A stretch of DNA of 63,577 bases, filler included, from Pelomyxa schiedti (taxonomy: Eukaryota; Protista; Evosea): NCBI GenBank assembly GCA_020536535.1. It is 3 parts of 3 records of this genome, joined end to end, with 100 filler letters (N's around TTAATTAATTAA, not from the genome) between each part and the next. Parts side by side here need not be neighbours in the genome. Positions count along the whole stretch, not along the records: positions 1 to 31,924 come from JAHLWZ010000353.1; 2 more parts are not named here. One strand, given 5' to 3'. Below, one piece after another: positions 1 to 63,577 of the stretch. Below the pieces are notes generated by a model that ran no database searches, was not told the DNA's origin, and saw only the letters and a list, made by a program, of their open reading frames with translations. The translations under genes were made by a program, and so were the position numbers. How positions within the stretch are numbered: position 1 is the stretch's first letter; each line of letters begins with the position of its first letter.

Positions 1-439
1 GCCTGTTGCACCAGCTTGTACTGCTTGGCTTGCAGATGCACAGATCCACACCCAAATGTAACTATTAGTTCTAGAGACTGCCCACACGGTAGGTACTTCT
101 TCCACAAGCTAGGCTTTTGTTTCCCCATTCCAGTGCGTAAGAAATCACCAATCTTTGAGAGTAGTTGTATTCTTCTACCTGCCCAAATGCCATTTTCTGG
201 GGGGCAGTGGATTCACTCAGCCCCCAAACAAAAATTTCTCTGCCAGCCAACACTGCAACATGTCTGCAAATATGTCAGCACATTTTCATGGACACGTTTC
301 CCTTTTTTTTTGGCTGCAGTGCCGTTGGCCACAAGAGATGTGGCTGATTTCGAGCTGGCTGATTCCCGACAGACACGGCACCAATTCTGGTCTCGGGATC
401 TGTTTCTTTTGGTACAATCGGTCACCCCCACTTGTACAT
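1..439 (-). CDS. Possible RCC1-repeat protein, 5' part only (runs off the window's left end)
   Basis: Spliced reading gives PELVPCLSGISQLEISHISCGQRHVAVLAGREIFVWG...FGQIGD, which resembles RCC1/BLIP-II repeats. The start (MYKWG) needs a one-base frameshift in a G run. Confidence 0.4.
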
Positions 440-506
440 CTTGTTCTGGAAAAATCTTTTGTCCATGAACTTGTGTGTTTCACAAAAAAAGAAGTGTGGT
501 GTTTGA

Positions 507-1802
507 CTAGAAGGAGGACACGTTGAGAATTTCATAAAGAGGAGGAATGCCTAGCTTGAGAAGTTCAAGACCAGAGGAGTGTTCTGTGACCAGGATGTGG
601 TCCCTCCTCAAATGCATCAACAACCCAGCCACTCCCTCCACAATGCTACAGCACCCTGGGTGGTCAATAACCCTCAGTGCGCGTGTGGTGTTGTTGCAAT
701 CCCAAATTTCAAAGGTACTACCATGTGACACACAATAGAGCCTGTCACTCAGGGCCGAAAGTAGTACCCCAGGAATTTCACCAGGTGGTGAACATACAAA
801 ACGGGATGTATGTACTGGGGAATTTGGGCTGCCTGACTCTGAATGCTGCAGTACTATATAGGCACCGTTGTGGTACCCGCTCAAAACAATGAAAACACGC
901 TGATGTGATTCTGACTGAAGAGTCACCAATGAGGAAAACCAGTAGTGCTTAGTCGGAGCTTTTGGTACTTTTGGGAGGTAGCACCTTGAGGAAGCAATAG
1001 GGATCAGGGAATTTGTTGACCAGGCCTGTTCCAGGTTAAAAACATTAAGATCGATGTATTCCGCATCAGGGTCACGGGGAACGAATACAGCCTCATCACG
1101 GCCACGAACTAGGAAAACCCCACTGGTACAATGTGCTGGTGCCAATATTGCTGCACGCTGGCTCCCTGGGTCCACTGACAGGTTCACAATGGCAACTTCT
1201 CCTGACTCATGGGAGAGCACCAACCACTTGTGATTCACAACGGACGCGGCATCAGTTGAAAACTTGCTGCAATCCCACAACAGCGCCGGTTTTGAATGAC
1301 CATTGCCCGTTTTACTGCTAGCGGACATTTGATAGAACCTGAAGCCGGCTTCTTCTAGCTTCCTCACGGTGACATATGACTTGTTTACTGCAATAACATC
1401 ACCCCCATGGGTCTCATTAAACAACCGGGTCTGTTTCACACCCAGAGTCGCCATTGACACACCAAACATCGTAAATGTTTCCCCCTCAGAACCAAATAGG
1501 CTGACGCCAAACGACCTCACGGCGGAATTCGCCCTCTCCCACACCAGGCGCGCTATAAGAAGCAATGACGATGGTGGAAGTCGATCGCCATAATGGGATC
1601 CGCACCTCTGGTGGGAAATCGTGCACAAGGCTACGAACTGGGACCGCAGATCCAGCAGGGTGGTTGAAGCAGATGGGGGCGACGCAGGCGGTGAACGGAG
1701 ATTATGGGAAGGGATAAGGTGAGAAACGCTTTCGATAACGGGGGCTGATTGCGAGGGGACAGTGGGGGTGCCTCGGCCTCGGCGTCTCCGGTTCTTACCC
1801 AT
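507..1802 (-). CDS. Intronless hypothetical protein (lineage-expanded family, probably beta-propeller-like C-terminus)
   Basis: Long ORF with first ATG at 1802 (MGKNRRRRG). The motif LDLRSQFVALC..HQRCG and the beta-rich remainder resemble a large Pelomyxa-type paralog family (recognised from memory, not searched). Confidence 0.7.
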   Translation of the reverse strand: MGKNRRRRGRGTPTVPSQSAPVIESVSHLIPSHNLRSPPASPPSASTTLLDLRSQFVALCTISHQRCGSHYGDRLPPSSLLLIARLVWERANSAVRSFGVSLFGSEGETFTMFGVSMATLGVKQTRLFNETHGGDVIAVNKSYVTVRKLEEAGFRFYQMSASSKTGNGHSKPALLWDCSKFSTDAASVVNHKWLVLSHESGEVAIVNLSVDPGSQRAAILAPAHCTSGVFLVRGRDEAVFVPRDPDAEYIDLNVFNLEQAWSTNSLIPIASSRCYLPKVPKAPTKHYWFSSLVTLQSESHQRVFIVLSGYHNGAYIVLQHSESGSPNSPVHTSRFVCSPPGEIPGVLLSALSDRLYCVSHGSTFEIWDCNNTTRALRVIDHPGCCSIVEGVAGLLMHLRRDHILVTEHSSGLELLKLGIPPLYEILNVSSF

Positions 1803-2176
1803 TTCCGATGTTCCTGATGAAGAACAGGGAATTCCTGTTCCAGACACATTTCACACCCTGGTAGGGCTCAAAGCGAAATGAGTAAACTGAGTATCGTAAG
1901 TTTACTCTTCCCTGGATCCGGCTGCTTGACGAAGGGGTGATGTTGGGCACAGTAGACATCTACTTCTGCGTGTTGCTTGTTTATCTGAAGAAAGAGAATT
2001 TTCTCCTCTAGCTTTTTTTAGACTGCCGAATCTGTTGGATTTCCTGTAACACCAAATCGTAGAAAGGAAACATATCCTCATTTAGCTAAATTTTTTCTCG
2101 TAGATACAAATGTACAAGGAGAACTTGCGTAAGTAGAGGAAAACAACAAAAAAGGTCCACCGCCGAAAGCCCAGCA

Positions 2177-3381
2177 ATGCAACCCCCACAGCAAGCCACA
2201 CGTAAGAGAGTGTCCGTAGTTGCAGGCGGTGCTGGGTTCATTGGCTCGCATCTGTGCGACTACTTGCTGAAGCGTGGGGATAGGGTCATAGCACTTGACA
2301 ACCTTTGCACCGGCTGTGCGGATAATCTACGAGAAGCTTCCTCGAGCACAGACTTCAAACTGGTGAAGGCCGACGTGGTGGACAAATCCTCACTGGATTT
2401 GTTGTTGGGTATTCGTAATTCTGAGGACTGGTGGGGATCCATGAACCTCAAAATTGACTGTGTGTACCACTTGGCATCCAGGGCATCGCCTGTGGATTTT
2501 GTGGATCATGCACGTGAGTTCTCCCCCACACGCAATAAAAAATACTTATTAATATATGAGATTGTAGGAAGTTTAATGCTAAATTTGTGATTATTACTTA
2601 TGACCGGTTTTTAACAAGTGGAGATACTGGATAGCAACAGTGAGGGCACCAAGAACTTGATACAGCTGGCATTGCAACATAATGCGCGGTTCTTGCTTGC
2701 TTCCACTTCGGAGTGCTATGGCAGTGCGGCTGTTGTGCCCCAACCTGAGACATATTGGGGCTGTGTCAACTCTATTGGTGTACGCAGCTGCTATGATGAG
2801 GGAAAACGATTTGGTGAAGCTTTGACAATGGCACATGTCAGGTTTTTTTCCTATTTCTAGTGGTTGGGTAAGTTTTAATGACAATAGCAGAAATGGACTG
2901 AATGGACGCATTGTGAGAATCTTCAATACGTACGGGTCGCGTATGAGGAAAACTGATGGTAGAGTGATACCCTCTTTTGTATCACAAGCTATTTCCTCCA
3001 CTCCCCTAACTGTGCATGGTTCTGGAATGCAAACAAGAAGTTTTTGTCACGTTTCGGACCTTGTTCAAGGTGAGTATTCAATTTCTTCAACACTTGATGG
3101 TAATGCCATAAAAAGGTTTGTACCTGGCAATGAATGTAGGTTCAAGTGGGGAAGTTATAAACCTTGGAAACCCAGAAGAAGTTACCATGATGCAGGTGGC
3201 ACAGAAGGTGATTGATATTTCCCATAGTGCCTCAAGCTTGAACTATGTGGCACTTCCTCAAGATGATCCGCCACGGAGATGTCCTGATATTTCAAAAGCG
3301 AAGAGGTTGCTTGGGTGGGAACCTCATGTTCAACTGGACGAGGGTCTTACTTCTACAATCGAGTGGTTTTTTGCCCATTAA
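2177..3381 (+). CDS. UXS1: UDP-glucuronate decarboxylase (UDP-xylose synthase), 4 exons
   Basis: Motifs [36 protein letters not shown] (YxxxK), [30 protein letters not shown]. Introns include donors at 2514 and 3070. Confidence 0.95.
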
Positions 3382-3422
3382 TGGGTGGCATAGGAGGAGA
3401 ATTTTTTTTTGATTTATGTTGT

Positions 3423-4547
3423 TCATATACTCGAGTTGTGTGTGACTTGGAGTACCGAAACAAGGTGCTCCACTGCGGAATGTTGCAGCTTGTCTGATAT
3501 ATATTTAGCACTGGAGGAAATATCGCTGCTAAGCTTTCTGTTCTGCACCACAATCTCCGGGAAAATGCTGTATACAGCGAAGGGAGGCGTTTTTTCACAG
3601 AGGATAATGTTTAGTTGCTGATCCCAGTTGGCAATAGTCTTGATGTACGTTCTGTTGTCCAGGAATTTAAGAATAAAATCAGCAGCAGTTTTGTTGCGGA
3701 AGACCACTGCATGAGCGCAAAGGGCAGACGTAGTTCGATAAATGGGCCCCCATACTCGCTCTCCCTTCTTCTCATAGCAGTGGCCAAGCCGCAGAATTCC
3801 CCAGTCGTCTGGTAAGTGCTCCATTATATCAGAAAGCCGGTCCCTGATGTTGGTTTCAAAGTCGACGTCATCCTCAAGTAAAAGTACAGTGCCATAACCT
3901 TCTCCCTGGCTGGATATATAACGCAGCAGCCGGACACCAGTATGCATCAGAGCCCAGATACCATAAGATGGAGGCTTGTTGTACTTCATTTGTTCCCCAT
4001 AATCCAAATCAATGGTGTTGTTAAACCTGTTGCACAATTACTGCCCGAATGCAAACAAGAAGGTATAAACATACTCACTGAGTCTACCAGCCTGCCAAAG
4101 TTTGTGCAGCAGTGCGCCATCAGTCCCGGCCCACATAGTGTGTTCTATGTTGTAAGCCCCCAGAAGGTACTGCATCCTGGTCCACCGGTCTAAACGCCGT
4201 GGCAGGCTTATCACAAACACGTGGTCGATTCCCGGCAGCGGCACAGCTTCTGTGACACACCTTCTTCCTCCGTCATCGCCACTGGATGAAACCGACAACG
4301 ATGAAGAAGAAGAACCAGACGAGGAAGAAGAATATGACGACGAGGAAGTGGAGGAGGAGGAGGAGGACGGGGAAAGGTGGTTGGATAGAGGAGCAGCTGT
4401 TGCCTGCGGGGAGCAATAGCAAGCAGCGCAGCCCTTGGCGGTTGCGGTAGAGGCGGACATGCTGAGCGCAATAGAAGAAGATACGTACACGGTGATGGCG
4501 CATGCTACGCCGCACAAGAAAACAACAACAAACTCAGACCGCCGCAT
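3423..4547 (-). CDS. Glycosyltransferase family 25-like, type II membrane protein, 2 exons
   Basis: N-terminal TM, Ser-rich stem, HVFVISLPRRLDRW, LLLEDDVDF, WGILRLG, LCAHA. A 48-nt GTATGT...CAG intron (4027-4074) removes the in-frame TAA. Confidence 0.85.
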
Positions 4548-4844
4548 CTCCCTCTGTGTTGCGGGAATCGCGGTTTTCGCTTTTCGGTTCTTGGACAAAG
4601 GAGAGGGAATAACAAGGAAGATAAGGAGAGAAGCCAAGTTTTATTACAACGTGGTGGTAAGGGATCCAACTCATCAGTCGAAAATGACATAGAGCGCAAT
4701 GAGAGCTGCACAGTACAGTGCACTGAAGGTAATCAACAGAATTTTGATTTTGCCAAGTCGTGTAACCACATTCTGCAGCTTTTCTTTGATTTCCCTCACT
4801 GAAAGCTCTGCATTTGAGGTCAGAATGGCTGGTTGATAAGGAAT

Positions 4845-7376
4845 TTACGCACTGCTGTGTGTTTCCAGCAACGATAGTGTCTCCTCATTGTCTGGTTGTG
4901 GCATTTGTGCTTGCTGAGAACTTTGTTGCTCATTTTGCTCTTCAGCACTAGATTTGGTCAGCTGCGCAGAGCTCTCTTCATGAACAGGTGAGGGTGGTCT
5001 TATGGGATCCTGAAAGTGGTTGTAAATTACATTGGAACTGCGCTGATATGTAGGATCTGTACATTTATGGTCCACCAGGTCAGGCCTGGGAGCGGTATTT
5101 GTGGGGTTCTATGCTGCAGGATAGACCCAATGACTTTAGGAGACTAAGATTAAAATGGATGGTGGATTTTGGGTACCAATGATCAGAGCACAAAATAGTG
5201 CAAGCAACATTCCAAAATAGAGATAGTTTAAGTCAGTAAACCCAGAATTTATATCACAACTGCGGAGAGTTACTTTGATAAAGGAAAATAAACCCTCACT
5301 AGTCAAAAACGAGTTCCAATGTAAATCTACATAATCCAATAAAGAGGCCAATTAGTAGAGCTGCAAGCACGGTTTTTTCAGAAACTCTTGTCGTGAAAAC
5401 TGCCGCCAGAAAAACAGCAGTTATAGGTGGAGCAAGATAATTGCTCACTGACTGAATATCTGTGGAGAAAATAAGAAAAGGGAAAATCAAAATGAATACT
5501 ACACACAGACAAAAATCTGGTCAGTTGAGGTTGAGACAAGAGGTAGCCATGCAAATGAAGTTGCAATTACAAAGAGTGTGGCTATTCTGCCTACAGTAAC
5601 GAGCTCGTGTTCTGAAGCTCTTGGGCGAGCATGTTTCCACAAATCAAGTGTGAACAGTGTTGAACAACTGCGCCATTTAAAATTAGTCTAATTAATAACT
5701 ACAGACTACCTGTTGAATACACTCGCCAGCCTAGGCATAGTTATTAAGATGCAGATATACACAGTACACACGTAGACATTAAAGCAGAAAGCATACTGGA
5801 AAGCATCACTCCCCGCAAGCCGTTTGGAAGAAGGCGCACCACCATCAAGGGATATGCTATGTCTGCTCTTTGCGACACCTCTGTGAGATTTCAGTACACA
5901 GTTCAGATAAGCATAAGATCACCCTCAGGATAAAGTGCGTAGGCAATGACACCAACAAATGACATCATGAACAGAGGTAAAATCTTTAAAAATGCGGCAC
6001 TGTGGCGGAAGTTATATAGAGAAATTACTGTGTAAGCATACCCTATTGTTCCAGCACGACCATGATCCAGGTTCTTTGCACTTAAACTATTTGAAAAAAG
6101 TAAATTAGCTTCTTTTTATGAGGAAGGTTGGATACGCTCGTTGAACCATGACTTGGTCTGCACACCAGTACCAGAGACTGCTTGCATAAACACAAAAAAC
6201 CATCCCTTTTTATATGTTAGAGGCAACGTCACACCACTCAATTTATACCAGGCCATGGGTAGTATGGGTCTGTGGCAGGCTGCAGAAGGTTAAAATATGA
6301 ATCAGGTATTCCATAGTTATTCATCAGTCCACTCATTCCACCAACCTTGGAGATATGAACCTCAAATCAAGAGCTTTCAAATACCTCCCAAAAGGCAATA
6401 GACATTAACGTCAGACCACCTGCATGGAAAAATTACTTTTATCTGTAAGTAATTACTCAAGTCATGCCAATTACAAGAGCAAATGTTTGGAATAGCTCAG
6501 TGCTTTTGATTGGAGAAATATCTGGGCCTTTAAACCACGAGAAAAGATTGGAAGTTCCTTACTATATGACAGCATTAAGACCGCCAATTACTGAATAAGC
6601 ACCAGTGCACAAGATCAAAACAAGAGAACCTAGGTACGCATTCCACCCTCCAACTTCCTGCCTGGGAAGAAACTAAAAACTACTCAATAGATTTGAAGGA
6701 GCCCTTACAGTATAATTCCACCCGAGTAAAGGGCCACAGACGTTTTAGTAAAAACGTAAATGAGCAAGGACAGGCCGGAGAGGTATAACTTGATTTTACT
6801 GCTTGCGAATCTCCGCTGTAGATATTCTGGCATTGTGCAGACTTTAGCAATCTGATACACTGGTAGAAAGAGCCAACCCAGCACTAACAGTAGTAGCCCA
6901 CCTTATGTGATAGTTATTTTGAGCTCGCCCAAATCAATATCGGAATCAAACCAGCAAGGAGTTCAAAACCAGCGGCTGCAATTCCAGTCTTTGCTCCACT
7001 CCCAGCCAGTCCCACAAAGTGTTCGGCCCCAATATTCGATGAGAAGAGGCTCGCTTTGTTTACAGTTAGTCAGTACTGTATCGCCACCACAGTTATATAT
7101 TTGAGGAGAAAGAGAAAAGAAACAAAGTAGCAGCTTATTTGATGGCGTCAAACCTCCCACAGCAAACCAAGGGATGCCCCTGCCAGCCAGAAAAAAAGTG
7201 GTCGGGTCCGTGCCCCTCTTTCTGGACGCGAAAAACGCAATTGTGGCCAGTATGAAGAAGTACACAACAATAGCCACATAGTCCAGAATATTCAGGGTCT
7301 CGCTATCCCCATTGCTCCCACTGACACTGACACTTTCCCCACTGCTGCAGGGTGTTGTCGACACTGACAGCGACAT
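4845..7376 (-). CDS. Sodium:solute symporter (SLC5, SGLT/SMIT-like), many exons
   Basis: Motifs [82 protein letters not shown]. Confidence 0.92.
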
Positions 7377-7537
7377 TGAACAAACCTGCCGATGGGGTTC
7401 TCAAACCTCGACCTGGGATGGGATACGATGGAGAAGATTATGAGAAAACCTGACTAGCTCTCTCTAGAGAGTGGCAAGAGAGTCGGTGGGGGGTTCTATT
7501 TATACCATTACAAGAGAGCGCTGTGGGTGCATGGTTG

Positions 7538-10182
7538 CTAGGGAGGCAGAGGGGCGTTTGGGTGATATTGTACTGTTTGCCCAGGGGTAAAAAGGGCAAC
7601 AGCAGGGTGGACAGAGAGCCAGGTGTTGGGAAAGCTCAAATGCGACGACCACTTTACGCGATTCAAATAAAATTGCACAGTGAAGTTCGATGTATCTACA
7701 GCAACACCCACTATTTGGCATTAGCAAGGAAATCAACTGTTGTCTTAATATACCTTTGGTCCCTTGCGAAAATTCCACTGGTTCAGGGAAAGGATGATTT
7801 CCAACACCATAGATGATGCCTTCGGAATTCCATCCAATCCCTTCTACCGCGCTAAAATTCTGCCCTGTTTGGGCCGTAACGCCATCTTTGACAATGCCTA
7901 TCATAAGGTTGCCCTTGCTGGGTTTCATAATGATTTCGACTGTTCAGATGTTATTTCATGATTAAGCGTCCTTACTTGCATACCTTCGAAGCAAGATCTT
8001 GTTCTGTAGAACACAGGTAATCCCACTAATAACTGCCAGACTGGAGTGGCACCAGTGCTCAGTTGACCCACTTTGCGAATGCACGCATTTGGCCCTGCCT
8101 CGATATCAGGTAGAAGTTGGGAAGGCCAAACAGGAACAGATGTTGAGATGGAAGTACTTCCACCGTTTCCAGTATTCTGTAGAGTTCCAATTGCAGCCCT
8201 GTTAGTTTCCAGATTAGGGTCAGGACTTCCTAGAGCAACAACTCGCATAGCACTTAGTGGGCCCATACCAGCAGAATTGAATGCTGCCACCTGAAAAGCG
8301 ACTCGCTTTCCAGTTGCATGCACTGCAGTTGAAGGAAACGGTATGAAATGGTGCTCTATATTTGTGCCGGAAAATATTTCAGTAGTAATCTCTTCTTGAG
8401 TATAGTGGGCACTCAGCCAGGCAGCAGTCTCCCCAACAGCAACCCCACCTGTGAGGGCACTCCCCCCACTTCGACGGATTGGAGCTCGTGGAGTGGGTAG
8501 AATGGTCTGAAAAATCTTATAACCAAGCACTGGCTCTTTGGAGGGGCTCCAGGAAATGAATACTGGTGCGTCAGAGGAAACAGCAGGAGGCTCAACAACT
8601 GGCCGAGGTAATTGAGGAGGGGGGCGTTGATGAATGACATGACCAATGGAGTTCAGGGCATTTGCCACACTTTCCTGTCCTGTGAGTGAGAGTGATGCAG
8701 CACTGGTAGAAGGTGATATTGAAAGCGAGCTTGGGTGAGTCTGCCCGAGAACCAGTTCGCTGCATTGAAGAGCACTCAAAACTGTAAGTGGATTGCTAGA
8801 TGTGGAAGCCCAGCGACAGTCTTCACGGCACCGTTGCAATAATGAGATTATATTGTCCAGTGAAGACATGCGAACCAGTGTAGCATCATGTCGAGCAAGT
8901 TGTATTCGTCGGCTTTCGTCAATTAACGATTGCTCCGCTGCTGTGACAAGCTTGTGCAACTCGGCTGCAGTAGAGTGAATTTTGGCTTCAATGTTGTGGT
9001 GCTCTTGTGCTAATACTTCGAGATGTTGTGAGCCTGCTGCCTGCATTAGAGAATACATTAAAGAGCATTTTGTAGAGGGAAAGTGATGTGGTTAACTAAC
9101 CTTGCCCTTCACTTGAAACAATTTTATTCTGTCCTCAAAAGAAAGGGTATTTTTCTGTAATATTCTTTGTGTAGTGGAAAGGTCTAAGAAAATTTTCGTC
9201 AAAAGAAGACAAAAAAAGAGGAAATTACATTCTTCAATTGTCGTGCACCCAACACACTTTTTATGCTCTCCAAGGGCAGAGCAACAGGGACAATACAATT
9301 CGCAATGCTCCTTAATGGCAATGTGTTGTGTGTTGCAGAGGGAAGAAAATGTACCTTGCAGAAGCCAACAACTTCTAAAGAATGCTTATGACACAAAATT
9401 GTCGTGCTCATATCTGATAGAGGTACTTTTGTGTGGGTGCGCATAGCCTGGGCCGAGTGCTGCGACCCAAAGCACATTCGACAAAAGGCAAGGTTACATT
9501 CAAGGCACCTGGATTTGTTCAAGAGTTGAGTTGGTAAAGCAAGCCAAAATGTGACTCAAATCTGTTGTTGGTTGTTGGTCCTTTCGCTTCTAAATAGTAC
9601 AAAATTTACCCAATATGTGCTGGGCGACTGCACTTTGTGCAAGGAGGCACCACTGTGGCTTGTTTCTTTTTATCGATAAACTCTTTTAATGTAGTGTTGG
9701 AGGGCAATGAAGTTGCACCATCTGCTCTAATCATGAGTAAGAAACATTGAAGGGACTGCCTGCATGTCCATAATACCTGGTGACAGTTGTGGGCTCGCCA
9801 CAGGTAGGACAAATAAGCTGTATAAGATGAGAATTTTCTTCAGTAGATACAGTTCCCCAGCGAATTCCATTTCCAGCATTCACAGGTGTCCATCCTCCGC
9901 CCTAGTTAAAAAAATATCAAGGCAAAAACAAAACAAAAAAAAAAAAAAAAAACGTGTTAGTACGGTAGTTATTTCGTTGGCTAAAGTACGCTTAAAATTG
10001 AGCAAGAAGCTAATGCTTGTGCGCACTGAGAACAAGTATTGTGACCACAAGCCAACACGACCGGGTCGTCAAAAACACGCCCGCACATCTTGCAGTTCCA
10101 GTCATCTACACAAACGTTTAGAATCTCTCTTTACGCAAGATCTACCGCTGTATCGCTCACCTGGCGTAGTTGTCGATGCCAT
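7538..10182 (-). CDS. TRIM-like protein: RING, 2 B-boxes, coiled coil, FN3, SPRY
   Basis: RING CKMCGRVFDDPVVLACGHNTCSQC; B-boxes CLECNLAFCRMCFGSQH and CHKH..YCPCC; helical region; FN3 ISWSP..GYKI..FQVAAFNSAGMGPLS; SPRY GNLMIGIV..VGVAVDT..VQFYLN..VHPAVAL. Confidence 0.8.
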
Positions 10183-10259
10183 CAATCTTTTGATGAAGTA
10201 CTTTGAAAGTTGTGCACAAAGGAAAAAGCAGGGTTCTTTCTCTTTTTCCGTTTCTTTCT

Positions 10260-12302
10260 TTAGGAATTCGGCTTTGTTGAGTTATGAGGGATAGGGAGTG
10301 AAGGTGTACTCCTTCTGGTATTATTTGAGCCAGGGACCCATGTGGGTGGGGGTTGGCATGTACTGTCAGGTTTGGGGTTGACTGGGTATCTGTTGTTGTG
10401 CCTCATTTCTCGTACAGCTTTGATTAGTCCACACTCACCCCTGGGTATGTCAAAAAGCTGCAGGAATTTCGGCTGGAGTACGGCACTTGGTTCTGCTGGT
10501 GGACCGTTGATTGGTGACTGCTGGAGAGTTAGAGAATGTTTAAGATAATCACACCTGGATAACCTTGTAAGAAAGATATTCCTCATACAAGGTGTCATTC
10601 TGGTCTAGCAGATTGATATACTCTGCAAGTTCCTTTGGCGACTTGAAATCAGTTACCTATTCTAAGCAATCAATACTGGATACAGGGAAAAAAGAAGTGT
10701 TTACTTTTATAATTGAGTGTGGCGTTGGAGCAAAATCGTCAATATTAGGGGCTCCCATAACAATGGGAACAAGGCCAAGAGTAAGTGCACGCCAATATTT
10801 TTCAGTGATATAGTCCTCGCAAATTGAATTTTCAAAGGAGAGGTAAAACTATTGTAGATTTGAGATTGGCATGACATTTAACAGTGCATGGAACCTTGTA
10901 TTGCGAAAGAAAAATATTAAATGCTGTTCCGTTTTTCCCTTTTCCTAACTGCGCTTTACGAATGTGAGAATTGAAGAGTGAATGACTTCTACACGTAAAA
11001 CTTACCGGAATCCCACTTTTTTGTCTGAAGGCAAGCGCCAAAGCTATCAACATTAACGTATTTCATTAGCTCGGCAATGTACACTTCTCTTCTTGCACTT
11101 GTGAAACAGTTTGCTGCCACCCACACAATGGGATTTCTGCCAAAAAAGAAAGGTGATTTAATATGACTATATATTCGTAAAGTTCGTACCCGCGATGCTT
11201 CTGTGCAGTGGGAACGGGGGGAATAAGTACTCTGGCAGGGTTATTTGGCATGTAAGGTATCCATGTATCCGATTCCCGCCTAAGATGCATTTGTCAGCTG
11301 CGAGGGTCGAGCACAATTTACCAGTAAGTCATTGTCATATTGTATTTGTTCAAAGTTTGTGGCTTTGATCTGTCAGAAGAACCTCGTTCATTTGCTGGGA
11401 GACAGTTAAATGCAATAATGATGGCATAAAAAAAAGCACCTGGGGATTCCATTGAGCGAAGTACACGAGGCTGCGCAAAATTTGGTGGAGGCATATCCCC
11501 ATAAAAGTCCCTTGGGTGAAAAAGTAGTGCATCCGCTTCCTTCACTCGGCTTCGATTAGGTGTAAGCTCAAAAGAAAATCCACTGCAAGAATTGTGAGAA
11601 ACAGAAATGCAGGGGGAAAAAGGAGGAGCAAAGGGGGGAAGAACTATGCACACAACACACACGGTTCACAATTCCCAAAACAAACAACCGATCACTTGGT
11701 ACAGTTCCTGTATTCCGGAGTCACCTCTCGCCCCCATACTTTGGTCCACCACAGGAACACGAACCGGCGCTTCCCATCATCCCATTCCTCGCCCCCCATC
11801 GCGCTGCCAGGTCTAGCCGGCGCCACGATCCCAGGGGCANNNNNNNNNNNNNNNNNNNNNNNNNNNNNNNNNNNNNNNNNNNNNNNNNNNNNNNNNNNNN
11901 NNNNNNNNNNNNNNNNNNNNNNNNNNNNNNNNNNNNNNNAGTCACCTCTCGCCCCCATACTTTGGTCCACCACAGGAACACGAACCGGCGCTTCCCATCA
12001 TCCCATTCCTCGCCCCCCATCGCGCTGCCAGGTCTAGCCGGCGCCACGATCCCAGGGGCATTATGGGACGCGCCGGGCTCGCCCTCCACCGGGACCCCAG
12101 AGCCAGCAGGAGGAGGAGGAGGCATCAAGGCACGCCAGGCCACGGCGGCCACGGCAGCCATGCCGACCAGGAGCACGAGGAGCAGGGCTGTGTCCCTGCT
12201 CAGGCACCCGGACGTGCCGCGAGGCTCCGAGGCCGCGCCCCGCGCCCCGCCTGACTCCTCGTCGGCGCCACCGCCCGTCCCTGTGTGCTGCCTTTTGTGC
12301 AT
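10260..12302 (-). CDS. Alpha-1,3-fucosyltransferase (GT10), multi-exon, spans a spurious gap
   Basis: N-terminal TM, ADALLFH, SMESP, NMTMTY, ENSICEDYITEKYWRAL..VPIVMG, DFKSPKELAEYI..DTLYEEY. Confidence 0.9.
11719..12060. other. Assembly artefact: 121-nt exact duplication flanking a 100-N gap
   Basis: 11719-11839 is identical to 11940-12060. Collapsing the two copies restores a continuous GT10 exon. Confidence 0.9.
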
Positions 12303-12642
12303 TTCCCACGTTCTGGGGTATTTTCAAATCAAGAAATGATGAGATGAAACTTGAACGAGGTTCCTCAAAATCAAAGGCCAGGTTTGTGGGAGGGAAAGAA
12401 GGTGATGTGGGAAAGGGTTGAAGTGTGAAGCCATGAAACGGTAGAACGTGTCTGGTGGCCCAGCTTGTTGATGGGATAGTTGCTTCTGCTTCGGTGGTGA
12501 GTCAGCTCCCAGCTCTAGGTGTGGCCTGATCTGGTTAATTCCAGTAGAGTTTGAGTTAATGTACCAGGGAAAGTGGTGGCATCCCTGCAGAAACCAGTGA
12601 TTCCCAGAAGAATTATTTAATCTGTTTCGTCCGCGCGGCGAA

Positions 12643-14755
12643 ATGCAACCGACCCCAACTACCACTACCGCCCAGAAACCACGAGGTCCCCCGCCGCCTC
12701 CCCCATCACATAGTCTCAAGCCCGCGGCCCCCAAGCCACGGTCCCTCACGCCTCCCCCCTCTCGCTCCCTGCCGCCCCCGCCTCCCCCTGCCGCCGCCGT
12801 CGCCCCACCCCCTCCCTCTCGCGGGGCCCTCCCCCCGCCCCCGCCCCCCTCGCTCCCGTCCTCTGCCAGCACATCTGCATCCACATCCACATCCGCAGGC
12901 ACGCCCGCCGCAGCCCCTCCTGCCATCCTCGTCACCCTCCCGGGGCTGTCCTCTCCGCCGCCGCCCACGCCGCCGTCGGCCGCGGCCACATCGTCCGCCG
13001 CGGCTTTGGCCCCCCCTGCATCGCGGCCCAGGAGTAAATCAGACGAGGGGAAGCACCACGTGGGTGGGTGGAAGGAGCGTGCCATGGAGACCTGCTCCAA
13101 GTTGAAGGTTCCTTCCACTTTCCCCAAATTTATGTAAGTGAACCTGATGCCCACGCCATAGTCTGGAGTGAAGGATATTACACATTCTGTAAAGGAGGAC
13201 TTGCAGGTGAATCCTTCCCTGGGCCGTTTTTTTTTTTTTTCTTCTCCTTCTGATGGCATGTTGCTGTTCCTTGATTGACTAATCGCGTTTTAAGGTTGTG
13301 CTTGATGGGGAACCCCGTGAGCGCCAAATGCCTGATGGGACACGTGTTATAGTCTATCCTCTCCTACCTGCCTTACTCTTTGGCACGCCAACAGTACCGG
13401 GATCGTTGAACTTAAATGAAGATTACGAAGGATACGACGATGTACTACTCTCTTGTAATGCTTTTAAGTCATTGAGAGCGCGGAATTAATTGTTATCTAT
13501 TCTATAGCGGCATCACAAGCCATCAACTGAATGGCAATCTGTCACCCCTGGTCCACCACCACCTCCTAACGTGCAATTCCTTGCGCTAGATTCTGCCACT
13601 AGAGCGCTTCCTAATGTTTCCACAATACCAGAGCTTGTCAATGCATTACAGTCCACCATCACACATTCAACAACTTCCGCAGCTGCCGCCTCAGACCAAT
13701 GGCAACTCTTGCGTGCTATCTATGTGTGGGTAGCTGAGAATATAACATATGATGTGGACGCCTACCGGACTGGAACTCGACTGCCTTGTGACCCACAATC
13801 AGTTTTTTCCATGCGCAAAGGTGTCTGCCAAGGCATTTCCAACTTGACTGTGAAGTTATGCGTGCTTTGTGGGATCCATGCTCGTGTAGTATTAGGCTGG
13901 GGCAAAGGTGCTGGGTATCAGGAAGGTCAACAGTTGGGACAACCAAACCACGCCTGGGTTCTTGCTCGAATTCCAGGAAGTGGTGACTACTTACTTGATG
14001 TAGCTTGGGCTGCTGGGGCATGTGATGCCACACTTACCCGCTTTATTAAGCAATTTTCCGCATGCTGGTTTGGGACAGATCCTTCTCTCTTTGCACTTAC
14101 GCATTTGCCTCATCCACCTCACACCCGATTTGCCTTGCTCCCAAATGCGGAACTTCCCTCTTGTACGACTTTCGAATCCGCGAAATTCTACCCAACCGGG
14201 TTCATACAACGACTAGTTGATTCTGGATTCCCACAACGCTCGTTGGCAACACTGGCTACATCCAGGGGAGCAAGCACTGGTGTGGCAAAACTACCCGACC
14301 CCAGTAATTTGGATAGAATTGTCAGACTGGGGTATATATTTTGGATCACATCTTCCACCGTTACTCATCTCAAAACCACAGATTCTCCCCAGATGAGATT
14401 GTAAATATCTCTCTTGCCGGTGGGGACCTGGTTCATGCCTATGACACAGACCCCGGAGTTTCTATATCTGTATTACAAGCACCTCTTACCCATATTATAA
14501 AGAGAGGCACCTCCCATATCATAAGGATAAAATCCAACACAGAAATGGGAGTCGCCTTCGAGATTGGTGGCAAATGGACACACTTAGCAAAGGTACCTCT
14601 CGATTTCACAGTTTCATTTGTGTTCTAACTTCGTCCTTCAGAAAGGTACAACTTTTGAGGCAGAGTTGCAAGCTACAAAGGATGGAAAAGTTGGACTCCT
14701 ATGTAGCAAAGACCTTAGAAATTTTCAATGTATCTTGGAATGGGTGGTTGTGTAA
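12643..14755 (+). CDS. Transglutaminase-like protein (kyphoscoliosis peptidase/Cyk3-type) with Pro-rich N-terminus
   Basis: RAIYVWVAENITYD, KGVCQGISNL (Cys), NHAWV (His), LLDVAWAAG (Asp) catalytic triad; poly-Pro first exon. Confidence 0.85.
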
Positions 14756-14915
14756 AGCGCAAAATATTATGCTAAGCTTGTTTTGCACAAACAAAAACAA
14801 ACGTTTTGTGAAAACTTGTTTTTGTGTTGGATTCTTGTTGTGGACCATAGGTAAGGTAGTTGCCTTTTTGTGTTGCAGTGACAACAAAAGGGCGAGCAAA
14901 AGAAGTACAAAAGAA

Positions 14916-16089
14916 TCAGCAACATCCCTTGGACTCTGTCTTTGTTGTAAGGTCCACAGAATCAGGAGCTGGACCCCCCCGAATTGGAGGATTGTCTGTG
15001 GTGGTGGTAGGAGTCTCCGGGCTGGATAAAAATTAATTGTGGCCAGTACTGCCGGCTCTACTCACTTGACTTGAATGCCTTGGAATATCAGCTGAGCTGT
15101 GCGAAGGAAACTTTCCTCAACATTTGATCCCCTGATTAAAAGAAAGAAGGAATTGAGAAGTAGAATGGGGGAAAAAAATTCTCACGTTTTAGCACTTGTT
15201 TCTGTGAATTGAAGACCTATCAAGGAAACCGTCATTTATTTGAAAATTAGGCACTCATATAAATTTGTTTTGTTAAAAAAAAAAAAAAACCGTGTTGATC
15301 AGCAAACTCCTTTGCTTCCGCGTAGGTTACCTCTCTCTGGTCTTCTAAATCACTCTTCGAACCAATGAGCATAATCACTGTGCTAGCACTCGTAAGGTTG
15401 CGTGCATCAGTTAACCAGCTTGTCAGGTGGTTGAATGTAACTCGCCTGGAAGTTAGAAGTTAGGAGACTCTACTAACTGTGATGTCTAAGATCACCTGCT
15501 AATATCATAACACAAAAGAGCACCTTGTTTTAAATTAATGCAAATAGGTGGAAAAAAGCTATTTACCAGCCGCGCCTCTGTAGTAGGACCGGCACACAGC
15601 ACTGTAAAAAGAATAAACAAGAATAAAGGGTAGACTAAAAGTGCCACAAACCGGAATCTCTCTTGGCCAGCTGTGTCCTGAGATGGAATTAGATTAGGAG
15701 CCTTTTTGGGTTTCCTCCAAGCCCACATACCCAAATTTGTAATTTCACTTTTTTGCTGTTAACTTCTATTATTCTGGTGCCAAATTCCACGCCAATAGTG
15801 TGAGGGCAATCAGAAATAACTATACACGTGCTGGTAAGTGGTAATAATATACACATGGGTTTGAGAACATTTTTTTTCAGTGAATTGATGCAATAAGCAA
15901 CTTTTTCCCACACCAGTGTCACCTTAAAAACCGTGAATAAGCACGAACTTCGAACTCGCGTCTTTAAAAACTCGGTTTCTCGTGGGGGAAAAAATACGAC
16001 AATGGCATGCCTATGATGATATATTTGAAGATGTATTCATACGGCAGAGACGACGATGTTGCGGTTGTTGTGCCTCCTGTCTTCGCCAT
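14916..16089 (-). CDS. RAB14: Rab GTPase, Rab14-like, about 10 exons
   Basis: [60 protein letters not shown]-terminal GCC prenylation site. Confidence 0.9.
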
Positions 16090-16362
16090 CGACGTCTCAA
16101 AAACACCCTTTGTTGTCCGGTTTTTTTTTTTTTTTTGTTTTGATCTCTTCCCGATCACCCAAAAATAATCAATTTTTTCTCAGTTTCCCCCCATCACTCC
16201 CAATGAACTTGGGGCGTTTCCCCTGTGGCGCCACTTCCCTGCCCCAATAAAACACAGTTCTCCCATTAGTGAGTCTCACTCCAAATGAAAGGGGGGCTGA
16301 TCAGTTTTTCGAGCTAAACGGGTTGCCCCTCTGAGACATTCAGCAAATCGGTAATTGAAACG

Positions 16363-17402
16363 ATGTGGGACACATTGCCACAGTGTGCAGTCGTTGGCGT
16401 TGTAGAAAGCCTGAACAGTGTTAAAGACAAGATGTCAATTACAGGGGTGTGCAGAGGTTGGAGGGATGCAGCCGTGAGGTTCGTCTTTCACTTTCGGAAA
16501 TGTTTGTAATGGAATAGTGTGTCACTGTTCTGTTAGAGCACTACTTTTGTCAGTTGAGAAGGAATTGAGTGGCCTGAAGAGGGTGCCTTATGCGGAGGCG
16601 CGAATCAAGGCGCGTTTTTGAAAATTGGTTTGCTTATGGGATGGGTCAAATGAAGAAACCGAGAAATCACAGACACCTGCATTAAAATTGAAGGATTGAT
16701 CACTCATTTCATTTTCACCAGTCTACTTTGGATAAGTGGCCTTTCAGTCGTGAATCGTTCAAACTGCATGAGTACTTATATATGCAAGATACTACACTCA
16801 ATGCCAATGATGGCACTTTATTCCGCATTTTAGTGCAGTTTTCCTTTATCCCTCCAGGGGGATTATGGCCCCTGCAAGTTAAAATCTTCCAGGTTTGGCC
16901 TCTCTGGTTTCCTTTCTCTGCAAGCATATTCTCCTAGGACTTGAAGGATTTTTGGTCTTCTGGTTCTGATGTCGTTGAGCTATTGGGAATCAGTGTCACA
17001 CTTCCCGGGTGCTCCGACTGTTTCAAGTGCAACCTTGAATGGGCGCGGTCACATGACAACACCCACATCGTAGGCCCACAGACTGAACACGGTGAATACC
17101 TCACAAAGCTTCGCTCACACATGGGACTTGGAAGCTGGGCTCCAGCAAGATTCTGGGAGTTCCTGCTAACCATTATCACATGTGACCCGGAATTGGCTCA
17201 CGCTTGTGCCAGTGACCTAAGGACAATCTCTTACGTGCAGTACTTTGATCTATGCAATTTGCACAAGGCCCACACAGAGAACTTCTTCTGTATCAAGAAC
17301 AAGACTGGGTATAAATGGGGCCCTGGATACCGTGACCGTGTTGAGGAGTGGTTATGGAACACACAGAGAGATGTTCCTCTACCCCACCCTCGGGATTCAT
17401 AA
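16363..17402 (+). CDS. F-box-like hypothetical protein, multi-exon
   Basis: N-terminus MWDTLPQCAVVGVVESL..KDKMSITGVCRGWR fits the F-box pattern; downstream exons are uncharacterised. Confidence 0.5.
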
Positions 17403-17456
17403 ACAAAAAAAAAATCAAAGTTGTTTGGGTTTTCTGGATTGGAGCTTATTTACCAC

Positions 17457-19080
17457 TTAGGGATCAACCCAGAACGTGGACTTGGCTTGCTCAAGAATTT
17501 GGAATATCAGTCTGTTAGGGTCTGTAGGCAAAAGACGTCCGCTGTGACCTTCTATCCACCTTTTTTTCTGTGAGGATGCACGAAAAGAGTGGCTGTGAAA
17601 TGTACCTATTGGGAATTCCTTGAATGCCATGTAGGGCACCAACACACCCACCAACAATACTTGCAATTGTGTCATTGTCCTTAGTGTCATTGACGGCTCT
17701 GAGTAGGTAGATGTTAGAAATTTAGAGGTGAAAAAGTCTGAACTGGCTGGCACCTTATTATGGCCTCTTCTGCATTATCACCATGCTTCATAAGAATATA
17801 CAGTACACAAGGAACAGTTTCCATGAGGAATGCGCCACTGTGCCATGAAGTGCATCCCTCCAGAACAGACATATTTGTTGTGTAGGCATGGCGCAAACGA
17901 GTCTAAGCGCCTCGATTAGGTTGGTGTTTGTTCACTAAAGCGAAGGTTGACTTACATCACAGAACTCCCACAAGAAGTATTTCGTCTCTTGGGAGGGAAG
18001 GTTACGTGGAGCAAACTTCTCTGTTTCAAGTTGTTTGGCAATGGATACAAATGTGTCCAGATACCTTGCAAGAACATTATTAGTTCAATGGCGCTTTAAA
18101 CAGAATTACACACCACATTGGTGGTGGAGGTGCTGACATGCACAAAAGCTCCCACAGCATAAATGAAAATGCCACACAGGAGGCTATGCCCATTGAATTG
18201 TTGTGCGAGACTGCACTTAGAACAACTGCATCCATCCAGGGGTTTGTCACCATGTGTTCCGCACCTGTTCCAGATGCTGTAGTACTGGTAGATGAGGTTG
18301 CTTCAGATACTTGATGTACTGCAGCCCCGCAGATAGAAGCCTTGATATGCGGAAGTAAAACTGGTGTGATTCGCATCAGGCTTCCATTGCTTGCGGCATC
18401 TATTCCGCACTTCATCCACTCCCCTAATGCTATGTCTGGAGGGGCCAGAGCCCGAAAATTCCTAATGAACCCAGCAGTTGTGGAGCCACCTCCAGTCTGA
18501 GGCCTTGCAAGCCGATCAGCCACATTGTATGGCACAAATCCACCATCCTCTATAGTGAGAGTAAGTCCAAAAAGTGCATTTTCGCTTCCACTTCGCAGGG
18601 TGATAGTGCAGATGAGTATCGGTTTGTTTTAAAATCCACATTGATTTTGTGGATAAAATTAGGGAGTGGTACTAACTATCACACACTGGTCATTTGGTCT
18701 ATTGTCCAGAATGTAGTCTGGGTGTCATCCGTCGCCTTGCCCTGAAGAGGCAGCACTGGTCTCCTTGGATTCTCCTGCACGTAATCACGCACCTGGCCAT
18801 ACACGCTTTGCCTCTCCTCTGGCAGCATGGTCTCTGACGGTGCTCCCAGTGCATCACCTACCTACCTTGTTTCTTATTTATGGGACACAGAGCACACCCA
18901 TCAAGGGGGCAACGAACCTACCGCCACTCCAATCAACATCCCGTGGACTTTTTCCCACGTTCCCGCCGTGTGGGGCAGGGCCCTGGGCGCCACCGAGAAT
19001 ATTTCCCCACGACGAAACTTGCCAGTGCTGCAAAAGTACTCAAACGCCTCGCGTGGGCCAACAGTGCTATTTGAAGCCAT
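17457..19080 (-). CDS. ADP-ribosylglycohydrolase (ARH/DraG family)
   Basis: GVAVGDALGAP, TDDTQ, SNGSLMRITP, AVNDTKDNDTIASIVG..VGALHG..IP metal-binding motifs. Confidence 0.9.
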
Positions 19081-19164
19081 TTCGAAAGTTCGGTTTATTT
19101 TGTTTTTATCCCCTTTTCAAAGGATTTTGGTTTGTTGTGGCTTGTTTGTAGACAGGTCCAGCCG

Positions 19165-21622
19165 TTAGAGTGGACAATGAGCGTCGACTGCACAGGCATA
19201 CAACTCCTATGAGAGGTGGTGAGGATGGGGTGGACTTAGACGAGATAAAAACCTTGGTGCAGAGACAGAAGTCACTGGTTTGGTGCATGGATGAGAGGCA
19301 CACCGGGTACTGATTGCGGCAAGCAGTTTGCTCGGCGGAGTCACATGTGGGAGTGACAACGGATGATTCATCGGGTACATCGGTACCTTAGTTACGAGAT
19401 AAGTGCAACGTAATAGGAGGAGAGCCACATACTTGGACAGGCATCAGAAAAAAGGGTATTATAGACTGCAGCAATCATCTGGTGATGGGTATCCAAATCC
19501 ATTGCCCAAAACATTGCACCGCCAAGCTGTTTCTGGCAAAGGTAGAGGGTCTTAGTATGGTGTGTATCCAAAGTGTCATAGGTGACAAATTGATTCCCCT
19601 TGAATGCAAATGCAGTCTGATTGTCGTAAGGTCATTGAACGAGATTGAGAAACATCTCACCGTAGTACTGCTGTCAACTGCTGAAGTTGCTCCACCTTTT
19701 ACAAACGCATCTATTTCAAAGGAGGAAAGGAAACCACCTTTGGAGGTGATGAGCAAAAAGAAAAAATAAAGTATTTCCAACCTTCTTGTGTACAGACACC
19801 TGCAGTTCCTGGACCTATGGCGGCAGCCCCGTACCGTGTGGCGGAGGTGCTACTTTGCGCTAATGTCCTACGAAAAACCGTCAGTAAGACAGAAAGGAAA
19901 CATTTTGACATACCAGGTGCGACCATAGGCAGCCAATCCAAGAATAAGTTTCTCTGAGGGAACCCCTGCACTCAAGTACAACTAGGTGTAAATTGTATTA
20001 GAATTAGAGAAACTTGCTGTAACGGTCTACTTGAACTGCATGGTCAATTGATAAGCCGTCGGTGGAATGAAGAGCGGTATGTGGCCCCACCACATTGTCC
20101 CAGGATCCCTGCATTTAGGTTAGGCTTTAAGTGGATCAAGAGTGTATGGTACATGTAGATCATAAGTCATGAGATTTATCCAGTCCACTTAGGCAAAAAA
20201 AAAAAATTTAGCATGGCCAAAAAGGCTAAGTCATACAGTATTGGTGGAACTGGTTCACTTGTAACAATTGAATCTTAGCTTCTCCGGCAGGAGCAGCGAT
20301 CGTAAGCAATAGTTTGTTAGCTGCATGCTCAGCGTCAATTGCAGCTCGTAACTCCTTCAATAACCTGAGAATGGGGTAGCACATATCGAATTAATGGAGG
20401 GATACACACAGAGTGAAGTTTGGGGTGTCCTGAGGCCGCCCACCTTGGTCAGGGAAAGCAGGATACTCCCAATCAATATCAATTCCTTTTTGATGTGAAA
20501 ATTGAATTGAATTTAGTGAAGTGCTGAAACCATCAAATCCGTGATCCCTGGCATATTTAATAGCGCTTTGGATGAAGACTTGTCTGTTTGAACTTGTTTC
20601 TGCCATTGAGCTGAAGTAGTGCTTGGTGGGTTCATTGTAGTTGAAGTTCCAACCACCAATGCTTATAAGAGTCTTGAGTGCAGGATATTGTGTCTACTTG
20701 CAGGTTTACTTGAGAAAGAAAGGAAATGAACTATAAACCTTTAAAGCCTGGATTTGGGTGTAAAAATCGAAGTCGTCCCATTCGTAGTTAGTGACAGTGA
20801 ACTGCGGTGTAATCACTGCAAACGCCTGTATATACTTAAGAAGATGTGGGAAAAAAGTGGCATACATAGTTGATGTGGGTGATATGAGAAGCATCAACAT
20901 TACTTGGAGTATACCGGCAGGGATAGCCATTCAAATTTCTGAATCTCGTTGGTATAATGGCACTAAAGTAAAAACATACGCAGTATGGTACTGGGGCCAA
21001 TTGGTAAAGTACGCCACCAATTTCTTATCGCCAGAAGGAGTAACTGGGGTAGGTGCAACAGAAGAGTCTCCAGTGGAAGGTTCAGGCACTACCGACGATT
21101 CTACAGGGATAACTGAGCCACTCCATACAGAGCCAGCCGCCCCTATGATTAGGGTTAGTTTAGAGAACTTGTAGCGCTCGGAATACCTTGGCAATCACTT
21201 GGGGGAGACGCTGAGGGCCTAAACCGTGATTCAGAAAAAAAAGGAGGGAAAATAGCATGTTGCAAACCAATTGCAGGGACTGGATGTAGTACTGCCACAC
21301 TGGCAAACTGTGCCACTTGCACAAGCATTCATGGTAGGAGTAACGCTGCCGTAGCACCACGCATACTGCAGGAAAACTGTGTAAGAGATCTCGCAAAAAA
21401 AAAAAAAAAAAAAAAAAAACCTATCACATAAAACGAGTATCGTGTAGTGCAACAGTGTTGCGAAGTGGAATAAAAGATGACAAACAAAAGAAAAAACAAG
21501 TTACGTGCCCTCGATGAGTCGAGACAGTAGAAACCAGTAGCGAGACCACTACAATCAGTTCGATCGCAATAGCTGAGCGAACACAGTATCGCAAATACAC
21601 CGGCAATCGCAAGTGACCGCAT
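19165..21622 (-). CDS. Secreted GH18 chitinase with N- and C-terminal Cys-rich modules
   Basis: Signal peptide, Cys-rich N-domain, S/T/P linker, [27 protein letters not shown] (DxDxE), [23 protein letters not shown]. Confidence 0.93.
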
Positions 21623-21939
21623 GTTGCCAACAAGATCCAATGGGGAAAAAAATGAAAGTAAAGTCTGACTCGCCGCACTTGGTCCTTATAAGGACCCCTT
21701 TTTGCGACACTCGCCGAAACGCAGCATTAGCCTAACCACCTCCAAACTTTTTTCCCCTTTTGCTTTTTGCCCAAGTTGGATGGTGGGGCAAGAAAAAAGT
21801 AGATCCACCATCAGCCTATCTGCAAGGCTTCGCGTGAGAGATAAGGTTGCAAGAGTGTTCTGCTGCGCTGTGACCGAACCTGCCCCAAGGCATTTTTTGT
21901 TTAAACGAAACGGCTCAAGGTTAGCTTTTTAGAAACCCA

Positions 21940-22972
21940 ATGGAGTACGAGCACGCGCCGTTGTTGAGTGAAGGTGGTGAGACACCAACAGCAACTGCTA
22001 CTGCCGCCAGTGCAGGAGCTCCTACAGTTCCTGATAAGGAAAGACGTGCTCTGGAGTATTACACTGGTGGGCCCGCCTTTCACTTTTTTCCCCCCATTTG
22101 CGTTATGTCCAATCGGGATGTTAATTATAGTTGTGTGGTGTGGCACATTTTTTTTTTTTGTTTGTGTGTGTGTTTCTTTTTTGTTTGACCTGTATTTTGT
22201 AATAATAACACCAAGGGCACGAGAAAACACTGCACTGGGCAGTATGTATCCTAAACTGAAACTTCTCGTTCACACTAACATTTTGGTGTTGCCTAGTTTC
22301 TGGGCTGCGTTTTGTTCAACTTTCTGGATTTTTTAGCGAATATAGTGATTGCAGTTTTGGCTCTTGCTGTAATTCTAATGAGGTCAGACGCTGACCCACA
22401 ATATACCTGTGACAGCGACGCTGTATACCCTTATCTCATTGTCACTGTAATTATGTACTATACTAAGTAAATATTGCACTCTTACGTTACCTTGCAGCTA
22501 TATTATTATGGGCTTGATAAATCTATGGCAGACCATCTTTGTTTTCACGGAGAGAGGGAAACTTCTCGCTGAAGTGAGAAGAGGAGTTGCACCACGAGGG
22601 AAATGCAAGCTTTTTGGCTTCATAATTGGTGCACTGAACCCAACAAACTTGATCCTCACCATTATAGCCACGGTGTTTTTGGGCAAGGGGTGCTATGGTG
22701 AAGACGGTGAAAAGAGCCTCACTGTTATGAAGCTCACAGTGATAGGAATGTGGGGAGAATTTATCTTCTCACAAATCATTACCATGACAGTTCTTATCTA
22801 CCGAATGCCAGTTTTGATGCTTTACGCTCCATCCGTTCGCCTGGATATGCCCCTCAACGATGTGTGTCAATACTCAATCCAGCATTACCTTACTAACACT
22901 TCCATAAAAACCAATACACAGTTATACCACGCAGTACAAAACAAACTCGACCAAAAATTTGGTGCACATTAA
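21940..22972 (+). CDS. Multi-pass membrane hypothetical protein, multi-exon
   Basis: MEYEHAPLL N-terminus and several hydrophobic segments in spliced exons; no family recognised. Confidence 0.55.
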
Positions 22973-23044
22973 TTTTGCTTTCCACTTGTCACGTTGCTTT
23001 CCCCTTGCAATCTTTTCGTTTCTTTGCCTTCAAAATTTGAACTG

Positions 23045-23052
23045 TCCCATAA
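23045..23052 (+). promoter_or_regulatory. DUSE-like snRNA upstream element TCCCATAA
   Basis: Matches the Dictyostelium upstream sequence element consensus WCCCAYAA and lies 62 nt upstream of the U1 5' end. Confidence 0.65.
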
Positions 23053-23106
23053 TTCCGGGGGAAAAACCCCGAGGCTTGTGCGCGAAAGGGAAGGAGAAAG
23101 TTCTTC

Positions 23107-23265
23107 ATACATACCTGGTTGTACACACCGTTGATCAATGAGGACTGGTGTGTTGTCGTTGCCTTTGAGCTTGCACTCTCTCAGGGACGCGGCATGGATC
23201 TCCGAAAGGAGAGCCCAGCAACGTAATTTTTGTTGAGCTGGAGTCTGCGTCTCGTGCGCGACTCC
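23107..23265 (+). ncRNA. U1: U1 spliceosomal snRNA with variant 5' arm (AUACAUACCUG)
   Basis: 5' ATACATACCTG; helix H GTTG/CAAC; SL1 ACACACC-GTT/GAC-GGTGTGT with loop GATCAATGAG (U1-70K site); SL2 with loop CTTGCACTCT (U1A site); SL3 TCTCC-GAAA-GGAGA; Sm site AATTTTTG at 23225-23232; SL4 GGAGTC...GACTCC; about 160 nt. Confidence 0.92.
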
Positions 23266-23373
23266 TTTTTAAGAAAGAAAAAAGAACGAAGAGGCAAAAA
23301 CAGAGGCAGGGGATTGTTGTCTTTGGGTTTCTGTCCTTGTTTTCCCTTACAAAAAGCAACTTTTCAAACGAAA

Positions 23374-26300
23374 ATGAGTAGGGACGTAGTGCACGATCTC
23401 ATTATTTACAACGCGAGGGTGTGGACAGGGGACCGCTTGGTGCCGAGTGCGTGGGCAGTTGGTGTGCGTGAAAGCCGGATCTCAGCTCTATGGGAAGATC
23501 CCGACGTCACTTGGGTGTGCGGTCCAAACGCCGTAACTACGACTGTTACGAGCACAGTTGCGGCCGGTGCGGGTGCTTCGCGGCGCGGTGAGTTTGTCGA
23601 GGAATTGAAGAAAAGAGCGTGGTTTACAGTGGACGCGTGTGGTGGCACTTTGATGCCGGGGTTTAATGACACACACGTGCACTACGAGCCACCTTCGTTT
23701 GTTCTACCTTGGACTGACGCCGCTGGAATTCGTGATCGCCAACAACTTAGTATGCTTTTTTTTCCCGCTTCCCTCCGAGTTTTGGCGACGCTTCCTCTTT
23801 GCCATAGTAAGTCTCTTTTCTCATTTTTCCAGGTGAATTGGCTCATACCGTGGCCGAGGAATCTGATTTTGGAACTGGTTGGATTGTTCTTCGAAATGTA
23901 CCTCACGATGTGGCCCCCACATCTCTCGCGGAAATTGACTCGTTTCTTCCCTCTACAAGGATTCCTTTGGTTCTTGTTTTCCAGAACGAACAGTTGAGCT
24001 TCCTTGGCTAGAAATACATTATCTCTCTCTCACACAAGTTTTACTTAGTTGTGGAATGGCCAACACAGCTGCACTCAGATGTGCGAAACTGCTTGGTCGA
24101 GGTTTTCCTCTTGAACTCCGTGGTGCGGCACTCGATGCTATACTTGCCTGTGTTGTAGATCCCCCGGCATCTCTTCTACGTCAATTCGCGAAATTAGGAA
24201 TCACTTCCATCCAGCTAATGGGCCACTCTTCAGAGAAGACTGCAATAATGGCGTCAATGGCTGATCAGGGACGAATACCACTGAGGATTGCAGTTGCCTT
24301 GGATAAAACTTCATTTGTATCTGGGGCACACAATTCTCTGCCTCGCAGTGCAGATGCTCGAGTCAGAGTTATGGCTCTGAAATTATATGCTGATCATCTC
24401 GTTGATGGAGACACTGCATGGAGATTGCCTTACTTTGGTCCTAGTGTTGTAGAAACCTGGGGGGCACACACCCTTGCCTATGATGCCGGTGTGGGTGGGA
24501 TTGGAGGAAGTAAATTCTCAGATGTTGATACGGAACATAAAGATGTGTCAACGAAAGCAAAGCACGCTTTTTACTCTGTGGACGAATTGACCACATGGAT
24601 AGAACGGGCAGAAGCAGCAGGCCTTCAGGTGTGCATCCATGCAACTGGAGATGGGGCAGTACGTGGTATATTAGATGCTGTAGAGACAGTGACAAAGAAG
24701 AAAAGAAACCAACTTCCATCACTGTGTAGACATCGTATTGAGCACGCTGAGTTAATTCACCCTGAAGATGTTCCACGCTTCGGTTCCATTGGAGTTCTTG
24801 CCTCCATGTCCCCGCTGCACGCTCCCTCCCAATACTGGAACAGTGATTGCGGATACCTAAAACATGTACACCCAGGACTTTGGGATACCCGCGGATTTGT
24901 GTGGCAGAATTTAATTCAAACAAACGGCAGAGTTCCATTGAGCACTGACTATCCCGTTGTTCAAGCAAATCCTCTGTGCACAGTGCACGCTGCAATTTCT
25001 AGGGTACCATATATCAAAGGGGGGCCGTCTCAGGCTTTCACTCTGGAAAACGCGTTGAAGGGGTACACAGCAGAACCAGCCTATGCGGAATTTCAAGAAA
25101 CTCGGAAAGGAACTTTGACCGAAGGGATGCTAGCTGATTTTACCTTGCTATCAACTGATATCTTGGCTTTTCGAAACGATAGGGAACAAGCTATGGCTGC
25201 CCTACTAAAATCCGTGGTAAATATGACAGTATGTGATGGACACATTACTTTCTTGTCTCCCTCGATTGAGCTTCAAGCACTGGTGATTGTTCCTCCAGCA
25301 CCTGTGCCACCTCGCCCTCGCGCCAGGCTTTCAAATCCTTCCCATCCTTCTGTGGAATTTAGAGTTCGCAATGCTACCACTCCTGCTGATATCCGTACAA
25401 TCGCATTAGTTATGGCGAAGGCAGCACTGTGCAACCCTGGTTTGAATGACTGGAATGCATTCGGGTGTGTAGATCCAGCAGGGTGGTACATTGGCGAACT
25501 GGTGAAACCACAATCAACTGTAGCACCCAGTATGGTGGCTTGCATCGGGGCAATGGTGTGGACAGAGTCATATGCTTATATTGGGCATGATCACTGCAGT
25601 AGACATCACCAAGGAAAGGGGTACGAAGCCCTAATGTGGCATACTGGAATGAGCCATATCCTTGACCGATGCAATAATTCCAACGCCTGTGTTGCTACTG
25701 ATATCGATCCTGAAGAAGAGGCCGAATTGCATTATCTGGGATTTAAACCCAGCTATAGGAGCACAAGGTTAGTTGCCTCCCTGCAGTCTCCAAGGATTGT
25801 ACCTGAAATTGTTGTGCTAAAGCACCCCACCACGGAGGCCGACACAGAAGTCGTAGCCAATTATACAGCAACACTAAACTCTATGGCCGAACTCTTTGTA
25901 GAATACACGGGAGTGAACAGACCCGATTTTGCGAAAGCCTGGTTCACGCAACCTAGTGCTTTTACTTGTGCCTATAGATCACCTACAACTGGCAAACTAC
26001 TGAGTGTTGGTGTACTTAGGCCTTCAGCAGGTGGTTATCGTGTTGGTCCCCTGTTTGTCTGCCGAAATACCTTGGAATTGCATACTGAGGCAGCTGCACA
26101 ATGCGTGCTACACCATACCATCCAGGCCCTTGCTACATTTGCCATTGCTCCAAAACCAAAACCCAAGGTACTTATACCAGAAAGTGAGCCAAGTTCCGCG
26201 GCAGTGACTTCAGTGAACGTTACATCGGCTCTTGCCATAGACGTTCCAGACACCAACTCGTGGGCATTCAGAGAACTTACCAACATGGGATTTGCCCAAA

Positions 26301-26392
26301 TGTGGGTTTCGTTACGAATGACAACAACCACATTCACAGGAGCCAACCTGGATTGCACTTGTGGCCTCGTTTCTTGGGAAGTTGGACCTTGA
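23374..26392 (+). CDS. YtcJ-like metal-dependent amidohydrolase (Amidohydro_3) fused to a YitH-like GNAT acetyltransferase, 3 exons
   Basis: DACGGTLMPGFNDTHVH, IHATGD, RHRIEHAE, STDYPV, KGTLTEGMLADF; C-terminal DPAGWYIG..AYIG..QGKGY..YRVGPL..IDVPDTN..WEVG; first intron donor at 23750. Confidence 0.85.
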
Positions 26393-26449
26393 AATAAAGG
26401 GATAGTGCAAAATAGTTTTATGCAGAAAAACAAGAGATTTCTTTTCTTT

Positions 26450-27921
26450 CTATACATCGCCTTCCTCCACACAAAACAATTGCTCCCATATCCCGACACA
26501 ACACACCTCTGGGGTACAAATGGCACGGAACATCCCTTTGCTGTTGTATGCAACACATGCACTTTGTGATAGGGCGGCGGTGACAGCAATAACACCACCA
26601 CAACCGGGAGGAAGTTGAGTCACGGCCATTTTGCATGCATCCTCCAGTGTCCTTCCGCCGTATCTATGTAGAGTGAGTGGTTTTTCCCACACAAATTTAC
26701 TTCATTGCGTGACTTACTGCATAATAGCAGAAACTTCATGTGCAGTGCATCGTCGCTGAAATTCTTCACCATTTCCGGTTCCTTCAAGTAGTTAAATTTA
26801 CAGTCGTGAACTGAAGGAAAAATAACACCAACTAACCGGAAATAGCACAGGTAGCATTATTGGCATAAGTGCCAGCACCCACAATAGGTGTGTCACCCAT
26901 TCTTCCACACATCTTATTTGTCCTGCCTCCTGTAGATGTTGCGGCTGCTACATTGCCATCCAACATGACCACACATCCTACTGTATTACCACCGTCAGTT
27001 TTATTGATGGAACCTGGTATTCAACTTAGAAATGAGTGCGGAGATGCAAGAAGTACGTACTTCCTTCATGACAACCGTTAAGAAAGGAAGATAATCTGGG
27101 CATGGGAAGGGACAAATTATCTACGTGCAGAAGGTAAGGTTTCAGAGGCTTTGGCACAGTTGCGTGATCTTGAGTAACCATTTTTGCTGCCAGTGCTGAC
27201 TGCAACTGGGCACGCCGCACATCAGTTGAGAAATAAGACTGTTCCACAATTTCAAGGTTATGTTCGGCAGCCAGCCGCCTTCATTGATCGCAAATCAATA
27301 CAGCGCAGAGAAAGTGTGTAAGGCGGCCATACTCTGCTGCTGGACCTGCTATGATGGCGTGATCAGTCTTGTCCATAACGAGCCTGGCGGCGGCAATAGG
27401 GTTTTTCACGCACTTCAGCAGGGATGCTGCTCCAGTGGCCAAATTTCTTCCGTCCATGATGCAGGCCTCCAGTTCGTGAATCCCATCATGATTGAACACA
27501 GCTCCCCTCCCAGCATTGAATAATTCGCAATCCTCAAGCATCATTACCTGTACCGAATTCAACAAACCAAAAGCCCAAAGCAATAGTAGCTTAAAATAAT
27601 GATATGGTTTGTTTATCTATCACCATGGCTTTAAAGGGAAAAAAAAAAAAAACAAGGCCTCTCGGGACGACAAGAGAGACTACATACGGCGGCTTGGGCC
27701 ACGTCCACTGCCGTAGCAGCCTTATGGGACACCATCAAGTCACGACAGCGCAGCACGATGCGAGCCAGGGCGCGCATGTAACAGCACACCACGTCGGGGG
27801 GCAGCTTCTTGCTGATGACACCAGCACCCCCATGCAGTGCAAGTGAAAACACACGGCGCTGCGGCCCCTGCGAATCCGTGTGGAGCCTGCCTCCCGTCCC
27901 CGAGGTCACGGCATCAGCCAT
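26450..27921 (-). CDS. Isoaspartyl peptidase/L-asparaginase (Ntn hydrolase, IaaA/ASRGL1 family)
   Basis: [37 protein letters not shown] (nucleophile Thr), [33 protein letters not shown]. Confidence 0.93.
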
Positions 27922-28118
27922 GGTGGGATGATAAGAGAAATGAAAGGGCTCCGGCGTGTCCAATAATTAAATCTTAAAAACTCCAGACTTAAAGGGAGGT
28001 TGCGATCCCAGTCCGTGCTCTGTGCCATTGCACCAAGGCACAAAAATGGGGCCAGAAATAACGAACAAAAAAGTGCCGGCCATGTAGAGTGAACGACGGG
28101 TGGAGGTACCACTTGAGG

Positions 28119-28614
28119 TTACAGTAGGGACATCCCCACAGAGGCCCCAGGGTCACATGGCATAAGCTGCACGAGCTGAGATGTCATGCTACTGACACTC
28201 CAAATGGCAGTCACATCAGATTTAGCCACAACCCGCCCTGCAGCCCTCACGTCCCCACCGCACTTGGCCACAATCCCCCCGATCGTAGCGGCAGAAGCCT
28301 GATACACAACGCCGCTTACAGGCACCCACTGATTATGGGCGCCCCCCCTGGCCCGCCTCCACACCAGCACCACGACGCCGGCGTGGGCCTCGGGCACCAG
28401 GGACGGCCGCAGCGCCGCCCAGGCCTCGGCGCCCAGCTCCATCTGCACGTTGCCCTTGCCCAGGGTGGCCCCCGTGGTGACCTGCAGCCCGTCGACGGCG
28501 CACGAGAGCGGGGCCCGGGGCCGCCCGCCCCCGTCGGGTCCCGCCGTGGCGGGGCACACGCAGGCCACGTGGACGTGGAACGCGCTGGCTTGCGGTGGGG
28601 AGCAGGAGGAGGAG

Positions 28615-28649
<35 letters not shown>

Positions 28650-28823
28650 GGGCTCGGTGTCGGGGCAGCGGAGCCTGGTGAGGGAGTCTAGGCCGGCTAG
28701 GCCACCGGCTGCGACCCAGGGGCCCAGGTGCCCGTGGAATCTGGCACAATCGGCCATCCACTTGGGGTCATCGGCTGTGGGCTCGTAAGCAGTAAGGTCG
28801 TGTGCCCCTTGTGAGGCCATCAT
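28119..28823 (-). CDS. FmdE (formylmethanofuran dehydrogenase subunit E)-like domain protein, intronless
   Basis: ARFHGHLGP..G and SCAVDGLQVTTGATLGKGN, the FmdE signature with His-x-His/Cys metal ligands; poly-Ser insert. Confidence 0.85.
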
Positions 28824-28916
28824 CAATCCGAAAATATTCCCGACGTGGAGTTTCCCATAATTGAACGGTGCTCGAGAGAAATGAGCAGGGGATAACAACA
28901 AGCGCCACCAGTTCCA

Positions 28917-28985
28917 GTTTCAGTGATGAACATTTTATAGATATCCATAGTAAGATGACCCGTGGCTACAACTTATGACTGAGTT
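28917..28985 (+). ncRNA. Candidate box C/D snoRNA
   Basis: Box C GTGATGA 28923-28929, internal C'-like AGATGA, box D CTGA 28979-28982 followed by a T run; TCCCATAA at 28853-28860 with U1-like spacing; intergenic. Confidence 0.55.
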
Positions 28986-29244
28986 TTTTTTTCCCCTGGA
29001 AGCTTTTTTACTACCCGGAGGACAAGGCAACAGTGTTTGCTTTCTTTCTGATCATCACTGTGGACAAAAGCCGAATTACTGTGAACTTCAGTTCGGCGAT
29101 TAGCGCGAGCCGGGAAGAAAGCTAGTAAAAAGAAAACAAAATCAATATTGATACGACACGCGTGGTTGGCTTTGAACGGAACGTAACGCAGATCCGTACA
29201 TAAAAAGCCGCGCTTTATTGTGTGTGGGACGGTCCTAGGACAAC

Positions 29245-31924
29245 ATGGCATCATCGACGTCTGCCGTGGCCACGTCGTCGCTCGTTGGGCGATTTCAGGC
29301 GCCCTTGATTCGGTGGTGCAACGACATTCTCAAGAACTTGCCTAAGCCCGTGGAAATCACTGACCTGAGTGACTTGGGTGTGCTTTTTGTTGTTGTTGCT
29401 GTTTTTTTTGAAATCCTAGCTTTGTTTGTTTGTTATAACCTCTTGGAAAGGAACGGACGGCTGCTCGTTGATAAGCCTAACTGAGGTGCTATCTGGAAAG
29501 CCCTTAAAGCACAGCAAAATCAATGCGAATGCTTTTGCCAAGTCAGAGAACGTTCATACTGTAATCAAATTCTTGACTTCTGAGAACGTACAGGTTTTAC
29601 GTTGCTCTGAATCTCCAAACTTACATTCGTTTGACTTTTATTAGTGCTAACTTTGCTACTGGGCCTTCAATTTGGTCCATTTGATAGGTAAATAATGTTA
29701 TTTCCACAGACATCGTCAAAGGAGACAGGAAACATATCTTTATCGTTGTGAGTGCACTTGTCTTCAGGTTTGCAATCCTATATTTTAATCGTTTTCAAGC
29801 CTATTTTCCCACTCTAGATACCAGATTGGTGCTCAAACTGAATCCCGCCATGGTCGTCGGGCTTCTGCCATGGCTGCATCTTGCAGTAGTTCTTTAGCCA
29901 TTACTGATTTGCCACACCGTTCTTTGTCACCAACTCCTGAAGCAAGCTTTGTGCAAGAAGCCCCTAACCTACTATTTAAATCCAAGTCCTTACTGCTTCA
30001 GTGGGTGCAACTTCGCCTGACACCATTGGGAATCCGGAATTTTACCACAGGTCTTCTAATGTGATTTCATACATCACCAATGATATTTTTTTAGATTGGA
30101 CTAGTGGAATAGCCCTTTGTGGCCTTGTTGGTACTTTATGTTCAATTAACATTTTGCTTTCTGAATTGGAAAAAAACAGAATTCCTCTGCCCAGGAACTT
30201 TTCCAAATTATCTGGGAATGGATGTGGACAACCCTTTACGGAATCTCAGAGCAGCAATTGACGCAGCTCATGTCCACCTGGTTTTCTCCTCTCTGTGGTT
30301 CCTTCCAAATTTTGAATGTTATTTTCAGCAAGTTCCAAAAATTATTGAGCCTGAAGAATTTTCACAGGTCGATGGTATGGGACCTTCATGATACGCTTAA
30401 TTGTAATTTGCCAGTAGACTCCAAAATCTTAATTTTGTTCACTAATAGAAGTCTGTGTAATGTGCTATGTCTCGTACTTCAGGAACATTGATATCAAACG
30501 TGCTGGAATAACAATTTCTTCCCCAACCCCTGACCACCAAGAGCTGCCAATGGGAGACCCAAACACATCTCAAAGCTCCAAATGGGGTGCTTTAAGGGCT
30601 CAAACAAAGCAAGCTTCATTTCTTACTATCAATCGTCATTTGCAGATCAATCGGCAGCAAGAGGAAGCTCTAATGGAGAGATTAAAAGCTACAGAACAAA
30701 CTATTGCTCAACTATCGGAGGGTGGTGTTGGAGATCCAGCTGTACATATGGATAGTGCACAAAAGGCTGCCAAGTTGGATGAGCTGAAAAAAACTTTGAC
30801 AGCCATAAGAGGAGAGCTTGTTGTTCTTAGAGGCAGTGCATCCCTGCAGAACTGGAACTTGGTTGCAAAAGAAGTAACCCGTGATATCCCTGTGAAATCA
30901 CAGTCCCCAAGCGTGTTCTTGCATGAACCCACAAAAAAAATCGAGACCCCACAAGAAAAAGAATGCACAAGTGAAGAATCTCACTCCAAGCCCAGCAGTC
31001 CACTCCAGGAACCCTCAAATATCAACTCCCCAGAGCCAACACAGAGATCCCCACAGGGACAACCTAGTCAACTTGAAGAAGATTTGGCAAAGTGCATACA
31101 GAAGTATAAGAGACTTAAGCAAAGGAGGGCACAGGAGCAACGTGTAACTGATGCACTTAAAGAAAATCAGCTGCAACAACTGGCTGACCTGAAGAAGGAG
31201 CTTGCAGTAAAGCAAAGCCAATTTGAACTCATTTGTAAAGAAAAAGACACCACAAACGAACAAGTTAAAACGCTCCAGGATGAGCGAGAAAAGCAAAACA
31301 CAGCCCTTCTCCAAGCTACCCAACAAGCCCAAGATGCATTAAATGATGCTGAGCACCTTCGAGATCTCATCAAGGTAATGGAGGGGAAACTTTTGACGAC
31401 AGAGGAAGAAAAGACTAACATGGAGAAGCAACTGAGGGAGTTACGGGAAACTTTGGAGAAAAGCATCCAACTAGAGCACACAAGGGAGAGTGAGCTTCAG
31501 GAAGCAAGAGGCTTTTTGGCTTTGGAATGTGAAAAAGAGCAGATACTGCACAAACAACTAAAGGAGGAAGAGGACCGGCACACACAGCAATGTGAAGAAT
31601 TTCATAAACAGTTTCTTGTACAAGGAAGTGAAGCTGAACATTTGAATACCCAACTTTCTCAATCTGAAAAGCAATTTCGTGAACTTTCCTGCTCTTCACA
31701 GAAAATGCAACTGCAAATGGCGCAAACACAGAAGTCTGAAATGGAGCTGAAAGATCTGTTACACTCTATGACGGAAGAAAGGAAGTCCGCAGAGTACCAG
31801 CTACAAATGCTCACAACTCAAGTTCATGATTTGGGTTTGCATGCGCACCAGCAGGAAGAAGAGCTGAATCTGGTGCGGGAGCAACTCTTAAAATCGCAGA
31901 TGGAATTGCAGCAGGGCAAGAGCG
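29245..31924 (+). CDS. Tandem calponin-homology actin-binding protein with long coiled coil, 3' truncated at contig end
   Basis: LIRWCNDIL..ITDLSDL.DGCSLISLTEVLSGK; LLLQWVQ..IRNFT.DWTSGIALCGLV..NLRAAIDAA..VPKIIEPEE..VMCYVSYF; E/Q/K-rich heptads. Confidence 0.8.
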
Positions 31925-32024
31925 NNNNNNNNNNNNNNNNNNNNNNNNNNNNNNNNNNNNNNNNNNNNTTAATTAATTAANNNNNNNNNNNNNNNNNNNN
32001 NNNNNNNNNNNNNNNNNNNNNNNN
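31925..32024. other. Artificial contig linker (N-TTAATTAATTAA-N)
   Basis: All-frame stop linker embedded in Ns; genes on either side need not be true neighbours. Confidence 0.9.
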
Positions 32025-32029
32025 CGAAT

Positions 32030-32103
32030 TGTGTTCTGTGCTGGCCATTTATAGGCTGGGGAACACTGTGTTCTATGCTGGCCATTTATAGGCTGGGGAA
32101 CAC
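32030..32103. repeat. 37-nt tandem repeat x2 at contig end, with a partial third copy near 32149
   Basis: TGTGTTCTRTGCTGGCCATTTATAGGCTGGGGAACAC occurs twice. Confidence 0.7.
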
Positions 32104-32406
32104 AATTCCTTGTGTGGAGTACAGTAGTGTCTGGGAGTTGTTTGTGGTGGCCATTTATATAGGCTCGGTATGTATGGGGCAAATTGGCTGGACACACATC
32201 ATCGTGGTGTGGCTCCGTACGCACAAGCGAATGTGAACCCCAAGTTGGCGTGCGTGTTTTATGCCGTTACGGTTTTCAATTCCAAAGAAATTCCTGGAGG
32301 TTACAGTAAGTAAATGTAAATGTGTTGGGTGACGTAACAGCAGCCGCAACAAACCCACCCACCCGGCCATTGGGTGGACAACTTCTAGCCGTTCAGTTCT
32401 TGTCTC

Positions 32407-35400
32407 TCATGCAGAATCACGTCTCCGCAAAAGAGGTTGTGTTCTTAGGTTACAACAAAAATGAACTGGTATCCAATAAATCAATTCTTTTGTTTACCGT
32501 CTGTACTGTATTTTCGAGTGGGTGCACCACTTGAGAAGTACTAGAATCACAGTAATGCCAATCAGGGAGCGGAGGACAAAGGAGCCAACTGAGCTGAATG
32601 ATCCTGCTTCCTTGAGGAACAGTGCAAAATTGGCATCATTGCCCATAATGTTGTTGACAATGGCCTCGGTCGTTTGGGGTGATGCACCGCGGGCTGCAAG
32701 CTTCCGGGTCAGAAGGTTCTTTACATCCTTGGCAAAGGAATTCTGTGGTGGAGTTTAGGTACTTTTGATTTTTTTTGTTTGATTGTTGTATTTTTTTTTT
32801 TTTCTATGTGTTACGGGAAATTACCTGGAACCAGTAGTGCGGCTTTTGCTCATTCATTTCGAAAATAACGGCGCCTACAACGGCTGCTTGTTGCTTTGTT
32901 AGTATTTCGGTGTTCTTCTTGCGCAAATCCTCAGAAGCCTTCTCCAGGGCAAACTCTAGTTTTGCTCTTTCTGTTCGCGAAAGTGACTCAGAGAGGGAGT
33001 GAACGGATGCCGAGCCATAGTCCTTCATGGAGCTGTGTCGTAGAGACCTCATATCAAGGTCAAGTGCTTCCGTGTCGCAAGGCAGGTCAATGGATCCCAG
33101 TTTACGTTCAAAACTGTCCAAGGCCGTTTCATATGCCCGGCTAAATCTCTCTTGGATGATCTCATTGTTGCGCCGTGTTATATCAAGCAAAGATTGTTCA
33201 AGACCTGCACTGAGTTGGGTCTTCCCTTCAACTACAATGCTTGATGGCACGAACTTGGTAGTGTTACTAATGAACTTTGACAAGCATTCCTGTTTGGCCT
33301 GTGTAAGCTCAGAAAAGAGCTTCTCTGTGTTCACGGGGAGTGGGTTATTCTGCAGGCTTGTCTTTGTTCGGAAACAGACATGAGCCTCAGACATACACTT
33401 CTTGACATAAGTCTCAAGAGTTTTGCTCCATAGTTCTGATAGCTCCTTTTCTTTGGTTATTTGTTCCATTCGGTGACTTTGGAGGAATGTAGAATGCCAG
33501 GCGGTTCCGCTAGCAACTTTTGATCTCTGGTTGAAGATATCTTCAGACTGGTCTTTGCATGTTTTTTGCAAAAGTGTGAAATCGTCATATGAAATGGGTG
33601 GTGATGCATTCTCCACTAATTTTATGGCCCTATTGTAGGGCTCTACGGCAAGTGAAACTGCACTGGAAAGTTCGTTCTGAAGTTGTCTGTTATTTTCATG
33701 GATGTGCTCCCTCAACAAAGTATCAACTGCATTTTCGAGCTCCTTTTTAAGTCCTTTTACTATATTATCGTAGCCAGCAAGCATGCGCGAGAACGAGTTC
33801 ATTGTAGCTTCTTTTTCAGCAGTCTGTCTTGTGATGAGGTCTTTCTCAGACAAAGGAAGTGAAATTGCATTAAGAGTTGACTTCAAGTCGGAGGCATGCT
33901 TATCCTTAATTTGATGGCAGTACTCGTGAACTTTTTGGTTATAGGCGAGGCGACTATTCTACAGGCAGTTAAAAACAACCAAATGCAAGAGGATAAACCG
34001 ATGAAGCAGATTCGAGCTCCTTATGTAGAATTGGCAACTTGGCCTGGTACACATTATCCATTCCAAGAAGGTGAGTCTTGAAGAACACCTCCGTCCCCTC
34101 TTTAATACTGTTGAGTTGTTCGAAATATTCTCTCTGGAAAATTAAGTAATAGCTGGAAACAAAATAAAACCTCTGGCAGGGGTGGGTGTGTCTTCAGGAT
34201 ATTTCTGGATAAATCTTCGAAGTAATACTTTGATTCTCGGAGAGCCAAGTCAACTTGGTACAGTAAAAATCCTTCCCACACAGACGGTACCTGGTTTATT
34301 TCAGACTTCTTCTTAAGTGGGGAGCTCTACCTTTGGAAATGCTCCGCCATTTGCAGCATCAACAAGCATTCGCAGTAAGGCGACAAGTTCTGCTGGTTGC
34401 AAAAATTTCTTGTTGTTTGCTTTGGCTGGGGTCTTGTTTTTGACAATGGCTTTAAGGATCTTGAGGAAATTAAATCACTGAGATGAAATTAAATAACCAA
34501 ACCCACCTCCAAGTCTTTTTTGAACTCATCAGTAAGCTGATCTGAAGGAACAGAGTCCAGATGTCTTAATGTCTCCTTTGTTGTGGAGGGTAGGAACAAC
34601 GTGTGGCATTCTATAGAGGAAAACACCTAGTACAGTAATGAAATGATAAAACTAAAGGAGGAACTAACATTCTCAAGCGAATTTTCGATTGGACTCAGTG
34701 GAGAATTCGTTATTGCTTCAGTGGCATTTGACAGAGTGTACCTTTTTTTTTTATTTCCCCAACATTTCTCATCAACACATCTGGAAATTGAACTCATACC
34801 TGCTTCTGTCAATCAGTAATTGACTCAACCATGTTCCAGGTTCTGTATCCAACTCCTGAATGAAGTCCCTGACCAACCAGACTGGCACATGTTAGACTGA
34901 GAAATGGCAAAAGGATACATACTGAGATGGGGAAATGTTAAATAATCTGGGGTACTGTTGGATTTTTTCAAGGCAAAGAGTTGGGTTCTCCTGTTAGAAA
35001 TGTTAAACAGGGGAAAAAAAATCACAAGTTAAGAAAACCGGGAGAGTAGGTCAAGGTAATCAATCTGAGACTGATCTATTACTTTAATTGAATTGTATAT
35101 CATCAGTGATGACATCAATGTAGACACTGTAAACAGAACAAGGATTAGTCTTGACAGTGATGATCACAACCTGACTAACCAGCAAACAACTTAGCATCAT
35201 ACTCTTCAGTAGCACCTGTGCCAAAGAAACCCTCGGTATCAATCAAAATTACCTAAAGAGGAATTGGTTTTCGAACAATTAGAATACACAGAAGTACCGT
35301 TTTCCCATCCAACTTTTTCTCTGGGATATATGCCCACATTCCAAGCGTTTGTGGGGATACAGTGGGACCAATATCAAAACTTGCCTTGGAGCCAAACATC

Positions 35401-35758
35401 TCCACCAACTGATTCAATAAAAATGACTTGCCTGAGTGATATGGACCAACAACAGATATCACAGCAACTAAAGGAGAGAATGGTGCCCTTTTGTTAGGGA
35501 ATAATATATCTATCCATTTTTCAAGAACACGCTTACACGTAAACAGGAAAATGCAAGGTAAATATTAAAACAAAAACAAAAAAACAAAAACAAAAACAAA
35601 AACAAAAACAAAAAAAGGAAAGCCTGCCTCCAGCATCACAAGCAGACTGGCGAGCAATCATCCTCAGATTATCATCCAACACCTCGAGTGATGTATGGGC
35701 CGCATTTGGTCTAATAATTTGCACTGGCTTGGTCCACGCACCCACTGCTGCGCCCGCC

Positions 35759-35789
<31 letters not shown>

Positions 35790-35988
35790 TCATGGGGCCA
35801 ACGCCGACGTGGGCGACATCGCCGCTGGGGCTGGGACTGCTTGGTCTGGGGCCGGGTGTAGCCGCGGCGGCAGGGGCAGGGGCTAGGTTGATGAACTCAA
35901 TGTCCGGCGCCGCTCCCACCACCATCGACCAAGCTAGTGCAACCAACACAAGGGGCAGCCCACTCGCCGTGCGTCTCCGAGTACTCAT
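32407..35988 (-). CDS. Guanylate-binding protein/atlastin-like large GTPase with signal peptide and C-terminal TM
   Basis: ISVVGPYHSGKSFLLNQL, PQTLGMW, LIDTEGFFG, long helical domain, C-terminal hydrophobic segment, N-terminal hydrophobic leader. Confidence 0.85.
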
Positions 35989-36188
35989 CGTGTCGATGAC
36001 AGTGACGAAAAAAATTTTGGTGATCTCAGGCAGCCAGGTGCGTAAGTAGTAGGTTGCAGAAAGTACCAAAATTTCGAGGGGAGAACCACGTGTGGCACTT
36101 TTTGTTGAGAGGACCAAGTTGGAGATGTAGAAACAGTGACCAAAGAGGGGATTACAATTACATGTAAGTGAGCTGCTGAGAAGTGGAA

Positions 36189-36270
36189 GTGTTGGTGGCC
36201 GAGTGGTCCAAGGCGCTAGATTTAGGCTCTAGTCACTACGGTGGCGTGGGTTCAAACCCCACCCAACACA
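36189..36270 (+). tRNA. tRNA-Leu (anticodon UAG)
   Basis: Acceptor GTGTTGG/CCAACAC+A, D arm GGCCGAGTGGTCCAAGGC, anticodon stem CTAGA-TTTAGGC-TCTAG, long variable arm, T loop GTTCAAAC, T run downstream. Confidence 0.95.
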
Positions 36271-36670
36271 TCTTTTTCCTTTGTTGAGTTTATTGGGGTA
36301 GCTTGGTTGAAACATAAGCAAGCACCTGAACAGCAGCTCCTCCTCACATTCCCGTGATCAGGTAAAGAAACGAATTCACAGTCCCACAAAAGAACCTTCT
36401 CACGAATCAGCCATTGTGTGAACAGTAACATTGACTTCTTCAATAGCAGGCTCTGCCACTCCGGGGTGGTCTATTCAGACTGTGCGGCAGACGATGAGGT
36501 CCCACTGCCCTGTTCAACGTGTCAGGTTATCAGAGTTCTCTCCCAAGAGCTTGCTTCAAGCTTCAGTGCGAGGGTCATAGGTGCCATTCCAAAATTGAGC
36601 ACAGTTTGGGTGTCACCACCGACCGGTGAACGTTCAACGCTGCTGCCTTTACAAGCACCTGCAAAAAATA

Positions 36671-36752
36671 TGTGTTGGGTGGGGTTTGAACCCACGCCAC
36701 CGTAGTGACTAGAGCCTAAATCTACCGCCTTGGACCACTCGGCCACCAACAC
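36671..36752 (-). tRNA. tRNA-Leu (UAG), inverted second copy with one anticodon-stem substitution
   Basis: Reverse complement is identical to 36189-36270 except C>G at the first anticodon-stem base (GTAGA/TCTAG). Confidence 0.9.
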
Positions 36753-36950
36753 TTCCATTTCGAGAGAAACGGACATGTTCCGTGCATCAGTGGGAGAACG
36801 AATTGAATTTCAAGCAAAGAATTCAAGTCATTCCTCTCTACGGAGTACCTCACTCAAGTGGCCTTGGCTTTTTTAGATGTAACAAAACGATCTTGTTGCA
36901 GGTTTTCTTTTTTTATTTGTTTTATGTTGCGCTGTGCACCTTTCTTTTGC

Positions 36951-39900
36951 TTACTCGTATACGCTGCCTTTGTATGAGCACTTGATTACTTTGAATTTCT
37001 TTGGCCCCAATTTGGTCTTTCCTTCACTTCCCAGGTCAAGGGCCAGCTGTGTGTTGTGGCGATGTAAGTAAAGAAGAAGAAGGATGCGTTGTGATAGTAC
37101 CTCGACACTGTCTTTGTCAACGAACTCCACAAAGGCATACTTGGTTCTCTGTGGTTTGAGGTTTGCCACAGATGCACTGACTTTGCGGCTGTGCACGGAA
37201 ATTTGCATGATGGCACCACATCCATTGTCATAAAACAACTTCTTTAGTTGTTGTATGGTAACACTGAATCTATAGACTGTTAGGGAGAAAGCATACGGCA
37301 GGAAAGACATACGGTAAGGGAGTGCAGAACACAGTTTTTACAATGTGTTCTGGTGCTGTTACTCTCAGGTGTTCAGACAGATCAAGCTTAGACAATGTGA
37401 AAAAGAGAACGTAATGAAGTGGGGAGAAAACCTCAACAGGGGCAATCATAGAAACAACGTCGTTGAGGGTGGAGCTCTTGATCTTGTTTCCACCCAAGCA
37501 CAACTTCCGTAATTGGGATACTAACGCGGTAGTAGATGTCGAAGTGGTTGCTGTAGTTGTGGGAGTGGTTGTGCTTGTTGGGGTAATTGCTCCTGGGGCT
37601 GTTGCTGGTGGGGCTGTTGCTGGTGGGACTGTTGCTGGTGGGACTGTTGCTGGTGGGGCTGTTTCTGGCACAGGTGATTTGCCGTAAAAAGACTCCCTCG
37701 CAGCTTTGGCAAGTTCGATTGCTGTGTGATCGTTGATGAAATTGTATTTAAGCTTCAGCACCTGAAAAAAAGGGTAAATGATTCATAGCCAAAGGAGAAG
37801 AAGGACTTACTGCAAGGGTCTTATTATGTGGTAGGCTCAGGGCAATTGCAGTGGCACCCTTTGAACGTATTCTGTTCAAACCGAGATCCAGCTGAGTAAG
37901 GGATGTATTGTTCTTGATGGCCTCGGCAAAGTGCCTGGGAAAGGTGTATTACGAGTACGAAGAAAAAAACTGATTTGTACCTAGCACCCTCGATACTAAT
38001 GAAATTTCCAAACACACTCAAATCAGTAATACTCGGGTGGTTGTGCAGAGCTGCGGCCAGGTATTTCGCTCCACGGGCACCCATTCCATTGCTATACGGA
38101 GTGGGTGATCAAATTTTACAAACCCTACGTGTGATACCTTGCAACATCCAGGGTCTTCAGTTTGAAGTTCTTGGATAGCCCAGCCGATATTTTCTTAATA
38201 CCTTGCTTTGCGAGCTTGTTTCCACTGAGAAGAAGTGCAGTGAGAGTGGGGTGCCCTTTGATTGCGTTCCCAAGGGCTGTGCCGGCACCTGGCCCAAGAT
38301 TGCATTTTTGCAGATTTAACGTTACAAGAGACTAAAATTGTCCACCAGTTAGAAAAGAAGTGACAGTTCTGCATACTGTTGTTAGGGAAACTAGAGGCTG
38401 CAGAGATGGTCGAACAGAATCATGCCCGTAGAAGTCGTTCTTTGCCAAGTTCAGATCAATAAGACTACACATCCGAGGTCGAAGGTGTTCTTCTTCAAGG
38501 TCAGGGGAAAGACGCCTCTTCCTGAAAGTAAAAAATTAGTGCCACCTTGATGGTAAATCAAAGGCAACTCACTGCTTTATAAGTTCAAGTCTCTTCTTGA
38601 TGTTCTCAGGGTTGTCATAAATAGCCTCGGTAAAGGCGTTTAATCCATGAGCATCCATACCACATGATTCAAGATTGAGAAATTGTAGGTTCCGGTTGCG
38701 AGCAAGCGCCCACCCTAGCTCCCGACAGTGACTCCTAAAGCCACTTGTACTCATATCAATATTTGTAATACTCCTTATTTGTAGTTAGGAGGAATGATCT
38801 CGTTCCTTTAAGTATAATGAACCTGTTCTGAGATAAAGCATGCAAGACAAGAGGCGTCATGTACTCTTCAATGTTTGTTTCAAAGAAATTTATCTCTCTG
38901 AGAGTGATAGTAACTTCAAAAAGCTTGATCAGTGCCTCACACAACTCGTTGCATGTGCTTCCAAGCTTCATTCGGGAAATGTTCAGAGACTCAATAGTCC
39001 GACTGTAGGCCAAATTCTGAGTTTTTGAAGAGTCGTTAGAACCAATAATCTTAACTAAACAAGCGAATACCTGAATGATTTGAGAAAGGCCAAGTGCTGA
39101 GAAAGGATTTTTCCCAATGTGTAACACTCTCAGAGTCTTATTGTGGTAAAGGGCCTTAGCAAGAATATTGGAACCTACACAAGGATACCATTAAAACCTA
39201 AAAAATGGGGGGATGGTGGAACAAACCAGCTTCATCAATCTGACAGTTATCCAGATTGAGGAAAATCAAAGTTTTGTGTGTTTTAAGAATTTTTGCAACA
39301 CTTTCAGCACCCTCACTTCGGAGGGGATTTCCCTCCAAATTCAAGTAAGCGAGATTGGTGGCACTCATAATTCCCTGAGTGCAATTCCATGAGGAAAAGA
39401 AAATAAAGACAGAAAGAAAACCTCCTCAAGCATGCTTATGCAATCGGATGTGAATTGAGTATACCGGAGGTCTAAAGCTCGCAAGGAACTGTTATTCTTA
39501 AGTCCTTTACAAAGGGCAATGGTTCCCTATGGAAAAAAGTTTGAAAAAACCAAAGGAAAGTACGTTTTTTTTACCTTGGGCCCTAGAGGCGTCTCCCCCT
39601 TGAGCAACACAAACTTTTGCAGCCGGAAGAGTTTTGTGATCTTCTTTTATTAGAGGAAAAAAGGGAAAAATCATGGACTCACCAGTGCCGTGAGGAAGTG
39701 GTAATGAGATTTGATGTTGGTTGTGGGTATGACAGTGTGCTCTACTACAGTAAGGGTAGGTGCACTAAGTTCTAGAACTTCATGTAAACGGGTGAAGTCC
39801 GGATTATCATTGAACTTGTTAAGCATATCCTACAAGTAAGAAAGGTAAGCAAGGAGTTTATACTGTGGTATTACTTGAAGATTTAGTTGCAGATATGTAT

Positions 39901-42900
39901 GCTTCCAAGGTTGTTCTGGAGGTGTTATATTTTGATCCCACGGAGGTAATTCAGCTATTCCAAACCGCGCAATGCACATTTCCCTCCATTTTTTCTCATC
40001 GTTTACAAGAATATCTGGGAGCTTGACTGCAGATTCAGCAGATTCTGTCTCAGTATCAGGGTCCGTTGTTTCTCCTGGTGTTCGTTTTGGCTTTTTGACC
40101 ACTGGGTTTTTGACGGGAAGTGGAATGTCATGTCTTATCATAGATTCCAAAGAAACAAACTCTTTCAATTGTTGCTGTTATTTCCAATTCATGAGACCTT
40201 TGATTGTAAACAAAAGGTTCTACCTTCAGGTACTCGTCAGGGGAAATAACATCCATAGCACGACCACCATGGTAATGCCTCTTCTCTGATACAAGTACAG
40301 CATTTCGCAGACGGTTGCACATTTCTTCATCAGTAACAGGCTGAAAAAGATTCAATGGGAATCGGGTTATCCTAAAATGATACCGGAAGACCAAGCCTTT
40401 TGTAATAATCTTGGTAATTGTCAATTGCCTTGATCTCTACAAATGCTTTTTGTAGACTGACTAACAATTCCGGTGTGGGAAGGCCAAAGTACTGGTCATA
40501 TTTCGCAGCCACTGTCTGTAGCCATACATTAGATTTGAAGAAGCTCGTGAGTGAGAAAAGTACCGCCAGAGGAACAGTTGGTGGGTGCACAAGATCAACG
40601 AGTGCTTTATGGAACATCAGTAACTGGTAGCTTGCCTTGCACAAGTCAAAGGTTATTCGAACTGAAGCCCATTACAGAGAAACAAAACACAAAGGTTCAA
40701 ACCTCTATCTCTGTCAATTTTGGGGTCTGGAGCAGTTTTGGCAAGGTTCGCTTTGTTCTTGATAATCCACAACACATTCCTTGCATCGTTTTCAGCAACA
40801 CAAATATCCAGAATCTGAAAAAAATGTCATAAATGAACTGGTCACTAAAGAAAAGACCTTTGCAGAAGGAAAATCAACTACTGACAGAAGTGGCAAAATG
40901 TCAGCTAAGACAGGTAAGGTGTCCTTGCGTGAGGCTCTGGAACCATTCAAAAATTATCGTGGTAATCGAAAAAATGTACATTGGGTCTGTGACGAACTGA
41001 GAGACTAGTTGATTGCATTTCTCCTGAAGATCTTTATTGTTTGCCAGAAATGCAATCAGCAACCTATGGAAAGAACAGTAACCCCGAAGGCACTTCACAG
41101 TTGTGTGAATCTGGCCTTTCTCCATCTGTTGATAGGAGGTTGTGGTTAAAATATGGTCACCGAAAACAATAAAAGAACCTCAAGGGCAAAACCAGACATC
41201 AATTTGCTGAGAACATCAATTGCCATTTCGGGTTTGTAGTTGTGGTGGCTTCCTCCACAAATAATACCAATTGCCCTAAAATCAATTGAGTGTTTTTTTT
41301 TTTTTTTAAAAAAAAGAGGACCTGGGTGCCAAGTGCATGGCACGTTGTCCATGCTCTTGGTTGATATATAATGGTAACCAATGAGTACTTGTTGCTGCGT
41401 TATCTGCACTGCGGAATAGCTTCATCTTCCGGAACACATTTAGTGATACGACATCTAGAGGGCTGCTAATAGAGTATATCTTTCCAGTCCGGTTATCATC
41501 TTTATACGAGATTCCGACACCAAGTGTGGCATTCTTTGAAAAAAGTTAGAGACAATGCTGTTCTCCAAGTGGTAGTAACCTCAGGCGGAAGGAAAGACTT
41601 GCGAGAATAGAAACAGATTATCTCAGATCTTATTCTGTCCAATTCGGGAATCTGAAGCATTATGGGGAAAAAAAGTACAAAGGAGGGAGTTGACCTTCAT
41701 TATGAAGTCGGTAGGTTTCAGAGCAGAAAATTGAGGCCAGGGATGTTGCGGGCCATGCTTACACTTAGGAGCTTTGCAATTGTACCTGTTGGCCTCCTCC
41801 ACAACCTTTCTGTACTCGCGCTTTCTTTGTAGAATTTGAAGGAAAGTGGAAAAGTCAATTGATTGGTCATCAGGAAGACTGAGCATCCGGTAGTATAGTG
41901 CCAATTCAGCTTGACTGAACATGGTTAATTGATGGCATCACATTGACTCACAAACCTGGGCTTTCGTTCACCGACCTCAAGCATAAGTTCCCTAATCTCG
42001 GCTGGTTTAAGGGTTCCTTCTCCTTCTTGGTCCTTATTTTCAAATACAACTTTCCAAGCAGAGGTCTGCTTTTGTGAGAAACTGTTTTGACCCTTGATGA
42101 GACACGAGTGAAAAATCGCTCAATATTACCTGACATTGTACCCAGGGTGCATGTGAGAGGCCTCCAAACCATCCAATAAAAAGGACTGCAGCTGCAATAA
42201 AATAGATTGGACAGAGTAAGCCGGTGTCCACCCATGATGGGGTTCCCGGGTGCTTTCAAGCATATCAAGACACACTACTATAGTAAGTACAGCAAAAAGC
42301 TACACATTTAAGACCTTTGTCATTGAATACGAAGGGGTGTGGGATATTGTTGAATAGTGTTATAGACGGCGGGGAATCGGGGTAATTATCGGGAAACTAT
42401 TGCCGCGGGTTAAGTTTGATTTTTATGGTATAAATGTACATCGAGGGCAATGTGGAATATACCACCCTCAAAGGGTGATTGTGCAGGACCTCTCAAATTC
42501 CCGTGCCAGTGGAACTAGTATGTGTAACTATAGGAAACAGAAGGAAAAACCAAACCAAGTCATCGTCCAGTGGACCAGCATTAACAAAAGGAAGTGGCGT
42601 AGTTTGGAGCTCGTTCATATCCTTGATCAATCTCTTTATTGCCCTTATCTGCTCCTTTGAGTACCTATCAAAATCATGTCAAATGCCATTCCATTCTAGA
42701 AGTAGGGAAGAAAGAAAAAGAGTGGCGGAACAAAGAAACAACGTATAAATAGAAATGTAAATAGCCAACAACAACAGTCAGGTAATGGGGGGGGCAACTG
42801 TACTTTTTAGCCTTCCCACCCACAGAGGAGCTCATCACAGACAAGGAGTCCTCCCTTTCCGCCTCGGGCTCTGGCCTGCGTCGCTCCTTGTCCCTGTCCT

Positions 42901-42953
42901 CCCTCCCCGTGAGCCTCTCCACGCCCCAGTTGTCGGTCCTGTCCCTGCTCCTA

Positions 42954-42987
<34 letters not shown>

Positions 42988-43315
42988 ACCTCCTGCCCCT
43001 CCCCCGTCCCCCAAACCCGCCCCTGCCCCTGCCCCTGCCCCTGTCCCTGTCCCTGTCCCTCCCATCCCTTTCGTAGCCTGGGCGGTCTGGGCGGTCTCGG
43101 TCGTAGCCGCGGGGGCGCTCCCTTGGCTCCCCCAGCCTACTCCCGTAGCCTCGCGCCGGCGCCACAGGGACCGCGACGGTTACGGGTACGGGTACGGGCT
43201 TGGCCTCCGACCAGTCCCCACCAGGGGGCCGGGCTGCGTCCCATGTGGACTTCGGGGCGCCGCGGCCTCCGCGGGCGTGGAACGGCCGGGGTTTGCCACG
43301 TGTTGCACGTCGCAT
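36951..43315 (-). CDS. Large multidomain protein: RGG/RS-rich N-terminus, UBC/E2 domain, EF-hand-like segment, uncharacterised domain, RI-type LRRs, C-terminal RRM
   Basis: KRLIKDMNEL..FHWHGNLRGPAQSPFEGGIFH..FPDNYPDSPP..HPFV..VCLDML..WTPAYSVQSILLQLQ; many LxLxxNxIxxxGAxxLAxAL repeats; RNP1 KYAFVEFVD. Confidence 0.75.
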
Positions 43316-43631
43316 TTTCTTCTTTTAGGGTGTAAAGATATCAAGATCTTCTTGGGTAGGTCGCTGGTTTGTTGGGGTTGGTCCTTGCGTGGCGTGCTTC
43401 GCGGGTTTTATTTTTCGTTCTTACAGCGTTTTGAACGGAATCAGGAAAACGTCTTTCTCAAATGGGAATCAAAGCGCTCAGTTCGGGAATATTCTCCGCC
43501 AGTCCTCGTCCTCTCACTGTAACAGGGTGGGTGCTAACCTATCGCTGAGGAAGTTCTCAGTTTGTTTCCCTCCAGAAGTGAACTGGCTTGGTTTCTCACT
43601 CAAAACGCACAAAACAAGTTTGATTCTAGAG

Positions 43632-44948
43632 ATGAAGGTGGTGCTGCACCATGCGTCTCGCGTTACGTCGCGGAGCAGCCCCGCGGTGGTGAATGTGATG
43701 CCGACTCCCACAACTGTCGTTTGTACCACTACGAGCGGGGGCGCCTCGGATTCGTCGGGGGCAGCGGAATCTGGATCTGGGGGAATGTTTGGGGGCAGGG
43801 ATCTGGGCGAGGTGGCGGGCACGGACCCGAGGTCGCTGGTGGTGCAGGCGTATTTGACCCTGCTGCATGTTGACTATTGTGGGATTTTCACGGAGCAGGA
43901 CGCAATTACCCAGGGATGTGGAGGTCGGTGTTCCTTTTCCTTTTTTTTTTTTTTTTTGTTATTTTTCTATTCTTTCGTTCTTCCACTGTTTGGTGTTGAT
44001 AGAAATTTGTGGTGTTTCAATTGAAACCTGATACGCGGCTAGATAGCTTGCCACTTTTAGCAGTTTGGGAGGAGGGTGTGAATGAAACGGAGGAGCCAAA
44101 GCTATTTGCAGGAACATATTCGGCGATGGAGTACTTGGCCCGAGTTGTGTTTGTTGTATGTACCGTCATCTGCGCGTATACACCACCGCCTCTTCGAGGA
44201 AAATTTGAAAAGTTTTAAAGTCACATGCACCCATTATGATACTACTAGCAAACCATATATTGCATGAACAGCTTGCTGCTGTAGGGAAGAGACAGTGACG
44301 AAACCGCGTTTGCACAGCAGATGGCCGATCTCTATTCTGTTCTCAGTATACTCGACGGGAAGCTTTACCCTGCACTGGTTCATAGAACATGTCTCCCCTA
44401 GACAGATTAATTAAAGTACTTTAGAATTACATCTTGTGGCATGATGAAGCAACATACAATCATGTTACAAGGACCACTTTTTGCCAGTCCATGCCATTTC
44501 TCCTGAGGCATCTTGTGCCCCCCTTTCGAAAACGAACCTCGTTGACGCAGTTTGTCAGTACTCCGCAGGTTACTACTGAGTTCCAACACTACTGAAAACT
44601 GAACTGCTTAGGCCCAAGATAGGATTTCTGAGTGTCTAACATCACTTACTACTCTTCTTGGTGAGAAGCAGTTCTTTGGTGGCAGGTATCGCGTAGTAAA
44701 CTCGCCCCCCTTTTTTTTTTGAACTCATACCTTTCCTTCTCTTAGTTCTCCCTCTGCCATCGATGCAGCTGTTTTTGCATACATTTTTGTAAGTCAACAA
44801 CCCAACTTCACATACACAATCCGCTCACATACACTTGTAGGTATTGTACGGCACCCCCTTTCCATTTGCAGGCATACGCACTGTTCTCGGCAACCACATG
44901 CCCCTCGTTCAGCTGGCCAACACCATGCACTCCCTTCTCTTCGCCTGA
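43632..44948 (+). CDS. Metaxin/Sam37-like GST-fold protein, multi-exon
   Basis: DPRSLVVQAYL, LPLL, LYPALNYILWHDEATYNHVTR..MPFLLRHLVP, CLTSLTTLLGEKQFFGG..PSAIDAAVFAY. Confidence 0.75.
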
Positions 44949-45064
44949 TTTCTCCACCCACCAACTTGGATTGCCTTAGTGGAACTGCCCTTCGTTGCTA
45001 GGAAACGACCAATTCCCGGAAAATTCGTCTTCCCATAATCCGTTAAGTTCTTGTGGTGCGTGTG

Positions 45065-47808
45065 ATGAAGGGAACGGCGAGCGCCAGCGGATCGTCGTCG
45101 TACAACGAGAGGTTCTTGATACCAGGATCGGCGGGAGCTCGGGGGGCGGCGCAGGCGCGAGACGCCGGAGCCCTCGAGGCGTCGGGCGACGCGGAGCTGG
45201 CGGTTGAGACTTACTTCGCGGCCTTGGAGTCTCTGTCGTCCGCACTAAAGAGTGAGTTCGCGGTGCGACTCACCTTCATCACACACATCAGCCCAATTGT
45301 TAGAGATCTACCCGGCGGGAATTAAAACCCCTGCTCACCTGCCACCCACCACTTGCACGACGACGGCGAAGCATTTTAGCTGTTTAATATTTATTTGGGC
45401 TATTATATAGAAGCAAGTAACTGACAGATCCACGTAGATGAGACATGGCTTGGGGCAGATGCCAAGGACTTCATAACACGCAAGAAATCTTGGTGTTTAG
45501 AACGCGCACAAGCCATTCTCGACAGTGAGAAACCACCTCCCGTTCCACCTCGCCCTACCGGTCCCTTGCCTACACACAATGTGGCACAGCGTGACTCACA
45601 TACGGCTTCGCAAACGACGTTTTCTCCGGGTCGGAGCCCTACAGATTACGGCATGCCTGTCCAGTGCCCTTCACGGGTGCAAAATCTTCAATGTTCCTCA
45701 CCTGTTCAGACACTGAGGAGTAGTGACACACAGCAGCTTCCTCCATCTTTTTTGGCAGCATGCACGCCGCCACCTCCTTATCACCCACAATACACACTGC
45801 AGCAGCCTCAGCCGCGCCCTGCCACGATGCATTTATCTGCACCCTTGTTTGCTGTACCTTCCTCGCCTGTCCACGTTGTTGCACATCAGGGACCACCTTT
45901 TGGTTCCCCTCTATTTGTGACTCCGATTGGAAATTCCTATGAAGAGATTCTTTGTCCCCCAAGACCACTTCCAGAAGCTCAACCCCCTCCCTTGACTCCG
46001 TCCATGCCACCATCAGAATACCCACCTGAAACTAAACCCCTTATTTCCGCATTATTCAATGGCGCTCACCAACTATTGCAATCGGCGGCACAACGGAGAC
46101 ATACTATACATTTGACAGATCTCTCAAGCTGTACAAATCCACCGGCTACTAGGCAACCACCTCCAAGCACTGCGAATGCACTGGCTACTCAGCAAACACC
46201 TCCAAGTACTGAGGCTTCATCCGGTGTTGATCCTCCTTTGAAACTCGTGAAGGACTCTCATGTATTCATGGTTATAACGGGAATTAGGGATTCTGTATGC
46301 CCCTTTTTCCTATTGATTATTCTTATTGCTCGCAGATTGTAACAGAAAAGAATGGAATTCCCAAGCCAACATTTCTCACCAGCTATAGGTACATCAAAAA
46401 AAAAACCCTAAGTAAGAATAATAACGGCTACTTAGAACCAACCTAGGCCATGCTCCTGTTTCAGGGCCAGCCCACGATTTTGTGAAGTGCACTCACAATT
46501 TTGATTTTTACTCCTACTCTGGGAATATCTTTAGAATGCTGAGAAATCTGTCTGGCCTCAAGGATAGTGACTTCTTGGTTCATCCTTTATTTTTGGTCCC
46601 TCTCACCTCAATGTCTATCACAGGAGTCTTTTCATTTTACTACAGAGAACAGAGACATTTCTCGAGAAGGGCTATGCCCGCTAAGAAGTGCCGGTAAAAG
46701 TGGCAGTTTCTTCTATGGCACCCCCGATATGAAGTTGTCTTTTTTGGTGTGCTGGGCTCTAATGTAGAAGCTAGGTACATCATAAAAACAATAACTGACG
46801 ATGAACATAACACACTTGTTTGCATGCTTTATGACTACCACACTGTACCTTTTTTTTTTTTTTTAATATTTCACTCCCACCTATATAAACTACAGCACGT
46901 CAATAGCAACACTGAGTCCTTACTTGTCCGTTTTTATGGTTTGTTTTGGATTACATATGAGGATATATCTATGCGTTTTGTAGTAATGGAAAATATATTT
47001 CCACCACAGAAGAATCTCATACAAGTCAGATATGATCTAAAAGGTGTGCATGTTTTTTCATTTTCTTTACTTTTGTATAAATCTAATTTTCTGTAGGCTC
47101 GACCGAGGGAAGGCCAGTAGTTACCCTTTTTTTTTTTAAAAAAAAAAAAAAAACCAGCCTACTTTCAAACTTAGTCTGCACAGATGTGCGTCAAAAAAAG
47201 AGCTTTCCGATCCCGCACCCGTTCTTAAGGATTTGGATCTTTTTGAGGCTAAAACGCGATTGGAACTTGGCCCTGTTAAAAGAGCTCTATTGCTCCAGCA
47301 AATCTACAAGGACTGCTGTGTAAGTCTTGGCAATTCGGCAAATTGTTAGTCATTGGGGCATAAATTAGTTCCTTGAGAAGCACCAGATAATGGACTACTC
47401 TCTACTTGTTGGCGTACATACGTGCGCTACAACTGGATGCTGTATTCTTTCGCGAACAGAGCACCCTGCTTCCGCCATGTATTTCCGTTCTTTTTCTTTC
47501 CATTATTCATGTTGTTCAGGTCAATTTTCCGTCAAGATGAAGGCGGAGGATTCATGTCCTCCATGCACGATAACAGCCCTTCTCGAGTGATCTACTTCAT
47601 TGGAAGTATGTATTTTCTTGTGCCCTTCCCTGAACCTTTACATTAGCCTCCACCAGTTATCGATATTCTACAAGAATACAATATTAGAAAAAGGGCTGAA
47701 ACCAAATACCGATTTTTTGCAACCCATGGCTCTGATGGGGTGTCTTGTGTAGACCCAGCTTACTACAGCCATCGCTTCCAGGAGTTCATAGGCCAAGCCC
47801 TTTCCTAG
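45065..47808 (+). CDS. Phosphatidylinositol phosphate kinase (PIP5K family)
   Basis: GKSGSFFY..YIIKTI, LLVRFYGL, RYDLKGS, LKDLD, MDYSLLVGVH, IIDILQEY, SCVDP.YYSHRF. Confidence 0.92.
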
Positions 47809-47912
47809 TAAAGGTAACAGGAAACACTGTAGAAATACATTCAACTCTCTTATAAGAAAAAAGCTTCTTTGTTGTTTTCTTCCCAAAGTTCTGAACAAGG
47901 CATTTCCTTGTG

Positions 47913-48917
47913 TCAGGGGTCATTATTTGGCTCGGTTTTGGAGGGAGCATTATCTGGGCTTTCTTGTGTTGTAGTGTCAGTGAGACTAGTTGGGATGGAG
48001 GAAGGGGGGGGTTTGCCCAGTCGCCGCGCTATAAAGGCATCACCCCACTCTAGGTGCCTTGCTTGTATTCCATCCTTCGTTTGTATCCTCATGTCGGCTA
48101 GGCTGGTGAGGGCCTCGTCAGGGGACCTTCCGCGCAGTCTGAGCAGCGCGTAGGCACACATGCCGGTGCGGTGAATCCCAGCGGAACAGTGTATCATCAC
48201 GCTGTTGCCGGCGTCAATCTTCTCAGATAGGAGAACCACAAAAGCCTCCAGAGGGCTTCCAGGCTCCGGCGGCATGCTGTTCTGGAGCGGATGCCAAAGC
48301 CACTCCACCTGCGCACGTGCACACACAGAAGCCTCCTTCGCGCCATCAGCCCGCGGCACCTCGGCATTCCGCGATTCGATCTCTCCGCCAGGAGGTTCAG
48401 AACCACAACTCGCCACGGCAGTAGAACTAACAGAGGAGACACTCGTGATCGCGGTTGTGGTTGTGGTTGTGGTTGTGGCGGCGCAACAGATTCCCCCAGA
48501 TTCTTCCTTCGGCTCCTCCCCCTCCTCCCCTTTCCCCTTGGAGGGATCTGCTGCTCCGTCCTGCGCGGGCCTGTCCGCTGCCCCGCCGCCGTCGCCCCGC
48601 CCGCCGCGGGATCCCCGCCCTCCGCCTCGCTGGGCCTTCTGCCGCGCCTTGCGGCCCCGCGCCACGCCCTGCCGGCCGCTCCGCATCGACTCCAAGTCGC
48701 CGTCGCTGGGCGGGGGCCTCTCGCCGCTGCTCGCCACGGCGGCCTCCAGCGTGGCGCCGACCTGCGCCCCGCCCTCCTTCTCCGACAGCAGAGTGACGAG
48801 CACGTACGGCCTGCCGCAGGCCCTGGCCTCGGCCACGAACAGATCCAGATCGGCCCGCCCCGGCCTGTGATACAACGTGGCGCGGCCACAGCCGAGCTGT
48901 ACCCACCTCCAAGCCAT
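47913..48917 (-). CDS. Cys-based protein tyrosine/dual-specificity phosphatase with a low-complexity insert, intronless
   Basis: LVTLLSEKEG, then a ~140-aa insert, WLWHPL, VMIHCSAGIHRTG (CX5R). Confidence 0.85.
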   Translation of the reverse strand: MAWRWVQLGCGRATLYHRPGRADLDLFVAEARACGRPYVLVTLLSEKEGGAQVGATLEAAVASSGERPPPSDGDLESMRSGRQGVARGRKARQKAQRGGGRGSRGGRGDGGGAADRPAQDGAADPSKGKGEEGEEPKEESGGICCAATTTTTTTTAITSVSSVSSTAVASCGSEPPGGEIESRNAEVPRADGAKEASVCARAQVEWLWHPLQNSMPPEPGSPLEAFVVLLSEKIDAGNSVMIHCSAGIHRTGMCAYALLRLRGRSPDEALTSLADMRIQTKDGIQARHLEWGDAFIARRLGKPPPSSIPTSLTDTTTQESPDNAPSKTEPNNDP

Positions 48918-49051
48918 TAAATGTTCTTGGAAAGAGCAGAATTCGATCAACTACACCACAATCATGGACCAAGGTTTTGTAGACGTTAACGCAACCTTAT
49001 CATTACATTGACATGGGAATGTGTGGAATGGAATTTGCTGGGGTGCCAGCC

Positions 49052-49496
49052 CTACGTGGCGCTGCTTGGCTCCTTTCTTATCTGGAACTCCCAGTCGGTG
49101 TTGTCCAAAGGACATTTCTGTTGAGGGGAAAAAAAAGGGTGAGGGGCACCTTTGGGTGAAGCAGGTACTCAACCTGTCTGGTTTTCAACCAGCGTGATAT
49201 GCAATGAAAGTGGAACGCATGGTTGCAAACCCCCCAGGCAACGGAGCACTCATCCTTGGAGTCACTTGCTTGGCATTCAATACACAAGTCCTAAATAATC
49301 GGAAAAGAAAGTGCAATAAACAACAAGACATTGCAGGGAGCCAGATAAATCCTCCGCAGAAACATACATTGAGTACGTTTCTACAAATGCTGCACTGAGG
49401 CGGACCACCACCCCACGTCCACGCTGCAACGGCCTCAAACCTTCTCACTTCCACCCTTTCGCCTCCCTGGTGCTTCCCAACCGCGTTGCTGTCCAT
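49052..49496 (-). CDS. RBX1: RING-box protein RBX1/ROC1-like, 3 exons
   Basis: [57 protein letters not shown]. Confidence 0.9.
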
Positions 49497-49797
49497 TATT
49501 TTCCGAAAGAAAGGTAACCGTTCTTTCGGCGAATCACGGGGCACCAAGGTCCCCTTGTTCGCTGGGAATCTTAATGGACCATTAGCGCCACTGGTGGTCC
49601 ACCATTCTCGCTTCCCATTCCCTCCGATTACTTCCCCTCATGTACCTCCGAGGACAGTCACTGTGAAAAAAAGAAACATTGGGACTGCCCAAGTGTGCAC
49701 ACTTTTTATCGGGTTTATTAGTTTTCTCAGTCCAGAGACGAGGAACTGAGACGGAAAAAAAAGGCGTTTTCTACAAGACCATCGGCCACGGGGTGCA

Positions 49798-49897
49798 NNN
49801 NNNNNNNNNNNNNNNNNNNNNNNNNNNNNNNNNNNNNNNNNTTAATTAATTAANNNNNNNNNNNNNNNNNNNNNNNNNNNNNNNNNNNNNNNNNNNN
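49798..49897. other. Artificial contig linker (N-TTAATTAATTAA-N)
   Basis: Same all-frame stop linker as at 31925-32024. Confidence 0.9.
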
Positions 49898-50334
49898 ACC
49901 CACTATTCCTGCATTTTCAAAGGTACCAGCTGATATGATTTCCTGTGTTGAAAGAGCTGTAACAAGCATCTTCCGAGTAGCGCACAGCGTCACAAACAAG
50001 TTTGTTTGCGGCCATCTAATGAATTAACCACTAGCACAACCATAATAACTTCTTCCAGGACGCAAGGAGCTGACGAACTGTTGCCGTTGTTTATACACGT
50101 CTTGTTCCAAACTGATATTCCATGTGTCTTCGAAGCACTTTATTTCATGGGTTCGCTGTCTGCACCAAGTGAGCGGATAGAACGATTTGGTTGGTGCATG
50201 GCAACCTTTGAAGGTACTTTATATTCCCACCTCCGCCGTTTTTTCTTCTTTCTATCTCTCTGTATTATTCCTAACATATCACTTTCACTACAGCTGCCGT
50301 TTTGGCGATAAATAGCACACCATCAGATTCCTAG
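49898..50334 (+). CDS. VPS9-domain (Rab5 GEF) protein, 3' fragment
   Basis: PADMISCV, GADELLPLFIHVL, GWCMATFEAAV. Confidence 0.8.
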
Positions 50335-50522
50335 AGCCATTCATATTCCATGGATTTGTTGTTTAAGCGAACACTACTAGATACAGCGGCGTGACGATTC
50401 AAATTGTTCACCTCATTATCAAGGTGTTAACAGTACCATCATCACCCATTACCCAAAAAGAAAAGATAATAATAGAAGCCGGGTTAGGGTCTGATTCCAT
50501 TCTATCAAATTTTTTTTGCCAA

Positions 50523-53500
50523 TCAGGTTTTTGTGCCTAGAATTTGAAGAAGCCGCGTCAAAGAGTGGCAGCACAATGAGGTGATGTCTGGTGAGTTTTT
50601 GGGTTGGGTGCATAGTAAACCTTGGCTAAGCACACGGGGTTTGTCAAGCATTTGAGAATGAAGAGTGAGAAGGGGCTTTGTAATGCTGGAATCTCGTAGG
50701 TTCTAGCTTGGATTAGTAGAACTCTACAGCCGTGAAGGATTCCTAACCCGCTTTAATTTCGGAGAGTGCTTAAGAAGCAGGCACAGAGAACTTGAGGCTG
50801 ATAAGAGTATGTCGGGGTATTTATCTTTGTGCCTGAGGATGATGTTGGCCAGAAATGAGCTCAACTGAGCACAGCGAGATGCAAGTCCAACACATTCTGC
50901 GTCACAGCACATGTTCTCGATGACTTTCAAACACTTCCTGTTGTTTTGGAGATGAACAGTGGTACAATATGAATCAAGAGAAACTGACCTGGTGATCTCA
51001 ATGTGCGGTAAGGATCGGTTGCAATTAGAAGCAATAGTTAACACTTGTGAAATGCCGTTTCGGAGTCCAAGTTCAGAACGGAGGCGATAGGAATGACTGG
51101 TGGCAATTTCTTGCACAACCTTATTTGGAAAACCCATATGAAGTAAGAGTACCTAAATCCGTGAGAACTCGCAATACTTTGATCAGCGGCGTGCCGGCAT
51201 GAATGTTAGACACCCTACTCAGGATACCCTGTCACGAGTCAATGGTATGGAAAGATTAAGAAAGCTACGAAATCATCTGTCGAAGTTGCAGTTGTCTTAC
51301 ATCTTCCTGTTAAACGTGATTTTATTATCTCAACGTGGATCAAAGTACCTGACTCTTTCTCACCATAACAACATTCGTATTCCATGGCAGAAAGTCTCGA
51401 AGCACACAAGGACTGAAGTAATATGATGCCCTCAGATTTTGTTCTTTCAAAATTCGTTCTCCGTAGAATTCCTTGTGTCACACAAGCTGAAATGCGGATT
51501 TGTCTTGCTGTGGAACACTCCAAGGCTCCACGAAATAAGGCTTGTGTTGCCTTCACTTGAGTTTCTAGTGTTGCATATCCGGATCTCTCGGAAATGAATC
51601 TTTTTATTGTTTGTCAGAGTGTTACTCTGAATGTATTCCTGACAACCTTACAACTCCTTGTAATCCTTCAGAAAGAAATGAAAAACGGTGCAACAGTAAA
51701 TATTCAAGTTTCCCCACAATTATTCCTTGCAAAATACACGTAGCGTGTTGTAGCTCAAAATAAGACTTATTTTGCAGTGTGCCTTGAATAATTCCTTGCT
51801 CGGATTGAGTGTTCTGTTTACAAGTTTTCCAAAACGAGTTTTCCAAACAACCGCGCCATAATCCTTGCAAAATCTGCGAAATCTTGCGATAAAAGTTGAA
51901 AATGAAGCACCAGCATCTAAGGGGAGTGAGGGAAGATATGAGGGCAATAATTTTTCCGACCTTGTACTAATAATTGCGTGTGTGATCTGAGAAGCACTCA
52001 CAGAATTGCAAAAGATCCTTCGGTTACAAACAGAAAGTGATATGCCTGTCACATCGGCAATTGCAGAAATGAGGGAGCTCCACTCGGAAAGATGTAGCAC
52101 TTCTACAGTATACGCTTGGACTTGCCGGATTGAGGTGCCAAGTGCGTCCACCCATCTCCTAGTTTGTTTGCCTCGCCACCGAGATTGCAGTTTCACTGAG
52201 GCACGCGCTAGTCTTAGAAGAGACTGCATAGAAAGATGCGTCCTCCATTACAGTAAGACATGGAAGTCTAAGCCAAGAGGACAGACCTTGCCAGTGCTTG
52301 TGTATGAATTACGGATGCTTTGAAGGACAGATAGGATATTCTGAGATTTTTTGTTGCAATCAGTGATTGCACTGTCTGCAACTGAAAAAACTTCTCTTCT
52401 TTGCATGCCTGGTTGTACCCTTCTTGTATTTGCTGCTATTGTGTAAAAACCAAATAGAGTAAATGCCTTGTTTGGGTACTGGTATATCGAAAGGCTCCAA
52501 TAGTCTTGCACAAAGGCATGCAACGAGCAGGGTTATCACTTTAGCATCTGGTATTTCTTTCATCGATTGTATATCAACTATGTCGGTAAAAGGTGAGATT
52601 AGTGCACAGTGTACATATTTAATATGAAACCTAGGTCTGGGATCCCAAGGAAACCAAGACTGCTCCGCATAAGCTGGTAATTCGAGACTCTTGCCTTCCA
52701 TAAAATACTGTCGTTAATTACTTGATTACAGGAGCCCTCTTCAGTCCAAGAAAGTTTCCGGTTTGTTCTCTGAGAGATGTGGTGAACCTATTATTACTCA
52801 TGCACATACATGAGGAGGTACCATTGTATTTTTTTCGAGGTTGAAAAGGTGCTCCATTACAATATTTCCCACAGGAACTTCGGTTGGGAGATAGAAACTA
52901 AGAACCAGGCATAGGACAACACCATCAGCAAAGTCCACAGAGAAGTTTCTCACGGCAATGGAGTTGTGGGCTACAATCACCCTGCACCACTGTACAAATG
53001 AACTTCACGGTAATGGATAGCACAGAAAGTACTTTAAGTAAAGACAGTACAGGCAGTGAACAACCCCGAGATTCTGGGTCCAGAGGCAGAACCTAAATCA
53101 CTGTTACGGGAAAAAATAAGTAGAGTAGGGTTGACTGTTGTAGTTTGTTCCAGTCTTTTTGTCTCCAACTTGGTTTGAATTAATGACATTGTTTTGGTAA
53201 ATTCACAATAGACCTCCAATTTATCCAAGGGAGTAATGCGTGGGAGAAACCATAACAAGGCAATATCCCAGAGGAGAAGAAGTGTTTTCTCTCTTGATGA
53301 AAATTAAACTCAATAGGTCAGGGGATAAGAAACAAACCCATTGCCCTCTGCAATTGCACCACAATAATCTGTATAGTCAATGTGCAGAAACTTAGAGAAG
53401 TAGGCAAGAGCCAGACGAATGTTGTGGTACTGTTGTACTGTACTCGTTAAAGGAAGTTTCACTTGCTATTTGAGTTAATGTTTCTAGCTGACTCAAAATT

Positions 53501-55650
53501 GAGGACGTTACTGGTAGAAGTGGGGTCCCCATGCCTTGTGTTTCCATCAAAATGTCAGCTAGGCGGCATAACTTGACACCATCCCTTAGGTCACGTGTAA
53601 TGTCACAAATCTTGAAGATGTATTCATGTAATGGTGTTTGTTCAAAGGAGACACAGAACTCCCAGCTTTCCAAACGCTTGACAAGATCTCCCATTCCTCC
53701 CAGTATTACTTGAAATTCATGAAGAAGGTTGCGTGTTGTCTTTATTTTAGACAACTGTAAAATGTGAGTGAGGGAAGATTGAGAATGTGTAGTATTACTC
53801 TGTTATAAAGGCAGGGCTCCTCCAGAGTTGAAAGGTTTCTCGATGTGTCCAGGAACCAAACTAAAACCAAAAATCTTCAAAATGTCAGGCTGGAACCACT
53901 TCCAAAAGGGGAGTAAACCTGTGCAAAATTGTATCATTCATTTGTCTCTGTTGGAAACATAATTAAGGAATATTATTGTAATTTTTTTTGAAGTACCTTG
54001 GCTCTTTCCAATTTGCTTCTTCCCCTTGTTTTCAAGTCAGAAAAGAAGTACTGCACTCAGGAATTAGATGTTTGGTAAGGTACGAGAATTCCTAACCTCC
54101 CTGAGAAAAGTATCCAGAGATCGATTAATCTCCATAGCGAAAAGTACTTGCAGTCCATATTTCAGCCACACCTCATTAAAGTTGAGCAATAAGCTGATAA
54201 GAAACTGTTGAGAGACAGACAGATTACTCAATTTAGTAGAATGAAGATAGAATAGGGATGCAACTTCTCTGTAACAGATATTCAGTTCTAGATCTATATC
54301 AGCCCTTATCTGAAGAGCTTCACTGAGGATAACCTACAGCTTTTTCACGTGGGAGTAAGAAAAGAAAATAACACACTTCTTCCAATTTTCGAATCATAGC
54401 TTCGTTTTCTTGGATTAACATTGTTCCTTTTTGTAAGTCATCCCACTTGATACAAGGTTTGCCTATGGTACTTCCGAAAACGTCGTTTAACCATGTTTGA
54501 AGGCAGTGAGCCTGTATGTATTATATAAGACGATGTCTATGTTCCAGGATAATGGAAAACCTCATGGCGGGGCCACTTCTGCTCGGATAGTGAAAGGGGA
54601 CACATTGATTGAAGGGAAGGTGTATAGCAAGTGCGAAATGGGGTACAAGAAAGGGGTGTAACAATGGAAGTGCTTCGGGGGTGCTGGGGTGTGGATAAGA
54701 CTATACCTGGCAAGGGGCCACAAGGGGTTAGTGACACCCTTGGGCGCTTGGGTGGAGATGGTGAAGCAATCAAGTTGGCTAGACTGTCACCAGGTATTTG
54801 GTTCTCATCTGATATAGAAGGAGGACAGTGCGCAGCAGCTGAATTTGAAGGACGGCGCGTAGTAGATAAGCATAACCGTGGTGGTTTATGTGACTGTGGG
54901 GTAGCAAAAATTTTGTTTGAGGAAACTGCACTGACAGTAGCTGACAGCACATCTTTGTTGTCTGCTATGTAGCTGCTTTTTGCGTGTGGTGCTGACAGAA
55001 TCTCACTCAATCTCTTACAAGTGGGTAAGGTATATATTGATAAACAGCAAGAATACCTTTCTCGATGGTGGGTCAATGCACTTACCAGCGAGCTTCAACT
55101 TAGAAATAGAATTTTGGACTCCCCACACAATTTGGAAAGATAGTGAGAGCACTCCCAACAGCTTGGTTTGGTTTTAGTGTTTGGGTGGATAAAGAGAGAT
55201 ACCTTCGGTTCCCACCTGAATTGAACAGTGTGGGCCAAATGTGGGAGAACGCAAAAGTTCAAAGCCCCAACAACAGTGATACCCTTCTCAACAAAGCAAA
55301 TGTCAAAACGATAAAAACGTGACAGTTGTCAACATTTTGCACAAGATTGGGTAGAGTGACGTCCACTGATTCCGATGTGACATTAACAAAAGTAATTCTC
55401 AAAGGATCAGACTTGTCGCCAACGAAAACTGTGCCAAGGTCCTCGTTGATAACGGCGGTCTCCTGGATGTCTCCATTGTAAACGTTCAAACGGTGCACCT
55501 TCACGAATGAGCGTCACGGAAAGGCCCATTACGGAGAATCCAAACCTTTGTTCTCTGCTTAGTAGCAGATTTTTGTGTGATCCTTGCTCTCTGAGATGCT
55601 GCCAAACATCGGGACAAATCTTGTGAGACCACACACGTATCCTTTTCCAT
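50523..55650 (-). CDS. ASPM/abnormal spindle-like protein (ASH-like region, CH domains, IQ motifs, Armadillo-like C-terminus)
   Basis: FEQTPLHEY..DITRDLRDGVKLCRLADIL, REKTLLLLW, NFSVDFADGVVLC, IPDAKVITL, IQ motifs LQSRWRG and QALFRG, CNRSLPHIEI. Confidence 0.85.
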
Positions 55651-55939
55651 GCAGACCCTTGCTCACTCAGATCTTTGTTTTATTTTATTGGTTTTTCTCT
55701 TTGTTGCCTCGTTGCAACGAGCAGGGAAGTAGTGCCATGATTACTTGGTTTTTTTTTTTTGTTTTTTTTTATTGCTTTAAAACCACAGAGGCTCCTCTGT
55801 GATTGTCCTTTGGTTGCAAGTTGCACTTGGAGTTGTGTTTGACCGAAAATGGTGATGAATTGTCTGATGTTGAGTCTAGGGAATTGTGTAGTTGCTATTT
55901 GAATTGAAGGTGGTGTTTTGGCCTTTTGGTTTCGTTTTG

Positions 55940-57196
55940 CTAGAGTTGTCCGCACTCGATGATCTTGCACTCAATTTTAGGCTTGGAATTTTGTCCAACA
56001 GACACGTTTTCAATCATGCGGACCACCTTCATTCCATCAATAACGTGGCCAAATACAACCTACCTCAAAAGTTAAGCGGATTTGGGAAGCAGATAAGTAC
56101 TTACGTGATGACCGTCAAGCCACTCAGCAGTTGCACAAGCTTTAGCAGAGTTGGTGCGGTATTATGATTAAATTATAATAGTAAAAAAAACTTTTGAATG
56201 AGAGGGAAAAACTCACTGATGAAAAACTGACATCCATTTGTGTTGGGTCCGGAGTTCGCCTAACATAGTATTACATGTGAAATTTCAGAAATGAGAGATA
56301 AGGCACCATTGACAGCAATCCTGGGGCGGTGTGCTTCCGGCGGAAGTTTTCGTCATCAAAGTGGTCACCATAAATGGACACTCTGCCTGTGCCATTGCTC
56401 TGTGGATACAAATGTCACTAACACAGTGAAGGTAAAGGGGTCTAAGAAACCTTAACAAAATCACCACCTTGTATCATGAAATCTTTTTTTTTTTATGGAA
56501 TAAGCTCTAATTTCAAGTGTTGTATGGCAAACTAACCTTTAATGACACGGTGGAATATGGACCCTTTGTATCCAATTGGAACATTGTTCCTTCTTATTAC
56601 CAAATTAAGAATTGGAGTAAATACTCACAAAGCACTAACCTCACTTGTCCTATGCAAAACTGCCTTGGGAGAGAAGCAAAGCAATTTAAGAAAAAAAAGG
56701 AGATAGGGGAAAAAATTCAAGTAAGGAATTAGACCCATAAGTGGTTATGAGTGGTTGATATTTACACCGCTGAGGGAAGAATAAACCAAAACCTGAAGTT
56801 CTCGGCCGTCCTCGGCACGACGTCGGCGAACAGCTCCATCTTGATCCTCCCAATTGGGTGGTTCCCCATTGCCACGTCGAAAAACACCACGGGGTTGTTC
56901 CCATCACTGAGGGGGTCAAATACTCCCCCAGGCACCACCGACGACGTCGCCGTGCTCGTGGCCGCGCTCGTGGGCGTCGGGGTCGATGTCGATGTCGAGG
57001 GCGGCGGGGAGGCAGCAGTTGCCGGTTGTGATTGTGCTGAGGGGGTTGTTGCTGTTGTTGACGTGGAAGACGGGGTTGGTGTAGTCGAGGTGGTGGAGGA
57101 CGATGATGGGTCCGAGGCTGGTGTTGCTGTGCCTGTGGTTGCATTGGTGGCGGCGGACACCGGCGTCTCCTTTGGTTCGGTCTCACGGCTCGCCAT
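55940..57196 (-). CDS. PPIH: Cyclophilin, PPIH/cyclophilin H-like, with S/T/P-rich N-extension
   Basis: [81 protein letters not shown]. Confidence 0.88.
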
Positions 57197-57545
57197 TTTC
57201 GTTGGGCTTGGTTTCAATTTGATGTTGAGTCGTAGTAGGAACGGACGATAGGGGACCGTTTCTGAGTGTCGTGGTCAAGCTGGGCCTGAGAAGTGAGTCT
57301 GGTGAAATTCCAAAAGGGACAGTGGGAAGAGGAACTGTTTTTAGTGATGACGTAAAACAAAAAAAAAAGAACAAAAAGTGCTGGTAATTTTCTGGTGAAG
57401 ACAAGCAGGTACGTCTTGTTATAATAAACACGCGATTTTAGCGAAGTCGAGCACGGCGCTTACACCTACATTGCGAATTTCCATTTCGGCAGAACTCTCA
57501 GTCGTCAACCGAACCCTATTCACGCGTAAGTGTCTCCAAAACGGG

Positions 57546-60500
57546 ATGGAAGAAGGCATGGAGAGTGCACACCACTTGTTAGAATTGTCGGGGAGTTCCG
57601 CGGCAGCAACTACAGATAGCAGCGGGATTCCCGGTGATGTGAGAGCAGTAGGAAGGGGTTCTCCAGTTCCAACCACAAACGCTTCTCAAATACAGCAAAT
57701 ATCAACCCAGGAGCATCAGAAACAAAACTCTTCCTTTCCCATTGCCTCTGCAGCAGCGTCATCCAGGCCGTCGAGGGCCAGGCCCAAGGGAGGGCCCCGT
57801 GCAAAACGGACCAGGCACAGCTCGATAAGCACTGACTATTCACAGCAATTCCTTTACAATCCGGATCCTCATCCCTGCCCTAATACAGCAGTCCCATCTA
57901 CTGGAGGGCCTATCAGCTACTTGAACCCCAAAGACCAATTAGGGGCTCCCAATCGTGATGAACACAATGAAGCAAAGTCTCCTCAACCGGATTTCGCATC
58001 ATTGCTTCAGTTGCTGCAGAGAAGCCAACAAGAAAATGCTGCAACTTACAGTGCCTCACAATACTTGCCTCAGTTATTTCAGTCCCCAATGCCTCAATCT
58101 CAGCAGCAGCCCACTGTTACTTCTCATTCAAATCTTGACACGGCAGCTTCCATGGCCCTTCAATTGCAAAATCTCCTACAAGCACAGACTATGGTAGACC
58201 CAATGTACGTCTCATCACATGCTACTCCCACTTATATAGTGCAGTCCTTATGTTCCTCCATCTGGCGTCACACATAACTATGCAGAGACTATTGAGCAAA
58301 CTCCGGTAGTTCCACGTTGTTTCGTCTTAAGTCCAATGCCATTCTTCAGCTCCCATCTCCAAGTGGTCCTGTTCCCCAATCTCCTCAGGTCGATGCAGCC
58401 ACTCCATCGCAGGATGTGAGGCCCTCAATTCCATGCTTGGTACAAATACCTTATGAGATAACTTCATGACACTGACATTACTCTTCCTCTACAAATAAAG
58501 CCTCAGATAGTACTGCCCTTTCCAACTGGAGATCCTCTCGCAGCCCTTAAAAAGCAGGATCATCCTCAGAATCGATATGAACAGCATCAAATCCAACAAG
58601 TTTATCTCAGTTCAGATTCTTAAGAGTTTAAAGAGGCACAGATCATACAGGGAATTTCAGCACGCATCAAGTTATTTTGTATTTTCTTGGAGCAGCTCAA
58701 GCAGTCCCACCACTTGCTGCAGCACATCCCAATCACAGAGTTTGCAGTGGTCAGTGTGGTGACAGTGAGAATTCCACTGTGATTTACGATAAACAAGGGT
58801 ATTGACCAACTTGGTATACATCAGCAGCAGCTCTATGATTCGATGGCTTCTGAACAAGAAACACTGAACCGGCTTTCAGATGAATATATACTTTCTCCTC
58901 AAGATATCTACGCACAAAGGAAGTTAGATGTGGTGAGATGAAATCCCCGGTCTTAACAATGTCACCTGACTTTTACCTCCACAGCAACTGCAAATGAACA
59001 TCAAACAGCTTGAATTATATCAATTGGAATTGTTACACACTGTGCGGCCAGAGATCCACCCATGGTATACCTTTCCAGAGATTCCCTTCTAAGTACATAT
59101 GCATTTCTAACATTCGTGCAGCCCAGCAGCACTTTTTCTTACAGATCATCCATTCCCTCGTGCCATTGTCAAGGGCCAGACGATTCCTGTCGCCGCCCGG
59201 CTTTTACAATCGGCTGAAGCTGAAATACAGTAGTGCTCCACAGGGTTTTTTTAAATTAAGATTCATCTCCAGTTCAGTTGGGACTGTTACAGCAAGTATT
59301 GTCCAGCATCATCAGTCCACAAAAAAGAATGTCAAATACACTGTATTTCTCGAGAGTTCATCAGAAAAGCTTGACAGTGAAGGGAATGTATGTGATTACC
59401 ATTCCCTTGGGAGCATCACCCCACTTCATCTCTAGGTTCGTAGTAATGTAAGATTCTTGGTGGGTACAAATAAGAAACCTGTTACTCTACGGCTGCATGT
59501 TAGTATCAAACATGTCCCTCACTTGCGTTGTCTTACATTGTCTCCTGTGGAGGTACATTTTTCTTATTGAAAATATTGTGTTCCTGCTTAAACCTATAAA
59601 ACAGATCTCTGAGGAAGTGGAAACACACATAATTGAAAGTAACCAGTCACGGCCGTTCATTATTACAACAAATTCCATTCAATGGAGAGATTCAGAGGGC
59701 ATATTGTTCAAGATGGACACATTTGGTGATATGATTGAAGTTTCGTGGGAACGATTTGCCAATATATTTCAAGCTTACTACTTGGTACCAATGTCACCTT
59801 GAAGATAAAGCGAGCTGTAACTGTAAATGCAGGCAGCAACAAGGCAGAACCTGGAATTCCCTATTCGACCCATCACTTTGAAGGACTTTGCATATCTAAG
59901 TTACGTCAAGTTTGGAGGGTTACGAATGATTTCCATTGCGGCTTTTGATCGTTTCTGGGAGTGGTTTGGGCCTGCAATAGAAAAAATTAGACATCAGAAG
60001 TGCCTGGCGCCAATGTGGGCCAAGGGCCTCATGTTGGGGTTTGCAAGTAAGAATGACTGCGAAAATGTGCTTCTTGGGTATCCAGAAGGAACTTGCGTGA
60101 TCAAATTTAGTGAGCAATACCCTGGGAGATTTGCTATTGCATATATGTATAAGGTATTGACCCCCAAAGAAGTCTTTCTTTCAACATACTGTAACTAAAT
60201 ACCAAAGGGGCAAGTACACCATTCTCTCCTCAAAGATTCTGATGTAGCAGGGAACAAGAAGTCTGTGGTGGAAGCCTTACATGAAGTGGGCAATATACGT
60301 TCGTTTCTTCAAGTGAAAAGTGACTTCCAAGGAAAAGTGCAATACGCGCCAATATCTAAGGTAATCTTCCCAACAGCACATAGGAAAAAACATCAAAACC
60401 AAATCCCGCCAAACAATAGAAACCCCCAACACAACCCATAATACCAAAACAACAAACTCAACAACAACACAAACGCCGCAGCCGCCGCCACCACCACCAA

Positions 60501-60917
60501 CAACAACAACAGGAGGAAGTACTCCAAGAGTTCATCACGGAAAAAGAGGAGCAAGACACGCCGGGATACGAGGATCTGCCCCTGCCCTGGTCCCCATCCT
60601 CGCCACCACTCCCGCTCCCGCTCCAGCTCCCGATCCAGTCGTCGGTCCAAATCCCCACCGCGCTCCCGCCTCCCTCTCCCACAATCCCGTCCCAGCTGCA
60701 GCAACACCCACAATCCACTCTTCCGTTGCCGCTCTCCTCTGATCCCCCTCAGCCTCAGCCGAAACCGCAGCCACAGCTACAACCTCTGTCCCAGTCTCAG
60801 GCATCGAGCACATCGCCCGGCGATCAATTACACCCGGTTCTTGCTTCCTCGAGTTCAACAAACAACGCTCACGTGACGCAGAGACAACACCCAACCCACA
60901 CGATGAACATCACGTGA
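57546..60917 (+). CDS. Dictyostelium-type STAT transcription factor
   Basis: Q-rich N-terminus, IESNQSRPFIITTNSIQW, FDRFWEWFG, MWAKGLMLGFASK, SH2 GTCVIKFSEQYPGRFAIAY, tail PGYEDL. Confidence 0.88.
60421..60512 (+). repeat. CAA/CCA microsatellite-like tract in the last STAT intron
   Basis: Repeated ACA/ACC triplets ending at a CAG acceptor. Confidence 0.6.
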
Positions 60918-61042
60918 GAGTCCTGTATGTCATTGACAATTGGCTCAGAACTTGAAGTGCACACACGACACCGTTACCCCCTTCCTTATTTATTTTATCA
61001 TGATTGATTTAAACGAAGAACTCGTTTCTCTGAAGTGATCGG

Positions 61043-62104
61043 ATGCCACGAAAAAACAAGAGAGCAAGAGGCGGTGCTACGAATGCTGTGGTTGTGACTG
61101 CAAGATCTAATCCTCCCACTGCATGTGCTACAGCCACTACTTCTTCACATGTTGTAGAGGCCACGGCGACCAGTACTAGCCGGTTTTTGCGTGTTCCGAT
61201 ATTGAGGTCTTGTTGTGGTAGTACCGACGCGAATGAACGCTACACGATGCCTCGCATGATCGTTGAGAATAGCAGCAGATCTGGAGGCACCACCAGAATT
61301 ACGAATTTGGACGACGTTGCAAAGGCCTTGGTAATTTGAGCACTTATACAATGGCAATAATATTAATATACCATAATAATAAAATACCATTATTATTATA
61401 ACTAAATAAATAATATAATTAATAAGTATTAACAAATGCAACAAACCCACACTAGCAGTGCTTTAGTTACTGATTGTGCTTTTAGAACAGAAATGCCGAG
61501 GATCTGTGTGCGTATTTTGTGTTCCAACTCAAGACGAGCCGCGCGCAACCAAATACAACAGAAATCCGTGGAACCTTCACGTTGTCAGTTCTGGAAACTC
61601 ACCTTGCAAACTATATCGCTCACTTTGTTGCCTGTTCCGTCTGTGTATGCACCCTTTTCCAGTTTTTCCTTCCTATAACGCAACAAGAATAATCCAGAGA
61701 CTGAACTGATGGTGAATGATACCGGGAAAGTTCACCTGCTGTGCGCTGCCTGCGGCAATAAAAGCCCAGTAGAAGGGCCTCGTAAGATGCTGGATTACAT
61801 TGTAGAAAGGTCCTCTTCTGGATACCAGCTTACTCACAGGAGCTACACATCACACCTTGTGGTTGGTACAGCGGCACCTGAAGTACTAAATGAAATCGAG
61901 AGAGCTGCTGATGAAGCTGACCAGAATAACACAAACAAGCCAAGCAAGAGCACAACAAAAAAGACTGCCAAAAAAGCCAAGAAGCCAAGTTCAGAAGAGG
62001 ATGATGAGGATTGGGCTGTGGATGTATCTCCTGAGGCTGTCGAGGCAAGAAGAAAGCAATTCATGGGTGACATTCCAACCTCTGCGAGTTCGCATTTCTT
62101 CTAG
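61043..62104 (+). CDS. eIF5 N-terminal (eIF2beta/eIF5) domain protein lacking the W2 domain, 3 exons
   Basis: DANERYTMP, TRITNLDDVAKALNR, FVACSVC.NPETEL, CAACG zinc ribbon, DWAVDVSPEAVEARR, then stop. Confidence 0.8.
61345..61435. repeat. AT-rich TAA/ATT low-complexity tract inside the eIF5-like intron
   Basis: Near-pure A/T triplet repeats. Confidence 0.6.
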
Positions 62105-62785
62105 TTACACCCACACCAAACATATGGGCCTAATATTGTACATACCTTTCAGGCACGAAACAAAAGTATTGTTAAGAATTTTGGGTGGCATTGATTTGTT
62201 TTATTCTTTCCAGGGTGGTTTCTTTTCTATCGCCGTTCCGTGAAAAGGAGCCGATACATTCAACTCAATAGCAGTGGAAGTCACGGGCTGAATTGAAAGC
62301 AATGCTGGACAACTTGAAATTGAAGGGTGCAGTTGACCAAAGCTGCGCGAATACCGAATAGCCCAGGATGCCTCATTATTGATTGTTATGTGAAGGGAAT
62401 TTTTTTCCAGCCCTCTTTGACTGTCACTTACATCTTACGTTAACGGGGCACGCAAGGTACAAACACTTGATGTACTCTTTCTGTTTCCCTCCTCCCTTAC
62501 ACATCCTTCATTCTTTACAAAAAAAAAGACCATTCGTTTTGACCAGTGTTTCTGTTGCGTGTCAGTGATAAGAGATATATAATGTCGGTGTGCAAGGTGT
62601 AAGTCACCCAGAGTGCGGCAACTCAGAAAAATTGGATTAAGAGATTAATATTGTGAACGAAATGTCTAGGATCTCTTTCAACAATCATGTTCGCGGCCTC
62701 CAGACAAACTTTGTTTTATATCTTTTAATTGATACTCTCTTGGAAGATTTCAATAAATTTTGCACAAGAAAATCTTTTTTATCAT

Positions 62786-63115
62786 CTAGCTGTTGAGTGC
62801 AACAACACAGTCTGTAACCCACTGTTTGATGGCAAGGGATTCATAACTCAAAGATGTTGAGCTAGCGCCAGCAGCTTGGCCCACCATGCTGATGGCATCC
62901 AGGAAACCTTGGAGGGAGCCTGGCAGGTAGTCATGGTTCTCACACTTGAAAAGCCAATCCTTCATGTGGTGTGAGTGACCAGAGGAGCACATAAGGTGCG
63001 CGTTTCTGCCGATTGACATTGTCCCATTGCAGTTCGCATGAATCCAAGTGAAAGCCTGCCTGCCTGGGCATGCTGGGCACCTTGCAACGAATGGCTTCCA
63101 GTAGGAGGTACTCAT
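62786..63115 (-). CDS. Small Cys/His-rich hypothetical protein (putative zinc-binding)
   Basis: 109-aa ORF with CPAC..WIHANCNG..LMC..H..WLFKCENH. Confidence 0.65.
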   Translation of the reverse strand: MSTSYWKPFVARCPACPGRQAFTWIHANCNGTMSIGRNAHLMCSSGHSHHMKDWLFKCENHDYLPGSLQGFLDAISMVGQAAGASSTSLSYESLAIKQWVTDCVVALNS

Positions 63116-63577
63116 TCTGCTGTTGTTGATTGTAGGCTTGGGAAGTTTTTGCCTTTTGTTGTGTTGGTTTTTGAATGGGTTTATGTTTTCGTGATTTGGT
63201 TCCCTATCTCTCCTGACTAAGTTGGCGTACAGCGCCCTAGTTGATCTTTCTAAGTTGGAGGATGTAAGTGGAGGAAGTTGGTGCCGGTGGTCTTTTTCTA
63301 CCCCTTTTTTTTTCCCTTCTAAGTCAATTGAAAAAATCGAAACACCAACAAAACAAACAAATGAGCAGAAACTGTTGTACTGGCTTCAATACGGGTTTCA
63401 ACACCACGTACAGCACTACTTATGGGGCTCAATACAATAATGGTACTCATAGTGGGGGAGCCCACCGGCAGCAACAAATGTCAAGGAGGGAGGTGACACT
63501 CAAGCAGGACACACAGCATTGCATTAATATCTTTGGGCGAGCAATGTCTGCAATTGAGAGGTTTCCGTTATTTTTAT

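Follow-up and report, generated by a model that had tools for sequence, protein, structure and literature searches.

We examined a window of 63,577 nucleotides (filler included) from Pelomyxa schiedti, where a single Rfam family exceeded its gathering score within positions 1-31924, namely the U1 spliceosomal RNA (cmscan). The match covers the full length of the model, its score stands just 1.7 bits over the Rfam cut-off, and the same locus was found again by a genome-wide Rfam search (locus L017 on contig C353). The U1 RNA starts with AUACAUACCUG, and its 5' end, ATACATACCTGG (predicted RNA start AUACAUACCUGG), carries an A at U1 position 5 in place of a near-universal U. This is the sole difference between the window arm and the canonical arm (AUACUUACCUG), which agree at 10 of 11 bases, and the A5 is complementary to the base found most commonly at donor position +4 (U, 39%). 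The parts of the gene and the introns close to it are collected in Table 1.

Table 1. Features of the U1 locus and its surroundings, in window positions.
Feature	Position	Strand	Remarks
RNA-supported introns (nine)	19207-22921	-, +	44-60 nt; RNA contigs of runs X3 and X4; donors on the - strand GTTTTT, GTATGT, GTGAGA, GTATGT, GTAGAC, GTACCA, GTATGA, GTTTCA; donor on the + strand GTGTGT
Promoter-like box CCCATAAT (PSE-like)	23046-23053	+	starts 61 nt before the first U1 base; promoter role putative
U1 match (RF00003)	23107-23268	+	71.2 bits against a cut-off of 69.5; E 6e-16; model 1-166 of 166 (Rfam cmscan)
5' splice-site recognition arm ATACATACCTG	23107-23117	+	A at 23111 is U1 position 5, partner of intron +4
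Helix H, 5' strand GTTG	23118-23121	+	pairs with CAAC at 23219-23222; RNAalifold columns 12-15 with 120-123
Stem-loop 1	23122-23153	+	U1-70K-type loop GATCAATGAGG at 23133-23143; Rfam alignment
Stem-loop 2	23154-23195	+	U1A-type loop CTTGCACTC at 23170-23178; Rfam alignment
Stem-loop 3 (GGATCTCC GAAA GGAGAGCCC)	23196-23216	+	
Helix H, 3' strand CAAC	23219-23222	+	
Sm site AATTTTTG	23225-23232	+	
Stem-loop 4	23240-23265	+	Rfam match ends at 23268
A-rich tract 3' of the window U1	23269-23300	+	

The sequence-only reading of this stretch had claimed that the hallmarks of U1 follow in order (helix H, stem-loops 1 to 3, the Sm site and stem-loop 4) and that the recognition arm carries the unusual A. 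Both claims held, as every hallmark was located within the match and the A at 23111 was found unchanged in runs X1 and X2, whose DNA contigs cover 23018-24999 and show no mismatch at this position. Because these runs are probably the assembly's own source, their agreement excludes a consensus error and does not amount to independent confirmation. It was noted that 13 further copies in the genome carry A5 and that it is invariant across an old gene clade, so the A at 23111 is not there by chance. As judged from its sequence, the locus is a real U1 spliceosomal RNA gene with an A5 arm. Assignment to U11 or another clan member was rejected, since Rfam clan competition keeps U1 and the U1-70K and U1A loops are there. 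No RNA contig lies over 23000-24999 in the poly(A)/SMART-type single-cell libraries, which are the only RNA runs. The window U1 is unpaired and lies about 130 bp downstream of a protein-coding gene that has RNA contigs over its 3' part.

The genome-wide search covered 52,367,397 bases in 5337 contigs (the 52.4 Mb assembly, about 46% GC) and returned 25 U1 loci, which were grouped into three arm classes from their 5' ends (AUACUUAC for the canonical, AUACAUAC for the A and AUACGUAC for the G class). The canonical or T class has the arm ATACTTACCTG (ACUUAC) and eight intact genes (L001, L004, L007, L009, L015, L016, L018, L019). The A class shares the arm of the window copy (ACAUAC) and has ten intact genes, the window copy among them (L002, L003, L006, L008, L010-L014, L017), and the G class, with the arm ATACGTACCTG (ACGUAC), has two (L005, L020), for a gene dosage of about 8:10:2. 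The remaining loci are degenerate: L021, L022 and L024 are A-class copies with stem-loop 3 deleted and a G11A change, L025 is a T-class copy with U2A, G11A and a partly deleted stem-loop 3, and the low-scoring L023 combines a T-class body with A5 and G11U. Over the 25 loci, A5 is present at 14, with diverged bodies. A literal pattern search of the whole assembly, with positions 5 and 6 left open, recovered the same 23 loci and nothing else. No match to a C5 arm was found in the pattern search of the assembly, and an A6 arm was found neither among the U1 loci nor in the open-position search. Position 5 in this assembly is thus limited to U, A and G, and U occupies position 6 throughout.

The Rfam scores of the A-class genes (72-79 bits) overlap those of the canonical genes (70-83 bits), and the canonical and modified ACAUAC genes coexist in one genome. 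With three arm types and no +4 consensus, this differs from the single arm type per genome of the Entamoeba or Mastigamoeba kind. It had been proposed from the window that the organism has either one U1 matched to its donors or a panel of U1 variants, and the listing of arms across the genome supports a panel at the level of the genes and contradicts a single A5 type. The genome also encodes a U1C zinc finger exon (74.8 bits) and a U1-70K N-domain exon. No other snRNA genes were found within the fetched U1 loci.

We assessed the age of the classes with a maximum-likelihood tree built from the U1 body alone, the arm having been removed. Two deep clades, canonical and A, were recovered in agreement with the arm class, with G5 nested in the A clade. 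The window copy branches at the base of the A clade, and L023 falls in the canonical clade despite its A5. Mean body identity is 0.70 within the T class and 0.73 within the A class (pooled within-class range 0.59-0.92), compared to 0.52 between T and A. Among the intact copies of the T class, none of the 11 arm columns is variable, compared to 88 of 150 columns in the body (Fisher exact test; p = 1e-4), and the ten intact A-class copies give 0 of 11 compared to 88 of 144 (Fisher exact test; p = 6e-5).

When the 20 intact copies were folded together with RNAalifold, the U1 fold was obtained with 37 pairs, and 31 of these show double compensatory changes, which are spread over helix H and all four stem-loops. 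The four-way junction of helix H and stem-loops 1 to 3, followed by the Sm site and stem-loop 4, is thus present with covariation. Helix H itself differs by class, being GUAC/GUAC in T and ACUG/CAGU in A and G, and the GUUG/CAAC of the window copy is set apart from the ACUG/CAGU of the other A-class copies by two compensatory base-pair changes that are private to it. The stem-loop 1 loop, GAUCAnnnAGG, is invariant in all copies and sits on a stem with many double compensatory changes. Likewise, the stem-loop 2 loop TTGCACTC (UUGCAC) is conserved across the classes on a covarying stem, and the Sm site AAUUUnUG is conserved in all of them. From these loops and this motif, U1-70K, U1A and Sm binding sites are predicted. 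The invariance of the arm together with the compensated stems is the pattern of functional RNA genes and not of pseudogenes.

We found that 18 of the 25 loci are arranged as nine head-to-head pairs (contigs C455, C448, C290, C966, C171, C716, C1082, C22 and C918), each made of one T-body and one A-body gene, while two genes of the G class, one canonical and two of the A class are unpaired. The spacer between partners measures 132-152 bp in eight pairs and 43 bp in the degenerate pair on C918. Pair partners are only about 52% identical and so are not inverted duplicates of one another, and the idea that the pairs arose as an amplification chimera was rejected. In the body tree, the T partners branch in the same order as their A partners, which indicates that the pairs duplicated as units, and both members were retained in eight of the nine pairs through repeated duplication. 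Identical inverted U1 copies were seen on C1151.

Upstream of the genes, a box of the form CCCA(T/C)AA(T/C/G) starts between -59 and -63 in each of the 23 copies whose upstream sequence is long enough, with all three classes represented, and the paired loci hold two such boxes in opposite orientation. This CCCAYAAT box at about -61 may well be an snRNA promoter element. With canonical and A genes placed head to head and each having its own box, a divergent spacer of this symmetric kind should give joint and roughly equal expression of the two. It was also noted that an A-rich tract lies just 3' of every U1 copy.

For the published single-cell assembly of P. schiedti, 5337 scaffolds of 52.4 Mb in total and 7.43 introns per gene are given (PMC8887013), and the runs that include the window are a DNA sample of 2021 and SMART-type single-cell transcriptomes from the same study. 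The annotated introns number 149,016. The introns of the assembly are tiny and very densely placed, and those of the window contig are like the rest. Among the nine RNA-supported introns near the window U1, six have U at +4. Further introns were predicted in 262 kb (the window and the fetched loci, 0.5% of the genome) with a home-made Viterbi gene finder, which scored codon log-odds, intron length, intron composition, the acceptor and the donor positions outside +3 to +6. With +3 to +6 unscored, eight of the nine RNA-supported introns were recovered exactly after iterative training, and about one call in nine was false where RNA contigs allow a check. A Viterbi version with a flat intron penalty was dropped after recovering 0/9 known introns, and the joining of open reading frames was discarded after yielding 35,500 candidates with a flat length distribution. 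The protein exons seen in Pfam scans of single exons include an actin exon and a PFO-like exon, the latter fitting an anaerobe, and an amidohydrolase ORF, itself not on record, lies in the window.

In all, 764 short introns were predicted by the gene finder, and their commonest length is 43-44 nt. Their donors have A at -2 (.55), G at -1 (.56), A, U and G at +3 (.49,.26 and.18), U, A, C and G at +4 (.39,.27,.20 and.13), G at +5 (.36) and U at +6 (.43), and the composition of the intron interior is T.41, C.24, A.23 and G.12. Measured against this interior, position +4 carries 0.01 bit of information, compared to 0.90 at -1, 0.34 at +3 and 0.27 at +5, and the +4 distribution is stable in high-confidence subsets of the introns. 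GTATGT is the commonest hexamer, yet it accounts for 25 of the 764 donors, with GTGTGT, GTAAGT, GTTTGT and GTGAGT close behind. Because the frequencies at +4 are those of the intron background, there is no GUAUGU consensus and +4 is unconstrained. The seven donor hexamers named in the sequence-only reading were all present where it had placed them. Those at 19432 and 19913 are confirmed by spliced RNA contigs and three more are donors in the gene finder's predictions, while the ones at 15730 and 2514 went unpredicted.

We also looked for a signature of the arm classes among the donors. The identity of +4 showed no clustering by gene in the predicted introns (p = 0.21), and no compensation at other donor positions was found for the +4G donors among the 764. 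The donor side thus offers no independent signature of class-specific reading. U stands at +3 in 26% of donors, and no U1 class pairs with +3U. With only the canonical arm, 33% of the 764 predicted donors can form 6 or more of the 9 Watson-Crick pairs, and this share increases to 55% when the whole panel is considered.

In the duplex between U1 and the 5' splice site, C8 and A7 pair with +1G and +2U, U6 with +3, position 5 with +4, C4 with +5 and A3 with +6. A U5 arm would pair with +4A, and with +4G by wobble, an A5 arm with +4U, and a G5 arm with +4C, and with +4U by wobble, and the three together would be the exact set for all four +4 bases. All that a C5 arm would contribute is +4G, the rarest base, with which U5 would already form a wobble pair. 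Our preferred reading, to which we give a probability of about 0.7, is that the window locus is a functional A-class U1 gene in a fixed and constitutive three-member U1 panel (U5, A5 and G5) covering every +4 base. The suggestion of a panel stood up at the gene level and reaches further than first supposed, as we found arms with U5, A5 and G5, deep clades, divergent linkage in pairs, arms free of variation within each class, stems with compensatory changes and a common box. P. schiedti probably reads its very loose intron starts with three U1 types, and the U1 classes may be specialised for donor classes. The structure of the genes, their classes, linkage and conservation, and the donor statistics of the 262 kb sample are direct results, and from there we infer transcription, assembly into snRNPs, class-specific pairing at +4 and the historical order.

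The most likely history of such a panel would begin with an old duplication that gave the U5/A5 pair. With both bases readable, donors would have been free to drift at +4, and both U1 classes would in turn have become indispensable, a ratchet of the constructive-neutral kind. G5 would have arisen later, inside the A clade. What weighs against the panel is the absence of a +4 preference, which would also be expected if pairing at +4 did not matter. Against that irrelevance stands position 5 itself, which has stayed strictly invariant in each class despite long divergence.

Variation at position 5 might nevertheless be tolerated and without functional consequence, the classes being old interchangeable paralogues that happen to differ there, and the 5' splice site being chosen through -1G, GU, +3A, +5G, intron length and proteins such as U1C. 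We consider this unlikely. In its favour, +4 is almost free of information, is not clustered by gene and goes uncompensated elsewhere when its match is weak, and the A5 of L023 within the canonical clade shows that a flip can occur there. Under neutrality, variation within the classes would be expected, however, and the position is constant in eight canonical and ten A-class intact copies with bodies 59-92% identical. The sole flip occurs in a low-scoring copy with a second arm change (G11U), and U, A and G are the very set that covers the four +4 bases by Watson-Crick or wobble pairing, the redundant C5 being absent. The absence of +4 clustering by gene also argues against gene-set-specific isoforms, in which the classes would be expressed differentially (by stage, stress or cyst) and would tune particular gene sets instead of acting together, as in the embryonic and adult U1 variants of animals or the human vU1s. 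Differentially expressed U1 variants are indeed known in animals, and the five unpaired genes could be regulated separately, but most canonical and A-class genes share a short divergent spacer with symmetric boxes, which points to joint expression, and we regard such isoforms as very improbable.

It appears quite improbable that the A-class genes, or at least the unpaired window copy, are silent or decaying pseudogenes and that canonical U1 alone is used. The window copy has no RNA contig over it in the poly(A)/SMART-type libraries, its score is close to the cut-off, and degenerate copies with stem-loop 3 deletions and a changed G11 do occur in the family (L021, L022, L024 and L025). Yet the stems are compensated at 31 of 37 pairs, with a private double compensation in the window helix H, and the arm, the loops of stem-loops 1 and 2 and the Sm site are invariant. 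In addition, the promoter-like box lies at the distance seen in canonical copies, eight of nine pairs have kept both members, and the A-class scores fall within the range of the canonical ones. A single U1 co-evolved with a GUAUGU donor consensus, in the manner of Entamoeba, was the other possibility raised from the window, and the lead of GTATGT among the hexamers and the plurality of +4U, including six of nine RNA-supported introns, would agree with it. This possibility is refuted, unless the canonical copies are silent, by eight intact canonical genes that coexist with and are physically linked to A-class genes, ACUUAC genes being about as numerous as ACAUAC genes, and by a +4U frequency (39%) that is no different from the intron T background (41%, 0.01 bit); we find it barely tenable. 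The chance that A5 is an artefact of sequencing or amplification error, chimeric assembly or contaminating eukaryotic DNA is negligible. The assembly was made from amplified single cells, and amplification might have created the identical inverted copies on C1151 as a chimera, but A5 recurs at 14 loci with diverged bodies and two DNA runs agree at 23111. A contaminant origin was rejected, as the tiny introns seen throughout the assembly are also found on the window contig, where single-cell RNA of the organism itself supports them.

Few RNA sequences in eukaryotes are as conserved as the U1 arm ACUUAC. Re-coded arms have so far been reported in one preprint (Entamoeba, Mastigamoeba) and for Physarum. 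Roy & Bowser (bioRxiv 10.1101/2022.06.08.495308) describe ACAAAC in five Entamoeba species, matching GUUUGU donors, and ACGUAC in one Mastigamoeba balamuthi candidate, matching GUGCGC donors. Their own searches gave canonical arms in 69-70 Saccharomycotina, Thecamonas and Mamiellales, and they cite earlier reports of canonical arms in Giardia and Trichomonas. For Physarum (original U1 paper Myslinski, Wilhelm & Branlant 1989, NAR 17:1019), they summarise ACAUAC with GUAUGU donors and note 'both standard and modified variants'; our literature search found no publication of the follow-up that they promised for the Physarum U1 results. Entamoeba U1 was disputed in 2026, when a review still treated Entamoeba as lacking U1 snRNA (PMC13292270). 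The published P. schiedti genome paper leaves snRNAs unmentioned (PMC8887013), no report linking Pelomyxa with U1 was found in the searchable literature, and a literal search for arm sequences in papers returned noise apart from the Roy & Bowser preprint. As ACAUAC and ACGUAC have both been reported, the arm change itself is not new. The expectation that the variant would be undescribed in relatives therefore fails for Physarum, which has standard variants too, and for Mastigamoeba balamuthi, and it survives for Pelomyxa and for the form found here. The earlier statement that yeast keeps U5 agrees with Roy & Bowser (10.1101/2022.06.08.495308).

Physarum polycephalum is similar to P. schiedti in being an amoebozoan with the same ACAUAC change and, in that summary, with standard and modified U1 in one genome. 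It differs in having GUAUGU as its commonest donor, whereas +4 is unconstrained in P. schiedti, and neither a G5 class, linked divergent pairs nor pair-wise duplication is reported for it in the summary given by Roy & Bowser. Mastigamoeba balamuthi is a fellow archamoeba with the ACGUAC arm seen in L005 and L020. However, it is represented by one candidate in a genome of 60.7% GC with a GUGCGC preference, while G5 is a minority class in P. schiedti, at about 46% GC and with no +4 consensus. The U1 of Entamoeba is likewise archamoebal and re-coded, including A at position 5, but it is a single gene per genome with changes at positions 5 and 6, in intron-poor organisms with a near-universal GUUUGU donor, and A6 is absent from P. 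schiedti.

Human variant U1 genes likewise belong to a multigene family, where canonical genes occur together with members whose 5' arms are altered. The human variants are heterogeneous, recent and a low-abundance minority with many pseudogenes, in contrast to the variant class of P. schiedti, which is as large as the canonical one, ancient, invariant in its arm and physically paired. Saccharomyces and other Saccharomycotina share donors that often have U at +4, yet they keep ACUUAC and tolerate the mismatch (69-70 species in Roy & Bowser), while the P. schiedti A-class arm can pair with +4U.

As far as can be told, what is new here is that A5 is present in Pelomyxa, that a single genome holds three arms, that canonical and variant genes are physically paired and were duplicated as units, and that the read position at +4 is shown to be unconstrained. 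P. schiedti provides unambiguous archamoebal U1 genes in which three arms stand together and a physical link joins variant to canonical genes, both kinds being conserved, and the donor position read by U1 position 5 has lost all constraint. An open question in the field is why ACUUAC fails to follow donor drift, as in yeast, Giardia and Trichomonas. This would be a natural system with several U1 specificities, of interest for spliceosome evolution, and in this one organism it can be tested whether a cell runs several U1 specificities at once and whether snRNA duplication relaxes splice-site evolution rather than following it. Standard U1 searches and single-arm splice-site models will mis-score such genomes, which is a warning for annotation.

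A broader reading joins these observations, and we offer it tentatively as a possibility that is more doubtful than probable: an obligate three-arm U1 panel that released +4 from selection could predate the split of Archamoebae and Myxogastria. Canonical and A5 genes would be co-transcribed from shared divergent promoters, and +4 would have been freed from selection in about 150,000 tiny introns. The ACGUAC of Mastigamoeba, the ACAAAC of Entamoeba and the ACAUAC and ACUUAC of Physarum would then be leftovers of one panel and not independent inventions. If true, this would be natural constructive neutral evolution inside the core spliceosome.

Metagenome contigs were scanned for an A5 or G5 arm combined with the stem-loop 1 loop, in a survey with no denominator and no taxonomy. 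The scan returned 54 stretches, which were mostly chance matches, and eight of them are U1 genes confirmed by Rfam. Four of the A5 genes are of one sequence type at 72.6 bits (L047, L051, L093, L096). A further A5 gene reaches 152 bits (L058) and is probably from an animal, as a U2 gene, another U1 and a histone 3' stem-loop lie on the same contig. The G5 genes (L052, L070, L098) score 70 bits and are flanked by tRNA genes. Both protist-like types, A5 and G5, came from the same sample series, and these genes indicate that position-5 variants of U1 are not confined to cultured amoebae.

Among the U1 genes of the Pelomyxa schiedti assembly (G000), several aberrant copies were noted. One of these, L023, is paired with L003, an A-class gene (ACAUAC arm). 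It may have switched independently, acquired its arm by conversion, or be in decay. In the C918 pair, the loss of SL3 and the G11>A change are common to the A-class and T-class (canonical ACUUAC) partners. The two copies on C1151 have the same sequence in inverted orientation with 1.3 kb between them, and they may be an amplification chimera.

Variant arms were also encountered in environmental contigs. A single sample series (Ga0209914/15/30/35) was the source of environmental contigs that carry U1 genes, some with ACAUAC and others with ACGUAC, and a single uncultured protist possessing two or more variant arms may be their origin. The ACAUAC U1 of L058, a freshwater metagenome contig, lies within a U1-U2-histone cluster.

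Coordinates of U1 genes and associated features
Feature	Location	Strand	Remarks
U1, ACAUAC	L047:2236-2401	-	Rfam-confirmed, 72.6 bits
U1, ACAUAC	L051:4999-5164	+	Rfam-confirmed, 72.6 bits
U1, ACAUAC	L093:1021-1186	-	Rfam-confirmed, 72.6 bits
U1, ACAUAC	L096:1234-1399	-	Rfam-confirmed, 72.6 bits
U1, ACGUAC	L052:1638-1803	+	Rfam-confirmed, 70 bits; two flanking tRNA genes
U1, ACGUAC	L070:1960-2125	-	Rfam-confirmed, 70 bits; two flanking tRNA genes
U1, ACGUAC	L098:1584-1749	+	Rfam-confirmed, 70 bits; two flanking tRNA genes
U1, ACAUAC	L058:3717-3882	+	152 bits, very high; animal-like
U2	L058:906-1097		same contig as ACAUAC U1
Second U1	L058:1-112		same contig as ACAUAC U1
Histone 3' stem-loop	L058:1974-2019		same contig as ACAUAC U1
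U1 (L023)	G000:C22:72485-72641	-	53.9 bits; canonical body clade; A at position 5, U at position 11
Shortened U1	G000:C1151:13912-14050	+	~139 nt, without SL3, G11>A
Shortened U1	G000:C1151:15335-15473	-	~139 nt, without SL3, G11>A
Shortened U1	G000:C918:64-202	-	~139 nt, without SL3, G11>A
Shortened U1	G000:C918:246-385	+	~139 nt, without SL3, G11>A
Amidohydro_3-domain gene	window 23374-26392	+	directly downstream of U1
X2-only differences (examples)	window 21763, 21920, 21994, 22047
Exon, EKR + 4Fe-4S dicluster domains	L029:3783-4595 = G000:C804:63783-64595	-
Intron-less ORF	L028:4640-7030	-	large, 797 aa
Intron-less ORF	L028:7166-8947	+	large, 594 aa

At least 20 U6 loci were found in G000 at 100-105 bits (e.g., C720:365-471 and C819:14908-15025), indicating that snRNA genes are generally multi-copy in this genome. 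Intron positions +4 to +6 are also contacted by the U6 ACAGAGA box. The introns are very short and tightly packed, both in the window gene at 19207-20530 (- strand), which holds eight RNA-supported introns (44-49 nt), and across a 262 kb sample (the window and L001-L045). The 764 introns predicted in this sample show a length mode of 43-44 nt, an interior rich in T (.41) and poor in G (.12), degenerate donors, and CTAAY-like branch motifs close to the 3' end.

For the Amidohydro_3 gene beside the window U1, two introns are predicted, and GTATGC at 23750 is the donor of the first; its C-terminus gives a weak, below-cut-off match to a GNAT acetyltransferase. None of the RNA-run contigs covered this gene. 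Across window 21763-22252, a contig of DNA run X2 carries several substitutions and small indels relative to the window that are absent from DNA run X1; differences between alleles or between cells could account for them, as could errors of amplification. Contigs were broken at long A and T/GT runs (window 21383-21429 and 22143-22189).

Elsewhere in the genome, the domain pair of the L029 exon is as found in pyruvate:ferredoxin oxidoreductase, which fits an anaerobic lifestyle. The L028 ORFs (G000:C804:44640-48947) adjoin in divergent orientation; both possess weak Hsp70/actin-fold ATPase matches, and one carries a C-terminal VWA domain. Such long single-exon genes are uncommon for the intron-dense P. 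schiedti genome.
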